Origin: Actinomycetota bacterium
Lineage (GTDB): Bacteria > Actinomycetota > Thermoleophilia > RBG-16-64-13
Assembly: GCA_018830645.1 (NCBI GenBank)
Contig: JAHJSA010000050.1
Span: forward strand, 45,676 to 109,675
Reading direction: 5' to 3'
DNA: 64,000 bases
Part shown: positions 1 through 64,000 of the stretch, one piece after another
Position numbering within the stretch: position 1 is the stretch's first letter
Layout of the letters: every line of letters starts with the position of its first letter
Notes under the pieces: generated by a model
Databases searched by the model: none
Told to the model about the DNA's origin: nothing
The model's input: only the letters and a program-made list of their open reading frames with translations
Position numbers and translations under genes: made by a program

Positions 1-2
1 GG

Positions 3-317
3 CGGGATCCCGACTCCGAAGATCGCCACGTGCTCATCAATCCTCGCATCGTCGAACGCTCCAAGAGCACCGTGACGGCTGAGGAGGGGTGCCTTTCCGT
101 ACCCGGCCACCTGATGGAGGTCACAAGGGCGGAGCGTGTGGTGGTGGAGGGGGTCGGCATGGACGGACGCGCAGTCGCGGTCGAGGCCGTGGGGCTCCTG
201 GCGCGGATCATGCAGCACGAGATCGACCACCTCGAAGGCCATCTGATCCTCGACCGAACGTCTCCGGATGAGCGTCGCCGGGTGCTCAAGGACATCCGCC
301 AGACTCTCGACCCGTGA
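3..317 (+). CDS. def: Peptide deformylase (5'-truncated by window edge)
   Basis: EGCLS and QHEIDHL motifs; frame open to the window start; precedes fmt. Confidence 0.95.
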   Translation, partial: RDPDSEDRHVLINPRIVERSKSTVTAEEGCLSVPGHLMEVTRAERVVVEGVGMDGRAVAVEAVGLLARIMQHEIDHLEGHLILDRTSPDERRRVLKDIRQTLDP

Positions 318-1348
318 GGTACGCGTTCGCCGGCACTCCGGACTTCGGAGCTCTGGTACTGGAGGGTCTCTTGGCTTGGGCGAGCCCGGTGCTCGTCGTC
401 TCTCAACCGGCCCGGCCCTTCGGGCGGGGCCGGAAGCCCACCTCGTCCGCAGTCGCCGCTCTGGCACGCGCGAACCACCTGCCGCTCCTCGAGACGGCGG
501 ACATCAACCTTCCCGAGTCGGTCGAAGCGATTCTCGATTCGCGGGCCGATGCTCTGGTGGTGGTGGCGTTCGGCCAGATTCTGAGACCACACCTTCTCGC
601 CACCCTCGAGTGCATCAATGTCCACGCCTCGCTCCTTCCCTCATACCGCGGCGCCGCCCCCATCCAGCGAGCCCTCATGGATGGCGCCGACCAGACCGGG
701 GTCTGCATCATCAAGATGACGGATGGCCTGGATGAGGGCCCGGTCGGCGCGACAACGGCGCTGTCCCTGGGACTGTGGGACGATGCGGGCACGGTGGGGA
801 GAGCGCTGGCCCTGAGGGGGGCGCAGGCGACGGCGCACGTGCTCGACGCGATATCCCGCGGTGACCAGACCTGGGTCGAGCAGCAGGGGCCCTCGAGCTA
901 TGCCGCGAAGCTCACGGCCGGCGACCGGGAACTCGATGTGACCGCACCCGCACGAGTCGTACATGATCGAGTCCGGGCGCTCCACCCCGGCCCGGGAGCC
1001 GTACTCCGATCGGGCGACCTCGAACTGAAGATCTGGCGCACGTGGCCGCGGGACGCTTCCGAAGACGTGACCGTGTGCGACCGGCCGGGAGCCATCGGGG
1101 AATCGGGTGGTCGCCTGTTCGTCGGTTGCGGCCTGGGCTGTCTGGAGATACTGGAACTCCAGGCGAGTGGGAAGAACAGGGTGGCGGCGGCGGAGTTCTT
1201 GCGCGGCTACGGCTCCCGGCTCCGCGACATCGTGTGGGACCGCGGCGTCGTGTGGGACCGCGGCGTCGTGGCGGAAGGCGACATCGAGTCGGATCGCGCC
1301 GGCGGGCTCGGCGAAGGGCGAGGAGGCGGACACAATGGCGATACCTGA
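314..1348 (+). CDS. fmt: Methionyl-tRNA formyltransferase
   Basis: FAGTPDF N-terminus, VVSQPARP, INVHASLLPSYRGAAPIQ signature. Confidence 0.96.
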   Translation: MRYAFAGTPDFGALVLEGLLAWASPVLVVSQPARPFGRGRKPTSSAVAALARANHLPLLETADINLPESVEAILDSRADALVVVAFGQILRPHLLATLECINVHASLLPSYRGAAPIQRALMDGADQTGVCIIKMTDGLDEGPVGATTALSLGLWDDAGTVGRALALRGAQATAHVLDAISRGDQTWVEQQGPSSYAAKLTAGDRELDVTAPARVVHDRVRALHPGPGAVLRSGDLELKIWRTWPRDASEDVTVCDRPGAIGESGGRLFVGCGLGCLEILELQASGKNRVAAAEFLRGYGSRLRDIVWDRGVVWDRGVVAEGDIESDRAGGLGEGRGGGHNGDT

Positions 1349-2039
1349 GTCCCTGCTGCGCACCAGATCTCTGGCGCCGTCGATCCTATCGGCCGACTTC
1401 TCGGCGCTCGGTCATCACGTGCAGGGTGTACTCGATGCCGGGGTGCGGCTCGTGCACTTCGATGTGATGGACGGCCATTTCGTTCCGAACCTCACCATCG
1501 GTCCAGCCGTGGTGGCGTCTTTGGCTCCGTTGGTGCACCGGTCGGGCGCGTACGTCGATGCGCACCTGATGGTGGAACAGCCGGACTTGTTCCTCGAACC
1601 CTTCGTCGCGGCCGGGGCGGATGCCCTGAGCGTTCACGTGGAGACAGGGCCCAACCTCCATCGCACCCTTGCCCGCATCAGAGAGCTCGGAGCCTCGCCC
1701 GGAGTGGTGGTCAACCCGGCCACACCACTGGTTGCCATAGAGGAAGCCATGCTGTTCGTGGACTACGTGCTGCTGATGAGCGTCAACCCAGGGTTCGGTG
1801 GCCAGGAGTTCATAGCGGAGACGGTCGACAAGGTGAGACGCCTCAGGGAGATGCTGCCTCCGCGGGTGGCTATCGAGGTCGATGGTGGAGTGGGGCGCGA
1901 GAACGCCCGACGTCTGGCGGAAGCGGGAGCCGATTGGCTGGTGGCCGGATCGGCCGTCTTCGGCGAGGGAGACCCCGGCGTGGCTGCCGGAGTCCTGCAG
2001 GAGATCATCTCGTCTAGCGCCGCACCTGAGCGCCGCTAG
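1335..2039 (+). CDS. rpe: Ribulose-phosphate 3-epimerase
   Basis: APSILSADF, HFDVMDGHFVPNLT, MSVNPGFGGQ, EVDGG; AGGAGG at 1321 precedes ATG 1335. Confidence 0.96.
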   Translation: MAIPESLLRTRSLAPSILSADFSALGHHVQGVLDAGVRLVHFDVMDGHFVPNLTIGPAVVASLAPLVHRSGAYVDAHLMVEQPDLFLEPFVAAGADALSVHVETGPNLHRTLARIRELGASPGVVVNPATPLVAIEEAMLFVDYVLLMSVNPGFGGQEFIAETVDKVRRLREMLPPRVAIEVDGGVGRENARRLAEAGADWLVAGSAVFGEGDPGVAAGVLQEIISSSAAPERR

Positions 2040-2126
2040 ACGACCGACCCCGGTTGGGCATGCGCCGCCCCGACGCGCCCGGGTCTGCTCGTTGCCTCAC
2101 GCACGAGTGTACTCTAGCTCGGTCTG

Positions 2127-2156
2127 TTGCCCGCCGCGGCGGCGCTGTGGTACATT
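2127..2156 (+). promoter_or_regulatory. Sigma-A-type promoter of the rib operon
   Basis: TTGCCC-N18-TACATT with an extended TG, just upstream of the FMN aptamer. Confidence 0.55.
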
Positions 2157-2186
2157 CCCCGATGTCTGCGTGAGCAGATCAAAGAA

Positions 2187-2300
2187 ACGGTCTTCAGGGA
2201 CGGGTGAGATTCCCTACCGGCGGTGACAGCCCGCGAGCCCCACGGGGCCGACCAGGTGCGATTCCTGGGCCGACAGTGAAAGTCTGGATGGAAGAAGGCC
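2187..2300 (+). ncRNA. FMN riboswitch (RFN element)
   Basis: Conserved blocks TCTTCAGGGACGGGTGAGATTCCCTACCGGCGGT...AGCCCGCGAGC...GACCAGGTGCGATTCCTGGGCCGACAGTGAAAGTCTGGATGGAAGAAG, directly upstream of riboflavin genes. Confidence 0.96.
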
Positions 2301-2329
2301 GGCGCGCTTGGGTGCGCCACCCACCCCTG

Positions 2330-2358
2330 AGGCCCCGTGCGCGTGGGGTTCTTTTTTG
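2330..2358 (+). terminator. Riboswitch terminator/sequester hairpin
   Basis: GGCCCCGTGC...GTGGGGTT stem followed by CTTTTTT. Confidence 0.7.
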
Positions 2359-3492
2359 ACTCTGAACAAGAGCGACAGGCATTTTCTCGAACGCGCGATG
2401 GCGCTGGCCGAGCGCGGCCGCGGCCTCACTTCTCCGAACCCGCTCGTGGGTGCTGTCGTCGTACGGGAGGGGCGCGTGGTGGGCGAAGGCTTCCATGCCG
2501 CGGCGGGACAGGACCACGCCGAGATCGTCGCCATGAAGGACGCGGCGGGCGGCCTGACCCACGGCGCTTTGACCGGGGCCACCGTATACGTGACGTTGGA
2601 GCCGTGCTCTCATCACGGGCGCACTCCACCCTGTGCCGAAGCCCTGATCGACGCGGGTGTCGCTCGGGTCGTGGTCGCGGCCGACGATCCGTCTGCCTGG
2701 GTCCACGGCCAAGGATTGGCGCGCTTGCGGGACGCGGGGCTCACCGTGGATGTGGCCACCGGAGATCTGAACTATCGGGCGCGCCGCCAGAACGACCCGT
2801 TCCGAAAGCACGTCACCGAGGGATTGCCTTTCGTAACGTATAAGTACGCCATGACCCTCGACGGACGGGTCGCCACGGAGAGCGGGGATTCTCGGTGGAT
2901 CTCCGGCGAGGACAGCCGGCGCCGCGTACACGAGTTGAGGGCGGAGTCGGACGCCGTGGTCGTGGGAGCGGGCACCTTGCGCAGAGATGACCCCCAACTG
3001 ACGGCCCGCGAAGTCGCGGTACACTCTCAACCCCTGCGGGTGATCATCGACTCGAATCTCGGGATTGTGCAGGGTTCCGCATTGCTTCGTACCGCATCCG
3101 AGGGCCCGGTACTGCTCCTGTGTGCCGAAGGAGTCGAAGCCTCCCGACGATCCGAAGTGACGGCCTGGGGGGCCGAGGTCGTCGCGGTACCATCCGGAGC
3201 CGACGGTAGACCCGTACCGCACGAGGTCGCGCGACTGCTTGCCGCGCGGGACGTGCAGAGCGTATTCATGGAAGGCGGCCCTCGCCTCGCGGCCGCCTGG
3301 TGGGACGCGGGTCTCGTCGACAAGGTCGTGGCCTTTGTGGCTCCCGTTCTCGCCGGCGGCGTCGCCGCTCCAGGACCTCTGCCTTCGGTGGGATACCCGC
3401 ACATGGACGCGGCCCTCCGGCTTCGGGATGTGGAGATGCTTCCCAGCGGAGTAGATGTGTGCGTCACCGGGTACGTCAGGGAGCCGTACTGA
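2356..3492 (+). CDS. ribD: Bifunctional riboflavin deaminase/reductase RibD
   Basis: PNPLVGAV, HAE, TLEPCSHHGRTPPC, KYAMTLDG, EGG motifs; TTG start at 2356 inferred. Confidence 0.96.
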   Translation: MTLNKSDRHFLERAMALAERGRGLTSPNPLVGAVVVREGRVVGEGFHAAAGQDHAEIVAMKDAAGGLTHGALTGATVYVTLEPCSHHGRTPPCAEALIDAGVARVVVAADDPSAWVHGQGLARLRDAGLTVDVATGDLNYRARRQNDPFRKHVTEGLPFVTYKYAMTLDGRVATESGDSRWISGEDSRRRVHELRAESDAVVVGAGTLRRDDPQLTAREVAVHSQPLRVIIDSNLGIVQGSALLRTASEGPVLLLCAEGVEASRRSEVTAWGAEVVAVPSGADGRPVPHEVARLLAARDVQSVFMEGGPRLAAAWWDAGLVDKVVAFVAPVLAGGVAAPGPLPSVGYPHMDAALRLRDVEMLPSGVDVCVTGYVREPY

Positions 3493-4151
3493 TGTTCACC
3501 GGTCTGATCGAGGAAGTGGGGAGCGTGCTCCGAGTCGAGAAGCGCGCCCAAGGCGCTCACCTCTACATCGGGGCGCAGAAGGTCACGCAGGGCACGCGAT
3601 TGGGCGATTCCATCGCAGTCGACGGCGCGTGCCTGACCGTGGTGCACGCCGCCGCGAGCCAGTTCGCAGTCGATTGCATGGCCGAAACGCTGGCCACCAC
3701 GACGCTTGGTGAGCTACGGCCCGGTGCCGCGGTCAACCTCGAACGTGCGATGGCTCTTGGCGACCGGCTCGGCGGGCATCTCGTCCTCGGCCACGTGGAT
3801 GGTGTGGGGGAGGTCGTCTCGGTGCGCGAGCAGGGCATCGCGCGACACCTGCGGGTGGCATTCCCCGTGGAACTGGGAGCGTATCTGGCTCCCAAGGGCT
3901 CAGTCGCCATCCACGGTATCTCACTCACCGTCATCGAGGTGGAAGGGTCTGAGTTCGGCGTGGGAGTGATCCCGCACACGCTGAAAGAGACCACCTTGCG
4001 GGATGTGCGGGTGGGCCGCCGGGTCAATCTTGAAGCCGACGTCCTGGCGAGGTATGTGCGGCAGGCTCTGCTCGGAGGCGGCCGGCACAGGAGCGCCCAC
4101 CCCGGAGGTATGAGCTTCGAAGCGCTCAGGGAGGCGGGCCTCCTTGACTGA
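3492..4151 (+). CDS. ribE: Riboflavin synthase alpha chain
   Basis: MFTGLIEE N-terminus, GDSIAVDGACLT, GGHLVLGHVD. Confidence 0.96.
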   Translation: MFTGLIEEVGSVLRVEKRAQGAHLYIGAQKVTQGTRLGDSIAVDGACLTVVHAAASQFAVDCMAETLATTTLGELRPGAAVNLERAMALGDRLGGHLVLGHVDGVGEVVSVREQGIARHLRVAFPVELGAYLAPKGSVAIHGISLTVIEVEGSEFGVGVIPHTLKETTLRDVRVGRRVNLEADVLARYVRQALLGGGRHRSAHPGGMSFEALREAGLLD

Positions 4152-4199
4152 TACGAACCTGCGGGCGGAGATCCCGCTCGCTATGGAAGGAGAACCGAC

Positions 4200-5451
4200 A
4201 TGACGGATGGAACCCCGTTCGCCACAGTCGAGGAGGCGCTCGACGAGATCAAGGCGGGTCGCATGGTGGTGGTGGTGGACGACGAGGATCGCGAGAACGA
4301 GGGTGACCTCACGATGGCCGCTCAGTTCGTGACGCCCGACGCGATCAACTTCATGGCCACCTACGGCCGTGGCCTGATCTGCCTCGCCCTGACCCCGCAG
4401 AGAGCGGACAAGCTGAATCTGCACCCCATGACCCGGCAGAATCAATCCCGCTTCGAGACCGCGTTCACCGTCTCTATCGAGGCAAGAGAGGGCGTCACCA
4501 CGGGCATCTCGGCCGCCGATCGTGCGCGTACCGTGCAGGTGGCCATCGATCCCCGCAGCGGGCCCGAAGACTTGGTGCAACCCGGACACGTCTTCCCACT
4601 GCGCGCCCGCGCGGGCGGGGTGCTCGAGCGCTCGGGCCAGACCGAGGCCGCGGTCGACCTCTCGCGCATGGCGGGCCTCAACCCAGCCGGCGTCATCTGC
4701 GAGATCATGAACGACGACGGCACGATGGCCCGGGTGCCCGATCTGATCCCCTATTGCGAACGTCACGGTATCAAGCTGGTCACCGTAGCCGATCTCATCG
4801 AATACCGTCGGCGCACCGAACAACTCGTGGTTCGTGGAGCGGTCGCCCAGCTGCCCACGCGGTGGGGCACCTTCACAGCCTACGGTTACGAAAGCCTTCT
4901 CGACAAGGAGCAGCACCTGGCGGTCGTGAAGGGGGATGTCGCGGGCAAAGAGAACGTCTTGGTGCGCGTGCACTCCGAGTGTCTCACCGGCGATGTGCTC
5001 GGCTCTCTGCGCTGCGATTGCGGCGAGCAACTCGCGGCCGCGATGGAGGCCATCGAGCGCGAGGGGTCGGGCGTACTCGTCTACATGGCCCAGGAAGGCC
5101 GTGGCATCGGCCTTCTGAACAAGCTTCGTGCGTACCGGTTGCAGGAACAAGGGCGCGACACGGTGGAGGCGAACGTAGAACTCGGGTTCGCGGCCGACCT
5201 ACGCGATTACGGCATCGGCGCCCAGATACTCGTCGACCTTGGTTTGACGACGATCCGTCTCATGACCAACAACCCACGTAAGCTCGTGGGTCTTGACGGG
5301 TACGGGCTCACGGTCGTGGGGAGAGTGCCGCTCGAGATACCTCCGCGCGACGAGAACCTCGCGTATCTGCAGGCCAAGGCCGACAAGATGGGCCACATAC
5401 TGCATCACCAGGGACTACGGCTCGAAGATATCCACGTGGAGGGAGAGACAG

Positions 5452-5459
<8 letters not shown>
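4200..5459 (+). CDS. ribBA: DHBP synthase / GTP cyclohydrolase II
   Basis: [44 protein letters not shown]. Confidence 0.97.
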
Positions 5460-5949
<490 letters not shown>

Positions 5950-6002
5950 GGGAGGCTCCAGAGGACCCCGTACTCGGGAAGGCCCGGGAGAGAGCAAGAG
6001 AA

Positions 6003-6032
6003 GCGGCCGGGGGACGAAGACCCCGCCGGCCG
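6003..6032 (-). terminator. Hairpin terminator between convergent ribH and rpmB
   Basis: GCGGCCGG...CCGGCCGC inverted repeat, followed on - by pyrimidine-rich TTCTCTTG. Confidence 0.6.
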
Positions 6033-6035
6033 CCG

Positions 6036-6091
6036 TCAGCGACTCAGCGACTCACGACTCAGTGACTCACGACTCAGCGACTCAGAGAATC
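6036..6091. repeat. Short tandem array of 7-8 bp GACTCA(G)(C/T) units
   Basis: GACTC at 6041, 6049, 6056, 6064, 6071, 6079 and GAATC at 6087. Confidence 0.9.
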
Positions 6092-6281
6092 AGAGGACCT
6101 TCTGCACCTTGTGGGCCTTCAGACACTTCGTGCATACGTACGCCCGGGTCGGCTTGCCTTTGAGTAAGACATGCACCCGCTGCACGTTCACATTCCAGCG
6201 GCGCTTCGTCGCCCGCATGGAATGGCTCCGGTTGTTACCGAAACCTGGGGTCTTGCCGCACACTGCACAGATCCTCGACAT
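6090..6281 (-). CDS. rpmB: 50S ribosomal protein L28 (zinc-binding form)
   Basis: [10 protein letters not shown]...GNNRSHS...[10 protein letters not shown]...VCTKCLK; GAGG upstream. Confidence 0.96.
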
Positions 6282-6443
6282 CGTATCCTCACCCTTCTCC
6301 GGGGTAGCGCGCTCTCTGGGACGGCATAGTATCCCCGGCGAAGCCCCCGTTGACAACCCCGCCGTCATTCGATGACCTTCGGGGCATTCTCCTGCCGTGA
6401 TATACAATGAGCACACCACATCGAACGATCAACGAGGGAGGGT

Positions 6444-6659
6444 ATGGCGACCTTCACCAAAGACATGGCGATACTGGATGCACTCCAGGCGGATCCGCGG
6501 GCGAGGGACGTCTTCACCGCCCACGGCCTTGCCTGCATAGGTTGCATGGGTGCGATGATGGAGTCGATCGAGGACGGTGCGCGCATGCACGGCCTCGACC
6601 CGCAATCGATCCTGCGTGATCTGAACGCCTTGGTGCCCCTTCCGGCCTCCGCGGACTAG
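6444..6659 (+). CDS. DUF1858-like small CxxC protein
   Basis: TKDMAI...F..HGLACIGC....ESIEDGARMHG pattern; GGGAGGG RBS; TACAAT at 6403. Confidence 0.8.
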   Translation: MATFTKDMAILDALQADPRARDVFTAHGLACIGCMGAMMESIEDGARMHGLDPQSILRDLNALVPLPASAD

Positions 6660-6670
6660 GGGACGACGCC

Positions 6671-7048
6671 ATGGATGAGCCGGACGTGGTCGCCGGAACC
6701 GAGCCCACGAAGATCCCGGGGCAGGTGGTGGTGACAGACAAGGCGATCGCCGACATCGTCGGTTGGACCGTTCTCGAATGCTACGGCGTCGTCGGGATGG
6801 CCGCGCCGAACCTCGCCCGGGGAGTCGGCTCCCTCCTCACCAGGGACAAGCTCCATCAGGGCATCCGCGTGGCTCAAGATGACGCTCGTATCCACATCGA
6901 TCTCTACGTCATCGTCGAATACGGGCTGAATGTTGCTGAGGTCGCCGGGAACGTACGGTCCCAGGTGGCGTACAACGTCAAGAGGGCGACGGGCCGTCCG
7001 GTCACCGACCTCCACATCCATGTGCAGGGAGTCAGGGTTGGAAGCTGA
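6671..7048 (+). CDS. Asp23/Gls24 family protein (YloU-like)
   Basis: ECYGVVGMA, IDLYVIVEYG, IHVQGVRV; typical position before DAK2 gene. Confidence 0.9.
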   Translation: MDEPDVVAGTEPTKIPGQVVVTDKAIADIVGWTVLECYGVVGMAAPNLARGVGSLLTRDKLHQGIRVAQDDARIHIDLYVIVEYGLNVAEVAGNVRSQVAYNVKRATGRPVTDLHIHVQGVRVGS

Positions 7049-8672
7049 CTCGAGGCTCAGAGCGGTCACGACGGCCAACGCCCGCGCCCTGGTGGGTGCC
7101 TGCCATCGAGCCATCGAAGCCCGGAAGCAACAGGTGAACGATCTCAACGTGTACCCCGTCCCCGACGGCGACACGGGCACGAACCTTCTGCTCAGCGTGA
7201 GGGCCGTGGTCGCGGATCTTGCGAACGCCGACGATACCCTGCCGCGTCAGGCTGTATGCGACGTGGTCACGAACGCCGCGCTCATGGGAGCCCGCGGCAA
7301 CAGCGGTGTGATCCTCTCGCAGATCGTGAGGGGCGCGATGGAGGCCTTGGCCGAGATGGAGATGGTCTCGGCGGCGGGAGTCGTCAAGATCCTCAGACGC
7401 GCCACCGACACTGCCTACCGGGCGGTGAGGAAGCCGGTGGAGGGCACCATCCTCACGGTGTTGCGCGAGATGACCGAGGCCGCCGAGGCCGCCCCGGAGA
7501 CCATAGGCCTCCCGGAACTGCTGGCACTGATCGTACATACGGGCTGGAAGAGCGTGGAGAGGACGCCCACTCTGCTCAAGGTGCTGGCGGACGCGGGCGT
7601 GGTGGATGCGGGTGGATATGGCCTCATGGTCATGATTGAGGGCATGGTCGGAGGCGAAACGGGGGAGGAGGGCGCCGCCGCGGACGCGCTCTTCAGCATC
7701 CCCGGCATCGCTGAGAGCACAGCCGACGAACACGGCGACAGCATCTATACTTACTGCACCACCTTCCTTCTCAAGGGTGTCGCCCTCGACGGCCCCGAGC
7801 TCGAGAGACAGCTCGATCCTCTCGGGGACAGCCTGCTTGTGGTCGGCACCGACCGACAGCTCAAGATACACGTACACACCGATGAGCCGGGCGTGGTCCT
7901 GGGGTTGGCGACCGCGCGCGGAGTGCTGCTGCAGGTCGCGATCGACAATATGAAGATCCAGACCGCCGAGAGGGACGCCCGGCTCGCCGCCCCCTCGCTC
8001 CGCCCTGCCACAGTGGGGAAGACGCAAGTGGTGGCGGTGGTCGCGGGCGCGGGCATGCGCGAGCTCTTCCAGAGTCTTGGCGCGGGCCCGTTCGTCGAAG
8101 GGGGGCAGTCTATGAACCCGTCCGCCGAGGAGATCATGAACGCCGTCGCCGCCGCTCAAGCTCCCGCGGTCCTGATCCTGCCCAACAACAAGAACATCGT
8201 CATGGCCGCCGAGCAGGTAGCCTCTCTTGCCGAGAAGTCGGTGGCTGTGCTCCCCACACACTCGATGCAGGTTGGACTCTCCGCCATGGTGGGCTTCGAC
8301 CCTGAGAACTCGCTCGACGAGAATCTGGCCGAGATGACCGGTATCCTCGAGGAGGTGCTCAGCGGCGAGGTGACTCGGGCGGTGCGCGACTGCGTGGTCG
8401 ATGACGTCGACGTCCGTGAGGGAGCATTCATCGGGCTTGTCGAAGGAAAGCTCGTGGCGAGTGGTGATGATTTCTACGAGGTGGCTCGCGACGTCACAGC
8501 TCGACTCCTCGCGGGGGATCGGGAACTGGTCACGGCGCTCATCGGAGAGGGCGACGGGGCGGATTCCGCGCGCGCGGCGGTCGACCGTCTGCGCGAGGAG
8601 TTCGACTACGCCGAGTTCGAGGCCCACGAGGGTGGGCAGCCTCTGTATCCGCTGCTGTTGGCGGCCGAATAG
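7038..8672 (+). CDS. fakA: DAK2-domain fatty acid kinase catalytic subunit (FakA/YloV-like)
   Basis: NDLNVYPVPDGDTGTN, GARGNSGVILSQ, VVDAGG, KIHVHT, GGQSMNPS; TTG start inferred. Confidence 0.9.
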   Translation: MEADSRLRAVTTANARALVGACHRAIEARKQQVNDLNVYPVPDGDTGTNLLLSVRAVVADLANADDTLPRQAVCDVVTNAALMGARGNSGVILSQIVRGAMEALAEMEMVSAAGVVKILRRATDTAYRAVRKPVEGTILTVLREMTEAAEAAPETIGLPELLALIVHTGWKSVERTPTLLKVLADAGVVDAGGYGLMVMIEGMVGGETGEEGAAADALFSIPGIAESTADEHGDSIYTYCTTFLLKGVALDGPELERQLDPLGDSLLVVGTDRQLKIHVHTDEPGVVLGLATARGVLLQVAIDNMKIQTAERDARLAAPSLRPATVGKTQVVAVVAGAGMRELFQSLGAGPFVEGGQSMNPSAEEIMNAVAAAQAPAVLILPNNKNIVMAAEQVASLAEKSVAVLPTHSMQVGLSAMVGFDPENSLDENLAEMTGILEEVLSGEVTRAVRDCVVDDVDVREGAFIGLVEGKLVASGDDFYEVARDVTARLLAGDRELVTALIGEGDGADSARAAVDRLREEFDYAEFEAHEGGQPLYPLLLAAE

Positions 8673-8725
8673 ACGCGCAGCTCCGTAGCCCGGCATCACG
8701 AATCGAAACCAGGTAAGGGGGAGTC

Positions 8726-9598
8726 ATGGGCATGGTGGATGAGTTCAGATTGGACAGGACGAACACCGCGATAGTCGTGGACTCGACGGCGGACCTCAGT
8801 GCCGGGCTCGCCGCCGATCCGAACCTTTCGATGGTGCCGCTGAACGTTCACTTCGGCGAAACGTCCTATTGCGATTGGGTGGACATCCAACCGACCGAGT
8901 TCTACGCGAGGCTGAAGACCGCCGACGCGTTGCCCACGACCTCTCAGCCGTCTCCGGCCAGGTTCGTGGACGAGTACAAGAGACTCCGCACGCAGTTCGA
9001 ACGCATCTACTCCATCCACCTGAGCTCCAAGCTCAGCGGCACGTTCGAGAGTGCGACGACCGCTCAGCAGGAGTTCACGGGGATCACGGTCATAGACACC
9101 GGAATGGTGAGCCAGTCGGGAGCGTTGCTCGCCCGTCAGCTGCTGGAGATGCTCGACGCGGGCACCTCCCACGACGAGATCATGAGCTACGTCGATCGTT
9201 TCCGAAAAGACTCAGGCAGAGTGTTCATCTTGGACACGCTCGAGTACCTGCAGAAGGGCGGTCGCATCGGCAAGGCCGCCGGTCTCGTGGGCAGCCTGCT
9301 CAGCATGAAGCCGTTGCTCACGTTCAACGAGGGCATCGTGGACACGTACAAGAAGGTGCGAGGTGAGCGCAAGGCCATGGCCGCCATGCAGGAGTACTTC
9401 CTCGAGAAGACCTCACCCGGTGCCCGCGTAGCGGTCGCCATCGCCCACGCCGCCGCGCCCCACAAGGTCGACGAGGTGCTCGACCTCCTCAAACAGACCG
9501 ACCGCGACGTTCACCTGGTGCTGCGGGGAGAAGTCGGCTCCGTGATCGGCACCTACGCCGGTCCCGGGGCAGTGGCCCTCTTCTTCATCGAGGAATGA
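8726..9598 (+). CDS. DegV/FakB fatty-acid-binding protein
   Basis: IVVDSTADL, PTTSQPS, SSKLSGT, LEYLQKGGRIG. Confidence 0.92.
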   Translation: MGMVDEFRLDRTNTAIVVDSTADLSAGLAADPNLSMVPLNVHFGETSYCDWVDIQPTEFYARLKTADALPTTSQPSPARFVDEYKRLRTQFERIYSIHLSSKLSGTFESATTAQQEFTGITVIDTGMVSQSGALLARQLLEMLDAGTSHDEIMSYVDRFRKDSGRVFILDTLEYLQKGGRIGKAAGLVGSLLSMKPLLTFNEGIVDTYKKVRGERKAMAAMQEYFLEKTSPGARVAVAIAHAAAPHKVDEVLDLLKQTDRDVHLVLRGEVGSVIGTYAGPGAVALFFIEE

Positions 9599-11781
9599 GC
9601 GAACGGGGAGGTGGCATCCACTTCCCCCTAGGACGGCCGGCCTCCCCGTCCGGGGAGGCGCCGGCACTGCCGCCAACTTCGAAGCGACTGATCGACCCGA
9701 GTCGTCTGGAGAGACCGCTCGACTCTCTGCGCGGAGTCGGCCGGACGCGGTCGGCCGCACTCGCGGCGCTCGGCCTCCGGAGTCTGGCCGACCTCCTCGA
9801 GCGGATCCCCTTCCGCCACGAGAACCCAGTGCGCCTAGCCAAGGTAGCGGAGTTGCGTATCGGTGAGGAGGCCACCGTTCGTGCGACCGTCAAGACCATC
9901 GCGGTCCGTCCGACCCGAAGGCGCGGTCTGAAGGTCCTGGAGGCCTTGGTCGCCGATGAGAGCGGCACCGTGCGCGCCGTCTGGTACAACCAGGCATACC
10001 TAGCCGATGCCTTCTCCAACGGACCTGAGGTCCTTCTCAAAGGCAGCCTGCGGCGCTACGGCACGCTGCTCTCGTTCGTCGTCACGAGCCACGAGTTGCT
10101 CAGTTCCGGCGAACCGTCTGAGGGCATCCATACGTTGGGCCTGATCCCCGTCTATCCCGCGTCGGGAGATGTGAGCGTGCGCTTCATCAGGAGCCTGCTG
10201 GGTTCGTGTCGAGACGAGGCACAGCACGTCGTCGACCCGTTGCCCTCGCGCGTCGTGGCCTCCCACCGCTTCCCCGGACGCAGAGACGCGCTCCTCTCGT
10301 CCCACTTCCCCGCCAGTATCTCGGAGGCTCGAGCATCACGGAAGCGGCTTGCGTTCGAGGAGCTGCTCCTGCTCCAGCTTGCCCTGCAGAAACACCGCCG
10401 GGAAGAGGAATCGGATCGTCCTGCGGTCGCGCTTCCCGCTCCCGGCACACTTGCCGCGCGATTCCTGCGCGATCTGCCGTTCGCTCCCACCGGAGCGCAG
10501 ACCAGGGTCATGGCCGATGTCGACCGCGACCTCGCGCGCGCGATCCCCATGCGGCGCCTGCTACAGGGGGATGTGGGCTCGGGAAAGACGGCCGTAGCCG
10601 CCTACAGCCTGGTGAGAGCAGTCGAGGCGGGGGGCCAAGGAGCTGTGATGGTACCCACCGAGGTGCTTGCGGATCAGCATGCGGTCAGGCTCGGCGAACA
10701 GTTTGGAGCCCTCGGGATCCGGGTGGCCCTCCTGAAGGGCTCGACGCGGGCCGCGGCCCGCCGGGACACGGTTAGACGCCTCGCCGCGGGCGAACCCATG
10801 GTCGTCGTGGGCACCCACTCGCTCATACAGGACCAGGTCGCGTTCGGAGCCCTCCGAGTGGTGGTGGTCGACGAGCAGCATCGGTTCGGTGTCAGGCAGC
10901 GCGCCGCCCTGTTCACTCCGTCGGGCGACGACTCCTGGCCGCACGCACTCCATATGACGGCCACTCCCATCCCGCGGACCCTGTGTCTTACCCTGTACGG
11001 AGATCTCGACGTGAGCGTGATCGATGAGCTCCCGCCGGGGCGCACGCCTGTGCTCACACGTCTCTTCTACGACGACAACAGGGACGACCTGTGGAGCTTC
11101 GTACGAGCCCGGCTGGACGAGGGCCGGCAGGCGTTCGTCGTGTGTCCTCTCATAGACGACAACGTGGCCGTCACCGCGGCCTCGGCATCGGAGACCTTCC
11201 GATCTCTCACCGGAGGGCCCCTCGCTTCGTACCGTCTAGGGCTCGTCCACGGCCGACTCAAGAGCGAGCACAAGAGCGAAGTCATGGCTGCCTTCTCTGC
11301 CGGCGGACTCGACGCACTCGTGACCACGACCGTGATCGAAGTGGGGGTGGACGTGCCGAACGCCACGGTCATGGTGGTCGAGGATGCTCACCGATTCGGC
11401 ATATCCCAGCTCCACCAGCTACGAGGCAGGGTGGGGAGGGGGGCCGAGCGAGGCTACTGCCTCATAGGCGCAGACTCCGCCGAAGGCGAAGCGAGAGAAC
11501 GCCTGGAGACATTCGCGCGCACCAATGACGGCTTTGCTCTGGCTGAGGCGGATCTCCGAGCACGGGGCGAAGGCCAGGTATTCGGTGAGCGCCAGACGGG
11601 GTGGGGCGATCTGAAAGTGGCTCGCGTGCTCCGGGATCAGAAGATCCTCGCGCTGGCAAGACGAACGGCGACCTCGCTGCTGGAGGGGGATCCCGAGCTG
11701 TCGTCACCCCAGAACCGCCTGTTGGCCGACGCCGCCCAGGTGCGTTTTGGCGGTCTGACTTCCTGGCTGGACAATGTCTAG
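9595..11781 (+). CDS. recG: ATP-dependent DNA helicase RecG
   Basis: RLAFEEL, QGDVGSGKT, DEQHRFGV, MTATPIPRT, QLHQLRGRVGRG. Confidence 0.97.
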   Translation: MSERGGGIHFPLGRPASPSGEAPALPPTSKRLIDPSRLERPLDSLRGVGRTRSAALAALGLRSLADLLERIPFRHENPVRLAKVAELRIGEEATVRATVKTIAVRPTRRRGLKVLEALVADESGTVRAVWYNQAYLADAFSNGPEVLLKGSLRRYGTLLSFVVTSHELLSSGEPSEGIHTLGLIPVYPASGDVSVRFIRSLLGSCRDEAQHVVDPLPSRVVASHRFPGRRDALLSSHFPASISEARASRKRLAFEELLLLQLALQKHRREEESDRPAVALPAPGTLAARFLRDLPFAPTGAQTRVMADVDRDLARAIPMRRLLQGDVGSGKTAVAAYSLVRAVEAGGQGAVMVPTEVLADQHAVRLGEQFGALGIRVALLKGSTRAAARRDTVRRLAAGEPMVVVGTHSLIQDQVAFGALRVVVVDEQHRFGVRQRAALFTPSGDDSWPHALHMTATPIPRTLCLTLYGDLDVSVIDELPPGRTPVLTRLFYDDNRDDLWSFVRARLDEGRQAFVVCPLIDDNVAVTAASASETFRSLTGGPLASYRLGLVHGRLKSEHKSEVMAAFSAGGLDALVTTTVIEVGVDVPNATVMVVEDAHRFGISQLHQLRGRVGRGAERGYCLIGADSAEGEARERLETFARTNDGFALAEADLRARGEGQVFGERQTGWGDLKVARVLRDQKILALARRTATSLLEGDPELSSPQNRLLADAAQVRFGGLTSWLDNV

Positions 11782-12373
11782 GGGCCCAGGGCACGTTCGG
11801 ATCGTCGCGGGCAGTCGAAGAGGCAGACGCATACGGGTCATGCCGGGGCCGGCGATCCGTCCCACCTCCGACCGGGTGCGCGAGGCGCTCTTCTCTGCCC
11901 TGGGGGCCATGAACCACCTCCGGGTGCTCGATCTCTTCGCTGGGTCGGGAGCCCTGGGTCTCGAGGCGCTCTCTCGGGGGGCTGATGCATGCACGTTCGT
12001 GGAAAGCGACTCCCGCGCTGCCGGCGTTCTCAGGCAGAACATCGCGTCACTCGACTTCGATTCCGTGGCGGAAGTCCTCCTGACCGACTATCGCTCCGCT
12101 CTCCGTACACTCGTCCTCAAAGGGGAGCGCTTCGATTTGCTCTTTGTGGACCCTCCCTATAAAATGCTCGCGCAGGTCGAAGAGGCCGCCGCGACCGTGC
12201 TGCCGCAAGTGCTCGAGTCCGGGGGTCTCGTTGTCGTAGAGGGGCCGTCGACAGCCGAATCGCAGCTCGCGCTGCCGGTTGTCTTCCGTCGTCGCTACGG
12301 CTCGACGCTCATCACCATCTATGGGGAGGAGTCTGACCGGGGTGGATACCGCGCTGTGCCCGGGGACGTATGA
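11774..12373 (+). CDS. rsmD: 16S rRNA m2G966 methyltransferase
   Basis: RPTSDRVREALF, LDLFAGSGALGLEALSRGA, DPPY. Confidence 0.94.
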   Translation: MSRGPGHVRIVAGSRRGRRIRVMPGPAIRPTSDRVREALFSALGAMNHLRVLDLFAGSGALGLEALSRGADACTFVESDSRAAGVLRQNIASLDFDSVAEVLLTDYRSALRTLVLKGERFDLLFVDPPYKMLAQVEEAAATVLPQVLESGGLVVVEGPSTAESQLALPVVFRRRYGSTLITIYGEESDRGGYRAVPGDV

Positions 12374-12833
12374 TCCCGTCACGATAGGTCACCTGGATAT
12401 CATCACCCGCTGCGCCCGCACCTTCGAGAAGGTGTTCGTGGCCGTGGTGAACGATGCATTCCGCAAGCAACCCCTGTTCAGCGTGGAGGAGCGGGTGTGT
12501 TTTCTGGAGGAGTCGACCAAGCACTTGGAGAACGTATCAATCGTGGTGCTCGAAGGCTTGGTCGTGGAGAAGGCCCGTGAGGTCGGTGCGGATTCCCTCG
12601 TGAAAGGCCTGCGGGCGGTCACAGATTTCGAATACGAGTTCCAGATGGCCCAGCTCAACAAGAAGCTCGACCCAGCTCTCGAGACCGTGTATCTGATGGC
12701 CTCTCCGGAGTACAGCTTCTTGAGCTCGAGCGGTGTCAAGGAGATCGCTCGTTTCGGGGGATGCGTCGACGACCTCGTGCCCCCGTTGGTGGCCGAAAAG
12801 CTCAGGCAAGTGTACTCGTCCCTGGAGGCGTGA
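12342..12833 (+). CDS. coaD: Phosphopantetheine adenylyltransferase
   Basis: PGTYDPVTIGHLDII, KGLRAVTDFEYE, SSSGVKE. Confidence 0.96.
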   Translation: MDTALCPGTYDPVTIGHLDIITRCARTFEKVFVAVVNDAFRKQPLFSVEERVCFLEESTKHLENVSIVVLEGLVVEKAREVGADSLVKGLRAVTDFEYEFQMAQLNKKLDPALETVYLMASPEYSFLSSSGVKEIARFGGCVDDLVPPLVAEKLRQVYSSLEA

Positions 12834-12836
12834 GAT

Positions 12837-13295
12837 ATGGACGTGCTGGTTCTCATCGATAAGCTGGATGATCTGGTCCACAGCGCGAGTACTCTTCCGA
12901 TGACAGATAAAGTCATGATAGACCGCGATCAGATCTACGATCTGCTCGACCAGATGCGGGCGACCATCCCCGAGGAGATAAAGCAGGCGCGATGGATCGT
13001 GAAAGAGCGCCAGGAGATGCTCTCCGAGGCGAAAGAAGAGGCGGAGCGTCTTGTGAGCGAGGCTCGAGACGAGGCCGTGCGCCTCGTAAGTGAGCAGGAA
13101 GTAGTGCGTCTCGCGGAGCGTCAAGCCGAAGAGATCGTCAGGGACGCGGAAGCCCGCAACCGCGAGATCCGCTACGGCGCCGAGGACTACGCCGACGAAG
13201 TGCTCGGGACTCTTGAGAACAGCCTTGATAAGTTCACCGCTGCGGTCCAGCGTGGCCGCGAACGGCTTCAGGGACGGTCGCAGAGGGAACAGTAG
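12837..13295 (+). CDS. Conserved coiled-coil protein found between coaD and yceD (SepIVA/DivIVA-like)
   Basis: IPEEIKQARWI and heptad repeats ending ADEVL..LE; conserved synteny. Confidence 0.75.
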   Translation: MDVLVLIDKLDDLVHSASTLPMTDKVMIDRDQIYDLLDQMRATIPEEIKQARWIVKERQEMLSEAKEEAERLVSEARDEAVRLVSEQEVVRLAERQAEEIVRDAEARNREIRYGAEDYADEVLGTLENSLDKFTAAVQRGRERLQGRSQREQ

Positions 13296-13322
13296 GTCGC
13301 CGCGGTAACGACCGCCCTTCTC

Positions 13323-13895
13323 GTGGCTCACACACCCGACACCCTCGACCTGCGCGAACTCGCCCTCAAATCAGGCGGTTCGGTCGAGAGGGTGTTTTCT
13401 CTGGGTATCGCACCCGTCATGCTTGGGGGTCTCTCCTTCGACGTGGTGATCAAGGGTGACGGCGTCCACGTCCTCGTTCGCAGGATCGGAGGTGGATATC
13501 TGCTCGATATCTCCCTCCGTGCCACCGTCTACGGTCCCTGCTACCGCTGCCTCGAGGAGGCGGTCCTGGAGGTGCAGGCCTCGCAGGAGGAGTACGTGCC
13601 GCAGCGGGTGGAGGAGTGGCAGGAGGCCGAAGTCTCTGCCTTCATCGACGACTTCGTCGTAGATGTGGCCGCTCTCGCCCGTGAAGCCCTCGTGCTCGCG
13701 CTCCCGCTGAAGCTCCTATGCGACGAATCGTGTCGAGGGTTGTGTCCCGGCTGTGGGAACCCCACGGCATCCCCCGAGTGCGCGTGTGACGTCGTCGAAC
13801 CGGATCCGAGGTGGTCTCCGCTCGCCGGTCTCGACCTCGGTGATGCGGAGAACGGAGAGACATCCGGACCGCCTTTCGACGCGCGATCGACGTGA
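13323..13895 (+). CDS. YceD/DUF177 family protein
   Basis: CYRCL, LPLKLLCDESCRGLCPGCG, DPRW; upstream of rpmF. Confidence 0.9.
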   Translation: MAHTPDTLDLRELALKSGGSVERVFSLGIAPVMLGGLSFDVVIKGDGVHVLVRRIGGGYLLDISLRATVYGPCYRCLEEAVLEVQASQEEYVPQRVEEWQEAEVSAFIDDFVVDVAALAREALVLALPLKLLCDESCRGLCPGCGNPTASPECACDVVEPDPRWSPLAGLDLGDAENGETSGPPFDARST

Positions 13896-13979
13896 GGGCG
13901 GCGCTCATGGGCTTGAAAACGGACTACATATGCGGTAATAATTCACGGCTTCGCCCAAAGGAAGAGAAAGGCTCGCCCA

Positions 13980-14159
13980 GTGGCCGTTCCGAAGAAGAAG
14001 ACCTCCAAGTCCCGTCGTGACAAACGCCGGGCCACCCATCAGATCCCAGGTGCCTCGGTGGGCGAATGCCCGCAGTGTCACAGCCCTCGACTCTCCCATC
14101 GGGTATGCCCGACGTGTGGGTCATATCGCGGCCGTCAGGTCGTGCAGGTGGAAGACTAG
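13980..14159 (+). CDS. rpmF: 50S ribosomal protein L32 (59 aa, absent from ORF track)
   Basis: Read by hand: MAVPKKKTSKSRRDKRRATH...CPQC...HRVCPTCGSYRGRQV. Confidence 0.96.
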   Translation: MAVPKKKTSKSRRDKRRATHQIPGASVGECPQCHSPRLSHRVCPTCGSYRGRQVVQVED

Positions 14160-14288
14160 TAGTCTGAAGAGCGATCGGCCGACACCGGCTTTCCCACCTC
14201 GGATCTCCTCGTGCGTCGTCACTGGTACGGCTGCCACAAGCTCGGGGTATCACCCTTTCGATCCTGACTCTGGGACGAGGTAGGCTCC

Positions 14289-14576
14289 ATGGGGGAGTCG
14301 ACCACGTTCCATTGTGAGAGTTGCGGCTACGAGTCGCGGCAGATCCGCTGGGGCGTGAGCGTGCTCGACCCCCGTCGCCGTTTCATGCCGGCCGTATGTC
14401 TCCAGTGCAAGAGCTTCGTCGAAGTCGACCTCACCGGAGCCGACATCCTCATCGATGAGTTCACCTGTCCACATTGCTCGGCCGAGGTCTTCTTCGTCGA
14501 ACAGGGCGACTCCTACCACTGTCCCCGTTGTTCGACGCCCGGCCTCCAACTTCACCAGGGCTCTGCGTACTGGTGA
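14289..14576 (+). CDS. Hypothetical protein with four CxxC motifs
   Basis: CESC, CLQC, CPHC, CPRC; GAGGT upstream. Confidence 0.75.
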   Translation: MGESTTFHCESCGYESRQIRWGVSVLDPRRRFMPAVCLQCKSFVEVDLTGADILIDEFTCPHCSAEVFFVEQGDSYHCPRCSTPGLQLHQGSAYW

Positions 14577-14667
14577 GGCCCGGGCACTGAACGAGACGCT
14601 CTTCGAGGCACGAGACAGGTAGCCACCGAACCAAAGCCACGCAAGAACACGGGAGGCAAGATCCGGC

Positions 14668-14913
14668 ATGCAGACCATCGTGCAAGAAGGCAGGGCCATC
14701 CTAAGCCTGATCACGTCGATCCAGGTGCACGACGAAGCGCTCCGCTCGACGACCATCCATGAGTTCTCGGAGAACGTGAAGGTCTACTATCGCGATTTCG
14801 AGATCATCCGCATCGAGGCTCGAGAAGGCAATATCGAGATCCTTCCCGGCGCCGTCGCAGGAGTCTTCTGGATCGAGAAGGGTCGGCGCTATCAGCTGAA
14901 GGCCGGGGTCTAG
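14668..14913 (+). CDS. Hypothetical protein, 81 aa
   Basis: GGGAGG upstream, strong GC3 codon bias, beta-rich-looking sequence. Confidence 0.65.
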   Translation: MQTIVQEGRAILSLITSIQVHDEALRSTTIHEFSENVKVYYRDFEIIRIEAREGNIEILPGAVAGVFWIEKGRRYQLKAGV

Positions 14914-15077
14914 AACTCACGAGCACCCACCGCGTCCTCCGGCAGTGTCATTTCGTGCGACTTCGACCTCCCGGGTGCTTCCGCCGAGGGACGCGGTCCG
15001 GTACAATACGGCACCTGTGGACCAGTTCGGGCGGCCGCGCTCGGACAAACGGACGCGAGAGTGAGGTGATCCGGCCT

Positions 15078-15113
15078 ATGGGCCGCACCAGTGTCGGGAA
15101 TGTGATTGTGTGA
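15078..15113 (+). other. Putative leader peptide MGRTSVGNVIV
   Basis: GAGGTGATCC (long anti-SD complement) at 15063-15072, ATG 15078, TGA 15111; TACAAT at 15002 upstream. Confidence 0.6.
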
Positions 15114-15126
15114 GCGTGGCTCTTCT

Positions 15127-15164
15127 GGGACGCGGCCTCTCGGGGCGGCGTCCCTTGTCTTGTT
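15127..15164 (+). terminator. Attenuator-like intrinsic terminator upstream of the EF-G paralog
   Basis: GGGACGC-G-GCC...GGC-G-GCGTCCC stem followed by TTGTCTTGTT. Confidence 0.65.
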
Positions 15165-15234
15165 CAGGCCCAGCGCGAGCGTGGAGCGGAGTGGGCGATC
15201 CGCCTGATCCGCAGGGAACGAGTGAGGAGGATCG

Positions 15235-17316
15235 ATGTCTCTGGTAGATCCGGCCAAGATCCGGAACGTCGCAGTGGTAGGGCACCGCGGCTGCGGCAAG
15301 ACTTCACTGGTCGAGGCGATCCTGCACACGGCGGGCGTGAAGAACCGCCTCGGGAGCGTCGTCGACGGCACCACCGCCATGGACCACGACGAGGACGAGA
15401 TCAAGCGCCAGATGACGATCTCCGCCTCCTTGGCCCACGTCGACTGGGACAAACGAAAGTTCAACCTCGTCGATACTCCGGGGGAAGCCTCGTTCATCAC
15501 CGAGGCGACGGTCACGTTGTCGGTGGTCGAAGGTGCCTTGCTGGTGGTCAACGCCGTAAGCAAGGTCGAGGTGCAGACCGAGCGCCTGTGGCGCAGGTGC
15601 GAGCAGCTGGGAGTCGCCCGTCTGGTGGCGGTGAACATGCTCGACCGCGAGCGGGCCGACTTCGACGAAGTGCTGGTGGCGTTGGGCGAACGCTTCGGAG
15701 CGACCCCGGTGGCGGTGGCGCTGCCCATCGGCACAGATCTGTCATTCAGCGGCCTCGTCGACCTCCTAGACATGAAGGCCTACACGTACTCCGGCACGAC
15801 GGGTAAGGGTCAGGAGACCACCATCCCCGATGACATGGCCGACGCCGTCGAGTCCGCGAGACTCGTTCTCGTCGAGCGCATCGCGGAATCCGATGACGGA
15901 CTGATCGAGAAATACCTCGAGGGCGAAGAGCTCACGCATGAGGAGCTCCTCGCGGCTCTCAAGAACAGTGTCGCTGAAGGACGCCTCGCTCCGGTGTTGC
16001 CTCTTGCCGCAACGAAGAACATCGGTACCGACCGACTGCTCGAGATGATCGAATTCGGGCTCCCGTCGCCTGCGCGCGCGGGGACTCGATCGGTTCCGCT
16101 CGTGGATGGCTCGGGGGAGGCGGACATCGCCGCGGAACTCGACGCGCCGACGGCCATCGTGGTCTTCAAGACGATTTCCGACCAGTTCTCGGGCCGTATC
16201 AACCTGGCCAAGATCTTCTCCGGACGCATAGCCGGCGACTCCCAACTCCTGAATGCTCGCACCGGCGAACGTGAGCGTACCGGCAACATCCTCACGATGG
16301 TCGGCAAGGAGAGTAAGGGCATCGACGAGGCGGGGGCGGGCGATATCGTCGCACTCGCCAAGCTCAAGGACACCGCCACGGGCGATACCCTCACCGATCC
16401 CGCCCGCGCGGTGATGTTCCCGCCGGTGGAGTATCCTCCGCCCGCGATCTCATTCGCCATCACCGCCAAGGTGAAGGGTGAGGAGGAGAAGGTCTCCTCC
16501 TCGCTCAAGCGTCTCATCGAAGAAGACCCGGCCATGCAGTTCCGCTTCGACCCTCAGACGCACGAGATGATCATGGCGGGCACGAGCCAGGTGCACGTAG
16601 AGGTGGTTCTCGACAAGATGAAGCGCCGCTTCGGAGTCGAGGTCGACCTGCATCCTCCCCGCGTTCCCTACCGGGAGACCATCCGGAAGGCCTCCAAAGC
16701 TCAAGGGCGCCACAAGAAGCAGACGGGCGGGCGCGGCCAGTTCGGCGACTGTTGGATCGAGATCGAGCCTCTCCCCGGCGGCGAGGGCTTCCTCTTCGAG
16801 GACGCCATCGTCGGCGGATCGATCCCTCGCGGCTTCATCCCCGCTGTGGAGAAGGGCATCGTCGAGACCATGGAGCGCGGGGTGATAGCCGGGTATCCCG
16901 TGGTGGGTGTGAAGGTGCGCCTCTTCGATGGGTCGTACCACAATGTCGACTCGTCGGAGATGGCCTTCAAGATCGCCGGCAGCCTGGCCTTCCACAAGGC
17001 CATGGAGGGTGCCGCGCCGGCCCTACTCGAGCCGGTGATGAACGTGGAGGTCACCGCTCCCGAGGAGAGCATGGGCGACATCATGGGCGACCTCTCCAGT
17101 CGTCGAGGACGCCCGCAGGGCAGCGAGAGCCTGGGGGAGATGCACGTGATCCGAGCGCAGGTGCCCTTGGCGGAGATGCTCGTCTACGCGCCTCAACTCC
17201 GCTCCATGACCGGAGGTCGCGGCTCCTACACCATGGAGATCGATCACTACGAGGAAGTGCCGTCGCACCTCACCGACAAGATCGTGGAGGAAGCCAAAGC
17301 GGCCAAGGAAGAGTAG
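15235..17316 (+). CDS. Elongation factor G paralog (EF-G2-like)
   Basis: Full-length EF-G architecture (KKQTGGRGQF, DGSYHNVDSSEMAF, LRSMTGGRG) with divergent G motifs; not in the str operon. Confidence 0.92.
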   Translation: MSLVDPAKIRNVAVVGHRGCGKTSLVEAILHTAGVKNRLGSVVDGTTAMDHDEDEIKRQMTISASLAHVDWDKRKFNLVDTPGEASFITEATVTLSVVEGALLVVNAVSKVEVQTERLWRRCEQLGVARLVAVNMLDRERADFDEVLVALGERFGATPVAVALPIGTDLSFSGLVDLLDMKAYTYSGTTGKGQETTIPDDMADAVESARLVLVERIAESDDGLIEKYLEGEELTHEELLAALKNSVAEGRLAPVLPLAATKNIGTDRLLEMIEFGLPSPARAGTRSVPLVDGSGEADIAAELDAPTAIVVFKTISDQFSGRINLAKIFSGRIAGDSQLLNARTGERERTGNILTMVGKESKGIDEAGAGDIVALAKLKDTATGDTLTDPARAVMFPPVEYPPPAISFAITAKVKGEEEKVSSSLKRLIEEDPAMQFRFDPQTHEMIMAGTSQVHVEVVLDKMKRRFGVEVDLHPPRVPYRETIRKASKAQGRHKKQTGGRGQFGDCWIEIEPLPGGEGFLFEDAIVGGSIPRGFIPAVEKGIVETMERGVIAGYPVVGVKVRLFDGSYHNVDSSEMAFKIAGSLAFHKAMEGAAPALLEPVMNVEVTAPEESMGDIMGDLSSRRGRPQGSESLGEMHVIRAQVPLAEMLVYAPQLRSMTGGRGSYTMEIDHYEEVPSHLTDKIVEEAKAAKEE

Positions 17317-17388
17317 GCGGCACCCTCGGCCGGACCGGTCAGGAACTCACGCCAACCACCGTGACGAACGAGCTTCACCGCTGAACTA

Positions 17389-17420
17389 CCACGCCCCCCG
17401 TGATGCGACACGGGGGGCGT
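17389..17420. terminator. Perfect 13-bp hairpin after the EF-G paralog
   Basis: CACGCCCCCCGTG-atgcga-CACGGGGGGCGTG. Confidence 0.65.
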
Positions 17421-17541
17421 GACGTCCTCTTGCCGTCCGGAGCGCCCGGTACCATCGCTTCTTGCCCTGGTGGTCGTGAAGGACTCATGCAACGATTGTT
17501 GTACTATGAAGGGTATGCAATCCAAAGGCAGTCAAGGGGAC

Positions 17542-18408
17542 ATGGTGGAGGATCCGAGACCGAGGCGCGTGACCGAGCTTCTGCGCGACGGGTTCGAATC
17601 GTTCTCGCGTTCCCAGAAGGCCATAGCCAGGTACATCATCGATCATCTTGGAGAGACGGCGTACCTGAGCGCCGAGGAGTTGGCGCGCAAGGGGAACACC
17701 TCGAGCTCCACGGTGGTGCGCTTCGCGCAGTCCTTGGGCTTCAGCGGGTATCCCGACCTCCAGAAGGCCGCACGCGATGAGTTCCGCCTGGGGGCTTCGT
17801 CGCGGGCCATCGTACATGATGACCAGCTGCTCTTCCTTGTAGAAGAAGACTACCTCACCCGGGCCTTGCGCACCGACATCCTGAGTCTCGAAGAGACCCT
17901 GGCGAAGAACACCCTGGCCCGCTTCAATCAGGCCGTCGAGATGGTCTCCTCCGCGGGAACGGTGCTGACCATCGGTATGCACGAAGCCTCCATCATCGCG
18001 ACTCACGCATCGTACGTGTTCGAATTGCTCGGCTTCGCCACGAGCGCGGTGGTCGACACTTCCGAGGCCAACGTGGCCAGACTTCTGCGCCTCGGCCCCG
18101 ACGACGTGCTTCTGGCGGTCGGGTTCCGCCGCGCCCACCCTCAGACGATCGCGTTCCTCCAGAAGGCCGTCGCCGCCGGTGTGCCCACCATCGCGATCAC
18201 CGACAACTCGCTGTCGGAGATAGCCGGCAAGGCGGCGGTCACCTTGTACGCCGATATCGACTCCACGTTCTTCGCCAACTCCCTGGTGGGCCCTCTCAGC
18301 ATGGTTGCGGCCCTGGCGGCCGCCACGTACGCGCGCGACCGCGACACGTACGACGCCCGAGTGAAGGCGGTACGAGCACACGTGGGAGAGTCTGGCTGGC
18401 TACGGTAG
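17542..18408 (+). CDS. MurR/RpiR family transcriptional regulator (HTH + SIS)
   Basis: SQKAIARYI, ELARKGNTSSSTVVRFAQSLGFSGYPDLQ, IAITD; start could be 17506, 17515 or 17542. Confidence 0.9.
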   Translation: MVEDPRPRRVTELLRDGFESFSRSQKAIARYIIDHLGETAYLSAEELARKGNTSSSTVVRFAQSLGFSGYPDLQKAARDEFRLGASSRAIVHDDQLLFLVEEDYLTRALRTDILSLEETLAKNTLARFNQAVEMVSSAGTVLTIGMHEASIIATHASYVFELLGFATSAVVDTSEANVARLLRLGPDDVLLAVGFRRAHPQTIAFLQKAVAAGVPTIAITDNSLSEIAGKAAVTLYADIDSTFFANSLVGPLSMVAALAAATYARDRDTYDARVKAVRAHVGESGWLR

Positions 18409-18433
18409 ATCGACCGGGTGATCCGGCGTCCCG

Positions 18434-18462
18434 TTGATGGCGTCCGGGGGGTCGGGTAGACT
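18434..18462 (+). promoter_or_regulatory. Sigma-A-type promoter for yebC-ruv operon
   Basis: TTGATG-N17-TAGACT. Confidence 0.55.
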
Positions 18463-18580
18463 CTGACTCCGGCCGGTACGCTCACCGCGTCCATTGCGGA
18501 TGGGCTCATCCTGTAGGCCAGAGACGACCGGGCGGGGCGATACGCGCACCGCGTCGGGGTGGATACTGCGGAGGTCGACG

Positions 18581-19333
18581 ATGTCAGGTCATTCGAAGTG
18601 GGCGAGCATCAAACACAAGAAGGCGTCGGTCGACGCCAAACGCGGCAAGGAGTTCGCGAAGCTCTCTCGCGCCATCACGGTCGCGGCGAAGGAGGGTGGC
18701 GGAGATCCGGAAGCCAGCGCCAGCTTGGCACAAGCCATTCAGAAGGCGAAAGACGCCAACATGCCCGGCGACAACATCGATCGCGCGATCAAGAAGGGTA
18801 CCGGGGAGGGCTCAGATGCCGCCTCCTTCATGCACCTTACCTATGAGGGGTATGGGCCGAACGGAGTCGCAGTCTATGTCTTCGTCCTTACCGACAACAA
18901 GAACCGGGCGGCTGCCGATGTGCGTCACATCTTCGATCGCTGTGGGGGGAAGCTGGGCACCGACGGCTCGGTGGCCTGGATCTTCGAACGCAAGGGAGTG
19001 ATCAGTGTCGATGCAGCCGGCTACGATGAAGACGAGGTGATGGCCGCAGCCATCGACGCCGGGGCCGAGGATCTCCTGTCAGAGGCCGGTATGTACGAGA
19101 TACGCACGGATCCCGCGGATTTCATGTCCGTCCGCGACGCGCTACGCGAGGCGAGCATCGAGATCGCCTCCGCCCAACTGACGATGATCCCGAAGAACTC
19201 GGTGGCGCTCGATGAGTCCGACGCGAAGAAGACCTTCCGTTTGCTCGACGCACTAGAGGATAGCGACGACGTGCAGGAGGTCTTCGCGAACTTCGATGTG
19301 ACCGACGAGGTGATGGAGGCGCTGACCGGCTAG
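18581..19333 (+). CDS. YebC/PmpR family protein
   Basis: MSGHSKWASIKHKK, YEGYGPNG, TDNKNR, DDVQEV. Confidence 0.96.
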   Translation: MSGHSKWASIKHKKASVDAKRGKEFAKLSRAITVAAKEGGGDPEASASLAQAIQKAKDANMPGDNIDRAIKKGTGEGSDAASFMHLTYEGYGPNGVAVYVFVLTDNKNRAAADVRHIFDRCGGKLGTDGSVAWIFERKGVISVDAAGYDEDEVMAAAIDAGAEDLLSEAGMYEIRTDPADFMSVRDALREASIEIASAQLTMIPKNSVALDESDAKKTFRLLDALEDSDDVQEVFANFDVTDEVMEALTG

Positions 19334-19375
19334 GGTCGCTGTGGCTGACCCGCGCCGCTAGGCGACTCTCAAAGC

Positions 19376-19951
19376 ATGGCAGTATCCAGCCGCATCATCC
19401 TCGGTATCGATCCGGGGACGGCCTCGACCGGCTTCGGCGTGATCGCTCAGCGTGGCAGCCGCTTGGAGGTCGTGGAGTACGGCGTGGTTCGCACCGAGGC
19501 CGGTGAAGAGCTCAGCGACCGACTGAGGGAGATCTTCGCCGCTGTCGGGGAGATCCTGCGCCACCATCGAGCGGCGGAAGCCGCCGTGGAGTCGCTGTTC
19601 TTCAACGTGAACGCACGCACCGCGTTCGCGGTAGGCCAAGCTCGGGGAGTGGCCCTTCTCGCGTGCGCGCAGTCCGGGTGCAAGGTCCACGAATACACCC
19701 CCCAGGAGGTCAAGCAGGCAGTTGTGGGATATGGCAAGGCCGACAAGGCTCAAGTGCAGGAGATGGTGCGGGTGCTTCTGCGCCTGACGGAACCCCCGAA
19801 GCCGGACCACGCGTCCGACGCCCTAGCGGTTGCGATCTGCCACGCGCACGGCCGGGGTCTCCGAGCGAGGATCGAACGCACACCCGGTCGGGCGGCGCAT
19901 GGTGCCACGAGATCCGGTGGCCGTCCGGACCGCCGAGGGGAGGGCGATTGA
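19376..19951 (+). CDS. ruvC: Holliday junction resolvase RuvC
   Basis: ILGIDPG, VGQARGV, GYGKADKAQV, DHASDALAVA. Confidence 0.96.
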   Translation: MAVSSRIILGIDPGTASTGFGVIAQRGSRLEVVEYGVVRTEAGEELSDRLREIFAAVGEILRHHRAAEAAVESLFFNVNARTAFAVGQARGVALLACAQSGCKVHEYTPQEVKQAVVGYGKADKAQVQEMVRVLLRLTEPPKPDHASDALAVAICHAHGRGLRARIERTPGRAAHGATRSGGRPDRRGEGD

Positions 19952-20532
19952 TCGAGCGCGTCAGAGGCACGGTGGTGGCCCTGCATGTTGACGGTGCGGT
20001 GCTCGACGTGGGTGGCGTGGGCTTCAGGCTGGAGATGTCTCGCACGACGCTCCGAGACCTCCCCCAGATGGGCGAGCCGGCGGTCGCCCTCACGTACCTG
20101 CATGTGCGCGACGAGGCTCTGCAGTTGTTCGGCTTCTCCAGCGAGGAGGAACGCGAGCTCTTTCTGCGACTGATCTCGGTGAGCAAGATCGGTCCCAAAC
20201 TGGCGCTGGCCGCGCTCTCCGTGCGGCGGCCCCGCGAGGTGCGCAGGGCCATCGCCGCGGGCGACGTGGCGTTCTTCCAGTCGGTGCCGGGCATAGGCAA
20301 GAAGACGGCGGAGCGCCTCATCCTCGAACTCCGCGAGACGATGGCGGCGATAGAGGGCTCGATCACAGGCCCCCTCGCAGACGAAGAAGACGGGAGCGAG
20401 GTCCATCTGGCCAAGGCCGCACTCGCCGAGTTGGGCATGACCGCAGCCGAGGCCGAGCACCTGCTGCGCGACGCAGATCCGGACACCTCCGCGAATGAAC
20501 TCGTGCGGGTCGCTTTGCGGAAACGACGGTAG
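19948..20532 (+). CDS. ruvA: Holliday junction branch migration protein RuvA
   Basis: [30 protein letters not shown]. Confidence 0.95.
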
Positions 20533-20552
20533 AGGGTGGAGGAGGCGGCAGG

Positions 20553-21605
20553 TTGAACGACGGCATCGCGCGCATGGACGAAGACGAACGACTGGCCGAT
20601 CCCGAGGAGCTCAAGGGCGACCAGGATCTGGACGGGTCTCTCCGCCCTCGGGCGCTCGGATCATTCACGGGGCAGCCGGTCCTGCGCGAGCAGCTGTCCA
20701 TCTTCATCGAGGCCGCCCGCAACAGGGGTGAGCCACTCGACCACGTGCTGCTCGCCGGGCCCCCCGGCCTGGGGAAGACCACTCTCGCGAACATCATCGC
20801 GTTCGAGATGGGCGTGCACATCGTCACCACGTCGGGCCCGGCCCTGGAGCGCAAGGCCGATATGGCAGCCATCCTCACCAATCTCGAGGAAGGCGACGTG
20901 CTGTTCATTGACGAGATCCATCGCTTGAATCGGGCGATCGAAGAGATCATGTACCCGGCGATGGAAGACTTCGAGATCGACATAGTCATAGGACAGGGGC
21001 CGAGTGCGCGCAGCATCAGACTCGATGTGCCGCGCTTCACGCTGATCGGCGCGACCACACGCTCCGGGCTGATCACGACGCCGCTCCGCGACCGCTTCGG
21101 CTTCTCGCACCGTCTTGACTACTACTCCCAGGAAGACCTGAGCACGATCATCGATCGGTCGGCCGGCATACTCGGCGTGAGCATCGAGCCGGAAGGGGCA
21201 CACATGCTCGCCCTCCGCTCGCGCGGCACCCCCCGCATCGCCAACCGCCTCCTCAAGCGAGTGCGCGACTACGCGCAGGTGCGTCACGAAGGGCGCATCA
21301 CGGAGGGGGTCGCCGCGGAGGCCCTCCGCCTCTTCCAGGTGGACGACGAGGGCCTCGATCGAGTCGACCGGGAGATCCTCACTCTGATCCTGGAGAAGTT
21401 CGACGGCGGCCCGGTGGGCCTGTCGACCCTGGCAGTCGCCATCGGGGAAGAGGCCGACACGATCGAGGACGTCTACGAGCCCTATCTTCTACAACGGGGC
21501 TTCCTCATGCGCACGCCGAGGGGGCGCGTGCTCACTCGGCTCGGCTACCTGCACTGCGGCGCCACGCCGCCCAGGGGACCGAGCACGCTGTTCGAACCGC
21601 TGTGA
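20553..21605 (+). CDS. ruvB: Holliday junction helicase RuvB
   Basis: [39 protein letters not shown]. Confidence 0.97.
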
Positions 21606-22135
21606 GACTACTGCTTCACGTGTGTTGCGGACCGTGTGCCGCCGGCACCCTCGACCATCACAGGGCAGCCGCCTCCGACGTGGTGGGATTCTTCTACAAC
21701 CCGAACATCCACCCCTTCATGGAGTACCGGAGCCGGCTCGCAGGAGTGCGCGACTTGGCGGCTGCGAGACACCTCCCCATCCGGGAAGACCTGTGGTTCG
21801 ACCCGGAACAGTGGTTCGAGGCCGTGCGGGGCGGGCCCGAGGAGCGGTGCAGGCGCTGCCTCGCGCTTCGCCTGGGAAGGGCCGCGGAGGAAGCGTTGGC
21901 AGCCGGAGCCGATGCGTTCGCCACTACTTTGGCCGTGAGTCCCTGGCAGGACCATGCGGCGATCGAAGAGGAAGGAGCGTCCGCGGGAGACGCGGCAGGT
22001 GTGGTCTTCGTCTACGAGGACCTTCGCCACCTCTACGCCGACTCTCGTCGCGTGGCGCGTGAGCTCGCCCTCTATCGACAGAGGTACTGCGGCTGCCTCA
22101 TCTCCGAGTGGGAACGCCATCGTGATCAGCGCTGA
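21602..22135 (+). CDS. queH: Epoxyqueuosine reductase QueH (DUF208)
   Basis: [30 protein letters not shown]; adjacent to queA-tgt. Confidence 0.9.
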
Positions 22136-22153
22136 AGCCGTCGAGGAGTAGAC

Positions 22154-23254
22154 GTGCGCCTCGACGAACTCGACTTCGCCTTTCCCGAGGAACTCATCGC
22201 GCAGCGTCCCAGTGAGCCGCGGGACGCCTGCCGGCTTCTCGTCGTCGACAGGAACAGTGGTGCTCTCTCGCATCGGATCTTCCGCGACTTGCCGACACTG
22301 CTCAGGCCTGGAGACGTGCTCGTGGTCAACGAATCGCGCGTCCTGCCGGCACGGGTATGGGCGCACAAGAAGACCGGCGGTCGGGTCGAGTTGCTGTTCC
22401 TGCGAAGAGCCGACCGGGCGACCGAGTCCCACGGGCACGAGAAGGCCGGGTCGACGGCGGAGGGCCGCGAAGTGTGGGAGGTGTTGGCCCGCCCATCCTC
22501 ACGTCTTCGCGCCGGCGTCGCCCTCACGGTCGGACACGACACGAGCTTGACGCTCCAAGAATCGCTCGGAGACGGCCGTTGGCTGCTGAGCCATCAGGGC
22601 GCACCCGATGTCCTGGACTTGCTCGAACGATACGGGGCCATGCCGCTTCCGCCCTACATCCGGACTCCACTCCAAGACCCCGATGAGTATCAAACCGTGT
22701 ACGCGACCGTGCCCGGCTCAGCCGCGGCGCCCACAGCGGGCCTTCATTTCACCCCTACACTTCTGTCGCGCCTGGGGGAAGTCGGCGTACAGATCGAGAG
22801 AGTCACGCTGCACGTGGGCGCCGACACGTTCCGTCCCGTCAGCGCGGAACAGGTGGAGGAGCATCAGATACACACGGAGACCTACCACGTCGAGCAGGCT
22901 GTCGCGGAGCGTCTCGATCGGGCGAGAGCCGAGGGTCGCCGCCTGGTAGCCGTAGGCACCACGGCCGTCCGGGTGCTCGAGACGGTGTACGGGCAGTCAG
23001 AGGCACGTGAAGGGGTGAAGATGCCGGCGACCGGGGCAACCGACGTGTTCATCACGCCTGGGTATCGGTTTCGCGCGGTCGACGCGCTGATCACGAACTT
23101 CCACCTGCCGCGCACCAGCCTGCTGGCGCTGGTGATGGCTTTCGGAGGTGTGCAGGTCGTGCGGAACGCGTACCAGGAAGCGGTCGAGCGCCGCTATCGG
23201 CTCTTCAGCTTCGGTGACGCCATGCTGCTCACCGGCGGAGACGATCTCGCATGA
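22154..23254 (+). CDS. queA: SAM:tRNA ribosyltransferase-isomerase
   Basis: ELIAQ, PLPPYI, YQTVYA, AAPTAGLHF, TNFHLP, SFGDAM. Confidence 0.97.
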   Translation: MRLDELDFAFPEELIAQRPSEPRDACRLLVVDRNSGALSHRIFRDLPTLLRPGDVLVVNESRVLPARVWAHKKTGGRVELLFLRRADRATESHGHEKAGSTAEGREVWEVLARPSSRLRAGVALTVGHDTSLTLQESLGDGRWLLSHQGAPDVLDLLERYGAMPLPPYIRTPLQDPDEYQTVYATVPGSAAAPTAGLHFTPTLLSRLGEVGVQIERVTLHVGADTFRPVSAEQVEEHQIHTETYHVEQAVAERLDRARAEGRRLVAVGTTAVRVLETVYGQSEAREGVKMPATGATDVFITPGYRFRAVDALITNFHLPRTSLLALVMAFGGVQVVRNAYQEAVERRYRLFSFGDAMLLTGGDDLA

Positions 23255-24408
23255 ACGCCGGCATGAACGCCGGGAACCTGCCCGCCTTCAGGTTCGACGT
23301 GGTGGCCCGGAGCCAGGGCGCACGAGCCGGGGTCCTGCACACCCCGCGGGGGGCGGTGCGCACGCCGTGCTTCATGCCGGTGGGTACCAAGGGCACGGTG
23401 AAGGCTATATCGCCCGAGCGGCTTCGTTCGATCGGTGCGCAGATCGTCCTCGCGAACACGTACCACCTTGCGCTCCGGCCGGGGAGCGAGGTGGTCGCGG
23501 AGCTGGGCGGGCTCCACGGATTCATGGGATGGGACGGCCCCATCCTCACCGACAGCGGGGGCTTCCAGGTGTTCAGCCTCAAGGGAACCGCCACCATCCG
23601 CGACGAAGGCGTGGCTTTCCGCTCGGTGTATGACGGATCCACGCACACGTTCACGCCCGAGCGCGCCATGCTCGAGCAGCAGCGCTTGGGCGCCGATCTC
23701 GTCATGTGCTTCGACGAATGCCCTCCTGGCGGATCGCCGCGCGAGGATGTCGCCGCCGCGGTACGACGCACGGAGGCCTGGGCGCGTCGCTGCCGAGACG
23801 CCCACGTTCGGGCGGAGGGCCGGGGCCACGACGGCCCTCAGATGCTGTTCGGCATCGTCCAGGGTGGCACGCACCTCGACCTGCGTCGGGAGAGTGTGGC
23901 CGGATTGCTGGAACTCGACTTCCCTGGATACGCTATCGGAGGTCTTTCGGTCGGCGAGGAGCGGGGCGCGATGCTCGAGACGACGGAGGCCACAGCCGCC
24001 ATGCTGCCCCCGGAGCGCCCCCGGTACTTCATGGGCATCGGGGACCCCGGGGGCCTGCTCGAGGTGATCGAACGGGGCATCGACATGTTCGACTGCGTGT
24101 TACCCACGCGCATCGCCCGAATGGGCACGGCGTTCGTGCCCGGAGGGCGGCTCAACCTCAGGAACGCCGAGCACACCTCCTCCAGAGAGCCGTTGGAGTC
24201 GGGGTGCCCATGCCAGGCGTGCACGACCTTCTCGCGGGGAGCTCTGCGCCACTTCGTCATGCAGAAGGAGATCCTTGGTCTTCAACTCCTCACCGAGCAC
24301 AACCTCGTCCATGTGTTCCGCCTCGTGGAGGCGGCGCGAGCGGCTATCCTCGGCGGTCGTTTCGCCGAGTTCAAAGGAACGTTCTCATCCAATGGAGAGC
24401 ACCGGTAG
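23251..24408 (+). CDS. tgt: Queuine tRNA-ribosyltransferase
   Basis: FMPVGT, NTYHL, TDSGGFQ, GIVQGG, DMFDCV, CPCQAC Zn site. Confidence 0.97.
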   Translation: MNAGMNAGNLPAFRFDVVARSQGARAGVLHTPRGAVRTPCFMPVGTKGTVKAISPERLRSIGAQIVLANTYHLALRPGSEVVAELGGLHGFMGWDGPILTDSGGFQVFSLKGTATIRDEGVAFRSVYDGSTHTFTPERAMLEQQRLGADLVMCFDECPPGGSPREDVAAAVRRTEAWARRCRDAHVRAEGRGHDGPQMLFGIVQGGTHLDLRRESVAGLLELDFPGYAIGGLSVGEERGAMLETTEATAAMLPPERPRYFMGIGDPGGLLEVIERGIDMFDCVLPTRIARMGTAFVPGGRLNLRNAEHTSSREPLESGCPCQACTTFSRGALRHFVMQKEILGLQLLTEHNLVHVFRLVEAARAAILGGRFAEFKGTFSSNGEHR

Positions 24409-24484
24409 GTGGAGTAGGTCGTGGTAACATAGCCGTCATCAGCGCACCTACACTGCGCCGGCTCAGGAACTCAAGGAGGAAGCG

Positions 24485-24808
24485 TTGGGCAACTTCGGTC
24501 TATTGGCACTGTACGTTCTGGGCTTCATCGCCATCTTCTACTTCCTCGCCATCCGCCCGCAGCAGCGGCAGAGGAAGGCACACGACCAGCTCGTCTCGGG
24601 TCTGAAGCGCGGCGATCGGGTCGTCACCGTGGGTGGTCTTCATGGAAAGATCAAGCGCACGGAGGAAGACGTGGTCGTGCTCGAGATCGCCAAGAATGTG
24701 GACGTCAGGCTGGGTCGTCGCGCGATCGCCGAGGTTGTGACCACGGCTGAAACCACGTCTTCGTTCGGTCAGATCGACTCCGGCGACGGGGAAGCAACCG
24801 AAGACTAA
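24485..24808 (+). CDS. yajC: Preprotein translocase subunit YajC
   Basis: FYFLAIRPQ, LKRGDRVVTVGGLHG. Confidence 0.94.
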   Translation: MGNFGLLALYVLGFIAIFYFLAIRPQQRQRKAHDQLVSGLKRGDRVVTVGGLHGKIKRTEEDVVVLEIAKNVDVRLGRRAIAEVVTTAETTSSFGQIDSGDGEATED

Positions 24809-24874
24809 GGGGCCGTCCATCAGGGGGCGGCGCCGAGGCGAGTCGCACGTGTGGCGGCCGGCTCGGCGTTCGAA

Positions 24875-24903
24875 TTGACATAGTCCGCCCCTTGGCATAT
24901 CCT
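24875..24903 (+). promoter_or_regulatory. Sigma-A-type promoter for secDF
   Basis: TTGACA-N17-TATCCT. Confidence 0.65.
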
Positions 24904-24982
24904 CCGCCGCTGTGACTCGGAGGAAGAACGTCTCTCTTCCTGCCGCGCACCCGGAACCCGACGATTCTAGGATGGTACGAGC

Positions 24983-26380
24983 GTGTCCACGATGCGACGC
25001 AACGTGCTGACCCTGGCGGCCGTTGCCGTCCTGCTTGCTGTGGCCGGTTACTTCGTCCATCCCTTTGGTTCGAGTACGCGGCTCGGCCTCGACCTTCAGG
25101 GGGGTTTGGCCGTCATCCTCGAAGCAGAGGACAGCATCCGTGCTCCCCGCACGAACGATGGCATGAATCAGGCCATGAGCATCATCAACGACCGGATCAA
25201 CCGGTTGGGGGTGACCGAATCTGAGGTGCAGCGACAGGGCGACTGGAAGATCAGCGTGCAGTTGCCCGGCATCGACAACACCGATGAAGCTCTGGCGATC
25301 ATCGGGAAGACCGCGGTGCTCGAATTCTACGATGTCGTCGACTTCGGCCCGCCGTTCGCCACCGAGGAAGAAGCGCTCCAGGCCGCGGGTGTGGATTCCG
25401 AGACGAGATTACCCGCCGACCAACGGATCGTCCGCTGGCCCGCGGACGATCCTACGCGGACGCGATACTACCTGGTGGAGTCCCCGCCGGCCCTGACCGG
25501 GTCCGCCCTCTCCGGTGCCCAGGTGGGGTTCGACAGCACCAACCAGCCGAAGGTCGACATGCAATTCAAGGACGACGGTGCCGTGGCCTTCGCCGACGTC
25601 ACCGAGCGACTGGCGCAAAGGAACCAGATCACCGGGCAGGACCAACTGCTGGTGATCGTGCTCGACGGGGTGGTGGAGTCGTCGCCACGCGTATCGGAGC
25701 GGATCGCGGGTGGTCGCGCCGAGATCACCGGGCGCTTCACGCTCGACGAGGCCAAGAACCTCGCGTTGGTCCTGCAAACAGGCGCCTTGCCCGTGGAGCT
25801 GACGGTGATCGACCAGCGCAGCATCGGGGCGACTCTCGGCAAGGCCTCGCTCCAGCAGGCGCTGTACGCGGGCCTGGTCGGGCTGGCGCTGGTGGCGGTG
25901 TTCATGGTGGCCTACTATCGTCTGCTCGGCCTCGTGGCCAACGTGGCGCTCGTCATCTACGGCCTGCTGTTCTGGGGGATCTTGAACGGGATCGATGCGG
26001 CGCTCACCCTTCCTGGCGTGGCAGGCATCATCCTCACCTTGGGCATGGCCGTCGATGCGAACGTCATCATCTTCGCCCGCATCAGGGAAGAGGTCGAAGC
26101 CGGCAAGACTGTGCGCACGGCGGTTGACGCCGGCTTCCGGAAGGCGCTCAGTGCCATCCTCGACGCCAACGTCACCACCCTGATCACTGCGGCCGTGCTC
26201 TTCTGGGCGGCGACCGGAGGCATCCGAGGGTTCGCGCTCACCCTGGGTATCGGTGTGGTCTTGTCGATGTTCACCGCCATCGTCGTCACGCGTGCTCTAT
26301 TGGGTCTCTTGGCCGAGTGGAGACCGTTCAGAAATCCGGCGCTCACCGGTCTGCGGGTGAGAAGGGAGAACAAGGCATGA
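24983..26380 (+). CDS. secD: Protein translocase subunit SecD
   Basis: LGLDLQGG, GALP, GMAVDANVII, DANVTT. Confidence 0.96.
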   Translation: MSTMRRNVLTLAAVAVLLAVAGYFVHPFGSSTRLGLDLQGGLAVILEAEDSIRAPRTNDGMNQAMSIINDRINRLGVTESEVQRQGDWKISVQLPGIDNTDEALAIIGKTAVLEFYDVVDFGPPFATEEEALQAAGVDSETRLPADQRIVRWPADDPTRTRYYLVESPPALTGSALSGAQVGFDSTNQPKVDMQFKDDGAVAFADVTERLAQRNQITGQDQLLVIVLDGVVESSPRVSERIAGGRAEITGRFTLDEAKNLALVLQTGALPVELTVIDQRSIGATLGKASLQQALYAGLVGLALVAVFMVAYYRLLGLVANVALVIYGLLFWGILNGIDAALTLPGVAGIILTLGMAVDANVIIFARIREEVEAGKTVRTAVDAGFRKALSAILDANVTTLITAAVLFWAATGGIRGFALTLGIGVVLSMFTAIVVTRALLGLLAEWRPFRNPALTGLRVRRENKA

Positions 26381-27273
26381 CGGTCTATCCCTTCATGCGG
26401 TACAAGTGGTACTTCATCGCGCTTGTGGGCGTCGTCACTCTGTTCGCGCTGATCTCGATCCTCGTCTTCGGGCTCCGCCTCGGCATCGAGTTCAACGGCG
26501 GCGTACGCGTGGAAGTCAAGCTGGAGCGGCCGGCCACCGTGACGCAGGTGCGCGAAGCGGTCAGCGCGGTGGGGGTGGGCGACAGTGTAGTCCAGCCCGT
26601 GGGCGACGATGGCTTCGTGATAACCGCGTCGGAGTTGTCCGACGCTCAGTACGACGAGCTCATCGCGACCCTCGCCGAGGACTTCGGCGCCGAGCAGGCT
26701 GCGGCCGGCATGGAGCGCGTCGGGCCGAGCTTCGGGGCGGAGTCCGGGCAGAAAGCCTTGATCGCGGTACTCTTCGCCATCGCCGTCATAGTGCTCTACA
26801 TCACGTGGCGCTTCGAGTACAAGTTCGCCCTTCCCGCGATCGTGGCCCTCGTACACGACGTAGCGCTCACGTTGGGCGTGTACGCGGTGACGGGACGTCT
26901 GGTCACCGCGGCCACCGTGGCGGCGGTGCTCACTATCCTGGGATACTCCATCAACGACACCATCATCGTGTTCGACCGCATCAGGGAAAATCAGATCCTG
27001 ATGAAGAAGGAGTCGTACGCCTCCATGGTGGACCTGAGCATACGCCAGACCCTGGCGCGATCGATCAACACCGCGCTCACCACCCTCATGCCCATCGGCA
27101 CCATCCTTCTTTTGGGTGGCGCCACACTGAAAGACTTCGCCTTCGCATTGTTCATTGGCATCGCTGCAGGCGGCTACTCGTCCATGTTCGTCGCGTCGCC
27201 CATCCTCACTCTCTGGAAAGAACGGGAGCCGCGCTTCCGTAAGCGGGCGGCGGCGGAGAAGGCCGCCAGGTAG
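26377..27273 (+). CDS. secF: Protein translocase subunit SecF
   Basis: GIEFNGG, VGPSFG, GYSINDTIIVFDRIRE. Confidence 0.96.
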   Translation: MTVYPFMRYKWYFIALVGVVTLFALISILVFGLRLGIEFNGGVRVEVKLERPATVTQVREAVSAVGVGDSVVQPVGDDGFVITASELSDAQYDELIATLAEDFGAEQAAAGMERVGPSFGAESGQKALIAVLFAIAVIVLYITWRFEYKFALPAIVALVHDVALTLGVYAVTGRLVTAATVAAVLTILGYSINDTIIVFDRIRENQILMKKESYASMVDLSIRQTLARSINTALTTLMPIGTILLLGGATLKDFAFALFIGIAAGGYSSMFVASPILTLWKEREPRFRKRAAAEKAAR

Positions 27274-27387
27274 TTCTCTCCACGTCGTCGCCCTCACCCC
27301 GGTCGGAGTGACCGGAAACGTCGCCGTTTCAGTGCTCTCCAGAGCCGGGAAGAGTGTCTGCGAACCCCGTCCAGGAAGGGAGAGGTC

Positions 27388-27804
27388 ATGACTGAAGACG
27401 CCGACAAGACCACCCGCACGACCACCAACACGACTGCCGACAGCACCCCGGAGGAAAGCCCGCCTGCGGTACGCGATATCCTCGAGCGGGCTCTGCTCGT
27501 AGGGCTCGGAGCGGCCGCGCTCACCAAAGACCGTGTGCAGGCCGTAGCTGACGAATTCATCCGCAGGGGTCAACTCTCGGCGGACGAGGGCAAAGACCTC
27601 GTCGAGGGCTTGGCGGTCCGAAGCCGGGATGAAGCACGGTCGGTTCTTCGTGGGGCCGACTCGTCGATCCAGAGCGTGATGGGGCAGCTCGGAGTCGCCA
27701 CGCAACGCTCGGTCGAAGACCTGGAGTTCCGCGTTCAGCAACTGGAGCATCGTCTGGCGCTTCTTGAGAAGCAGGCCGACGCGGCCTCCACGGTGGATGA
27801 GTAA
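27388..27804 (+). CDS. Phasin-like coiled-coil protein
   Basis: LVGLGAAALTKD...RGQLSADEGK...LGVAT...L..R...LE pattern, typical of small genes preceding ABC1 kinases. Confidence 0.7.
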   Translation: MTEDADKTTRTTTNTTADSTPEESPPAVRDILERALLVGLGAAALTKDRVQAVADEFIRRGQLSADEGKDLVEGLAVRSRDEARSVLRGADSSIQSVMGQLGVATQRSVEDLEFRVQQLEHRLALLEKQADAASTVDE

Positions 27805-27846
27805 CTCACTTCGCGGTGCGCGCGGCAAGGGGGCGGTGGTGCCGAA

Positions 27847-29538
27847 GTGCGTGACACGCGAGTGACACAGACGCCGAAAGGACTCGTCGGCCGGGCCCGC
27901 AACCTCGATCGCCTGCGCCAGATCTCCGAAGTCGCGGTGCGTCACGGCTTCGGGTACCTGTTCGAGCGCCACAACCTGTGGACGGTCCTCGCGCTCCGCA
28001 AACGGGAGGTGCCCCCGGCTCCCCCGCAGTTGGGGCGCCATGTGCGGGAGTTCCTCGAGGAGCTCGGCCCCACATTTGTGAAGTTCGGCCAGTTGTTGAG
28101 CACGAGACCCGACCTGATTCCCCATGAAGTACTCGAGCAGCTTGTGCGCCTACAGGACCAGGTGCCGCCCTTCCCGTTCGATACCGTTCGCGCTGTCGTC
28201 GAGGAGGAACTCGGACTCACTTTGGAGCGGGCGTTCGTGAGCTTCGACCGCGTACCTATCGCCGCCGCGTCCATCGGGCAGGTGCACCGGGCGGAACTTC
28301 CCGGCGGGGCCCAGGTGGTGGTGAAGGTACAGCGGCCCGACGCCGCCCGGCAGATCCGCCGCGACATCGAACTGCTCGAGCAGACTGCGCTGCTGATGAA
28401 GGAGCACATGGGCGAGCGGCTCTTCGCCGATCCGGTGGCCGTGGTGCAGGAGTTCGCGCGGTCCATCTCCGCTGAACTCGACTACACGTTGGAGGCGCGC
28501 AACGCCGACCGGTTCGCATCCCACTTCTCAGGATCCCAGTCGGTCAGCATCCCCAGAGTGTATTGGACGCACTCACGACGCCGCGTCCTCGCTCTCGAGT
28601 ACACGCACGGCACCACGCTGAACCTCCTCGACCTAGAGGAGATGGGGTACGCCGAGCGTTCCGTCCTCGCGGAGACCATCGCCGATGCGTGGTTCAAGCA
28701 GATTCTCGAAGACGGCTTCTTCCACGCTGATCCGCACCCGGCGAACATCATGTACCTCGAGCACGGCCGCATCGCCCTTCTGGATTTCGGCATGGCAGGC
28801 GCTCTGTCTCGGGAAGACCTGGAGCAAGGTACCCTCCTCTTCCTCGATGTGATGGGCCGCGATCTCGAGGGCGTCAAGCGCCGGTTGGCGCGCCTCGGGG
28901 TGCGCTGGCCCCGCGAGAAGGACCACGAGGTCACCGCGGCCTTGGAGCTGGGCTTCGCCCGCTACTTCGGCCTCAAGCTCGCCGACCTCGACGCCGGAGC
29001 GCTTATCCATGAGGTATTCGACCTCATCTACCACCTGCATCTGAACCTGCCTTCCCGCTTCCTCCTTCTCGAGAAGTCGCTGCTCACTCTGGAGGGCGTG
29101 GCGACAACCGTCTATCCAGATCTCAACGTCTTCCAGATGGCACGACCGTACGCACGCCGCCTGCTCGTCCGGCGCTACCGGCCCGACGTAGCCCTTGCCG
29201 GTGCCGGCCGCTCGTTCGAGGCATACGCCAGAGTCCTACGTGACTATCCTTTCCAGTTACACGACCTGCTCGAGGAGATGCGTGACGGCGAACTCGAGAT
29301 CAAGTTCGTGCACATGGGACTGGACGACTTCGGGCACAAGCTCGACGTGCTCACCAATCGTGTGGTCATCGGCCTGATCACCGCTACTCTCGGGCTGGCC
29401 AGCTCCATGGTCGCGGTGTTCGTGACCGATGGGCCCCACGTTCTCGGTCTCTCCGTTTGGGGGATACCAGGCTTCTTCGGTTCGTTCGTCTTCGGCGTGT
29501 GGCTCATGTGGGCGATCGTTCGCTCCGGCAGGATGTGA
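27847..29538 (+). CDS. AarF/ABC1/UbiB family atypical kinase
   Basis: LGPTFVKFGQLLSTRPD, AAASIGQVH, VVKVQRP, FFHADPHPAN, LLDFGM; C-terminal TM helices. Confidence 0.94.
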   Translation: MRDTRVTQTPKGLVGRARNLDRLRQISEVAVRHGFGYLFERHNLWTVLALRKREVPPAPPQLGRHVREFLEELGPTFVKFGQLLSTRPDLIPHEVLEQLVRLQDQVPPFPFDTVRAVVEEELGLTLERAFVSFDRVPIAAASIGQVHRAELPGGAQVVVKVQRPDAARQIRRDIELLEQTALLMKEHMGERLFADPVAVVQEFARSISAELDYTLEARNADRFASHFSGSQSVSIPRVYWTHSRRRVLALEYTHGTTLNLLDLEEMGYAERSVLAETIADAWFKQILEDGFFHADPHPANIMYLEHGRIALLDFGMAGALSREDLEQGTLLFLDVMGRDLEGVKRRLARLGVRWPREKDHEVTAALELGFARYFGLKLADLDAGALIHEVFDLIYHLHLNLPSRFLLLEKSLLTLEGVATTVYPDLNVFQMARPYARRLLVRRYRPDVALAGAGRSFEAYARVLRDYPFQLHDLLEEMRDGELEIKFVHMGLDDFGHKLDVLTNRVVIGLITATLGLASSMVAVFVTDGPHVLGLSVWGIPGFFGSFVFGVWLMWAIVRSGRM

Positions 29539-29604
29539 GGCCTCTCGCGCCTCGATGGTGAAGCCGGCGACCGCTGTCCGTTAGCGCGGCTATACTGTTC
29601 CAAC

Positions 29605-32109
29605 ATGGATTCGTACACTTGGAACTGCACGCCCTTCGAGTGGGATGTCGCGGAACGCATCGCGGACGAACTGCGCCTGCCTCTTGTGGCCGGCGTAGTC
29701 CTGGCCAGGCGCGGGTTCGCGTCTCCTGAGGAGGCGCGCGCCTTCCTCGAAGTGTCCGCCGAGGTGCCGAGCCCGTTCCTCTTCTCCGACATGAAGGTCG
29801 CGGTCGAGAAGATAGTCGCGGCTGCGTCAGGGGGTCTGCGCGTGGTGGTGTACGGTGACTACGACGTCGACGGCATCTCGGCCACGGCGCTGCTCGTGCG
29901 GGGCCTCAGGCGTTTCGGCATCCACGCGGAGACGTTCCTCCCAAGCCGTTTCGTGGAGGGCTACGGCCTTTCAGAATCCGGCGTTCGCACGATCGCGACC
30001 AAAGGCGCGGGCCTGTTGATCACGGTCGACTGCGGTGTCAACTACCCTGATCAAGTCGCCCTCGCTATGTCGCTGGGTCTCGATGTGATCGTGACCGACC
30101 ATCACAGCCCCGGCCCCGAGCTCCCCGCGTGCCCGGTGATACACCCGTCCCGTGGTGAGTACCCGCACGCGCACCTGTGCGGCGTGGGAGTGGCCCTCAA
30201 AGTACTCCACGCCCTCCACGTGCGTGTCGAGGGGGCGGACGAGCATCGCCTGCCCGAGGCGCTCCTTCGCCAGCTCGACTTGGTCGCACTCGGCACTGTC
30301 GCTGATCTCGTGCCCCTCGTCGGGGAGAACCGCTACTACGTCACCGAAGGCGTCGTGCGTCTCGCGACTTCCGATAAGCCCGGCCTGCGGGCCTTGCTCA
30401 GCATGATCGGCGAAGGGAGGATCGACGCCCAGACCATCGGGTACCGGCTGGCCCCGAGATTGAACGCGGCGGGACGCATGAAGGACCCCCAATCCCCCCT
30501 GCGACTGCTCCTTACCGACGACCTGGACGAAGCCGCCGCCATCAGCGAGGAGCTCGACGTGCTAAACCGCCGGCGGCAGGAGGTAGAGGCGGCCGTGCTC
30601 GTGGAGGCTCTGCAGCAGGTGGGAGATCTCGCGGTGTTGCCAACGATCTTGATCCTGGCGGGCGCCGGTTGGCACGAAGGGGTGCTCGGTATCGTCGCCT
30701 CGCGGATCGTCGAGCGCTATCATCGCCCTGCAGCGGTGCTCTCGATCAGCGACGGTATGGCAAGAGGGTCCGCTCGGAGCATCCCGCCGTACGACATCAT
30801 GGCCGGGCTGACCAGCTGCTCCGACCTGTTCTCGGACTTCGGCGGTCATCGTCAAGCCGCGGGAATGACCCTTCCAGCGTCTTCGCTGGAGGAGTTCCGC
30901 TCGAGGATCGAGGCGCACGCCGACGCGACCCTCACGGCAGAAGACATGATCCCCACCTATCTGCCCGACGCCGTCATCCACGGCGAAGATCTCACGTTGG
31001 AGACCGCTGACTCGTTCGCCTGTCTCGCGCCCTTCGGCATGGGCAATCCTCGGGTGAACCTCATCGCGATCGCGGCGCGCTTCGAGTACCCCGAAACCAC
31101 CCGCAAGGGTGATCATCTGCGCTGCAGCGTGGTGGTGGACGACATCCGCACCAAGGCGATCGGGTTCGGGCTCGCGCCCAAGATCCCTGCGCTCCTCGAT
31201 AGCGGTGCCAAAGGGCATGCGGGGCTGCGTCTCGAGGTGAGCGAGTGGCAGGGTACGAGTCGCGCCGAAGCCCACCTCCACAGCTTGTACCGCGCCAACG
31301 ATCACGGCCAGGCCGCCCTCGGGTGCGCGCCGGATTGCCCCTTCCGAGATCCGCTGGATGCACCCGATGCGTGTGCACGCTGCGCGGAGCCGTTCGCCGG
31401 TGAGGCGGTACCTCTTACGGGCCGCGATCTCCGCGATCGCCGTAGCACGCTACCTCGCATCGCGGAAGTCTTATCGTCGGGAGAACCCGTGGCCATCGTC
31501 GGTTCCTCGGCGAGCCACCATCTCGCATCCGTGTGCGGCGCCCTGCCGCTCAGGGAGCTGGGCGTCACCGGCGTAGATTGCGTGAGCCGATACTGTTGGC
31601 GCACCAGGGGACCCGGTCTACGTCCCGACGCCCTCCTGTTCGCCGACTGGTGGGGCGCCGAGCGTCGCGTCGCGCTCCTGAGCTCCCGGCGGCACATCAT
31701 CGTGGCCGACCCCCCGTTCCGTTCTTCGCACACGCGCCTGGTCGCCGACCTCGCCGCCTCGGGGGGGAGGATCCACCTGATGTACGGCAAGGCTGAGCGA
31801 GACCGCGTCGCGCGGGAGCTTCGTAGAACCGTGCATCCCAGGTACTGGATGGTCGCTCTCTACCGGGAGTGGCAGTCAGGGGAGGCGGAGCTGCCCGAGC
31901 TGTTCGCCCGCGTGGATCGTACAGCCTGGGAGAGAGACGGGGCGCTGGCCTCCTCCGAAGACCTCCATGCCGCCGCGGAGCTTCTTCAGGCCCTCGGCCA
32001 TGGCCCTGAATCGGCCGAAAGGGCTACAATGAGGGCCACGGACCACCCTGCGTACCTAGCGGCCGAAGCCGCCTACCTGGAGGCCATCAGCTTTTGCCGA
32101 AGGATGTGA
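29605..32109 (+). CDS. recJ: ssDNA exonuclease RecJ with long C-terminal extension
   Basis: YGDYDVDG, TVDCG, TDHH, GTVADLVPL, PRLNAAGR, GGHRQAAG; about 270 extra residues. Confidence 0.95.
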   Translation: MDSYTWNCTPFEWDVAERIADELRLPLVAGVVLARRGFASPEEARAFLEVSAEVPSPFLFSDMKVAVEKIVAAASGGLRVVVYGDYDVDGISATALLVRGLRRFGIHAETFLPSRFVEGYGLSESGVRTIATKGAGLLITVDCGVNYPDQVALAMSLGLDVIVTDHHSPGPELPACPVIHPSRGEYPHAHLCGVGVALKVLHALHVRVEGADEHRLPEALLRQLDLVALGTVADLVPLVGENRYYVTEGVVRLATSDKPGLRALLSMIGEGRIDAQTIGYRLAPRLNAAGRMKDPQSPLRLLLTDDLDEAAAISEELDVLNRRRQEVEAAVLVEALQQVGDLAVLPTILILAGAGWHEGVLGIVASRIVERYHRPAAVLSISDGMARGSARSIPPYDIMAGLTSCSDLFSDFGGHRQAAGMTLPASSLEEFRSRIEAHADATLTAEDMIPTYLPDAVIHGEDLTLETADSFACLAPFGMGNPRVNLIAIAARFEYPETTRKGDHLRCSVVVDDIRTKAIGFGLAPKIPALLDSGAKGHAGLRLEVSEWQGTSRAEAHLHSLYRANDHGQAALGCAPDCPFRDPLDAPDACARCAEPFAGEAVPLTGRDLRDRRSTLPRIAEVLSSGEPVAIVGSSASHHLASVCGALPLRELGVTGVDCVSRYCWRTRGPGLRPDALLFADWWGAERRVALLSSRRHIIVADPPFRSSHTRLVADLAASGGRIHLMYGKAERDRVARELRRTVHPRYWMVALYREWQSGEAELPELFARVDRTAWERDGALASSEDLHAAAELLQALGHGPESAERATMRATDHPAYLAAEAAYLEAISFCRRM

Positions 32110-32135
32110 CAAGGCCGGCTGATAATTCGGAAGTC

Positions 32136-34331
32136 ATGGAACTCGAGGTGCCCCACCGCGAGTTGCTGGACGATCTGTTCCGTCAGATCGTGCGGTACAA
32201 CCCGACGTTCGATAGAGACTTGGTCGGGCGCGCGTTCCGGATAGCAGTGACGCATCACCGGGAACAGAGGCGCGCCAGCGGCGAAGACTACATCCTTCAT
32301 CCCGTCGGCACGGCGGCCATCTGCGCCGATCTTCGGCTTGACTCCGCCACCATCGCCGCCGCGCTTCTTCACGACGTCGTTGAAGACACCGAGGTCTCGG
32401 TCGAAGAGGTGCGCAGCGAGTTCGGCGACGAAGTGGCGCTTCTCGTCGATGGCGTCACCAAGCTGACGCAGATGTCGTTCCGCAGCGTGGAAGAGGAGCA
32501 GGCCGAGAACTTCCGTAAGATGATCATCGCGATGGCAAAAGACATCCGGGTGATCCTGATCAAACTCGCCGATCGCCTACACAACATGCGCACCCTCTGC
32601 TACCTGGGCAAGGAGAAGCAGATACAGAAGGCCAAGGAGACCCTCGAGATCTACGCTCCGCTGGCGCACCGCCTGGGTATCGAATCCATACGCTGGGAGC
32701 TGGAAGACGTCGCGTTCGCGACGCTGCACCCCCGCAAGTACGCGGAGATCCAGCAGATGGTGGCGCAGCGCCGAGCCGATCGCGAGAACTACCTCGAAGA
32801 AGCTCGGGCCTACCTGAAGCGCGAACTCGACAAGGTGAAGATCGACGCCGAAATACTCGGGCGGGCGAAGCACTTCTACTCCATCTACGACAAGATGACC
32901 CGGAAGGGCAAGGAGTTCAACGAGATCTACGATCTCACCGCGATGCGAGTGCTGGTGGCCAGCGTCCGCGACTGCTACGCGGCCGTGGGTATCATCCACT
33001 CCCTCTGGAAGCCCCTGCCCGGTCGTTTCAAGGACTACATCGCGATGCCGAAGTTCAATATGTACCAATCCCTACACACGACTGTCATCGGCCCGCAGGG
33101 CAAGCCGCTCGAGATCCAGATACGCACGATGGAGATGCACGAGACCTCCGAATACGGCATCGCAGCGCACTGGATGTACAAGGACAAGGACAAGGCCCGC
33201 GATGGCGCGCAGGACAAGTCCGATCGCTTGGCCTGGCTGCGGCAGATGATGGAGTGGCAGTCGGAGACGAAGGACGCTTCCGAGTTCATGGAGTCGCTCC
33301 GGGTCGACTTGCTGCAGGACGAGGTCTACGTCTTCACCCCGAAGGGCGAGGTCAAGAGCCTGCCTGCCGGAGCCACGCCGGTGGACTTCGCTTACGCCAT
33401 CCACACCGACGTAGGGCATCGCTGTATCGGCGCGAAGGCGAACGGGCGCATCGTGCCGCTCACCTACAACCTGCAGTCCGGCGACATCGTGGAGATACTC
33501 ACCACCAAGAACCCTCAGGGACCGTCGCGCGACTGGCTCAATTTCGTGCGCAGTTCCGGTGCCCGCAACAAGATCCGGCAGTGGTTCAAGCGAGAGCGGC
33601 GCGAGGATTCCGAACACTTGGGCAAGGAGGCATTGCTCGAGGTCATGCGCAAGCACGGTCTCCCGGCCCAGAGGCTGATGGGCTCAGAGACGCTCTCGCA
33701 GGTAGTCAAGGACATGAACTTCCAGAAGCGCGAGGACTTCTTCGTAAGCATCGGCGCCGGGAAGACGAGTGCGCAGCACGTGCTCACCAAGATCATGCAG
33801 CACCTAGACGAGAGCCTCGGCACCGTCAAAGACCTTCCTCCCGCCATCCAGGTCACGCCTCGTCGCCTTCCCTCTTCGGGTGATCTCGGCATTCGGGTCG
33901 AGGGCGTCGAAGATGTGGCGATTCGGATGCCGGAGTGCTGCAGACCGGTGCCCGGCGACGAGATCGTCGGGTATATTTCTCTGGGCAAGGGCATCACGGT
34001 GCACCGCAAGGACTGCCCGAATGTGAGAGCTCTCGAGAAGCACCCGGAGAGGTTCGCGGCGGTCTCATGGGACACCACTACCAAGGCCCCGTTCCGTGTG
34101 GAGATACAGATCGAGGCGTACGACCGCAGCCGACTCTTGGAGGATATCTCACGCACCTTGAGTGAGAGCGGGGTGAATATCCTGGCCGCACAGCTCCAGA
34201 TGACCGACGACAACACGGTGAAGGGAAGGTTCGTGTTCGAAGTGCCCGGGGTCGAGTACCTCGAATCGGTCTTGCAGCGCATGCGGATGATCGACACCGT
34301 CTACGACGCGTATCGCGTCACTCCCCACTAG
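32136..34331 (+). CDS. relA: Bifunctional (p)ppGpp synthase/hydrolase Rel
   Basis: LLHDVVED, KLADRLHNMRT, RFKDYI, YQSLHT, TGS, CCRPVPGD, ACT domain; start approximate. Confidence 0.97.
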   Translation: MELEVPHRELLDDLFRQIVRYNPTFDRDLVGRAFRIAVTHHREQRRASGEDYILHPVGTAAICADLRLDSATIAAALLHDVVEDTEVSVEEVRSEFGDEVALLVDGVTKLTQMSFRSVEEEQAENFRKMIIAMAKDIRVILIKLADRLHNMRTLCYLGKEKQIQKAKETLEIYAPLAHRLGIESIRWELEDVAFATLHPRKYAEIQQMVAQRRADRENYLEEARAYLKRELDKVKIDAEILGRAKHFYSIYDKMTRKGKEFNEIYDLTAMRVLVASVRDCYAAVGIIHSLWKPLPGRFKDYIAMPKFNMYQSLHTTVIGPQGKPLEIQIRTMEMHETSEYGIAAHWMYKDKDKARDGAQDKSDRLAWLRQMMEWQSETKDASEFMESLRVDLLQDEVYVFTPKGEVKSLPAGATPVDFAYAIHTDVGHRCIGAKANGRIVPLTYNLQSGDIVEILTTKNPQGPSRDWLNFVRSSGARNKIRQWFKRERREDSEHLGKEALLEVMRKHGLPAQRLMGSETLSQVVKDMNFQKREDFFVSIGAGKTSAQHVLTKIMQHLDESLGTVKDLPPAIQVTPRRLPSSGDLGIRVEGVEDVAIRMPECCRPVPGDEIVGYISLGKGITVHRKDCPNVRALEKHPERFAAVSWDTTTKAPFRVEIQIEAYDRSRLLEDISRTLSESGVNILAAQLQMTDDNTVKGRFVFEVPGVEYLESVLQRMRMIDTVYDAYRVTPH

Positions 34332-34338
34332 GGTCGGC

Positions 34339-35304
34339 ATGACCCGTCGGATCCTTGTAGTCGAAGACGACGCAGATCTGCGAGGGATGCTGCGGAGTCT
34401 GCTTGAAGAAGACGGCTACGAGGTGACGGTGGCCGAAGACGGACTCGAGGGTCTGCGCCGGGTGGTCGACGACCCCCCCGAACTCATCATCTCCGATGTC
34501 CTCATGCCTCGCATGAGCGGACTCGAGTTCTGCGCCTTGCTGAAGGACAGCCCACAGACCCGCCATATCCCGCTCCTCTTCCTCACCTGCGTCGACGATC
34601 CGGTGAACGGCTTTGATGTGGGCGCCGACGACTACCTGGTGAAGCCGTTCCGCCAGCGTGAGTTGCTTGCTCGGCTGAGGGCCGTCTTTCGCCGCACCGA
34701 GTCGCTGCCACCGCAGATGGCCGGTCAGGGGCTGAGGGGCAATCTGAGCGAACTAGGCATAACGGAAGTCGTGCAGACCCTCCATGTCGGGAGAGCTTCA
34801 GGGTGTCTCTCCGCGGTCACCGCCGACGTATCCGGCCGGGCCCGCCTATGGCTGGAGCAAGGGGAGCTGGTGGCCGCCAAGGTCGAAGGTGCGGAGGCTC
34901 TCGACGGCGAAGAAGCCTTCTTCTTCGCAGCGCACTGGGAGGAGGGGGCTTTCGCGTTCGACTCGGCCAACCGCGCCGAGCATTGGACCGTACAGAACAC
35001 CATCGAGAGCCTGCTGCTTGAAGCCGCCCGCCGAATCGACGAGGAGGACTCCGAGGAAGCTGGACTGTCGCGTGCCGCCTCACGCTCATGTCGCATCCGG
35101 CCCGACATGCCGGGCCGTACGGAGCTCGAGGCGCGGGTAGTCGAGGTGCGGAACCGCCTGAAACTCAAGGCGTTTGAAGCGCTCATGGCGGGTCGGCCGC
35201 TGCACCAAGACGAGCCAGTTCCCTTTGTGCAGGTCGTAGACTCAGGGGTCGAACTGCCGGCGGAACTCGACGAGTTGATAGAACGAATGCTGAGCCAGGA
35301 GTGA
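34339..35304 (+). CDS. Response regulator: REC + DUF4388/PATAN-like domain
   Basis: ILVVEDD, ISDVLMP, YLVKPF, then LRGNLSELGITEVVQTL...SGCL...GEEAF...W..G.F.F...IESLLLEAARRIDE. Confidence 0.85.
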   Translation: MTRRILVVEDDADLRGMLRSLLEEDGYEVTVAEDGLEGLRRVVDDPPELIISDVLMPRMSGLEFCALLKDSPQTRHIPLLFLTCVDDPVNGFDVGADDYLVKPFRQRELLARLRAVFRRTESLPPQMAGQGLRGNLSELGITEVVQTLHVGRASGCLSAVTADVSGRARLWLEQGELVAAKVEGAEALDGEEAFFFAAHWEEGAFAFDSANRAEHWTVQNTIESLLLEAARRIDEEDSEEAGLSRAASRSCRIRPDMPGRTELEARVVEVRNRLKLKAFEALMAGRPLHQDEPVPFVQVVDSGVELPAELDELIERMLSQE

Positions 35305-35343
35305 CCGACCGCTCTGTTCCAGGAGTGACCGGGGCGCTCTGTT
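35295..35343. repeat. Tandem 24-25 bp imperfect duplication
   Basis: CCAGGAGTGACCGACCGCTCTGTT followed by CCAGGAGTGACCGGGGCGCTCTGTT. Confidence 0.8.
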
Positions 35344-35387
35344 ATCATGACGCTCGATCCTGCTCCTACAACGAGGTCTGATCCTGT

Positions 35388-36023
35388 ATGAACATATTGT
35401 GTGTGCCCGTGGGCCCGCTCCAAGCCAACTGCTATCTGCTCTCCGACGACGAAGGCGTCACGTGCGCCATTGACCCAGGGGGAGACCACGAGAAACTCGC
35501 CGGCCTGTTGTCGGAACGCGGGCTGGACCTCTCTCACATCCTCCTCACCCATGGGCATTTCGACCACCTCGCCGGTGCGTCGCAGCTGGCAGAGAGCACC
35601 GGCGCCCTCGTGGGCTGTGCGCCAGGCACGGTCCCGATGCTGCGCGATCCCGATTCCTACATCCCGTTCCCCGGCTTCGGAGGGATCCCAGGCCGTGACC
35701 CCGACCTGGTGCTTTCCGATGGGGACGTGGTCGAGGTGGGCGCCCTACGGATCGAAGTGGTGCCCACGCCCGGTCATTCCCCCGGAGACGTGACCTTCGC
35801 GGCGGGCACGGCGCTGTTCTGTGGCGACCTCCTCTTCTACAGGTCGGTGGGCCGCACGGATTTCCCCGGGGGAGACTTCGAAACGCTGCTCGCCTCGGTG
35901 CAGCGACTCGTCGACAGTTTCCCCTTGGAGACGCAGGTCTTCCCCGGCCACATGCAGGCCACCACCCTGGGCGACGAGCTCCGCTACAACCCCTTCTTGT
36001 CGAGGCTCACGTCAAGTGGCTGA
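35388..36023 (+). CDS. MBL-fold metallo-hydrolase (glyoxalase II-like)
   Basis: THGHFDH, TPGHSPG, GDLLF, GRTDFPGG, PGH. Confidence 0.92.
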   Translation: MNILCVPVGPLQANCYLLSDDEGVTCAIDPGGDHEKLAGLLSERGLDLSHILLTHGHFDHLAGASQLAESTGALVGCAPGTVPMLRDPDSYIPFPGFGGIPGRDPDLVLSDGDVVEVGALRIEVVPTPGHSPGDVTFAAGTALFCGDLLFYRSVGRTDFPGGDFETLLASVQRLVDSFPLETQVFPGHMQATTLGDELRYNPFLSRLTSSG

Positions 36024-37293
36024 CAAGATCACCGCTCCCAAGGGAACGTACGACATCCTGCCCGACGAACAGGCGGTGCGCCGCTGGGTGGTCGCTCGCG
36101 CCGAGGACGTATTCCGTCGCTACGGCTACGGACGTCTAGACACCCCTATGTTCGAGGAGACCGCCCTGTTCTCGCGGGGAGTGGGTGAATCCACCGATAT
36201 CGTGCGCAAGGAGATGTACACGTTCACCGACCTCGGCGGACGGAGCATGACCCTGCGTCCCGAAGGAACAGCACCCGCAGCCCGAGCCTACGTCGAGCAC
36301 GGCATGCACACCCTTCCGCAGCCCGTGAAGTTCTGGTATCACTGGCCGATGTTCCGCTACGAGAGTCCGCAATCGGGCCGGTATCGCCAGCACTATCAGT
36401 TCGGCATCGAGGCGTTCGGTTCCACGTCGCCGGCGCTGGACGCCGAGGCGATCGGGGTCCTGGAGGCGCTGTACCGGGATGTCGGCCTGGCCCACGTCGA
36501 CCTCCGCATCAATTCCATGGGTTGTCGGCAGTGCCGCCCCGCCTACTCGGCCCAGCTGCATGCGTTCCTCACCGAACACCGCTCCGACCTCTGCTCGGAA
36601 TGCCACGAGCGTACGCGCTTGAACCCCCTCCGTACCTTCGACTGCAAGGTGCCGGGTTGCGTGCACGTGATGGACTCGGCTCCGCGTTTCACCGATTATC
36701 TGTGCGAGAGCTGCGAGACACATCACTCCGTGGTCCGCGACCACCTGGCCTTGCAGAGTATCGAGTACACCGAGGACCACCGCCTGGTGCGCGGCATGGA
36801 TTACTACACGCGTACCACCTTCGAGTTCCAGTCGGCCGTGCTCGGCGCCCAGTCGGGAGTGGGGGGCGGCGGACGCTACGACGACCTGGTGGAGTCCATC
36901 GGCGGTCCGCCCACGCCTGGTGTGGGGTTCGGCACCGGAGTGGAACGCATCCTCCTTGCCCTTTCGCGGTCGCGAGACGATCTACCGCGAGCCCGCGGGC
37001 CGCTGGCATACGTGGTCGCCATCAACGACAGCACCCGTCGAGAAGCCTTTGCCCTGGTTCACGAACTCCGTACTCGAGGGGTGGCCGCCGAACTCGACTA
37101 TGCTTCCAGAAGCCTCAAGGGCCAGATGAAGCAGGCGGGGAGAGGAGGTGCGCGGTTCGCGCTCCTCCTCGGAGACGACGAAGTGGCAGCCGGGGAAGTA
37201 ACTCTCAAAGACCTAGCGACCGGCGAAGAGCGCAGCCTGCCGCGTACCGAGGCGGCAGCCATCGTCGTTAGAGCAGAAGTGAGCGCCGAATGA
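36016..37293 (+). CDS. hisS: Histidine--tRNA ligase
   Basis: APKGTYD, KEMYTF, LRPEGTA, FRYESPQSGRYRQ, LVRGMDYY, GGGRYD. Confidence 0.97.
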   Translation: MADKITAPKGTYDILPDEQAVRRWVVARAEDVFRRYGYGRLDTPMFEETALFSRGVGESTDIVRKEMYTFTDLGGRSMTLRPEGTAPAARAYVEHGMHTLPQPVKFWYHWPMFRYESPQSGRYRQHYQFGIEAFGSTSPALDAEAIGVLEALYRDVGLAHVDLRINSMGCRQCRPAYSAQLHAFLTEHRSDLCSECHERTRLNPLRTFDCKVPGCVHVMDSAPRFTDYLCESCETHHSVVRDHLALQSIEYTEDHRLVRGMDYYTRTTFEFQSAVLGAQSGVGGGGRYDDLVESIGGPPTPGVGFGTGVERILLALSRSRDDLPRARGPLAYVVAINDSTRREAFALVHELRTRGVAAELDYASRSLKGQMKQAGRGGARFALLLGDDEVAAGEVTLKDLATGEERSLPRTEAAAIVVRAEVSAE

Positions 37294-39044
37294 GCTACAG
37301 AACACACTGGTGTGCCGATGTCACCGAGGAGAAGGTCGGCGAACGAGTCACCCTGGCCGGGTGGGTGAACCGCCGCCGGGATCACGGAGGTCTGGTCTTC
37401 ATCGACCTGAGAGACCGGAGCGGTCTGCTACAGCTTGTGTTCGACCCTGAGAAGCACGCGGGAACCCACGAGATGGCCCATGAGCTTCGCGGTGAGTTCG
37501 TGATCTCGGCTACAGGCACGGTGGTCGCGCGTGGCGAGGACCACGTGAACCCAAAGCTGGTCACCGGACGAGTGGAAGTCGTCGTGGAGTCCCTCGACTT
37601 GGTGACGCCGGCGAAGACGCCGCCCTTCTCTCCTGAAGACGACACCGCGATAGACGAGACCCTTAGGCTGAAGTACAGATACATCGATCTTCGCCGCAAG
37701 AGGCTCCAGGACAACCTCAGGCTGAGGGACAGGGTCGCTCAGTCGGTGCGTCGCTACTTCGAAAGCGAGGGGTTCATCGAGTTCGAGACTCCGATCCTCA
37801 CCAAGTCGACCCCCGAGGGTGCCCGCGACTTCCTGGTGCCGAGCCGGTTGCGGCGGGGCGAGTTCTACGCTCTGCCCCAATCCCCACAACTCTTCAAACA
37901 GCTGTTGATGATTGCGGGGTTCGAACGCTACTACCAGATAGCCCACGCATTCAGGGATGAGGACCTGCGCGCCGATAGACAGCTCGAGCATACTCAGATC
38001 GACCTGGAGTTGAGTTTCGTGCACGAATCCGACGTGCAGGAAGTAGTCGAGGGCCTGATGTGCCGCGCGTTCAGCGAGGTGCTCGGCGTAGAACTGCCGC
38101 GTCCCTTCCCGCGTTTGACCTATCGTGAGAGCATGCGTCGCTTCGGGTCCGACAAGCCCGATATGCGTTTCGGCATGGAGATCGTGGATGTCTCCGACGT
38201 GGTGGCTGGCGTCGAGTTCAAGGTGTTCGCCGAGGCTCTTGCCGTGGGTGGAGTCGTACGTGGCCTACGTGCGCCCGGAGGTGCCCGCTTCTCCCGCAAA
38301 GACGTGGATGATCTTTCGCAGGACGTTGCCGTCTTCGGCGCACGCGGTCTTGCCCCCGTCTGGATCGAGGAGTCCGGGCTCCGCTCTCCGATCGCCAAGT
38401 TCCTCGGCGACGAGGTCATGGCCGCCCTTGTGGGGCGCTTAGAGGCAACGCCGGGCGATCTCCTACTGTTCGTGGCCGATAGCGCGCAGGTGGTCGAGCC
38501 GAGCCTCGGCGCCCTGCGATCCCGGTTGGCCGACCTGCTCCATGTCCCACGCGAAGGCTGGCGATTCGTGTGGGTGGTCGATCCGCCCATGTTCGAGTTC
38601 GACGAGCGTGAAGGTCGCCTGAAGGCGCAGCACCACCCCTTCACGAAGCCTCGGGTGACATCGCCGAGCGACCTTCGCGACCGGCCTCTCGAGGTCGGCA
38701 CCGAGGCCTACGACTTGGTGCTGAACGGCGTAGAGTTGGGCAGCGGATCGATCAGGATCTCCGACCCCCTGCTGCAACAGGAAGTCTTCCGTGCCCTCGG
38801 ACTTGAAGACGAAGAGATCCGCGCGAAGTTCGGCTTCCTGGTGGAGGCAATGGACTTCGGTGTCCCGCCGCATGGCGGGATGGGCATCGGTCTCGACAGG
38901 ACGGTGATGCTCATGGCCGGGGAATCCTCGATCAGGGAGGTGATCGCGTTCCCGAAGACCCAAAGCGGGTCGTGTCCGCTCACGGACGCTCCATCGGAGG
39001 TCGCAAGAGCGCAGCTTCAGGAACTCGGGATCCGAATCAGCTAG
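37290..39044 (+). CDS. aspS: Aspartate--tRNA ligase (probably non-discriminating)
   Basis: RRDHGG, TPEGARDF, LPQSPQLFKQ, FRDEDLRADR, HHPFT, PPHGG. Confidence 0.97.
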   Translation: MSYRTHWCADVTEEKVGERVTLAGWVNRRRDHGGLVFIDLRDRSGLLQLVFDPEKHAGTHEMAHELRGEFVISATGTVVARGEDHVNPKLVTGRVEVVVESLDLVTPAKTPPFSPEDDTAIDETLRLKYRYIDLRRKRLQDNLRLRDRVAQSVRRYFESEGFIEFETPILTKSTPEGARDFLVPSRLRRGEFYALPQSPQLFKQLLMIAGFERYYQIAHAFRDEDLRADRQLEHTQIDLELSFVHESDVQEVVEGLMCRAFSEVLGVELPRPFPRLTYRESMRRFGSDKPDMRFGMEIVDVSDVVAGVEFKVFAEALAVGGVVRGLRAPGGARFSRKDVDDLSQDVAVFGARGLAPVWIEESGLRSPIAKFLGDEVMAALVGRLEATPGDLLLFVADSAQVVEPSLGALRSRLADLLHVPREGWRFVWVVDPPMFEFDEREGRLKAQHHPFTKPRVTSPSDLRDRPLEVGTEAYDLVLNGVELGSGSIRISDPLLQQEVFRALGLEDEEIRAKFGFLVEAMDFGVPPHGGMGIGLDRTVMLMAGESSIREVIAFPKTQSGSCPLTDAPSEVARAQLQELGIRIS

Positions 39045-39070
39045 TTGTGCTGGAAGGGGGGTCTTCGGCT

Positions 39071-39099
39071 TTGTCGAAATCAGACACCTATGGTACTGT
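39071..39099 (+). promoter_or_regulatory. Sigma-A-type promoter of the 6S RNA
   Basis: TTGTCG-N17-TACTGT with an extended TG. Confidence 0.65.
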
Positions 39100-39103
39100 T
39101 GTT

Positions 39104-39253
39104 GAGCTCGACCTTGTGCGTGATCCGCTCAAACTTGAGCCAACACATTTTCCTTGGGAGGCACGTTCTCCCGGCCGGCCCAGCTCGCCGGAGACAGTCG
39201 CCCACCTGCATACGCAGGTTCAAGGGAGATGCGGACACGGCAAGGTGGAGCAC
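39104..39253 (+). ncRNA. ssrS: 6S RNA
   Basis: Terminal helix GCTCGACCTTG..CGTG.TCCGC pairs with GCGGACACGGCAAGGTGGAGC; CTTGAGCC/GGTTCAAG helix; central bubble; CCCACCTG..CAGGTTCAA motif; located after aspS as in Firmicutes. Confidence 0.85.
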
Positions 39254-39272
39254 TTCTTTTCTCCGGAGGAAC

Positions 39273-39803
39273 ATGATGCAGCGAATGCGTAAGGCCGTCC
39301 CGGTAGTGCTCGTAGCGATGCTCCTGCTGGTCAGCCTCTCGCTCGCTGTGGGCTGTGGCGGCGACGAGACTGCCACGGAGGGGACCCAGCCGCCCGACGC
39401 GGGAGTTGTCGTCGAGCCGACCACGACGACCATCGCCGGCGCTCCCAAGGCGTTCAAACACCTCATCGGGACCACCTTGGCCGTCACAGATGAGTCCCCG
39501 GAGAAGGTGCGCGCGAGCATCGAGCGACGCACACCGATGGTGATCGCATTCTACGTGACCGGCGGAACCGACGACGCCGTCGTCCTCAAGCATCTCGATG
39601 ATCTGGCGGTGCGTTTTGCCGAGATCGATTTCTACAAGTTCGACTACAAGCTCCCCGGTGAATACGGGGACCTGAGTGCGCTCTTGGAGATCGATTATCC
39701 CCCGCAGGTGACGTTCGTGGACGACCGCGGGGTCATCCAAGCCGTGACCTCCGGATACGCCGACGAGGGCACGCTCAACCAGAACCTGACCAATATCCGC
39801 TAG
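39273..39803 (+). CDS. Lipoprotein with thioredoxin-like fold lacking CxxC
   Basis: Signal peptide with lipobox LAVGC, Thr/Pro linker, MVIAFY...YPPQVTFVDDRG...SGY; GGAGGA RBS. Confidence 0.7.
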   Translation: MMQRMRKAVPVVLVAMLLLVSLSLAVGCGGDETATEGTQPPDAGVVVEPTTTTIAGAPKAFKHLIGTTLAVTDESPEKVRASIERRTPMVIAFYVTGGTDDAVVLKHLDDLAVRFAEIDFYKFDYKLPGEYGDLSALLEIDYPPQVTFVDDRGVIQAVTSGYADEGTLNQNLTNIR

Positions 39804-39875
39804 AGCTTCTCGCGGATCCTCGCACGTGATGTGACGGGCCGGCGCCTGCCGGCCCGTATGTTCGGTGGGCAGACC

Positions 39876-41345
39876 ATGACGCACGCACAAGACCACGACC
39901 CCTTTCCGCGCGCGTACGGTCCGCGCGTTCTCGAGCACCTTCGCGCGCCCAGAGGCGTGGGAACGCTCGAGAGCCCGGACGCGACCGGCTCCGCGGGCAG
40001 TCGAACGTGCGGTGACTTGGTCGTGATGCACGCCCACCTCCGCGACGGGCGTATCGTCGAGGCCAGGTTCCAAGCCTTCGGCTGTCCGGCCACCATAGCT
40101 TCGGCGGCCGAGATCGTCCGACGGCTCCCCCGCATGACGATAGTCGAGGCCGCTGCACTCGGGCACGAGTGGATCGCCGAGCATCTCGAGCTTCCGCCTC
40201 ACAAGAGAGGCTGCTCGGAGGTGGCCGCCGACGCCCTTCACAACCTTCTCGAAGACTGGGTGGGCTCGGGGCTCCCCCTGCGGCCCGATGGTCGCGAGGG
40301 CACCTACGGATTCCTGGTGGCCATGAGTGGTGGGGTCGACAGTTCCGTAGCTGCGCTGCGACTGAAGGAGACCGGACGACCGGTGACTGGTGTCACGTTC
40401 CGTCTCTGGGCCGACCCCACGTGTAGCGTTTCGAGCGGGTGCTGTAGTCCGGAGACGGTTCGGTCCGCTCGGCGCACGGCGCATCACCTGGGCCTGCCGC
40501 ACCTCACCGTCGACCTCACGGACCGGTTCTTCGACGAAGTCGTCGAGCACTTCGTAGCGGAGTATGCGGCCGGCCGGACGCCGAACCCGTGCGTGAGCTG
40601 CAACTCCGTGCTCCGTTTCGACGCATTGATCGAATTGGCCGACCGCCTCGGGGCGAGCCACGTCGCCACGGGACACTACGCCCGCATGATGGGGAGGCCG
40701 CCGCGCCTCCACCGCGGGGTCGATGTCGACAAGGACCAATCCTACGTTCTTTCGAGGGTCGATCCCCACCTGTTGGAGCGGGTGGTCTTCCCTTTGGGCG
40801 ACTTGGTCAAGTCCGATGTGCGTCGCCTTGCGCGCCAGGCGGGTCTGGAAGCGCACGACGCCGAAGAGAGCCAAGAGATCTGCTTCATCCCCGACGACGA
40901 CTACAGGCGGTTCCTGGCCGACCGTCTGGGTCGCCGGGTGGGCGCGATCGTCGATGGTCGGGGGGTCATCCTCGGCTCACACGACGGCACGTTCCGCTTT
41001 ACGATCGGGCAGCGCAAGGGCCTCGGCATCTCTTCTCCAGAGCCTCTGTATGTGACCGCGATCGGCGCTGCCGACGGCACCGTCGTCGTGGGCACCCGCG
41101 ACGACCTCAGAGTGACCGAAGTACGTCTCGGGCACGTCGTCGAGCACCGGGAGCGGGGGAGGGGCCCGCTGACCGCACAATTGCGATCCAGTGGGGGGGT
41201 CGTCGCGGTCGAGATCGGATCCGACACCCATGACCCAGTCTTGAAGCTCGCGACTCACGGGCTAGGCGTGGCCTTGGGGCAGACCGGGGTCGTGTATGAA
41301 GCCGACGCGGTGTTGCTCGCAGGGTCGATCGAGGGAACGCGCTAG
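39876..41345 (+). CDS. mnmA: IscU/NifU-N domain fused to tRNA 2-thiouridylase MnmA
   Basis: N-terminus LEH..PR.VG, TCGD, AFGC, HKRGC; then AMSGGVDSS, GCC, TPNPCVSCN, ATGHYAR, KDQSY, ESQEICF, TIGQRKG in one frame. Confidence 0.93.
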   Translation: MTHAQDHDPFPRAYGPRVLEHLRAPRGVGTLESPDATGSAGSRTCGDLVVMHAHLRDGRIVEARFQAFGCPATIASAAEIVRRLPRMTIVEAAALGHEWIAEHLELPPHKRGCSEVAADALHNLLEDWVGSGLPLRPDGREGTYGFLVAMSGGVDSSVAALRLKETGRPVTGVTFRLWADPTCSVSSGCCSPETVRSARRTAHHLGLPHLTVDLTDRFFDEVVEHFVAEYAAGRTPNPCVSCNSVLRFDALIELADRLGASHVATGHYARMMGRPPRLHRGVDVDKDQSYVLSRVDPHLLERVVFPLGDLVKSDVRRLARQAGLEAHDAEESQEICFIPDDDYRRFLADRLGRRVGAIVDGRGVILGSHDGTFRFTIGQRKGLGISSPEPLYVTAIGAADGTVVVGTRDDLRVTEVRLGHVVEHRERGRGPLTAQLRSSGGVVAVEIGSDTHDPVLKLATHGLGVALGQTGVVYEADAVLLAGSIEGTR

Positions 41346-41500
41346 CCCACGATACACACTCGACGGAAACCCTCGCCTGCCGAGTCGGGGAACCCCAACC
41401 GGGGGGTGGAATAGGCCCCTATGGTATAGTTGGACCTGCACCGAGGAGCATTCCCCGGGGATTTCTGCCCGGCTTTGACGATCCGAACGAGGAGACGGAT

Positions 41501-41875
41501 ATGGAGTGGGATGCGTCTGCGTTCATGAAGATAGCCATCGGCGTCTTCTTCCTCGCCTTCGCGGGGGGGCTCACACTCGCACTCGTACGGTTGGCCGGCG
41601 TTCTCAAGGAGTTGACCGTCGTCCTCACGGATTCGGCACGAGAGTTCGTTCCTATCATCACCCGCTTCCAGACGACAGTGGACGGCATCAACTCTGAGAT
41701 CGGGAAGATCGACGAGATCACGGGTTCGGTCGCCCACATGACCGGCACCATCGAGAGCACCGCTTCCGCGCTCCAGAGCGCGATAGCGACGCCCGTGAAG
41801 AAGATGGCCGGCTTCTCAGCCGGTGTCGGTGAGGCACTTTCATCCTTCGTCGCCGCACGTCGAAAGGAGTCGTGA
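41501..41875 (+). CDS. DUF948/YoxC-like membrane protein
   Basis: N-terminal TM helix then amphipathic coiled coil; TG-TATAGT at 41422-41430; GAGGAG RBS. Confidence 0.7.
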   Translation: MEWDASAFMKIAIGVFFLAFAGGLTLALVRLAGVLKELTVVLTDSAREFVPIITRFQTTVDGINSEIGKIDEITGSVAHMTGTIESTASALQSAIATPVKKMAGFSAGVGEALSSFVAARRKES

Positions 41876-42123
41876 TGGGCAGGTTCTCCTTCGGGCTCAC
41901 TGTCGCGTTGACCGCCGCGGCCGCGGCCGCGGCCGCCCTCGCCTATCGCATCTCGCGCGAGACGGGCAAGAGTCTCACCGAGGCGTTGGCCGAAGTCCCG
42001 GCTGAAGCGGAGCGATACCTCGAGGAGGTCGTCACCCGCGGCCGTGAGGCACTCGACGCGGGGCGCAGTGCGGCCGCCGAGAAGCAGGCGGAGATCGAGA
42101 GACGTCTCAACGAGCGGGCTTGA
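41872..42123 (+). CDS. YtxH-like small protein
   Basis: GRFSFG + Ala-rich anchor, ETGK, charged helix; follows DUF948-like gene. Confidence 0.55.
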   Translation: MMGRFSFGLTVALTAAAAAAAALAYRISRETGKSLTEALAEVPAEAERYLEEVVTRGREALDAGRSAAAEKQAEIERRLNERA

Positions 42124-42551
42124 AGACCGGACCCCGGGCTAGCGTCATGTCCACTGCCTCAGACACCGTTTCCCTCACCATCCCGCGTGCTCAGGAGTAC
42201 CTGCCCCTCTTCAACATGCTTCTTGGAGGCATCGCTACTCGGCGCGTTCTTTCCCTGGAAGCTCTCGACGATCTGCAGCTCGCCGTCGACAATGTGATCC
42301 TCGAGGACCGTGGCACCACGGGCGATCTCTCTCTCGCGGTGACTCTTCTGGAAGAGGCACTGGAGATAGTCATCTCCCCGCTCTCCGATCCCGACCTTCA
42401 CAGCACGTTGATCGAGGGCTCTGTGTCGACCGAGGCGGCCGATCGATGCCTGGACGTATGCCTCCTGCTGAGCCCACTCGTCGATCGATACGTCGTGCAT
42501 GATCTCGACTCGGGCACCTTCGCTCTCGAGTTGCGGAAACTGCTCCGGTAG
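42120..42551 (+). CDS. Degenerate RsbW-like anti-sigma factor
   Basis: VSLTIP...EY.....L.GIA......LDDLQLAVD and L..LVD resemble RsbW; immediately upstream of a SigB-type sigma. Confidence 0.7.
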   Translation: MKTGPRASVMSTASDTVSLTIPRAQEYLPLFNMLLGGIATRRVLSLEALDDLQLAVDNVILEDRGTTGDLSLAVTLLEEALEIVISPLSDPDLHSTLIEGSVSTEAADRCLDVCLLLSPLVDRYVVHDLDSGTFALELRKLLR

Positions 42552-42559
42552 GGGCATCC

Positions 42560-43381
42560 GTGGACATCGGCTCCGCTCACGTGAATACCGAACCGGTGCC
42601 TCTTCAGGCCCGCACGCCGAACGCCCCCGAGAAGGAGCTGCTCTGGCGCATCCATCGCGAGGCTGATGCGGTGGCGCGCGAGGAGTTGATCACGCGCTAC
42701 CTGCCGCTCGTGCGAAGTCTCGCCCGGCGATTCTCTTCGCGGGGCCAGCCGGTGGAAGACCTCATCCAGGTGGGGTCCATAGGTTTGATCAAGGCGATCG
42801 ATCGCTTCGACATCGAGCGAGGCGTGGAGCTTTCTACCTACGCGACTCCCACCATCCTCGGTGAGATCAAGCGCTACTTTCGCGACAAGGGCTGGGCGGT
42901 CAAAGTGCCGCGCGCCCTTCAGGATCTGAACATCCGCCTCAACCGGATCATCGAGCAGCTCACGGTGGAACTCAATCGTTCTCCCACCATCGCCGAACTC
43001 GCTGAGGCGTGCGACGTGTCGGAGGAGGAGGTACTCGAAGCCCTCGAAAGCGGCAGGGCCTACAACTCCCTGTCTCTGTTCTCGAGTGGATCACCCGACG
43101 ACGAGGATTCACTCGAGCTGCTCGACTACCTCGGTCGCGAGGACGACGAGTACAAGTTGGTCGAGCAGCGCAGGTACCTGGCGCCCGCGATGGGACGGCT
43201 GGATGAACGAGAGCGCCTCATCCTCCACCTGCGGTTCTTCGAGGGGATGACCCAGACCCAGATCGCAACCCGTGTGGGCATCTCCCAGATGCACGTCTCC
43301 AGACTGATCCGCAAGTCGATCGAAGTCCTGCGACAACACATGGTCGATCAGGACGGTGTCCCACCCGACCCGTCCCGCTGA
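42560..43381 (+). CDS. SigB/SigF/SigG family sigma factor
   Basis: EDLIQVGSIGLIKAIDRFD, YATPTILGEIKRYFRD, RSPTIAELA, GISQMHVSRL. Confidence 0.94.
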   Translation: MDIGSAHVNTEPVPLQARTPNAPEKELLWRIHREADAVAREELITRYLPLVRSLARRFSSRGQPVEDLIQVGSIGLIKAIDRFDIERGVELSTYATPTILGEIKRYFRDKGWAVKVPRALQDLNIRLNRIIEQLTVELNRSPTIAELAEACDVSEEEVLEALESGRAYNSLSLFSSGSPDDEDSLELLDYLGREDDEYKLVEQRRYLAPAMGRLDERERLILHLRFFEGMTQTQIATRVGISQMHVSRLIRKSIEVLRQHMVDQDGVPPDPSR

Positions 43382-43433
43382 TGGAGAACGATCGTGCATC
43401 GTCCTCGAAAAGACGAGAACGTGGGAGATATGC

Positions 43434-46052
43434 GTGAAGACGAGTGAACTCCGGAGACTCTTCTTGGACTACTTCGCCAGGAACGGTCACCAGTTGGTTC
43501 CCAGCGCGTCGCTGGTGCCGTATCGAGATCCGTCCGTGCTACTCACGACCGCCGGCATGCAACAGTTCAAGCCATATTTCCTGGGCATGGCGGAGCCGCC
43601 TGCACCCCGTCTGACCAGCGTGCAGAAGTGCTTTCGCACCACGGACATCGATCGCGTGGGACTTACGGCCAGGCACTGCACCTTCTTCGAGATGCTGGGG
43701 AACTTCTCGGTTGGCGACTACTTCAAGGAAGACGCGATCCGCTTCGGCTACGAGCTCTCCACCACCGAGTTGGGCCTCTCGCCCGACCGCATATGGGTCT
43801 CGGTCTTCGAAGGTGACGATCGCGTGGAGGCGGACGAAGAGGCGATGGGGTATTGGGAGGCCGTGGGGATCCCACGTGCACGGATGGTCGCCCTCCCTCG
43901 TAGCGAGAACTTCTGGGGGCCGCCCGGCCCCACGGGCCCGTGCGGACCTTGCTCGGAGCTCTACTACGACCGAGGCGCCGCGGTCGGCTGCGGCGATGAC
44001 GACTGCAGGCCCGGATGCGACTGTGAACGCTTCCTCGAGTACTGGAACCTGGTGTTCATGCAGTACAATCAGGATGAACAAGGGAAGCTCACACCGCTGC
44101 CGGCCAAGAACATCGACACCGGTATGGGGCTGGAGCGCATCGCCGCCCTCATGCAGGATGTGGATTCGGTGTTCCTCACCGATTCCTTCCGCCCCCTCAT
44201 CGAGTTGGGTGAAGAGATCTCGGGCGTGAAGTTCGGCACATCGGAACGCGCCGACGTGGTGTTGCGGGTGCTGGCGGACCACTCGAGGGCGATGACGTTC
44301 CTGATCGGTGACGGCGTCCTTCCCGGCAACGAAGGCCGTGGCTACGTTCTGAGGCGCGTGATCAGGCGCGCGGCTCGGTTCAGCAGAAGCCTCGACATGA
44401 GCCCGCCGTTCCTCGCGCGCTTCGCCGAGCGTACCATCGAGCTGCTTTCGGACGTGTACCCGGAATTGCACGAGCGGCAAGACACCATCCTTCGCATCGT
44501 CGATTCCGAAGAGGAACGTTTCAATCGCACCTTGGACCAGGGGCTGGTGCTTCTCGACGAAGAGATCCGAAGGGCCGATGAGGAGGGGACCACCGTCTTC
44601 CCCGGGGCGGCCGCATTCGTCCTGCACGACACTTACGGATTCCCGATCGAGGTGACCAGGGAGATCGTCGAAGAGCGCGGCATGGAACTCGATCGAGCGG
44701 GCTTCGAGAGCGCCATGAACACGCAGCGCGAGCGGGCACGGGCCACGAGTCGCGGCTCGGGCTCCGTGGAAGAAGCCATCGTCACCTTGGCCAGGACGGA
44801 CGGACACCCCACCGAGTTCGTCGGCTACGCTCAAGACGAGGTGTTCACCGTGATCGAACGTCTACAGAAGCTCGAAGACGGCCAGGTGATCCTCAGTCTC
44901 CGGGAAAGCCCGTTCTACGCAGAAGGGGGCGGGCAGACAGCCGACATCGGTTGGATCGAGACTGATTCGGGGCGGGCGGAAGTCCGCGATGTCCAGCAGC
45001 ACGGCTCGGTTCAGATCGTAGTCGCGCACGTCGTCGAAGGCGTTCTCCAGGCCGGAGTGCGGGCCAAAGCAGTCATCTCCTCCGTGCACCGGCACTCGGT
45101 TGCGGCGAACCACACGGGCACACACCTCCTTCATTACGGTCTCCGCACCATGTTGGGAAAGGACGTGACCCAGGCGGGGTCCGCAGTACGCGCGGATAAG
45201 TTCCGATTCGACTTCGCGTATCACGAACCCCTCGGGGCGGGGCGACTGCGCGAATTGGAGGAGATCGTCAACCGCAAGATCGTTGAGAACCATCCGGTGC
45301 GGGCATTCACGACGAGTCTGGATCACGCGAAAGACCTCGGCGCCGTCGCGCTCTTCGGTGAGAAGTACGGCGACTTCGTGCGGGTCGTCGAGGTCGATGA
45401 CTTCAGTCGGGAACTGTGTGGCGGTACGCACGTGCACGCGACGAGCGAGATCGGCATCTTCAAGATCGTCTCCGAGGGCAGCGTGGGAGCGAACGTACGG
45501 CGGATCGAAGCACTCACGGGCAGAAGAGCCGTCGAGTTCTACCGCGGGCGCGATACCTCGGTGTCGGAAGCGGCTCGACTCCTCTCCGTGCAGGAAGACG
45601 CCCTCGTGCCGGCCATACGCAAGCTGGAGACCCGAGTGGGGAGCCTTGAGCGTGAGAACAAGGAGTTGATGGCCGGCAACGCAGCGGATCTTGCGGCTGA
45701 GATCCTCGACACGTCCGTGACCGTGGGGGAGACCCGCGTGGCTGTCGCACACGTGCCGGCCCGGGACACCGACCACCTGCTCTCCCTCCTCGACCAAGTC
45801 CGTGACCGGCTTGCGCCGGCCTTAGTCGTTCTCGCAGCTGTTTCAGACGGGAAGGTCCTTGCCGTGGCTGGGGTCTCCGCCGGTGTGAAGGGGTTTCACG
45901 CTGGCGATCTGATCAAGGAGCTCGGTGCCGTAATCGGGGGCGGGGGCGGGGGCAGCCCCAGTCTAGGCCGGGGCGGGGGCGGCGATCCGACTCGACTCGA
46001 CGCGGGCCTGGACGCCATCCGAGACGCTCTGGTGGCCCGTCTGGGAGCCTGA
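43434..46052 (+). CDS. alaS: Alanine--tRNA ligase
   Basis: TTAGMQQFK, RHCTFFEMLGNFS, GPCGPCSE, DTGMGLER, NHTGTHLL, ELCGGTH, GGGGG. Confidence 0.98.
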   Translation: MKTSELRRLFLDYFARNGHQLVPSASLVPYRDPSVLLTTAGMQQFKPYFLGMAEPPAPRLTSVQKCFRTTDIDRVGLTARHCTFFEMLGNFSVGDYFKEDAIRFGYELSTTELGLSPDRIWVSVFEGDDRVEADEEAMGYWEAVGIPRARMVALPRSENFWGPPGPTGPCGPCSELYYDRGAAVGCGDDDCRPGCDCERFLEYWNLVFMQYNQDEQGKLTPLPAKNIDTGMGLERIAALMQDVDSVFLTDSFRPLIELGEEISGVKFGTSERADVVLRVLADHSRAMTFLIGDGVLPGNEGRGYVLRRVIRRAARFSRSLDMSPPFLARFAERTIELLSDVYPELHERQDTILRIVDSEEERFNRTLDQGLVLLDEEIRRADEEGTTVFPGAAAFVLHDTYGFPIEVTREIVEERGMELDRAGFESAMNTQRERARATSRGSGSVEEAIVTLARTDGHPTEFVGYAQDEVFTVIERLQKLEDGQVILSLRESPFYAEGGGQTADIGWIETDSGRAEVRDVQQHGSVQIVVAHVVEGVLQAGVRAKAVISSVHRHSVAANHTGTHLLHYGLRTMLGKDVTQAGSAVRADKFRFDFAYHEPLGAGRLRELEEIVNRKIVENHPVRAFTTSLDHAKDLGAVALFGEKYGDFVRVVEVDDFSRELCGGTHVHATSEIGIFKIVSEGSVGANVRRIEALTGRRAVEFYRGRDTSVSEAARLLSVQEDALVPAIRKLETRVGSLERENKELMAGNAADLAAEILDTSVTVGETRVAVAHVPARDTDHLLSLLDQVRDRLAPALVVLAAVSDGKVLAVAGVSAGVKGFHAGDLIKELGAVIGGGGGGSPSLGRGGGGDPTRLDAGLDAIRDALVARLGA

Positions 46053-46056
46053 CCGA

Positions 46057-46467
46057 GTGCGTGCGCTGGGAGTGGATGTAGGAGCGGCCCGAACGGGACT
46101 CGCCCTCTCCGATCCCCTCGGGATCACCTGTAGACCCCTCACGATCCTCCAGATCAGAGACCGGGGTGCGTTGGCCACGGCCGTAGCCGATGTTGCCGAG
46201 CAAGAGGACGCGGCGACGATCGTCGTCGGTCTGCCCCGACCACTCTCGGGAGGCGTGAACCAACAGATGCGGGTCGTTATCGCCTTCATCGACCGATTGC
46301 GGACTCTCACGCCTCGACCCGTGGTCTCGTGGGACGAGCGCTTCACCTCGAAGCTGGCCAAAGAACATCGCAGACCTGGAGAACCCGTCGATGATGTGGC
46401 GGCCTGCCACCTTCTTCAGAACTACCTCGATCACTCAGCGCTTGGTCGCTCGGAGGCCGCGGAGTGA
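46057..46467 (+). CDS. ruvX: RuvX/YqgF family nuclease
   Basis: LGVDVG..RTGLALSD, VVGLP, WDERFTS. Confidence 0.92.
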   Translation: MRALGVDVGAARTGLALSDPLGITCRPLTILQIRDRGALATAVADVAEQEDAATIVVGLPRPLSGGVNQQMRVVIAFIDRLRTLTPRPVVSWDERFTSKLAKEHRRPGEPVDDVAACHLLQNYLDHSALGRSEAAE

Positions 46468-47522
46468 GCGTAGCTACCGGTGTCGCGCGTCGCCGTCATC
46501 GGCTCCTAGCGGCTGCCGCCTTTCTCCTCCTCGTGCTTGCCGGAGGGGCGGTGGTGGTCGCCTCCGATTTCCTCGAACGCTTCGGCGCACCGGCGGCCAC
46601 TACCCTTCCTTCAGAGACCCGCACCATCATCATCCCGACCGGATTGACAGCGTCCGATGTCGCCAAGGTCCTCGAGCGCGAAGGTGTCATCGCGTCGGCC
46701 ACCGCGTTCCTTGTTGAGCTTCGGCTCAGAGGGGCGGCTGAGCGGATACAACCGGGCACCTACCAGTTCAAGACCGGCCAAGACAGCGGCTCGATCATCG
46801 GACTCCTCGAGACCGGGCCGTCCCCGGCCGACATACGACTCACCCTGCCCGAGGGATTGTCGATCGACCAGGCGGCAGCGCGCCTCGACGGCTTCGAAGC
46901 TATCTCGGCGGACGACTACAAGGAGTTCGCGGGTGATCCCGACACGTTCACGCTTCCCAAGGTTGGCGACACCACACCGAGCCCCGATGACCTTGAGGGA
47001 CTGCTCTTTCCCAGCACGTATTTCGTCGAGCTCGGTATCGACGCGTCAGATCTGATCCAGCTCCAGCTGAACACCTTCGAGGGCAAGACGGCCGGGCTCG
47101 AGTGGGAACGGGCGGGCGAGCTTGGCGTCGATCCGTACGAGGTGGTGATCATCGCCTCGATGATCGAGAAGGAAGCTCGGGTGCCTGAAGAGCGCGCGCG
47201 GGTCGCGGCTGTCATCTACAATCGACTTGCGCTGAACATGCCACTCGGCATCGACGCCACGACCCGGTTCGCCCTAAAGAAATGGACCGAACCACTCACC
47301 AAGAGCGACCTCGCGGTTGATTCACCATACAACACCCGCCTCGTCACCGGCCTTCCACCCGGTCCCATCGCGAGCCCCGGCATCCAGGCTCTCGAAGCGG
47401 CTCTCTCCCCGGCGGATGTGGACTTCCTCTACTACGTGCTCATCGACGAGGAAGGACACCACTTCTTCACCGCCTCATACGACGAGTTCCTGCGGGCTAA
47501 GGCGCAGGCTCCCGGCCAGTGA
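46464..47522 (+). CDS. mltG: Endolytic transglycosylase MltG
   Basis: N-terminal TM, LEGLLFPSTY, IASMIEKE, VIYNRL, SPYNT, GLPPGPIASPG. Confidence 0.94.
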   Translation: MSVATGVARRRHRLLAAAAFLLLVLAGGAVVVASDFLERFGAPAATTLPSETRTIIIPTGLTASDVAKVLEREGVIASATAFLVELRLRGAAERIQPGTYQFKTGQDSGSIIGLLETGPSPADIRLTLPEGLSIDQAAARLDGFEAISADDYKEFAGDPDTFTLPKVGDTTPSPDDLEGLLFPSTYFVELGIDASDLIQLQLNTFEGKTAGLEWERAGELGVDPYEVVIIASMIEKEARVPEERARVAAVIYNRLALNMPLGIDATTRFALKKWTEPLTKSDLAVDSPYNTRLVTGLPPGPIASPGIQALEAALSPADVDFLYYVLIDEEGHHFFTASYDEFLRAKAQAPGQ

Positions 47523-47642
47523 AGCCGCTGTGCCGCCATGGTGCGACCAAAGCAGGAGTGTGGGACGAGCGCCACGTCGGTACTCTAGAGCCGACCGTTC
47601 GCGAGGGCGACGGCAAGAACACGAGCCGCGGGGCGTGATCTG

Positions 47643-48488
47643 TTGGAAGTGAAGGCGAGCACAGGGGTAGTCTGCATTCTTGGTCATCCGGTACGCCATT
47701 CACGATCGCCGGCGATGCACAACGCCGCCTTCGCAGAAGTAGGCCTTGACCTGGTCTACGTAGCCTTTGATGTATGCGAAACAGACCTTCCTTCCGCCAT
47801 CGACGGCCTCCGCAGCCTGGGGTTCGTAGGCGCCAATATCACGCTACCTCACAAGGAGAGTGTGGTCCCACTGCTCGACGAGACCGACGAACTCGCCACC
47901 ACGATCGGCGCCGTGAACACCATAGTGGTTGATCGAGGGCGTCTGCGCGGCTACAACACAGACGCGCAGGGCTTCCTGCGCGCGCTGGAGCGGGGGTGGG
48001 GGAGAGGGCCGGACGGCGCGCGCTGCCTCGTGCTGGGGGCCGGCGGAGCGGCGCGCGCGATCGTCGCGGCGCTCGTGCACGCACAGGCGGCTGAGGTCGT
48101 GGTGCATAATCGCACCGCGGCGCGCGCCCGCAGACTCTGCGCCGACGCGGCCACATGGTCCAGCGTTCCGGTGCGCGCGATCGAGCCCGAGGAGCTCGGC
48201 CGTGTCGCCGCGCGCGCCGATTTGATCGTAAACGCCACGTCCGTGGGCCTCGACCGTACGTTCAAGGCAATACCACTTCCTGTCGATATGGTGAAGGATA
48301 GCCACGTTGTGATGGACGTCGTGTATTCTGATTCGATGACTCCGCTGTTGGAAGCCGCCCACGGGAGGGGTGCGACAGTGATCGAAGGCACAGAGATGCT
48401 GGTGCAACAAGCTTGCCTCGCCTACGAACTGTGGACAGGGAGGATTGCTCCCGTGCATCTGTTCCGCAATAAGGCTTCCAGCGACTGA
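47643..48488 (+). CDS. aroE: Shikimate dehydrogenase
   Basis: GHPVRHSRSPAMHN, GANITLPHK, GAVNT, NTD, GAGGAARA, NATSVG. Confidence 0.96.
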   Translation: MEVKASTGVVCILGHPVRHSRSPAMHNAAFAEVGLDLVYVAFDVCETDLPSAIDGLRSLGFVGANITLPHKESVVPLLDETDELATTIGAVNTIVVDRGRLRGYNTDAQGFLRALERGWGRGPDGARCLVLGAGGAARAIVAALVHAQAAEVVVHNRTAARARRLCADAATWSSVPVRAIEPEELGRVAARADLIVNATSVGLDRTFKAIPLPVDMVKDSHVVMDVVYSDSMTPLLEAAHGRGATVIEGTEMLVQQACLAYELWTGRIAPVHLFRNKASSD

Positions 48489-50209
48489 TGCAGCTGCCGA
48501 GCGAAGAGATACCCCTGCGCAAGCCGGGGAAGAAGCGCACCGGCGAGATTCTCGTAGAGATGGGGCTACTCACACCCCAGCAGCTCGAAGAGGCGCTCGA
48601 GGAACAGAAGACCTCGCATCTGCGCATCGGCGAAGTACTTGTAGCGAAGGGGTGGATCAAGCACACCGAGCTGACCGAGGCCCTTGCCCGTCGTCTGGGT
48701 GTGCGGTATCTCGATCTCTCGACCACCAAGGTCGAGCATGCCGCGGCGAACCTGATCACCGAGAAGGACGCCAGGCGCTACGCGGCGATCCCCGTGTCGT
48801 ACCTCAACGACCACACCTTGCTGGTGGCCATGGTCGATCCGGCCAACATCTTCGCGATCGACGACCTGCGTATCCTCACCGGGTGCGACGTCGAGCCGGC
48901 TATCGCCACCGAGGAAGACATCTTCGGGCAGATCTCAAAGCTACGGAGTCTCGAGGACAAGGTCGGCGCGAACCTCGAGGAGCAAGTCGAATCGACCGAA
49001 CTCAGCCCCAACGAAGTGCGCGACATCAGGGAGCAGATCGACGAAGCTCCCATCGTCAAGTTGGTCAACAGCATCATGGCGCAGGCAGCTGAGGACGGCG
49101 CGTCCGACATCCACTTTGAGCCTCAGGCCAAAGAGATGGTCATCCGCTTCCGCAACGACGGGGTGCTTCACGAGGTCATGTCGGTGCCCCGGCGCATGCA
49201 ATCCGGAGTGCTCTCGCGCATCAAGATCATGGCCGACCTCGACATCGCCGAGCGCCGCGTGCCTCAGGACGGTCGTATCGGCCTCATGGTCGGAGGGAAG
49301 CCCATCGACATGCGGGTGGCCTCGCTGCCGACCGTGTACGGTGAGAAGATAGTGATGCGGCTTCTGGATAGGTCCAACGTCATGCTTCGTCTGCAGGACC
49401 TCGGTTTCTCGGAGAAGAGCCTTGCCCGATTCCGCAAGTCTTTCACGAAGCCGTATGGAGCGATGCTGGTAACGGGTCCGACGGGTTCGGGCAAGTCCAC
49501 AACGCTGTATGCTACGTTGAACATACTGAACACGCCGGAGAAGAACATCATCACTGTCGAGGACCCTGTGGAGTACCGATTGACCGGCATCAACCAGGTG
49601 CAGGCGAATCTGCGGGCGGGGCTGACCTTCCCTGTCGCCCTCAAGTCGATCCTGCGCTGCGACCCGGACATCGTCATGATCGGCGAGATCCGGGACAAGG
49701 AGACCGCTCAGATAGCCGTGGAGTCCGCTCTGACCGGTCACCTGGTCCTTTCGACTCTGCACACCAACGACGCTCCGGGCGCCCTGTCCCGTCTCACCGA
49801 GATGGGCATCGAGCCGTTCCTCACAGCTTCCGCCGTCGATTGCGTTCTCGCTCAGCGCCTCGCACGCAAGTTGTGTGAAGGGTGCAAGGAACCCTACAAG
49901 CCCACGCAGGAGATGCTCCGTCGGAACGACTTCCCCATGGAGGCCTGCGAAGACTGGGAGAACGTCACCCTCTACAAGCCGGTAGGATGTCCGCGCTGCA
50001 ACGGAACCGGCTACAAGGGGCGCCTCGGCATCTACGAGGTCATGCTGGTCACCGAGGCCATCGAGAGACTCACTGTCGAAAGGAAGAGCGCGGACGAGAT
50101 CAGTCGTGTCGCGCAGGCAGAGGGGATGAAGAGCCTACGGGAGGACGGTATCGAGAAAGTGCTGCAGGGCCGTACAGCGATCGAGGAGATCGCCCGTGTC
50201 ATTGTGTGA
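48488..50209 (+). CDS. pilB: Type IV pilus assembly ATPase PilB (GspE family) with MshEN domain
   Basis: ASDIHFEP, DIAERRVPQDG, GPTGSGKSTT, DPDIVMIGEIRD, LTGHLVLSTLHTN, CxxC...CxxC; N-terminal tandem MshEN repeats. Confidence 0.93.
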   Translation: MQLPSEEIPLRKPGKKRTGEILVEMGLLTPQQLEEALEEQKTSHLRIGEVLVAKGWIKHTELTEALARRLGVRYLDLSTTKVEHAAANLITEKDARRYAAIPVSYLNDHTLLVAMVDPANIFAIDDLRILTGCDVEPAIATEEDIFGQISKLRSLEDKVGANLEEQVESTELSPNEVRDIREQIDEAPIVKLVNSIMAQAAEDGASDIHFEPQAKEMVIRFRNDGVLHEVMSVPRRMQSGVLSRIKIMADLDIAERRVPQDGRIGLMVGGKPIDMRVASLPTVYGEKIVMRLLDRSNVMLRLQDLGFSEKSLARFRKSFTKPYGAMLVTGPTGSGKSTTLYATLNILNTPEKNIITVEDPVEYRLTGINQVQANLRAGLTFPVALKSILRCDPDIVMIGEIRDKETAQIAVESALTGHLVLSTLHTNDAPGALSRLTEMGIEPFLTASAVDCVLAQRLARKLCEGCKEPYKPTQEMLRRNDFPMEACEDWENVTLYKPVGCPRCNGTGYKGRLGIYEVMLVTEAIERLTVERKSADEISRVAQAEGMKSLREDGIEKVLQGRTAIEEIARVIV

Positions 50210-50280
50210 GCAGACGAGCCTCGGGGTCCCAGGGCAAGGCCTGCTCTTGATCTACCTGGCCCAGCGTCATGGAGGTGACC

Positions 50281-51345
50281 GTGGAACTCGTTGAGATCCT
50301 GAAGGAGGTGCTCGAGAGGGGAGCCTCCGACCTCCACATCTCAGTGGGGGTGCCACCGACTCTTAGGGTCAGCGGCAAGCTCGTGCATCTCGATGCCCCG
50401 AGGGTCACCACGAATGACGCGCGTTCCCTCATTTACAGCATCCTTACGCAGGATCAGCGCCAAAAACTCGAGAACGACTGGGAGCTTGACTTCTCGTACT
50501 CCGTGCCCGGCCGAGCCCGGTTCCGGGTCAACGCGTATTTCCAGCGCAACAGCCTCGGAGCCGCTTTCCGTCTCATCCCGGTGGACATCAAGTCCATCGA
50601 CGAGCTGGGGTTGCCGCCGATTCTGCACGAACTAGCGCGCAAGCCACGCGGTTTCGTACTCGTCACTGGGCCCACGGGCTCGGGCAAGTCCACGACCCTG
50701 GCAGCCATGATTGACGCGATCAACAAGGAGCGTGACGATCACATCATGACCATCGAGGATCCGATCGAGTTCCTTCACCGCCACCAGAACTGCATCGTGA
50801 ACCAACGAGAGGTGGGAACCGACACGAAGTCCTTCGCCAAGGCCCTGAAGTCTGTGCTCCGGCAAGACCCCGACATCATCCTTGTGGGGGAGCTCCGCGA
50901 TCTCGAGACGATCACGACCGCTCTGACCGCCGCGGAGACGGGGCATCTGGTCTTCGCGACACTTCACACTCAAGACGCGCCTCAGACCATCGATCGCCTC
51001 ATAGACGTGTTCCCGCCGCATCAGCAAGAACAGATACGTGTGCAGATCGCTGCGACCATCCAGGGCATCGTCACGCAGCAATTGCTTGAGCGGCGCGACG
51101 GCAAGGGCCGGATCGCCGCCTGCGAGGTCTTGATCCCGACGCCTGCGGTTCGGAACCTCATCAGGGAGGGGAAGACGCATCAGATCTACACCACCATGCA
51201 GACGGGCACCAAGCACGGCATGCAGACCATGGACTCCACCTTGGCCGACCTTGTGAGGCGAGGCCTGATCACGAAGGAACTGGCTGATCGTCGATCGTCG
51301 AATCCGGAAGACCTCAAACGACTCCTCGTATCTGGGGCGGCGTGA
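50281..51345 (+). CDS. pilT: Type IV pilus retraction ATPase PilT
   Basis: ASDLH, GPTGSGKSTT, TIEDPIE, AAETGHLV, AVRNLIRE, GMQT; GGAGGT before GTG 50281. Confidence 0.95.
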   Translation: MELVEILKEVLERGASDLHISVGVPPTLRVSGKLVHLDAPRVTTNDARSLIYSILTQDQRQKLENDWELDFSYSVPGRARFRVNAYFQRNSLGAAFRLIPVDIKSIDELGLPPILHELARKPRGFVLVTGPTGSGKSTTLAAMIDAINKERDDHIMTIEDPIEFLHRHQNCIVNQREVGTDTKSFAKALKSVLRQDPDIILVGELRDLETITTALTAAETGHLVFATLHTQDAPQTIDRLIDVFPPHQQEQIRVQIAATIQGIVTQQLLERRDGKGRIAACEVLIPTPAVRNLIREGKTHQIYTTMQTGTKHGMQTMDSTLADLVRRGLITKELADRRSSNPEDLKRLLVSGAA

Positions 51346-51398
51346 CGCTCGGGCCACAGGGCGTTCGCGGGTAGCGCTGCAGGAAAGGAAGAGCCACC

Positions 51399-52613
51399 AT
51401 GACCACCTTCACATACACGGCTAAGCCATCGGGCGGCAGCCTGATGGACGGCGAGATACAGGGGGATTCGAAAGCCGCGGTGGCCGCCGAGCTCAGGCGG
51501 CGCGGCCTAACCGTGATGTCCCTCGAGGAGAAGAAGGGCCTACCCAACATCGGCGAGCTGCTCGAGGGCATGAGCAGTATCAAGCTCCGCGACAAGGTCA
51601 TCTTCTCTCGACAGTTCGCCACCATGATCAACGCGGGTCTTGCGCTGCTCCGGGCGCTTTTTATCCTGGAAGAGCAGACGGAGAACCCGCGCCTCCAGAA
51701 GATCATCAAGGCCGTCCGCCAGGATGTCGAGGCGGGTATGCCCCTCTCGGACTCCTTCGAGAAGCACCCGATCGCGTTCGACAGACTCTACGTCAGTATG
51801 GTCCGGGCCGGCGAAGTCGGAGGGGTACTCGACCTGACCCTCGAACGCCTAGCGACCCAACTCGAGAAAGACGACAGCCTCCGAAGATCGGTCAAGTCGG
51901 CCATGACGTACCCGATCCTCATCTTCGTCTTCGCGATCGTCGTGCTGTTCGCGCTCATCCTCTTCGTGATACCTGTGTTCGCCGGCATGTACGACGGATT
52001 GGGCGGTCAATTGCCGCTTCTCACCCGGATCATGGTGGGAGCAAGTGACTTTATGCGCTCGTTCTGGTTTGTCGTGTTCCCAGCCGCCTTCCTGCTCTTC
52101 TACGGGCTCAAGCGGCTCAAGAACACCAAGACGGGCACCGAGACCTGGGACAAGATCAAGCTGCGCCTGCCCATGAAGCTGGGCCCGATCGTGCAGAAGA
52201 TCGCCGTTTCCCGCTTCAGCCGGACGCTGGCGACGCTGGTGAGTTCCGGTGTGCCGATCCTGCAGGCCATCGACATCACGGGAAAGACCTCGGGCAACAC
52301 GGTCATAGAGTACGCGATGGAAGCGGTCAGAGAGAACATCAAGAGCGGAGATTCGATCTCACGCCCTCTCGAGAAGATAAAGGTGTTTCCACCGATGGTC
52401 ACCCAGATGATCGCCATCGGGGAGGAGACGGGTGCTCTCGACACCATGCTCCACAAGATCGCCGACTTCTACGAGGATGAGGTCGATTCCGCGGTCAAGT
52501 CACTCACGTCGATCATCGAGCCGATCATGATGATCTTCATCGGTGGCATCGTGGGCCTCGTCGTCGTCTCCATGTACCTGCCGATCTTCAACCTGTTCCA
52601 GTTGGTGGAGTAG
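51399..52613 (+). CDS. pilC: Type IV pilus platform protein PilC (GspF family)
   Basis: FSRQFATMINAG, AGEVGG.L, AMTYP, GEETGALD.ML, IEP. Confidence 0.94.
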   Translation: MTTFTYTAKPSGGSLMDGEIQGDSKAAVAAELRRRGLTVMSLEEKKGLPNIGELLEGMSSIKLRDKVIFSRQFATMINAGLALLRALFILEEQTENPRLQKIIKAVRQDVEAGMPLSDSFEKHPIAFDRLYVSMVRAGEVGGVLDLTLERLATQLEKDDSLRRSVKSAMTYPILIFVFAIVVLFALILFVIPVFAGMYDGLGGQLPLLTRIMVGASDFMRSFWFVVFPAAFLLFYGLKRLKNTKTGTETWDKIKLRLPMKLGPIVQKIAVSRFSRTLATLVSSGVPILQAIDITGKTSGNTVIEYAMEAVRENIKSGDSISRPLEKIKVFPPMVTQMIAIGEETGALDTMLHKIADFYEDEVDSAVKSLTSIIEPIMMIFIGGIVGLVVVSMYLPIFNLFQLVE

Positions 52614-52653
52614 GCGCGAGCTATCCGACGCCGAAGGCGCACGGGCCGACTGG

Positions 52654-53508
52654 ATGTACATGTCTGGAGCTTCCAACGTGGAAGACGACATACGGGCAGC
52701 AGCCGCTTCTCTCGGGGTATCGGATGGGAGAGCCGGTGCGCAGCCCACCGGCAACCTGCCGCGAACGTTCCCGGCCAACGAAGCCCTGCTGGCCGCGTAC
52801 CGGCGCGGAGATTTGGGCGCGCTCGATCGACTTCTCGAGAAGAACGAACCGTTGTTGCATCATGCTCTGAAGAGGTTCTCGTATTCCTCAGAGCCTTACG
52901 AGGACCTGTTCCAGGTCGCGCGCCTCGGCTTCATGAAAGCGGTCCACAGGTACGACGAGACCCGAGGCACCGCTTTCTCCACGTACGCTATCGCCATCGC
53001 CGACGGCGAGATCCGCCATCATCTTCGAGACGCCCTGTTGGTACGTCAACCGCGCTGGGCGCGAGGTCTCTACGCGCACATCGTCGAGGCGCAGACGGAG
53101 TTCTTCCGGGAGCACGGCCGCTCACCGACAATCGCGGAGGTGGCAGCCCTCGTCAACATCCAGGAGAAGGGCGTTCTGGAGATCATCAGAGCGCAGGCGA
53201 ACCTCAACGTGCATTCCCTGGACGAGCCCTTCGACGAGCCCGATGGTGGCCGAGCGCCCGACAGGACCTTGGTCCGATCCATCCGCGCCGAATCGTTCTC
53301 GCTGCCCATCGAGGACCGTATCCTGTTGTACGAAGCCCTGGGCGTACTCTCCGACCTCCAGAAGAAGATTATATACCTGCTGTTCTTCCGTGATCTGACG
53401 CAGCAAGAGGTCGCAGACGAGATCGGCCTCACCCAGCGCGCCGTATCACGCGAAAACGTGAAGGCCATGGACCGGCTGAAGGCGATCCTGAGCAAACGCG
53501 TCTTCTGA
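52654..53508 (+). CDS. Divergent SigB/SigF-like sigma-70 factor
   Basis: YEDLFQVARLGFMKAVHRYD, FSTYA, GEIRHHLRD, GRSPTIAEVA, LTQQEVADEIGLTQRAVSR; start uncertain. Confidence 0.88.
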   Translation: MYMSGASNVEDDIRAAAASLGVSDGRAGAQPTGNLPRTFPANEALLAAYRRGDLGALDRLLEKNEPLLHHALKRFSYSSEPYEDLFQVARLGFMKAVHRYDETRGTAFSTYAIAIADGEIRHHLRDALLVRQPRWARGLYAHIVEAQTEFFREHGRSPTIAEVAALVNIQEKGVLEIIRAQANLNVHSLDEPFDEPDGGRAPDRTLVRSIRAESFSLPIEDRILLYEALGVLSDLQKKIIYLLFFRDLTQQEVADEIGLTQRAVSRENVKAMDRLKAILSKRVF

Positions 53509-53573
53509 CACCGCCTCGGCAGTCCTGGGCGACGATCCCTCGCAGGATTCCCCTACGTCCCAGCCGCTCTTCC

Positions 53574-53601
53574 ACGCACGATAATGTATGTTATGTAAAG
53601 A
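53574..53601 (+). other. dif site (XerC/D chromosome dimer resolution)
   Basis: ACGCACGATAA-TGTATG-TTATGTAAAGA fits the 11-6-11 dif layout; intergenic, AT-rich, at the + to - gene orientation switch. Confidence 0.88.
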
Positions 53602-53625
53602 AGCCACCGTAAAGCGGCCTTCACG

Positions 53626-54138
53626 TCAGTACCGGATCAGACTGAAGACGTCGTAGCCCTCGAGGCGGTCACGCCCCTTCAGGAACTCCAACTCGATGAC
53701 AAAAGCCAGGCCGACCACTATGCCGCCTGACTTCTCCACCAGCTCGATCTTCGCTCTCGCGGTTCCTCCTGTGGCAAGAAGGTCATCGTGGATGATGACG
53801 CGCTGGCCGGGCGCTATCGCGTCCACATGCATTTCGAGGCAGTCTACGCCGTACTCCAGGTCGTAGTCGGCGCGGGCCACGTCCCAGGGCAGCTTTCCCG
53901 GCTTTCGCGCCGCCGCGAAGCCAGCCCCCACCGCGTAGGCAAGTGCCGCGCCGAGGATGAACCCTCTGGCCTCCGCACCCAAGATCACATCAGGGGTCCG
54001 CTCCTTGCTGAAATCAGCGAGTCGCTCCACCGTATAGCGAAGCGCCTCAGCGTCTTGAAGGAGCGGCATTATGTCCTTGAAGATGATGCCCGCTTTCGGG
54101 AAATCGGGCACGTCTCGGATGAAGGTGCTTAAATCCAT
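53626..54138 (-). CDS. apt: Adenine phosphoribosyltransferase
   Basis: DFPKAGIIFKDI, EARGF, RKPGKLP, LEYG, DDLLATGGT. Confidence 0.97.
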   Translation of the reverse strand: MDLSTFIRDVPDFPKAGIIFKDIMPLLQDAEALRYTVERLADFSKERTPDVILGAEARGFILGAALAYAVGAGFAAARKPGKLPWDVARADYDLEYGVDCLEMHVDAIAPGQRVIIHDDLLATGGTARAKIELVEKSGGIVVGLAFVIELEFLKGRDRLEGYDVFSLIRY

Positions 54139-54164
54139 GGGGCTCCTCGGGTCATCTTGGGAGG

Positions 54165-54917
54165 TCAGCCGGCAAGCCGCGAGAGTTCTCGGTACAGGAG
54201 CAGGTCGAGCAGACGAGCCATGAGCGAGCCGAGATCGGCCAGCGCCCGCGTCCCTTCCTCTCTCCTGTCCTTGTTCGCCGATCTCATCGCCGGCGCCACC
54301 ACTTGTGCCAGCAACGCGGCCTCACGTTCCGCCGACGAACTGAGGACACGCAGATTGCGAGGCTCGACCCCATGGCGGCTCAAGAGGTCGCAGATGCGCA
54401 CCACCTCCAGGTCTGGTTCCGAGAGGCGCGTTTCGGTCATCGGCGTGGCTGCATCGAAGAGATGGAACTCGGCAAGAGCACGAAGAAACGACTCCGAAAC
54501 TCCGGTGATGCTCAACGCCTGGTCCCACGTGTACGCGGGTACTCCTCGCTTGAGGCCGCGAGGCGTGTCGAAGGGTCCGGAGGGTGCCAAGGGTCGGCCG
54601 ACCGCTGAAGCGGTGCCACGCTCGAGGCGCTCTTTGATCACATCGAGGGGCAAGAACTCGTCCCGCTGAAGAGTCAGGATAGTGCGCAGCGTTCGGACAG
54701 CCGCCTGGCCGTACTTTCGGTAGCCCCCCGGAGTGCGCTCCGGCGACACGAGGCCTCGATCCTCCAGATAACGGATCTTGCTGATGGTCAGGTCGGGGAA
54801 CTCCCCGCGGAGGCGTGCCACCACTCCGCCGATCGCCAAGAGGGTCTCGGCCTGTCCCTCGAGAGCCCCCGCAGTCTCTCCGCCGGCCGTATCCTGACGC
54901 TGCGGGCGATCAGTCAT
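54165..54917 (-). CDS. MerR family regulator (actinobacterial Rv1828/FtsR-like)
   Basis: IG.V...L..EFPDLTISKIRYLE..GLV.PERTPGGYRKY, LQRDEFLPL, GVEPRNLR, AEREA. Confidence 0.88.
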   Translation of the reverse strand: MTDRPQRQDTAGGETAGALEGQAETLLAIGGVVARLRGEFPDLTISKIRYLEDRGLVSPERTPGGYRKYGQAAVRTLRTILTLQRDEFLPLDVIKERLERGTASAVGRPLAPSGPFDTPRGLKRGVPAYTWDQALSITGVSESFLRALAEFHLFDAATPMTETRLSEPDLEVVRICDLLSRHGVEPRNLRVLSSSAEREAALLAQVVAPAMRSANKDRREEGTRALADLGSLMARLLDLLLYRELSRLAG

Positions 54918-55384
54918 CAGTCGATCGGTTCCAGAAACGCCAGTTTGAACTTACCGATCTGCAGTTCATCGCCGTCGGCGAGGTGCTGGCGCTCGACTCT
55001 GCCCCGGTTGACATAGGTGCCGTTCAGGCTGTTCAGATCTTCGACCGCGTACCCGGTAGCATCGCGCACGACGCGGGCGTGATGACGAGAAACAGTGACA
55101 TCGTCGAGGAACAGGTGGCTCTCCGGGTTGCGGCCGATGGTCAGGAGGTCGCTATCGAGGGGGATCTGCTCTCCCTCGCTACCCCCGCCCGCTCTGATCA
55201 GAAGAACAGGGTAGCGGCTCACCCCTCCGGAGACATCTGGGCCGGCTCCTGCCTCATCCCCATCGAGGGGCGCATACGTGACGGTGGTCTCGGCGAGGTC
55301 GGCGATGACCAAGCGGCTGCCACAACGACTACAGAAGTTGGCGTCTCCGCTGTTCTCGAAGGAGCACTTGGCGCACGAGGTCAT
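54917..55384 (-). CDS. Zinc-ribbon + FHA domain protein (GarA/OdhI-like)
   Basis: CAKC...FCSRCG, ETT motif, IGR, FLDDVTVSRHHA, SLNGTYVN, QIGKFKL. Confidence 0.9.
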   Translation of the reverse strand: MTSCAKCSFENSGDANFCSRCGSRLVIADLAETTVTYAPLDGDEAGAGPDVSGGVSRYPVLLIRAGGGSEGEQIPLDSDLLTIGRNPESHLFLDDVTVSRHHARVVRDATGYAVEDLNSLNGTYVNRGRVERQHLADGDELQIGKFKLAFLEPID

Positions 55385-55671
55385 GCCTCGTCCTCTTCTG
55401 TGTGGGCGAGCTGCCTCTGGTAGTGGGTGAATTCGGCCGCCATCTGATCCTCGATGCCTCGCAGTACTTCCGGGCTCTCCAGGATATGCGCGCGGTCCTC
55501 AGCATCTGTGTTGTTGATAATGTATGGGTCGGCCATCACCTGATCGAACCTCCGACCCTTGCTCAGTTCCGTCACGATGTACCGGAGGATCCTCTCCTCG
55601 CGCACACCGACGGAGAGTTCGTGGAAGAGCCTCTCCATACCCCTTACGACTCGGTCGATCCTATCCCCCAT
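55381..55671 (-). CDS. Hypothetical protein, 96 aa
   Basis: GGAGGT RBS, overlaps the FHA gene start, helical composition. Confidence 0.75.
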   Translation of the reverse strand: MGDRIDRVVRGMERLFHELSVGVREERILRYIVTELSKGRRFDQVMADPYIINNTDAEDRAHILESPEVLRGIEDQMAAEFTHYQRQLAHTEEDEA

Positions 55672-55686
55672 GGGACCACCTCCGCC

Positions 55687-55965
55687 TCAGAGCTCTTCTT
55701 CGGCCAACCCGCGGGAGCTGAGGATGCTGCTGAGCTTCTCGACGTCGCCCTCGACGAAGAGACTCTTGCCGCTCGAATGCTTGTCTCTCAGCCGACGAAC
55801 CATCTCTGCGCGAAGGATGTCGAGCTTCGCGTGGATGATCCGGCGGGTCTTGGAGACCTCTCGCTCCTCTGCCGCCAGTTGCTCGGCGAGTACCTTGATC
55901 TCGTCATCGCCCTTCGACTGTATGTCGATGAGCAGTTCGAACGATGAGGTGTCGTAGTCGTTCAT
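55687..55965 (-). CDS. rsiG: Single-motif RsiG-family c-di-GMP-binding anti-sigma factor
   Basis: E-REV-S-KT-R-RII-H-AKL-D fits E(x3)S(x2)R(x3)[Q/H](x3)D, followed by ILRAE.V.RLR. Confidence 0.82.
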   Translation of the reverse strand: MNDYDTSSFELLIDIQSKGDDEIKVLAEQLAAEEREVSKTRRIIHAKLDILRAEMVRRLRDKHSSGKSLFVEGDVEKLSSILSSRGLAEEEL

Positions 55966-55972
55966 GGCTTCT

Positions 55973-56001
55973 AGTATACCCCCGTGGCTACGAACCATCA
56001 A
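55973..56001 (-). promoter_or_regulatory. Sigma-A-type promoter, probably giving a leaderless rsiG mRNA
   Basis: TTGATG-N17-TATACT ending 7 nt before ATG 55965; no SD. Confidence 0.65.
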
Positions 56002-56041
56002 CCTTGACTAGAGGTTGGCGACCACCGCCTCCCCCAAGATC

Positions 56042-56068
56042 AAGGGCAGGCACCACGCGCCTGCCCTT
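56042..56068 (-). terminator. Hairpin downstream of gcvH
   Basis: AAGGGCAGGC...GCCTGCCCTT 10-bp inverted repeat. Confidence 0.6.
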
Positions 56069-56109
56069 CGTGCTACATGGTCTGTCCTACCGTACGGACG
56101 GCTGCAGGT

Positions 56110-56496
56110 TCACTCGTCCTGCTCTGCGAGGATCTGCTCGTATTCCTCGGCCGACATGAGTTCCTCGAGTTCGCTCGGGTCGCTCAGCTTGATCTTGATG
56201 AGCCAACCGTCTTCGTAGGGGCTCTCGTTGATCAACTCGGGAGCATCCACGACTTCCTCGTTAGTCTCGACGATCGTGCCGCTCAGCGGAGCGTAGACAT
56301 CGGTCACCGCCTTCACCGATTCGATCTCGGCATACGTAGTACCGGCGGCGACTTCCGTGCCTACCTCGGGAAGCTCGATGTAGACGATGTCGCCGAGGGC
56401 CTCCTGGGCGTAATCGGTCACACCGAGTACAGCGATGTCACCCTCGATACGGGCCCAATCATGCTCCTTGTGGTACTTGAGGTTCTTGGGGTTCAC
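56110..56496 (-). CDS. gcvH: Glycine cleavage system H protein
   Basis: KYHKEHDW, GVTDYAQEALGD, IESVKA (lipoyl-Lys), NESPY..GW. Confidence 0.96.
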   Translation of the reverse strand: MNPKNLKYHKEHDWARIEGDIAVLGVTDYAQEALGDIVYIELPEVGTEVAAGTTYAEIESVKAVTDVYAPLSGTIVETNEEVVDAPELINESPYEDGWLIKIKLSDPSELEELMSAEEYEQILAEQDE

Positions 56497-56577
56497 TAGC
56501 GCTCCTTTCTCGCCAAGCGTGGCTGGCCACATGATAGCACAGGCTTCCCGGCCTCCCGCCCATCGAACCGGCGCTAC

Positions 56578-56913
56578 TCAACTCGCCTGCGGCGCGTCGC
56601 TCAGACTCTCTAGAAGCAGGCTGTCGAGAGTCCGATCTATGGTCACTGGAGACGTGATGGCAGTGAACTCGACGCTCTCGAAGGCGAAGTGACCTTCCTT
56701 GAGTGCGATGAGACCCCAGAAGGCCTCAAGGGCGGATTCAGCCCCTACCTGCTCGGCGTGGATGACTCGTCCCCGAGCTATGACGATCATGCCCTCGATA
56801 TCGGTGTGATCGACTGAGCAGCGGAGCTCTACTTCTCCCGTCCTCTTCCCATGCACGAGCACCTGCAGGATCTCAGGAAGAGCGAAGTCCCTCAGGTCGC
56901 CGACAAAAGCCAT
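56578..56913 (-). CDS. Stand-alone DUF4388/PATAN-like protein
   Basis: GDLRDFALPEILQ....KRTG.V...G.V.HA....EG.F.F...LDSLLLE; AGGAGG RBS. Confidence 0.82.
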   Translation of the reverse strand: MAFVGDLRDFALPEILQVLVHGKRTGEVELRCSVDHTDIEGMIVIARGRVIHAEQVGAESALEAFWGLIALKEGHFAFESVEFTAITSPVTIDRTLDSLLLESLSDAPQAS

Positions 56914-57060
56914 CGCCCTCCTATGCCTCGTCATCCAACGTCGGTCGCGGGGGATTCTACCAACGCGGACCCGCATAGCAAAGGCTACAGGGCCTTGTTA
57001 TACTTCTGCCCGTGCTTCCAGCCGCAACCTAGCGGCCCACATGTGCACAAGGAGGTGCTC

Positions 57061-57555
57061 TTGGTTCGCCGCAGGGGGCTGGTAATCAACGATCGGCAGA
57101 TGCAGCTCGTGGATGACATCCTCGATAAGCTGCGCCAGGTTTCGGGGTCGCGCTTCATCGCCCTGGTCTCCACGAGCGGCCAACCCATCACGACATCGTC
57201 AGTGGAAGCTCACCCTGACACCCTGTCCCTCGCCTCCTTGGCCGCCAGTTCGTTCGCTGCGACTCAGCAGCTCGCAGAGGTGCTGCACGAGCGGGAGTTC
57301 ACCCTGCTGTTCCACGAAGGCCGCGAGAGCAATTTGCACGTGGCGCAGGTCACGGACCAAGTCTTGCTTGTGATCACGTTCGGACGTGAGACCCAGGTGG
57401 GCAAGGTGCGGCTCTACACGAACCGAGCGGTAGAGGTACTCCGCCCTGTGTTCGATTCGAACGATGGCGACGACCAGACCAACCTCATGATAGACGACGA
57501 CTACTCGCTGCTCGCGGACGAGGCCATAGACGACCTCTTCGCGGACATGGAGTGA
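57061..57555 (+). CDS. mglB: MglB roadblock/LC7 protein (GAP for MglA)
   Basis: DTLSLASLAASSFAATQQLA..L.E.EF..LFHEG....LH, G.VRL; AAGGAGGT before TTG 57061; upstream of mglA. Confidence 0.9.
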   Translation: MVRRRGLVINDRQMQLVDDILDKLRQVSGSRFIALVSTSGQPITTSSVEAHPDTLSLASLAASSFAATQQLAEVLHEREFTLLFHEGRESNLHVAQVTDQVLLVITFGRETQVGKVRLYTNRAVEVLRPVFDSNDGDDQTNLMIDDDYSLLADEAIDDLFADME

Positions 57556-57559
57556 CCTC

Positions 57560-58147
57560 GTGCCTCTGATCAACTTCGCCGCACGCGAGATCAACTACAA
57601 GATCGTCTACTATGGGTGCGGTCTATGCGGCAAGACCACGAACATCCAGTACATCCACAAGAAGGTGAACCCGAACGCCCGCGGCAAGCTGGTCAGTATC
57701 GCGACCGAGGAGGAGCGCACCCTCTACTTCGACTTCCTCCCACTTACCCTGGGAACAGTCAAGGGCATGAAGACTCGCTTCCACCTCTATACCGTCCCGG
57801 GCCAGTCGTACTACAACGCGTCCCGCCGACTCGTGTTGCAGGGAGTCGATGGCATCGTGATGGTCGCCGACAGCCAGATCACTCGCCTGGACGAGAACGT
57901 CGAGAGCTATCTGAACCTCTGGGATAACCTCCTCGACCAAGGCGACGACTTGACCCGCCTAAGTTTCGTGATCCAACTGAACAAGCGCGATCTCACGGAC
58001 ATCTTCTCGGCCGAGGATCTCAAGGAGCTCCTGAACCACACGAACTCGCCCGTGACGGAAGCGTGCGCGCTCACCGGCCAAGGAGTCTTCGAGACCCTCA
58101 AGACCGTGTGCAAGCAGGTCATCGCCAAGACCGGTCAGGCCTCCTAG
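57560..58147 (+). CDS. mglA: MglA small Ras-like GTPase
   Basis: INFAAREINYKIVYYG.GLCGKTTN, ERTLYFDF, YTVPGQ, GVDG, NKRD, G.GVFETLK. Confidence 0.94.
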   Translation: MPLINFAAREINYKIVYYGCGLCGKTTNIQYIHKKVNPNARGKLVSIATEEERTLYFDFLPLTLGTVKGMKTRFHLYTVPGQSYYNASRRLVLQGVDGIVMVADSQITRLDENVESYLNLWDNLLDQGDDLTRLSFVIQLNKRDLTDIFSAEDLKELLNHTNSPVTEACALTGQGVFETLKTVCKQVIAKTGQAS

Positions 58148-58232
58148 ACGATCACCTCTCGGTGCCTGCGGAGGTCGTGGCGGTACCCTCTCCGGTACCC
58201 TCTCCGCGGACCCGTATGCACCCTTCGGGCGC

Positions 58233-59966
58233 TCATCCCCCCACGCGTACCACCCAGTCTTTGGGAGCGTAGGTACTGCCGAAGTCGTCTTCGTGCACCA
58301 CTCTGCCCGAAGAATCCCGAACCACTCGCCGCACCTCCACCGCCCGCCCCGCGACCCCTGCCTCGACGGGCGAAGTCGTGCCGCGAGCCAAGGCTGGATC
58401 TCGGAGTCGTCGAGGGTTCTCCTCGGAGCTACGAGGGTCGACCAGATCGCGGAACGGTGATGTCTCGTACTCCACCGACCGGTCCCATTCCGGCGCGGCC
58501 AGAGCCACCGCGACCGACCGATCGGTCGCGGTGACCGAAAGCAGCAAGACCGTGTCGGAATCGTTGGTGAAGCGGACGTCGATGGCCCCGTACGAGACCG
58601 TCGCGTCACGGCCGATCGGGTAGTGGTCGATGTAGAACGAGTGCGGCTTGCGCTCCACGATCGGCAGCCCGGCGAAGAAGGCCGTGTTGAAGAGGGTCGT
58701 GGCCACCTGGCAGATGCCGCCGCCCACGCCCGGAGTCAGCACGCCGTCGCGGATCACCGGTGCCTCGTCGAAGCCGGCCTCTTTCGTGCGCGGCCCGACC
58801 GTGTCGTTGAACGAGAAGGTCTCCCCCGGCCTTATGACCACGCCGTCGAGCTTGTTCGAGACCTGGATGATGTTGTTCACGCGGCCCGAGTCCGCAGGAC
58901 TGAAGTAGGTGGTGAACGAAGCCACCTCGCGCCGATCTCCGAGCTGATTGGCGTCCTCTGTGGTCAGGCGAGGGGGCACTTGAGTGGTGGGTATCGGAAC
59001 GTACCGTCGCCCACTCTCGAAAGCGACGCGGGTCATGGAGCCAAGGAGAGCAGACCACTCGACTAGGGTCCCCTCGCTACTGGGCAGCACGGTGAACCCC
59101 CTCCCCCCCTCGGCCGGCACGATCACGGCTTCAACCGGAGGGTCTTCTACAGCTGCAAGCCGCGGTTGCAGGAGTTCTCGGGCGGCCTCCGTGTCGAAGC
59201 TGAAGGGTAGGCCCGAGGTCATACCGGAAGGATTGAACTCCGCCATGGCCGCCAGCTCCTCGGGCGAGACCACGATCTCCTTCCCCTGGTACGCCAGTGT
59301 CAACGGGCCGGCAAGCGCGACCTTGACCTCATCCAGAGCGGCGCGGGCCTCCTCGGTCGTCACGGTTGGCTCCACGACGGTCAGGGGCACCTGCACTTCG
59401 CTCTTCTCGTTGGACAGAGCGTCGAGGAAAGCTGAACGCAGGGCGTCACGCTCCAGCACCGCACCCGCGGCGGCGGCTACCGCCTTGGGCCTCCCCGAAT
59501 CGAACACAAGACGACCGTTCTTGCAGAGGCCTTCGAACTGGAGGGCGACCTCATCGGCGAAAGAGGTCCACCGGACTTCATCGACCTCATAGGCGACGGG
59601 GACCTCGATCGGTTCGGCACTCAGGACCGGCACCAATCTGACCAGCCGATCCACGATGCCTTCGGCAGATCCCGCGCCGAGGGCGGCCGACACGGTCGCA
59701 CCCACGTCAAGAGAGATGCCGGCATCTTCCGCGGTCGACGACATGACGCCTTCGTCGCCCACAAGGTCGATCTCGATGGACGACCGCCGGCCCAGTCGCT
59801 GCTCCAGGACCGCCGCGGCGCTCGCCGCATCCAGGCCTCCGAGCTCGACTCCTCCAGCCGTCACCCCTGGTGGGATCGTGCCGGGATCAGTGCTTCCCAA
59901 CGCCAGCGCGCCCACGCCGACAAAGGCCACCACACACACGATCGCTCCGATGAACACCTTCAACAT
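58233..59966 (-). CDS. VanW family protein with peptidoglycan-binding (YoaR-like) repeats
   Basis: N-terminal TM, RVNNI, PGETFSFN..VGPRT, GGGICQVATTLFN, ERKPHS, GRDATV. Confidence 0.9.
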   Translation of the reverse strand: MLKVFIGAIVCVVAFVGVGALALGSTDPGTIPPGVTAGGVELGGLDAASAAAVLEQRLGRRSSIEIDLVGDEGVMSSTAEDAGISLDVGATVSAALGAGSAEGIVDRLVRLVPVLSAEPIEVPVAYEVDEVRWTSFADEVALQFEGLCKNGRLVFDSGRPKAVAAAAGAVLERDALRSAFLDALSNEKSEVQVPLTVVEPTVTTEEARAALDEVKVALAGPLTLAYQGKEIVVSPEELAAMAEFNPSGMTSGLPFSFDTEAARELLQPRLAAVEDPPVEAVIVPAEGGRGFTVLPSSEGTLVEWSALLGSMTRVAFESGRRYVPIPTTQVPPRLTTEDANQLGDRREVASFTTYFSPADSGRVNNIIQVSNKLDGVVIRPGETFSFNDTVGPRTKEAGFDEAPVIRDGVLTPGVGGGICQVATTLFNTAFFAGLPIVERKPHSFYIDHYPIGRDATVSYGAIDVRFTNDSDTVLLLSVTATDRSVAVALAAPEWDRSVEYETSPFRDLVDPRSSEENPRRLRDPALARGTTSPVEAGVAGRAVEVRRVVRDSSGRVVHEDDFGSTYAPKDWVVRVGG

Positions 59967-59978
59967 GAGCCCCAGGCC

Positions 59979-62498
59979 CTAGCCGTCCGCGTCACTTTGG
60001 AGTTCCGAGATGATCCGCGTGATGATCTCGGTGTGCGCGCCCAGCAGTGCGCCCGCCTCTTCCTCCGTATCGGCTTCCGTGTAGATGTGGAACACGGGGT
60101 CTCCGGCGTCGGGGAGGTACTGCACCCAGTCACCGCTCCCTGCGGCCAGCTTGATGCCGTCGAGCAAGGACACCCGTTCGTTCTTGAATTCTTCCACCAA
60201 CTGGCGCATGACCCCGCCCTTCACCCCCCACGGGCACGGTACGACCGCGTGTGCCATGATCACCTTCGGCAGATCGGCCAGCAGCACCGACACGGGCTCA
60301 TCACCCATGGCGACGGTCTCCAGTATGAGAACGAGGGTCAACAGGGAATCCGGGGCGGGAAGGAAGGACGGCAGGATGAATCTGCCCTCTGTCGTCGCCG
60401 CGAAGATGGTGTGAGGCCGGGTCGCTTCCGCAAACAGCGCAGAGTCGGCCGCGCGGGTACGTACGACGTTCGCGCCGCATTCGGCGGCCACCTCGTCCGC
60501 GTGACGGGTCATGTGCACGGGCAGAGCCACGTTGCCCGGACCGTGTCGTTCGCACGCGTGTCGCATGAGAAAGAGCAGCAGGGCTTCGTCGCTCACACGT
60601 TCGCCGTTCTCGTCGAGGAGGTAGAGTCCTTCGGCCGCCGGGTCCACGCACACACCCAAGTCAGCTCCCATGGCGGCCACCAGCTTCCGCAAACGCTCAT
60701 CCCCGGGATCTCCCACTCCTCTGGCCCGCTGACTCTGGTCGGGGCCCGCGGCCGCATTGATGCTCACGATCTCGACATCCAAGGAGTGCAGGATGTTCGG
60801 TAAGACGATCGACGAGGCGGAGAACCCGTGGTCCAGCACCAACCGCAGCTTGCGGGCACGGATGCGATCAACATCGCACGACGCAAGCAGGGCGCCAAGG
60901 TAGCCCTCAAGCAATCTGGCGGGAAACGTGATCGTGCCCATCTGCTCAGGGGACGCCCGACGGTAGTCCTCCCGGTAGAAGATGTTCTCTATGGCCCGCT
61001 CCGCCGAGGGGCCGATGGGGATACCCGGAGGGGTGGAGAAGAGGATCTCGACCTCTTCCGGGCTGTCCCGGCACACCCGGAGGTGTACTCCGCCCGCGGA
61101 GCTGCCGCTGCGCAGGTCGAAGCGGTTGAGCGACCCCGGAGCCACACGCAGATCGCGCACCGAGACGCCCGTGGCGTTGAGCCCCGCCACAAGAGCTCGG
61201 TTGAACACGCGAGTGGCCGGGTGCCAGTCGCGGCTCGCCGTGACGACGGCCCCCGGAGTCAGCACGGTACCGTACGACATGGCAAGGCGCATCACGAGTT
61301 CGGGAGTCACGTCCACATTGATGAGACCGCGAACGCCGTTCTTCCCGAACAGCGAACTCAGACCACGCGACTCCCAGATCACGCTGGTCCGCACTGAAGC
61401 GCCGGCTTCGATCACCTTGTCTGGATAGATCTTGACATCGCTACCGATGACGGCCTTCTCGCCCACCGAGCAGCCATCGCCCAGCACGGCCCCGGCGGAG
61501 ACATCGGCATTGGCGCGAAGATCGACGTTGGAGCCGATCACCGCGCCGGTGAGACGCACCCCGGGACCCACGTACGCCCGGTCGCCCACCACCGAACCGA
61601 AGATCGAGGCGCCATCCCGAACCACCACGTTGTTGCCTAGCACGGTGTGCGCCCCGATGGTCGCATTCGGGGATACGCGCGCGTAGTCACCGATAAGGGC
61701 CGGGCCCTCGACTCGGTCGATACTCTCGAGGTCGACCCCGTGACCCAGCCAGACGTTGCCGCGAAGCCTCACGCCGGGCACCTGCACGCGCACCTTACCG
61801 TCGAGGGCGTCCCTGTTCGCTTGGACGAACTGGGCCAGGGTCCCTATGTCTTGCCAGTAGCCGTCGCACAGCATCCCATACAGGGGCTTCCTCAGTTCGT
61901 GCAGCCGCGGGAAGAGCTCGTGGCTGAAGTCGTACGGCTGCCCTTGGGGGATATGGTCGAAGATCTCCGGCTCGAGCACGTAGATACCCGTGTTGATCGT
62001 GTCGGAGAATACCTGACCCCACCCCGGTTTCTCCAGGAACCTCTCGATTCTCCCCTCTTCGTCCACGATGACCACGCCGAACTCCAGCGGGTTGTCCACG
62101 CTCTTGAGGGCGATGGTCACCAGGGCCTCTCGCTCGTGGTGGAAGGCCACGATCTCACTTAGGTCGAAATCGGTGAGCGAATCTCCGCTGATCACGAGGA
62201 AGGTGTCGTCGAGCGACGATTCGGCGTTCTTCACCGACCCCGCGGTGCCAAGAGGACTCGCCTCGACGCTGTACTCGATGCGCATGTCGAAGGCGGAGCC
62301 GTCGCCGAAGTAGTTCTGGATCAACTGCGGCATGAAGGCTACCGTCATCACGACGTCGCGAACACCGTGTCTCGAGAGGAGCTCGAGGATATGCAAAGCC
62401 GTGGGCTTGTTCACCACGGGCACCATCGGCTTCGGTTGGTTGGACGTGAGTGGCCGGAGTCGCGTGCCTTGCCCGCCGGCCATGACGACCGCTTTCAC
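59979..62498 (-). CDS. Mannose-1-phosphate guanylyltransferase / phosphomannomutase-like fusion
   Basis: [36 protein letters not shown], hexapeptide repeats, then LFG..GVRG phosphohexomutase-like half. Confidence 0.9.
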
Positions 62499-62514
62499 CG
62501 TGTCCCCCTTTCGT

Positions 62515-63054
62515 TCACGCGCCCGCCCGTCCGACCACCCCCGGGCGTGGACGCCGGAACTGACGTACGCCTTGATGCGTGTAGACGGCGGCCGACGTCA
62601 GTGACAACGCCGCACCCACCCAGAACAGAGATTCAGCCACGCCTGCACCCAAGACTGCCAGGAACAGAGTCAGCATCAGCACAGCCGTGCTGACCTTGCC
62701 CAAGAGGTTCACCGACACCTGCGTGCCCCTGCGATTCAAGACATAGTACCCCGCCATGACGTATGCGTCTCGAACGAGCACGGCCATCAGCGGGGCGGTG
62801 GGAAGACGGTGGGTCACCAGAAGGATCACGAGAGCGCTGCCGATGAGGAGGCGGTCCGCGAGTGGGTCCGCGAAACGCCCGAAGTCGGTGACAGTATCGG
62901 TGCGTCGGGCGATCTGACCGTCGAGCCAGTCGGTGATCGACGCGACCGCGAACAGGACTCCCGCAACGAGGGAGCCACCGCCGTCATCGACTGCCAGGAA
63001 GTAGATGAACACGGGAATGATCAGCAGCCGGAACATGGTCAACACGTTGGCCAC
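62515..63054 (-). CDS. CDP-alcohol phosphatidyltransferase (PgsA-like)
   Basis: [18 protein letters not shown]....[13 protein letters not shown]. Confidence 0.92.
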
Positions 63055-63155
63055 CGCGCACCTCCCTCACCGTGTCCACGCGCGGTGGTCGCCACGCGTA
63101 CCGCTCCGCGCGGGACTCCGTCGACCCCGATCGCAACCCACAAGGAAATACGAAG

Positions 63156-63229
63156 TCGGGACGGCCAGATTCGAACTGGCGACCTCCCGGCCCCCAGCCG
63201 GATGCGCTACCAGACTGCGCCACGTCCCG
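63156..63229 (-). tRNA. tRNA-Pro(GGG), CCA not encoded
   Basis: CGGGACGTGGCGCAGTCTGGTAGCGCA-TCCGG-CTGGGGG-CCGGG-AGGTCGCCAGTTCGAATCTGGCCGTCCCGA; TG-TATACT upstream at about 63241-63249. Confidence 0.95.
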
Positions 63230-63263
63230 ACGCAGGGGTCAGTATACCAAACGCTCGAGGTGG

Positions 63264-63998
63264 CTAGTGACGCTCGGGGCGACGCTCTCGCAACATGAGA
63301 TCGCGCACGCTGTCTCGCACGCTCTTACCTTCATAGACGACCGCCACGACATTCTCGGTGATGGGCATCTCGACGCCCTTCGATCGTGCGAGTCGCAGGA
63401 TCGCCGGAGCGGCCGTGAGCCCTTCGGCCACCATGCCGATCTCCGATTCGACTTCCGCAGGGGAGTGCCCGTGAGCTAACAGTTCACCGGCCAGTCGGTT
63501 GCGACTGTGCCGCGAAGTGCACGTAGCCACCAAGTCACCCAAGCCGGCCAGGCCGGCGAAGGTAAGCGGCTCCGCACCCAGCGCGATGCCCAGACGCGCC
63601 ATCTCGGCGATGCCTCGCGTCATGAGGGCCGCCCTCGCATTGTCACCGTACCCCACCCCGTCACCCATGCCCGTGGCGACTGCGATGATGTTCTTCACGG
63701 CGCTCGCCAACTCGACGCCGATAAGATCGTGGTTGACATAGGCCCTGAATGTCTCAGTGGAGAGCAACTCTTGCAGAGCTTCGGCGAACTCCACATCGTG
63801 CGATGCGATCACGGTGGCCGTGGGTTGGTCGAGGGTGACTTCTTCGGCGTGATTCGGTCCAGAGAGTACCGCCACCCTCGGAGTCGAAGCCTGCCACATC
63901 TCCTGGAGGAGTTCGGAGAAACGGCGCAAGGTCGCGGGCTCGACGCCCTTCGTGAGGCTGAGCACGCCCACGTTCTTCGGAATGCGAGCTGCGAGCGA
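63264..63998 (-). CDS. gpsA: NAD(P)H-dependent glycerol-3-phosphate dehydrogenase (5'-truncated by window edge)
   Basis: TKGVE, LSGPNHA, GVELASAVKNIIA, GDNARAAL, GLAGLGDLVATCTS.HSRN, VAEG. Confidence 0.96.
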   Translation of the reverse strand, partial: SLAARIPKNVGVLSLTKGVEPATLRRFSELLQEMWQASTPRVAVLSGPNHAEEVTLDQPTATVIASHDVEFAEALQELLSTETFRAYVNHDLIGVELASAVKNIIAVATGMGDGVGYGDNARAALMTRGIAEMARLGIALGAEPLTFAGLAGLGDLVATCTSRHSRNRLAGELLAHGHSPAEVESEIGMVAEGLTAAPAILRLARSKGVEMPITENVVAVVYEGKSVRDSVRDLMLRERRPERH

Positions 63999-64000
63999 CT

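Follow-up and report, generated by a model that had tools for sequence, protein, structure and literature searches.

Three gene sets, probably inherited separately, at the chromosome terminus of an uncultured Thermoleophilia bacterium

Genes of the stretch and the dif site

The window (the whole stretch of DNA analysed, 64,000 nucleotides) comes from an uncultured Thermoleophilia bacterium, a groundwater actinobacterium, and the locus is at the chromosome terminus. An earlier note had proposed that a c-di-GMP, MglAB and type IV pilus circuit is clustered here. All the genes that it named, including a REC-DUF4388 regulator at 34.3 kb, were located by Pfam and NCBIfam profile searches at or near where it had placed them. 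The genes between dif and the PATAN gene that were absent from its list are apt, ftsR, u96 and gcvH. The actinobacterial lineage it proposed is supported as well, as the best 80 MglA loci are all from MAG records titled Thermoleophilia, Gaiellales, Actinomycetes/Actinomycetota or 'actinobacterium'.

The first set of genes is on the forward strand. The stop codon of aroE (shikimate dehydrogenase, 47643..48488, Pfam Shikimate_dh_N 104.9 bits) overlaps the start of pilB, and the pilBTC transcription unit therefore probably begins with aroE. The aroE-pilB order is kept in the loci of relatives. PilB, the extension ATPase of the type IV pilus (48488..50209), has matches to T2SSE (473.4 bits) and to TIGR02538 (656.3, slightly below the cut-off of 675.65). 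The MshEN domain claimed for it (66 bits) is indeed present, at the N-terminus, with two motifs of 24 residues (R17-Q40 and R46-R69) in tandem, separated by a 5-residue spacer. In this arrangement, and in scoring above the cut-offs of both PF05157 and NF053729 (c-di-GMP motif, 66.5 bits against 38), it resembles the MshEN ATPases, such as Vibrio cholerae MshE and MshEN-bearing PilB, and PilB probably binds c-di-GMP through this module. The motif consensus, which Wang et al. reportedly gave in 2016, has Leu at the second residue and Gln at the last. In comparison, motif 1 of this PilB has Thr at the second residue and motif 2 has Arg at the last. Further downstream are pilT (retraction ATPase, 50269..51345, TIGR01420 508.5, cut-off 319.1), pilC (platform protein, 51399..52613, T2SSF in two stretches, 240.4 bits; 436 bits with the PilC models, below the cut-off of 700) and a gene for an alternative sigma factor of the SigB/F/G type (52654..53508, Sigma70 regions 2, 3 and 4 in Pfam).

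Together, aroE-pilB-pilT-pilC and the SigF-like sigma gene encode the motor of a type IV pilus that lacks a secretin. Flagellin, FlhA and secretin were searched for in the genome, which is 99.8% complete, and none was found. The pilin and pilMNO genes, on whose presence elsewhere in the genome the proposal depended, are there, with pilins at C43:17130-26898 and pilD-pilMNO on contig C45.

The Xer recombination site dif (53577..53600, no strand assigned) follows the sigma gene. It is unique within the 3.87-Mb genome, allowing up to 5 substitutions, and lies 3 kb from the maximum of the contig's cumulative GC skew. A positional orthologue, adjoining apt-ftsR, was found in 92 of the 117 related loci scanned, from several families; the arms are conserved and the 6-bp centre varies. 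By its sequence, uniqueness, orthologues and GC skew, the dif-like site is real, beyond chance, as had been claimed.

The second set is on the reverse strand. It consists of apt (adenine phosphoribosyltransferase, 53626..54138, NF002633 239.1, cut-off 224), ftsR (MerR-type cell-division regulator, 54165..54917, NF050798 197, cut-off 150), a gene for a zinc-ribbon and FHA protein in the position of GarA/OdhI (54917..55384, FHA 69.4 bits), u96 (55381..55671, 96 residues, no named family), rsiG (55687..56001, PF22802 48.8, cut-off 27), predicted to encode an anti-sigma factor for WhiG that depends on c-di-GMP and has a single motif, and gcvH (glycine cleavage H protein, 56110..56532, GCV_H 164.2 bits). 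The u96 protein has no match in Pfam or NCBIfam, and in the atlas its only neighbours are actinobacterial clusters without a name. In other Actinobacteria odhI/garA is directly upstream of ftsR (PMC6683498), and the set is this ancient garA-ftsR cluster, holding rsiG too in Thermoleophilia, with apt alongside. As in Corynebacterium and Mycobacterium, the FHA gene is directly upstream of ftsR, and FtsR scores above the equivalog cut-off. There are differences, however. The FHA protein carries a zinc ribbon at its N-terminus, and its OdhI model score of 106.8 is below the cut-off of 200; its gene is preceded by rsiG and u96; and ftsR is followed by apt, rather than by the nuclease and second MerR genes described in PMC6683498.

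The third set comprises a group-1 MglA GTPase, its GTPase-activating protein and a putative PATAN adaptor. The stand-alone PATAN (DUF4388) gene (56578..56913, reverse strand, PF14332 53.4, cut-off 25) is divergent from mglB. Its reading frame is open to 56976, and the start at 56913 is favoured by the alignment of relatives and by a sigma-A-type promoter-like site at 56981-56954. The protein is a bare domain of 111 residues without a receiver, while the versions in sister families have a C-terminal extension of about 90 residues. The mglB gene (57061..57555, forward strand) encodes a Roadblock/LC7 GTPase-activating protein (Robl_LC7 42.9 bits; 79.1 with the MglB model, below the cut-off of 200), and its TTG start behind AGGAGG, read from the sequence, agrees with that of relatives. 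The mglA gene (57560..58147, forward strand) encodes a group-1 Ras-like polarity GTPase (E 7e-73 to Myxococcus xanthus MglA, 1.5e-65 to Thermus thermophilus MglA). The REC-PATAN response regulator (34339..35304, forward strand, Response_reg 86.7 and DUF4388 61.2 bits) is directly behind relA/spoT. By PF14332 matches the genome has six PATAN genes, this one included.

Conservation of the gene order and the role of MglAB

The gene order is conserved across the family of the window, and the pilus and c-di-GMP are the common theme of the three sets. Of 27 loci from relatives, 20 contain pilC together with mglA, and each of these 20 is from this family; the five loci from two other families have no pilC near mglA. 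Among the best 80 MglA loci, sampled across species, pilC is present in 10. In comparison, rsiG and mglB are both visible in 76 of these 80, and they are divergent neighbours in every case, at distances of 183-1136 bp. Between pgsA and rsiG, the PATAN-mglBA trio is inserted in three families only, where MglA is present in 32/35, 34/35 and 22/24 genomes; it was found in 0/105 genomes of nine others. On the other hand, rsiG adjoins fha-ftsR at every Thermoleophilia locus examined that covers rsiG, with or without mglBA, including 10/10 genomes that lack mglA. Given that rsiG stays with fha-ftsR without mglA, and that only one of the three families with MglA has pilBTC close to mglBA, most of the proximity is housekeeping synteny that was inherited, to which an insertion was added, as allowed for by the caveat of the earlier note that it could be coincidental. 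On balance, we favour the view that the 9.7-kb stretch is not one regulatory unit, and that three sets of genes, differing in age and separately inherited, lie next to each other in it. The systems are of known kinds in a new lineage, and the cluster is partly coincidental.

The window MglA can be aligned over its full length with the Myxococcus and Thermus proteins (6hjh, 5ymx, 3t12), and mglB is directly upstream of mglA as in those organisms. The studied MglA/MglB proteins come from hosts with an outer membrane, whereas no secretin gene was detected in this genome. The arginine next to the G2 threonine (R53-T54) and the TVPGQ G3 motif, invariant or almost so in 13 sequences, are those of group 1 as given in the available part of the 2014 survey (PMC4316618). 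The many phyla listed for group 1 in that part exclude Actinobacteria, to which this host belongs. A PATAN gene near some group 1 and 5 loci is also described there. In the relatives of the window this neighbour is nearly constant, as a PF14332 gene accounts for 55 of the 69 ORFs in the gap beside mglBA, which supports the grouping of DUF4388 with mglBA in the earlier note.

By homology with Myxococcus and Thermus, and by co-occurrence, MglAB-PATAN would most likely decide which pole bears active pili. The connection to the pilus motor may be made by PATAN, as in cyanobacteria: PATAN-REC regulators bind the motor in Synechocystis, according to the accessible text of bioRxiv 10.1101/2021.06.11.447907. 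The PATAN domain is shared with those regulators. The REC-PATAN gene of the window has both of their domains, while the gene beside mglBA encodes the PATAN domain without a receiver, and its link to the motor is predicted.

The sets could instead be adjacent for historical reasons only. MglAB-PATAN would then be unrelated to pili, and its role would be in cell division, the segregation of chromosomes or some other process at the poles, linked with dif and the ftsR-FHA operon. Next to rsiG-fha-ftsR in 76/76 loci showing both, mglBA is linked more constantly to these genes than to those of the pilus, so it could serve cell division or another polar process, and the position of dif beside apt-ftsR in several families also fits this. 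Moreover, PilT is above cut-off in 8 of the 13 genomes without MglA in a sample of 41, and in one family (f4) all three sampled genomes have PilT and none has MglA. MglAB is therefore not needed for pili in Thermoleophilia, and the co-occurrence of MglA with PilT is confounded by descent. However, MglA was found only with PilT (28/28 MglA-bearing genomes). The searches for other motility genes, limited to flagellin, FlhA and secretin, point away from this explanation as well, and so does the binding of Synechocystis PATAN-REC regulators to the pilus motor. Furthermore, 48 of 66 loci from the sister families have, ahead of mglB, a sigma-28-like site resembling that of pilA, against 0 of 78 in the reverse-complement control, for a pattern chosen post hoc, after the alignment had been viewed. 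The group-1 MglA proteins studied to date act on pili or gliding, as far as the available part of PMC4316618 covers them. Overall, a purely historical adjacency is unlikely, and selection of the piliated pole by MglAB-PATAN is the preferred reading.

RsiG, WhiG and the pilin leader

RsiG is related to the RsiGs of known structure (E 2.4e-6 to 6pfj and 2e-4 to 7lq4), and is of the single-motif type, as had been noted. About 100 residues long, with the His-type motif E-x3-S-x2-R-x3-H-x3-D conserved in relatives, it resembles the RsiG that forms the (RsiG)2-(c-di-GMP)2-WhiG complex in Rubrobacter radiotolerans and that of Conexibacter woesei, where the His motif binds c-di-GMP (PMC8325347, in the part available). 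The true WhiG is encoded on another contig (C89:29479-30156, TIGR02479 271, cut-off 189.6; E 8e-81 to Streptomyces venezuelae WhiG). Both rsiG and WhiG are present in 36 of 41 genomes and both absent in 2. From the motif, this co-occurrence and the published Conexibacter and Rubrobacter proteins, the RsiG homodimer is predicted to bind c-di-GMP and then sequester WhiG from C89. The neighbouring sigma, the other candidate for its partner, is not WhiG.

The clearest c-di-GMP control of the pilus appears to be at the major pilin gene, 72 kb upstream of the stretch on the same contig and outside the 48488..58147 region. Its leader has a WhiG-type promoter, a c-di-GMP-I riboswitch (C43:22140-22214, RF01051 54.7, cut-off 35) and an intrinsic terminator. 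The promoter, CT[C/A]AAG-N14-TGCCGATA, is found in 7/7 aligned pilA leaders from four genera, with a variable spacer. Of the relatives' pilA loci, 7 of 12 have the aptamer, as do 3 of 5 loci from other families. Part of the 5' arm of the terminator, with the adjoining loop bases, forms a 10-nt complement to the aptamer core, and high c-di-GMP is therefore predicted to lower pilin transcription twice: RsiG would remove WhiG, and the riboswitch would terminate the transcript. This OFF switch is predicted from two folds of almost equal energy, -69.5 kcal/mol for the forced terminator and -68.2 for the forced alternative.

With the GGC-variant model the riboswitch scores 57.9, slightly above its RF01051 score but below the variant cut-off of 59. 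The aptamer has A where the variant consensus has G, at what we take to be the variant-defining position. We know of no established ligand for the GGC variant. The pilA1 leader of Clostridioides difficile likewise has a c-di-GMP aptamer followed by an intrinsic terminator. That riboswitch, however, is of class II and an ON switch, whereas the one here is of class I, behind a WhiG-type promoter, and predicted to be OFF.

Of the proposed c-di-GMP control over both transcription and assembly of the pilus, the PilB motif is supported, and the transcriptional part is predicted to act at the distant pilin leader; no WhiG-type promoter was found in any intergenic region of 47.5-58.2 kb. A genome-wide scan with the WhiG consensus showed no enrichment (132 matches, compared to 253 in a mononucleotide shuffle), and weight is therefore placed only on conserved sites. 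Candidate WhiG-type sites precede an HD-domain gene, which has a GGDEF gene behind it, and other surface-protein genes. The genome has 16 GGDEF genes. The WhiG-type pilin promoter and the candidate sites are features shared with the Rubrobacter and Conexibacter systems, to which the riboswitch behind the promoter is an addition. The operon of rsiG with u96, the GarA-like FHA gene and ftsR is a further difference, as neither such a context nor the terms 'synten' and 'gcvH' occur in the part of PMC8325347 at hand.

It is rather improbable that RsiG acts mainly in this operon, with u96 and the zinc-ribbon FHA protein, and couples c-di-GMP to the control of division through FtsR instead of to WhiG and pili. 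The genes from rsiG to ftsR run in one direction and either overlap by 1-4 nt or are 15 nt apart, and rsiG keeps to fha-ftsR without mglA. In addition, u96 is fused with rsiG as one ORF in one relative (L032) and with the FHA gene in another (L035), single cases in draft assemblies in which sequencing errors are possible. The fusions hint at a possible second role for RsiG within the operon that encodes it, and the two roles are compatible. However, the co-occurrence of WhiG and the conserved pilA promoter favour sequestration of WhiG as the predicted function of RsiG.

The pil-linked sigma factor

The sigma encoded behind pilC was considered as WhiG and ruled out, with FliA_WhiG 81.5 (cut-off 189.6), SigBFG 177.4 (cut-off 234) and sigma-F as the closest solved relative (1l0o_C, E 2.5e-27). 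The single combined circuit of the earlier note, if read as RsiG with c-di-GMP holding this sigma, transcription of the pilus genes by it and selection of the pole by MglAB and PATAN, is given little credence. In its favour are the 2.2 kb between the rsiG and sigma genes and the pilus linkage of the latter (see below). However, rsiG is present in 38/41 genomes, including family members without the sigma gene, and tracks WhiG instead, which the RsiGs in the accessible part of PMC8325347 bind, and the promoter conserved at pilA belongs to the WhiG/sigma-28 class.

In the relatives the sigma gene comes after pilC in 13 of 27 loci. It has the same position in all four pilBTC loci of two sister families; in the fourth (G036) pilA and the aptamer were not found in the stretch. 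In the other three (G031, G026 and G029) the sigma gene is located between pilC and the riboswitch-pilA unit, and it therefore encodes a genuine pilus-linked sigma factor.

Gene organization and the terminus

The gene map between 47.6 and 58.2 kb of the window was drawn from the ORF listing and from family scans. These place every gene, and therefore all the items named in the earlier note exist. On the forward strand, aroE (47643–48488) is followed by pilB (48488–50209), pilT (50269–51345), pilC (51399–52613) and a gene for a sigma factor (52654–53508), and then by a dif-like site (53577–53600, no strand assigned). The reverse strand carries apt (53626–54138), ftsR (54165–54917), a gene for a Zn-ribbon–FHA protein (54917–55384), a 96-residue ORF of unknown kind (u96, 55381–55671), rsiG (55687–56001), gcvH (56110–56532) and a gene for a stand-alone PATAN (DUF4388) domain (56578–56913). 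The forward strand resumes with mglB (57061–57555) and mglA (57560–58147), and a VanW-family gene is next after mglA. A second PATAN gene, fused to a REC domain, is located at 34339–35304, behind relA/spoT.

The contig of the window (C43) is 142 kb long and belongs to a draft genome of 3.87 Mb with 99.8% completeness. The stretch is found nearly whole in metagenome runs from three studies, two of them labelled groundwater (a possible source run being left out). Two structured RNAs are also present in the window, an FMN riboswitch upstream of riboflavin genes (2186–2303, 111.5 bits) and a 6S RNA located 3′ of aspS (39103–39255, 65.5 bits).

The dif-like site consists of two arms flanking a 6-bp center, and we take it to resemble E. 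coli dif. With up to five substitutions allowed, the genome has no other match. A positional ortholog adjoining apt is found in 92 of 117 related loci, with conserved arms and a variable center. The cumulative GC skew of the contig has its maximum at C43:96,000, compared to the site at C43:99,252, and the mean skew is +0.028 to the left of the peak and −0.066 to the right. A single copy, conserved arms around a 6-bp center and a switch of GC skew are thus all observed, and the dif-like site marks the terminus. As a caution, a tight and conserved gene cluster close to dif can reflect inherited housekeeping synteny.

Conservation of the neighborhood and the rsiG–ftsR operon

The surroundings of mglA were compared in 27 relatives. 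Within the family of the window, all 20 loci that reach far enough have the order alaS-ruvX-mltG-aroE-pilBTC ... apt-ftsR-fha-u96-rsiG-gcvH, divergent from mglBA. Five loci from two other families retain only apt-ftsR-fha-(u96)-rsiG, again divergent from mglBA. A scan with the MglA alignment, taking one genome per species, gave 161 confirmed loci. Among the best 80 of these, 76 show both rsiG and mglB, which are divergent neighbors in every case, and pilC is found in 10. The same best 80 come only from MAG records titled Thermoleophilia, Gaiellales, Actinomycetes/Actinomycetota or 'actinobacterium'. When 201 genomes were sampled evenly over the class, only three families had MglA (32/35, 34/35 and 22/24 genomes), and none of 105 genomes from nine other families had it. 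In ten Thermoleophilia genomes that lack mglA, rsiG adjoins fha-ftsR in all ten, with pgsA on the other flank in eight.

The simplest reading of these gene orders is that rsiG-fha-ftsR would be the old unit. The PATAN-mglBA group, together with vanW and a sugar-nucleotide gene, would then sit, in one clade, between pgsA and rsiG, and pilBTC would lie across dif from that unit by happenstance in one family.

The genes for RsiG, u96, the FHA protein and FtsR overlap or nearly abut. RsiG is the only PF22802 match in the genome (48.8 bits, cut-off 27), and solved RsiG structures match it weakly. A single-motif RsiG is defined by one occurrence of E-x3-S-x2-R-x3-(Q/H)-x3-D, and the translation carries E-x3-S-x2-R-x3-H-x3-D once. 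This c-di-GMP motif is conserved across the 27 listed relatives' sequences, with His replaced by Gln in three. In the available text of PMC8325347, the His form is that of Conexibacter woesei RsiG, whose Kd for c-di-GMP is 25 µM, and c-di-GMP-dependent binding of WhiG is demonstrated only for the Conexibacter and Rubrobacter proteins. The MerR-type gene is ftsR by the equivalog model (NF050798, 197 vs 150). The Zn-ribbon–FHA protein scores below the OdhI/GarA cut-off (NF041660, 106.8 vs 200), and is GarA/OdhI-like in having an FHA domain and a place directly upstream of ftsR. The available text of PMC6683498 describes odhI/garA as 'always' directly upstream of ftsR in Actinobacteria.

In one relative (G008), rsiG and u96 form one ORF of 208 residues (L032:5788–6414), and in another (G014), u96 and the Zn-ribbon–FHA gene form one of 279 residues (L035:6065–6904). 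These are possibly gene fusions or assembly errors; if they are real fusions, they suggest that the three products may act together. A search of the Atlas with u96 gives only unnamed actinobacterial clusters, with no named relatives. Its AlphaFold2 model, built from 19 sequences, is predicted with low confidence to be all-helical (mean pLDDT 66.9).

Sigma factors and probable c-di-GMP input to the pilus

The earlier note proposed a combined c-di-GMP, MglAB and pilus circuit. The attractive pairing of RsiG with the adjacent sigma factor is very probably wrong and is corrected here. The sigma factor beside pilC scores 177.4 with the SigBFG model and 81.5 bits with the FliA/WhiG model (TIGR02479, cut-off 189.6), both under the cut-off, and its best solved relative is sigma-F. 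It was rejected as WhiG, with SigBFG outscoring FliA/WhiG and sigma-F the closest solved protein. The true WhiG is encoded on another contig (C89:29479–30156), with a TIGR02479 score of 271 bits against the same cut-off and an E value of 8e-81 to Streptomyces venezuelae WhiG. Its neighbors are translation genes and an ORF that resembles, by eye, a tyrosine recombinase. Of 41 genomes, 38 contain RsiG and 37 contain WhiG; 36 have both and two have neither. As a whole, the combined circuit is only partly supported: its parts are all present, but the pairing of RsiG with the adjacent sigma factor and a WhiG promoter within the cluster are not supported.

The pil-linked sigma factor is nevertheless not an accident. 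Its gene stands behind pilC in 13 of 27 loci of the family. In two sister families, four loci (L162, L163, L164 and L166) have the order pilB-pilT-pilC-sigma, followed by a riboswitch and pilA in three of the four loci fetched. Since the pilC-sigma order is kept in the sister families, the SigF-like factor is a conserved pilus-linked gene. A second, canonical SigB/F-type sigma factor (298.8 bits, over the cut-off) is encoded in the window, with a short RsbW-like gene directly upstream (42120–43381 together) and alaS next.

The analysis indicates the most plausible points of action of c-di-GMP on the pilus in this organism, whose genome contains 16 GGDEF genes. PilB has an MshEN domain above both cut-offs (PF05157, 66 vs 23.1; NF053729, 66.5 vs 38), with tandem 24-residue motifs separated by a 5-residue spacer and two deviations from the consensus. 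Six pilin-like genes are located at C43:17130–26898, and pilD-pilMNO adjoins aroC-aroK-aroB on contig C45. Flagellin, FlhA and secretin were not found in the genome.

WhiG-type promoters were sought with the pattern TAAA-N14-17-GCCGATAA, allowing up to two mismatches, after the flagellar/WhiG consensus in the available text of PMC8325347. The whole genome has 132 matches, compared to 253 in a mononucleotide shuffle, and therefore the raw count is no evidence and only conserved or functionally coherent sites were retained. No WhiG promoter is found in the intergenic regions of 47.5–58.2 kb, where the best candidates have 4–6 mismatches out of 12.

A conserved site was observed at the leader of pilA, the major pilin gene (C43:21990–22310), about 23.4 kb upstream of the first base of the window. 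This leader has, in order, a WhiG/sigma-28-type promoter, a c-di-GMP-I riboswitch and an intrinsic terminator. The aptamer (C43:22140–22214, outside the window) scores 54.7 bits with RF01051 (gathering score 35). Seven pilA leaders, drawn from four genera, were aligned. In them, the −35 element CT[C/A]AAG and the −10 element TGCCGATA are constant, the spacer varies, and the aptamer comes next. A second conserved element, TTGTCT-N17-ATACT, separates the promoter from the aptamer. Six of the seven leaders have a stem with a U-tract 3′ of the aptamer. The terminator was read by eye and in the alignment; a simple terminator scan missed it because the loop exceeds the limit of the scan. Ten nucleotides that span the end of the 5′ arm of the terminator stem and the first part of the loop next to it are perfectly complementary to the aptamer core. 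Forced folds give −69.5 kcal/mol for the terminator and −68.2 kcal/mol for the alternative. From these folds, the riboswitch is predicted, with modest confidence, to be an OFF switch.

With the model of the GGC variant, the pilA aptamer scores 57.9, below the cut-off of 59 though above its RF01051 score, and it has an A where the consensus of the variant has a G. That this position defines the variant, and how it is numbered, are presumed here. The available papers that name the c-di-GMP-I-GGC variant state nothing about its ligand.

A second c-di-GMP-I aptamer (C11:110480–110558, minus strand, 67.8 bits) has a WhiG-type site upstream (region C11:110480–110630) and precedes the gene for a secreted, 601-residue protein with GHL15 and Ig domains. 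The other WhiG-type sites are candidate matches to the consensus rather than demonstrated promoters. One, with a single mismatch, precedes the gene for a 100-residue protein that is a borderline match to the anti-sigma-28 factor FlgM (C92:16095–16474; 24.8 bits vs 25). Two others, with two mismatches each, precede multihaem cytochrome genes (C47:30802–33695 and C66:22143–23142). Further candidates are found before genes for a sugar transferase, a CAP/CWB2 protein, a MASE3 kinase and an HD-domain protein, the last of these genes preceding a GGDEF gene.

In one groundwater RNA library, which may contain DNA, contigs match only aroE, pilB and pilT, with no mismatches, and give a weak hint that pilB and pilT are expressed. 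The region 52651–58200 is uncovered in this library; contigs cannot establish absence, and the library thus gives no indication either way on the expression of rsiG or mglBA.

MglA, MglB and the PATAN protein

MglA can be aligned end to end with the solved Myxococcus xanthus and Thermus thermophilus proteins. Arg53 and Thr54 are invariant among 13 sequences and line up with the M. xanthus residues, so that the intrinsic arginine beside the conserved G2 threonine, as expected for group 1, is present. The G3 motif is TVPGQ rather than DxxGQ or GTPGQ, with Thr78, Pro80, Gly81 and Gln82 invariant and Val79 nearly so in the same 13 sequences. TVPGQ is the group-1 G3 motif in the available text of Wuichet and Sogaard-Andersen 2014 (PMC4316618).

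The Roadblock/LC7 gene mglB stops 4 nucleotides upstream of mglA, and the mglBA pair is present in 27 of 27 loci. MglB scores above the cut-off for the Roadblock domain (PF03259, 42.9 vs 23) and below that of the Thermus-type equivalog (NF052242, 79.1 bits vs 200). Its probable function is thus supported by the Roadblock domain and by position, not by equivalog membership. The stand-alone PATAN protein scores 53.4 with PF14332 (cut-off 25), and the REC fusion scores 61.2. Pfam identifies the ORF in the gap between rsiG and mglB as PATAN in 55 of 69 cases, and three of the 14 misses gave a PATAN match with tblastn. A complex prediction with MglA, two copies of MglB, GTP and PATAN as the scored partner gave a score of 0.00, which weighs neither for nor against binding.

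We consider it fairly probable that MglAB acts in pilus polarity here. In the 41-genome sample, PilT is above the cut-off in all 28 genomes that have MglA, but also in eight of the 13 without it, and the co-occurrence is weak evidence because the sampled genomes are related. In the available text of PMC4316618, the group-1 MglA proteins studied so far work in pili or gliding, and that of a preprint reports PATAN regulators that bind the pilus motor in a cyanobacterium. On the other hand, there are families with PilT but without MglA, and the linkage that is constant for mglBA is to ftsR and dif.

Promoters of mglB were compared using a relaxed pattern, written post hoc from the alignment, with the reverse complement as control (0 of 78 loci). 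Of 66 loci from the gcvH-less sister families, 48 have a sigma-28-like site before mglBA, and a WhiG link to mglBA is plausible in those families. The same pattern finds no site in the window or in 12 loci of its family type, and therefore a WhiG link is not supported here. Instead, the conserved element before mglB in this family is a sigma-A-type TGnTATACT, present in all 12 loci and in the window.

A broader scheme can be imagined for secretin-less, Gram-positive-type actinobacteria. In it, c-di-GMP would gate pilus-driven movement at the release of WhiG by RsiG, at the pilin riboswitch, at the MshEN domain of PilB and, in the sister families, at the transcription of mglBA. The SigF-like factor behind pilC would act as a sigma factor dedicated to the pilus and would also answer to RsiG or the PATAN-MglA module, in a polarity-and-assembly circuit built unlike that of Myxococcus. 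We regard this scheme as quite unlikely.

Studies of polarity control by MglA and MglB have dealt with Myxococcus, Thermus and Bdellovibrio, which have an outer membrane. The present lineage, a large and uncultured actinobacterial one with secretin-less pili, has a group-1 MglA whose PATAN neighbor is near-constant. This occurrence in Thermoleophilia widens the range of the MglAB system and makes PATAN a testable candidate adaptor.

Each of the components is of a known kind, among them group-1 MglA/MglB, MshEN in PilB and c-di-GMP riboswitches at pilin genes. The available text of PMC4316618 notes PATAN next to mglBA as occasional, and that of PMC8325347 covers the single-motif RsiG of Thermoleophilia and the control of Rubrobacter pili by WhiG. 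Relative to the cited literature, the group-1 MglA in Actinobacteria, its near-constant PATAN partner, rsiG within the garA-ftsR operon and the tandem of promoter and riboswitch are new. Among the titles and opening abstract lines returned for riboswitch, WhiG and c-di-GMP and for Thermoleophilia type IV pili, none suggests a WhiG promoter with a riboswitch behind it. A term search of a 2026 WhiG preprint gave zero occurrences of riboswitch, MglA, FtsR and Thermoleophilia.

Two other forms of PATAN protein were observed. In the gcvH-less families (alignment A2, for example L062:2246–2851), the protein beside mglB has about 200 residues and is extended at the C terminus by a conserved segment ending in PQPELER, and one member of this long group has a weak HTH_20 match. 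Elsewhere in the genome of the window (C76:51617–54018, minus strand), the stop of a gene for a 613-residue membrane GGDEF protein overlaps the start of a gene for a 186-residue PATAN protein, forming a diguanylate cyclase–PATAN pair.
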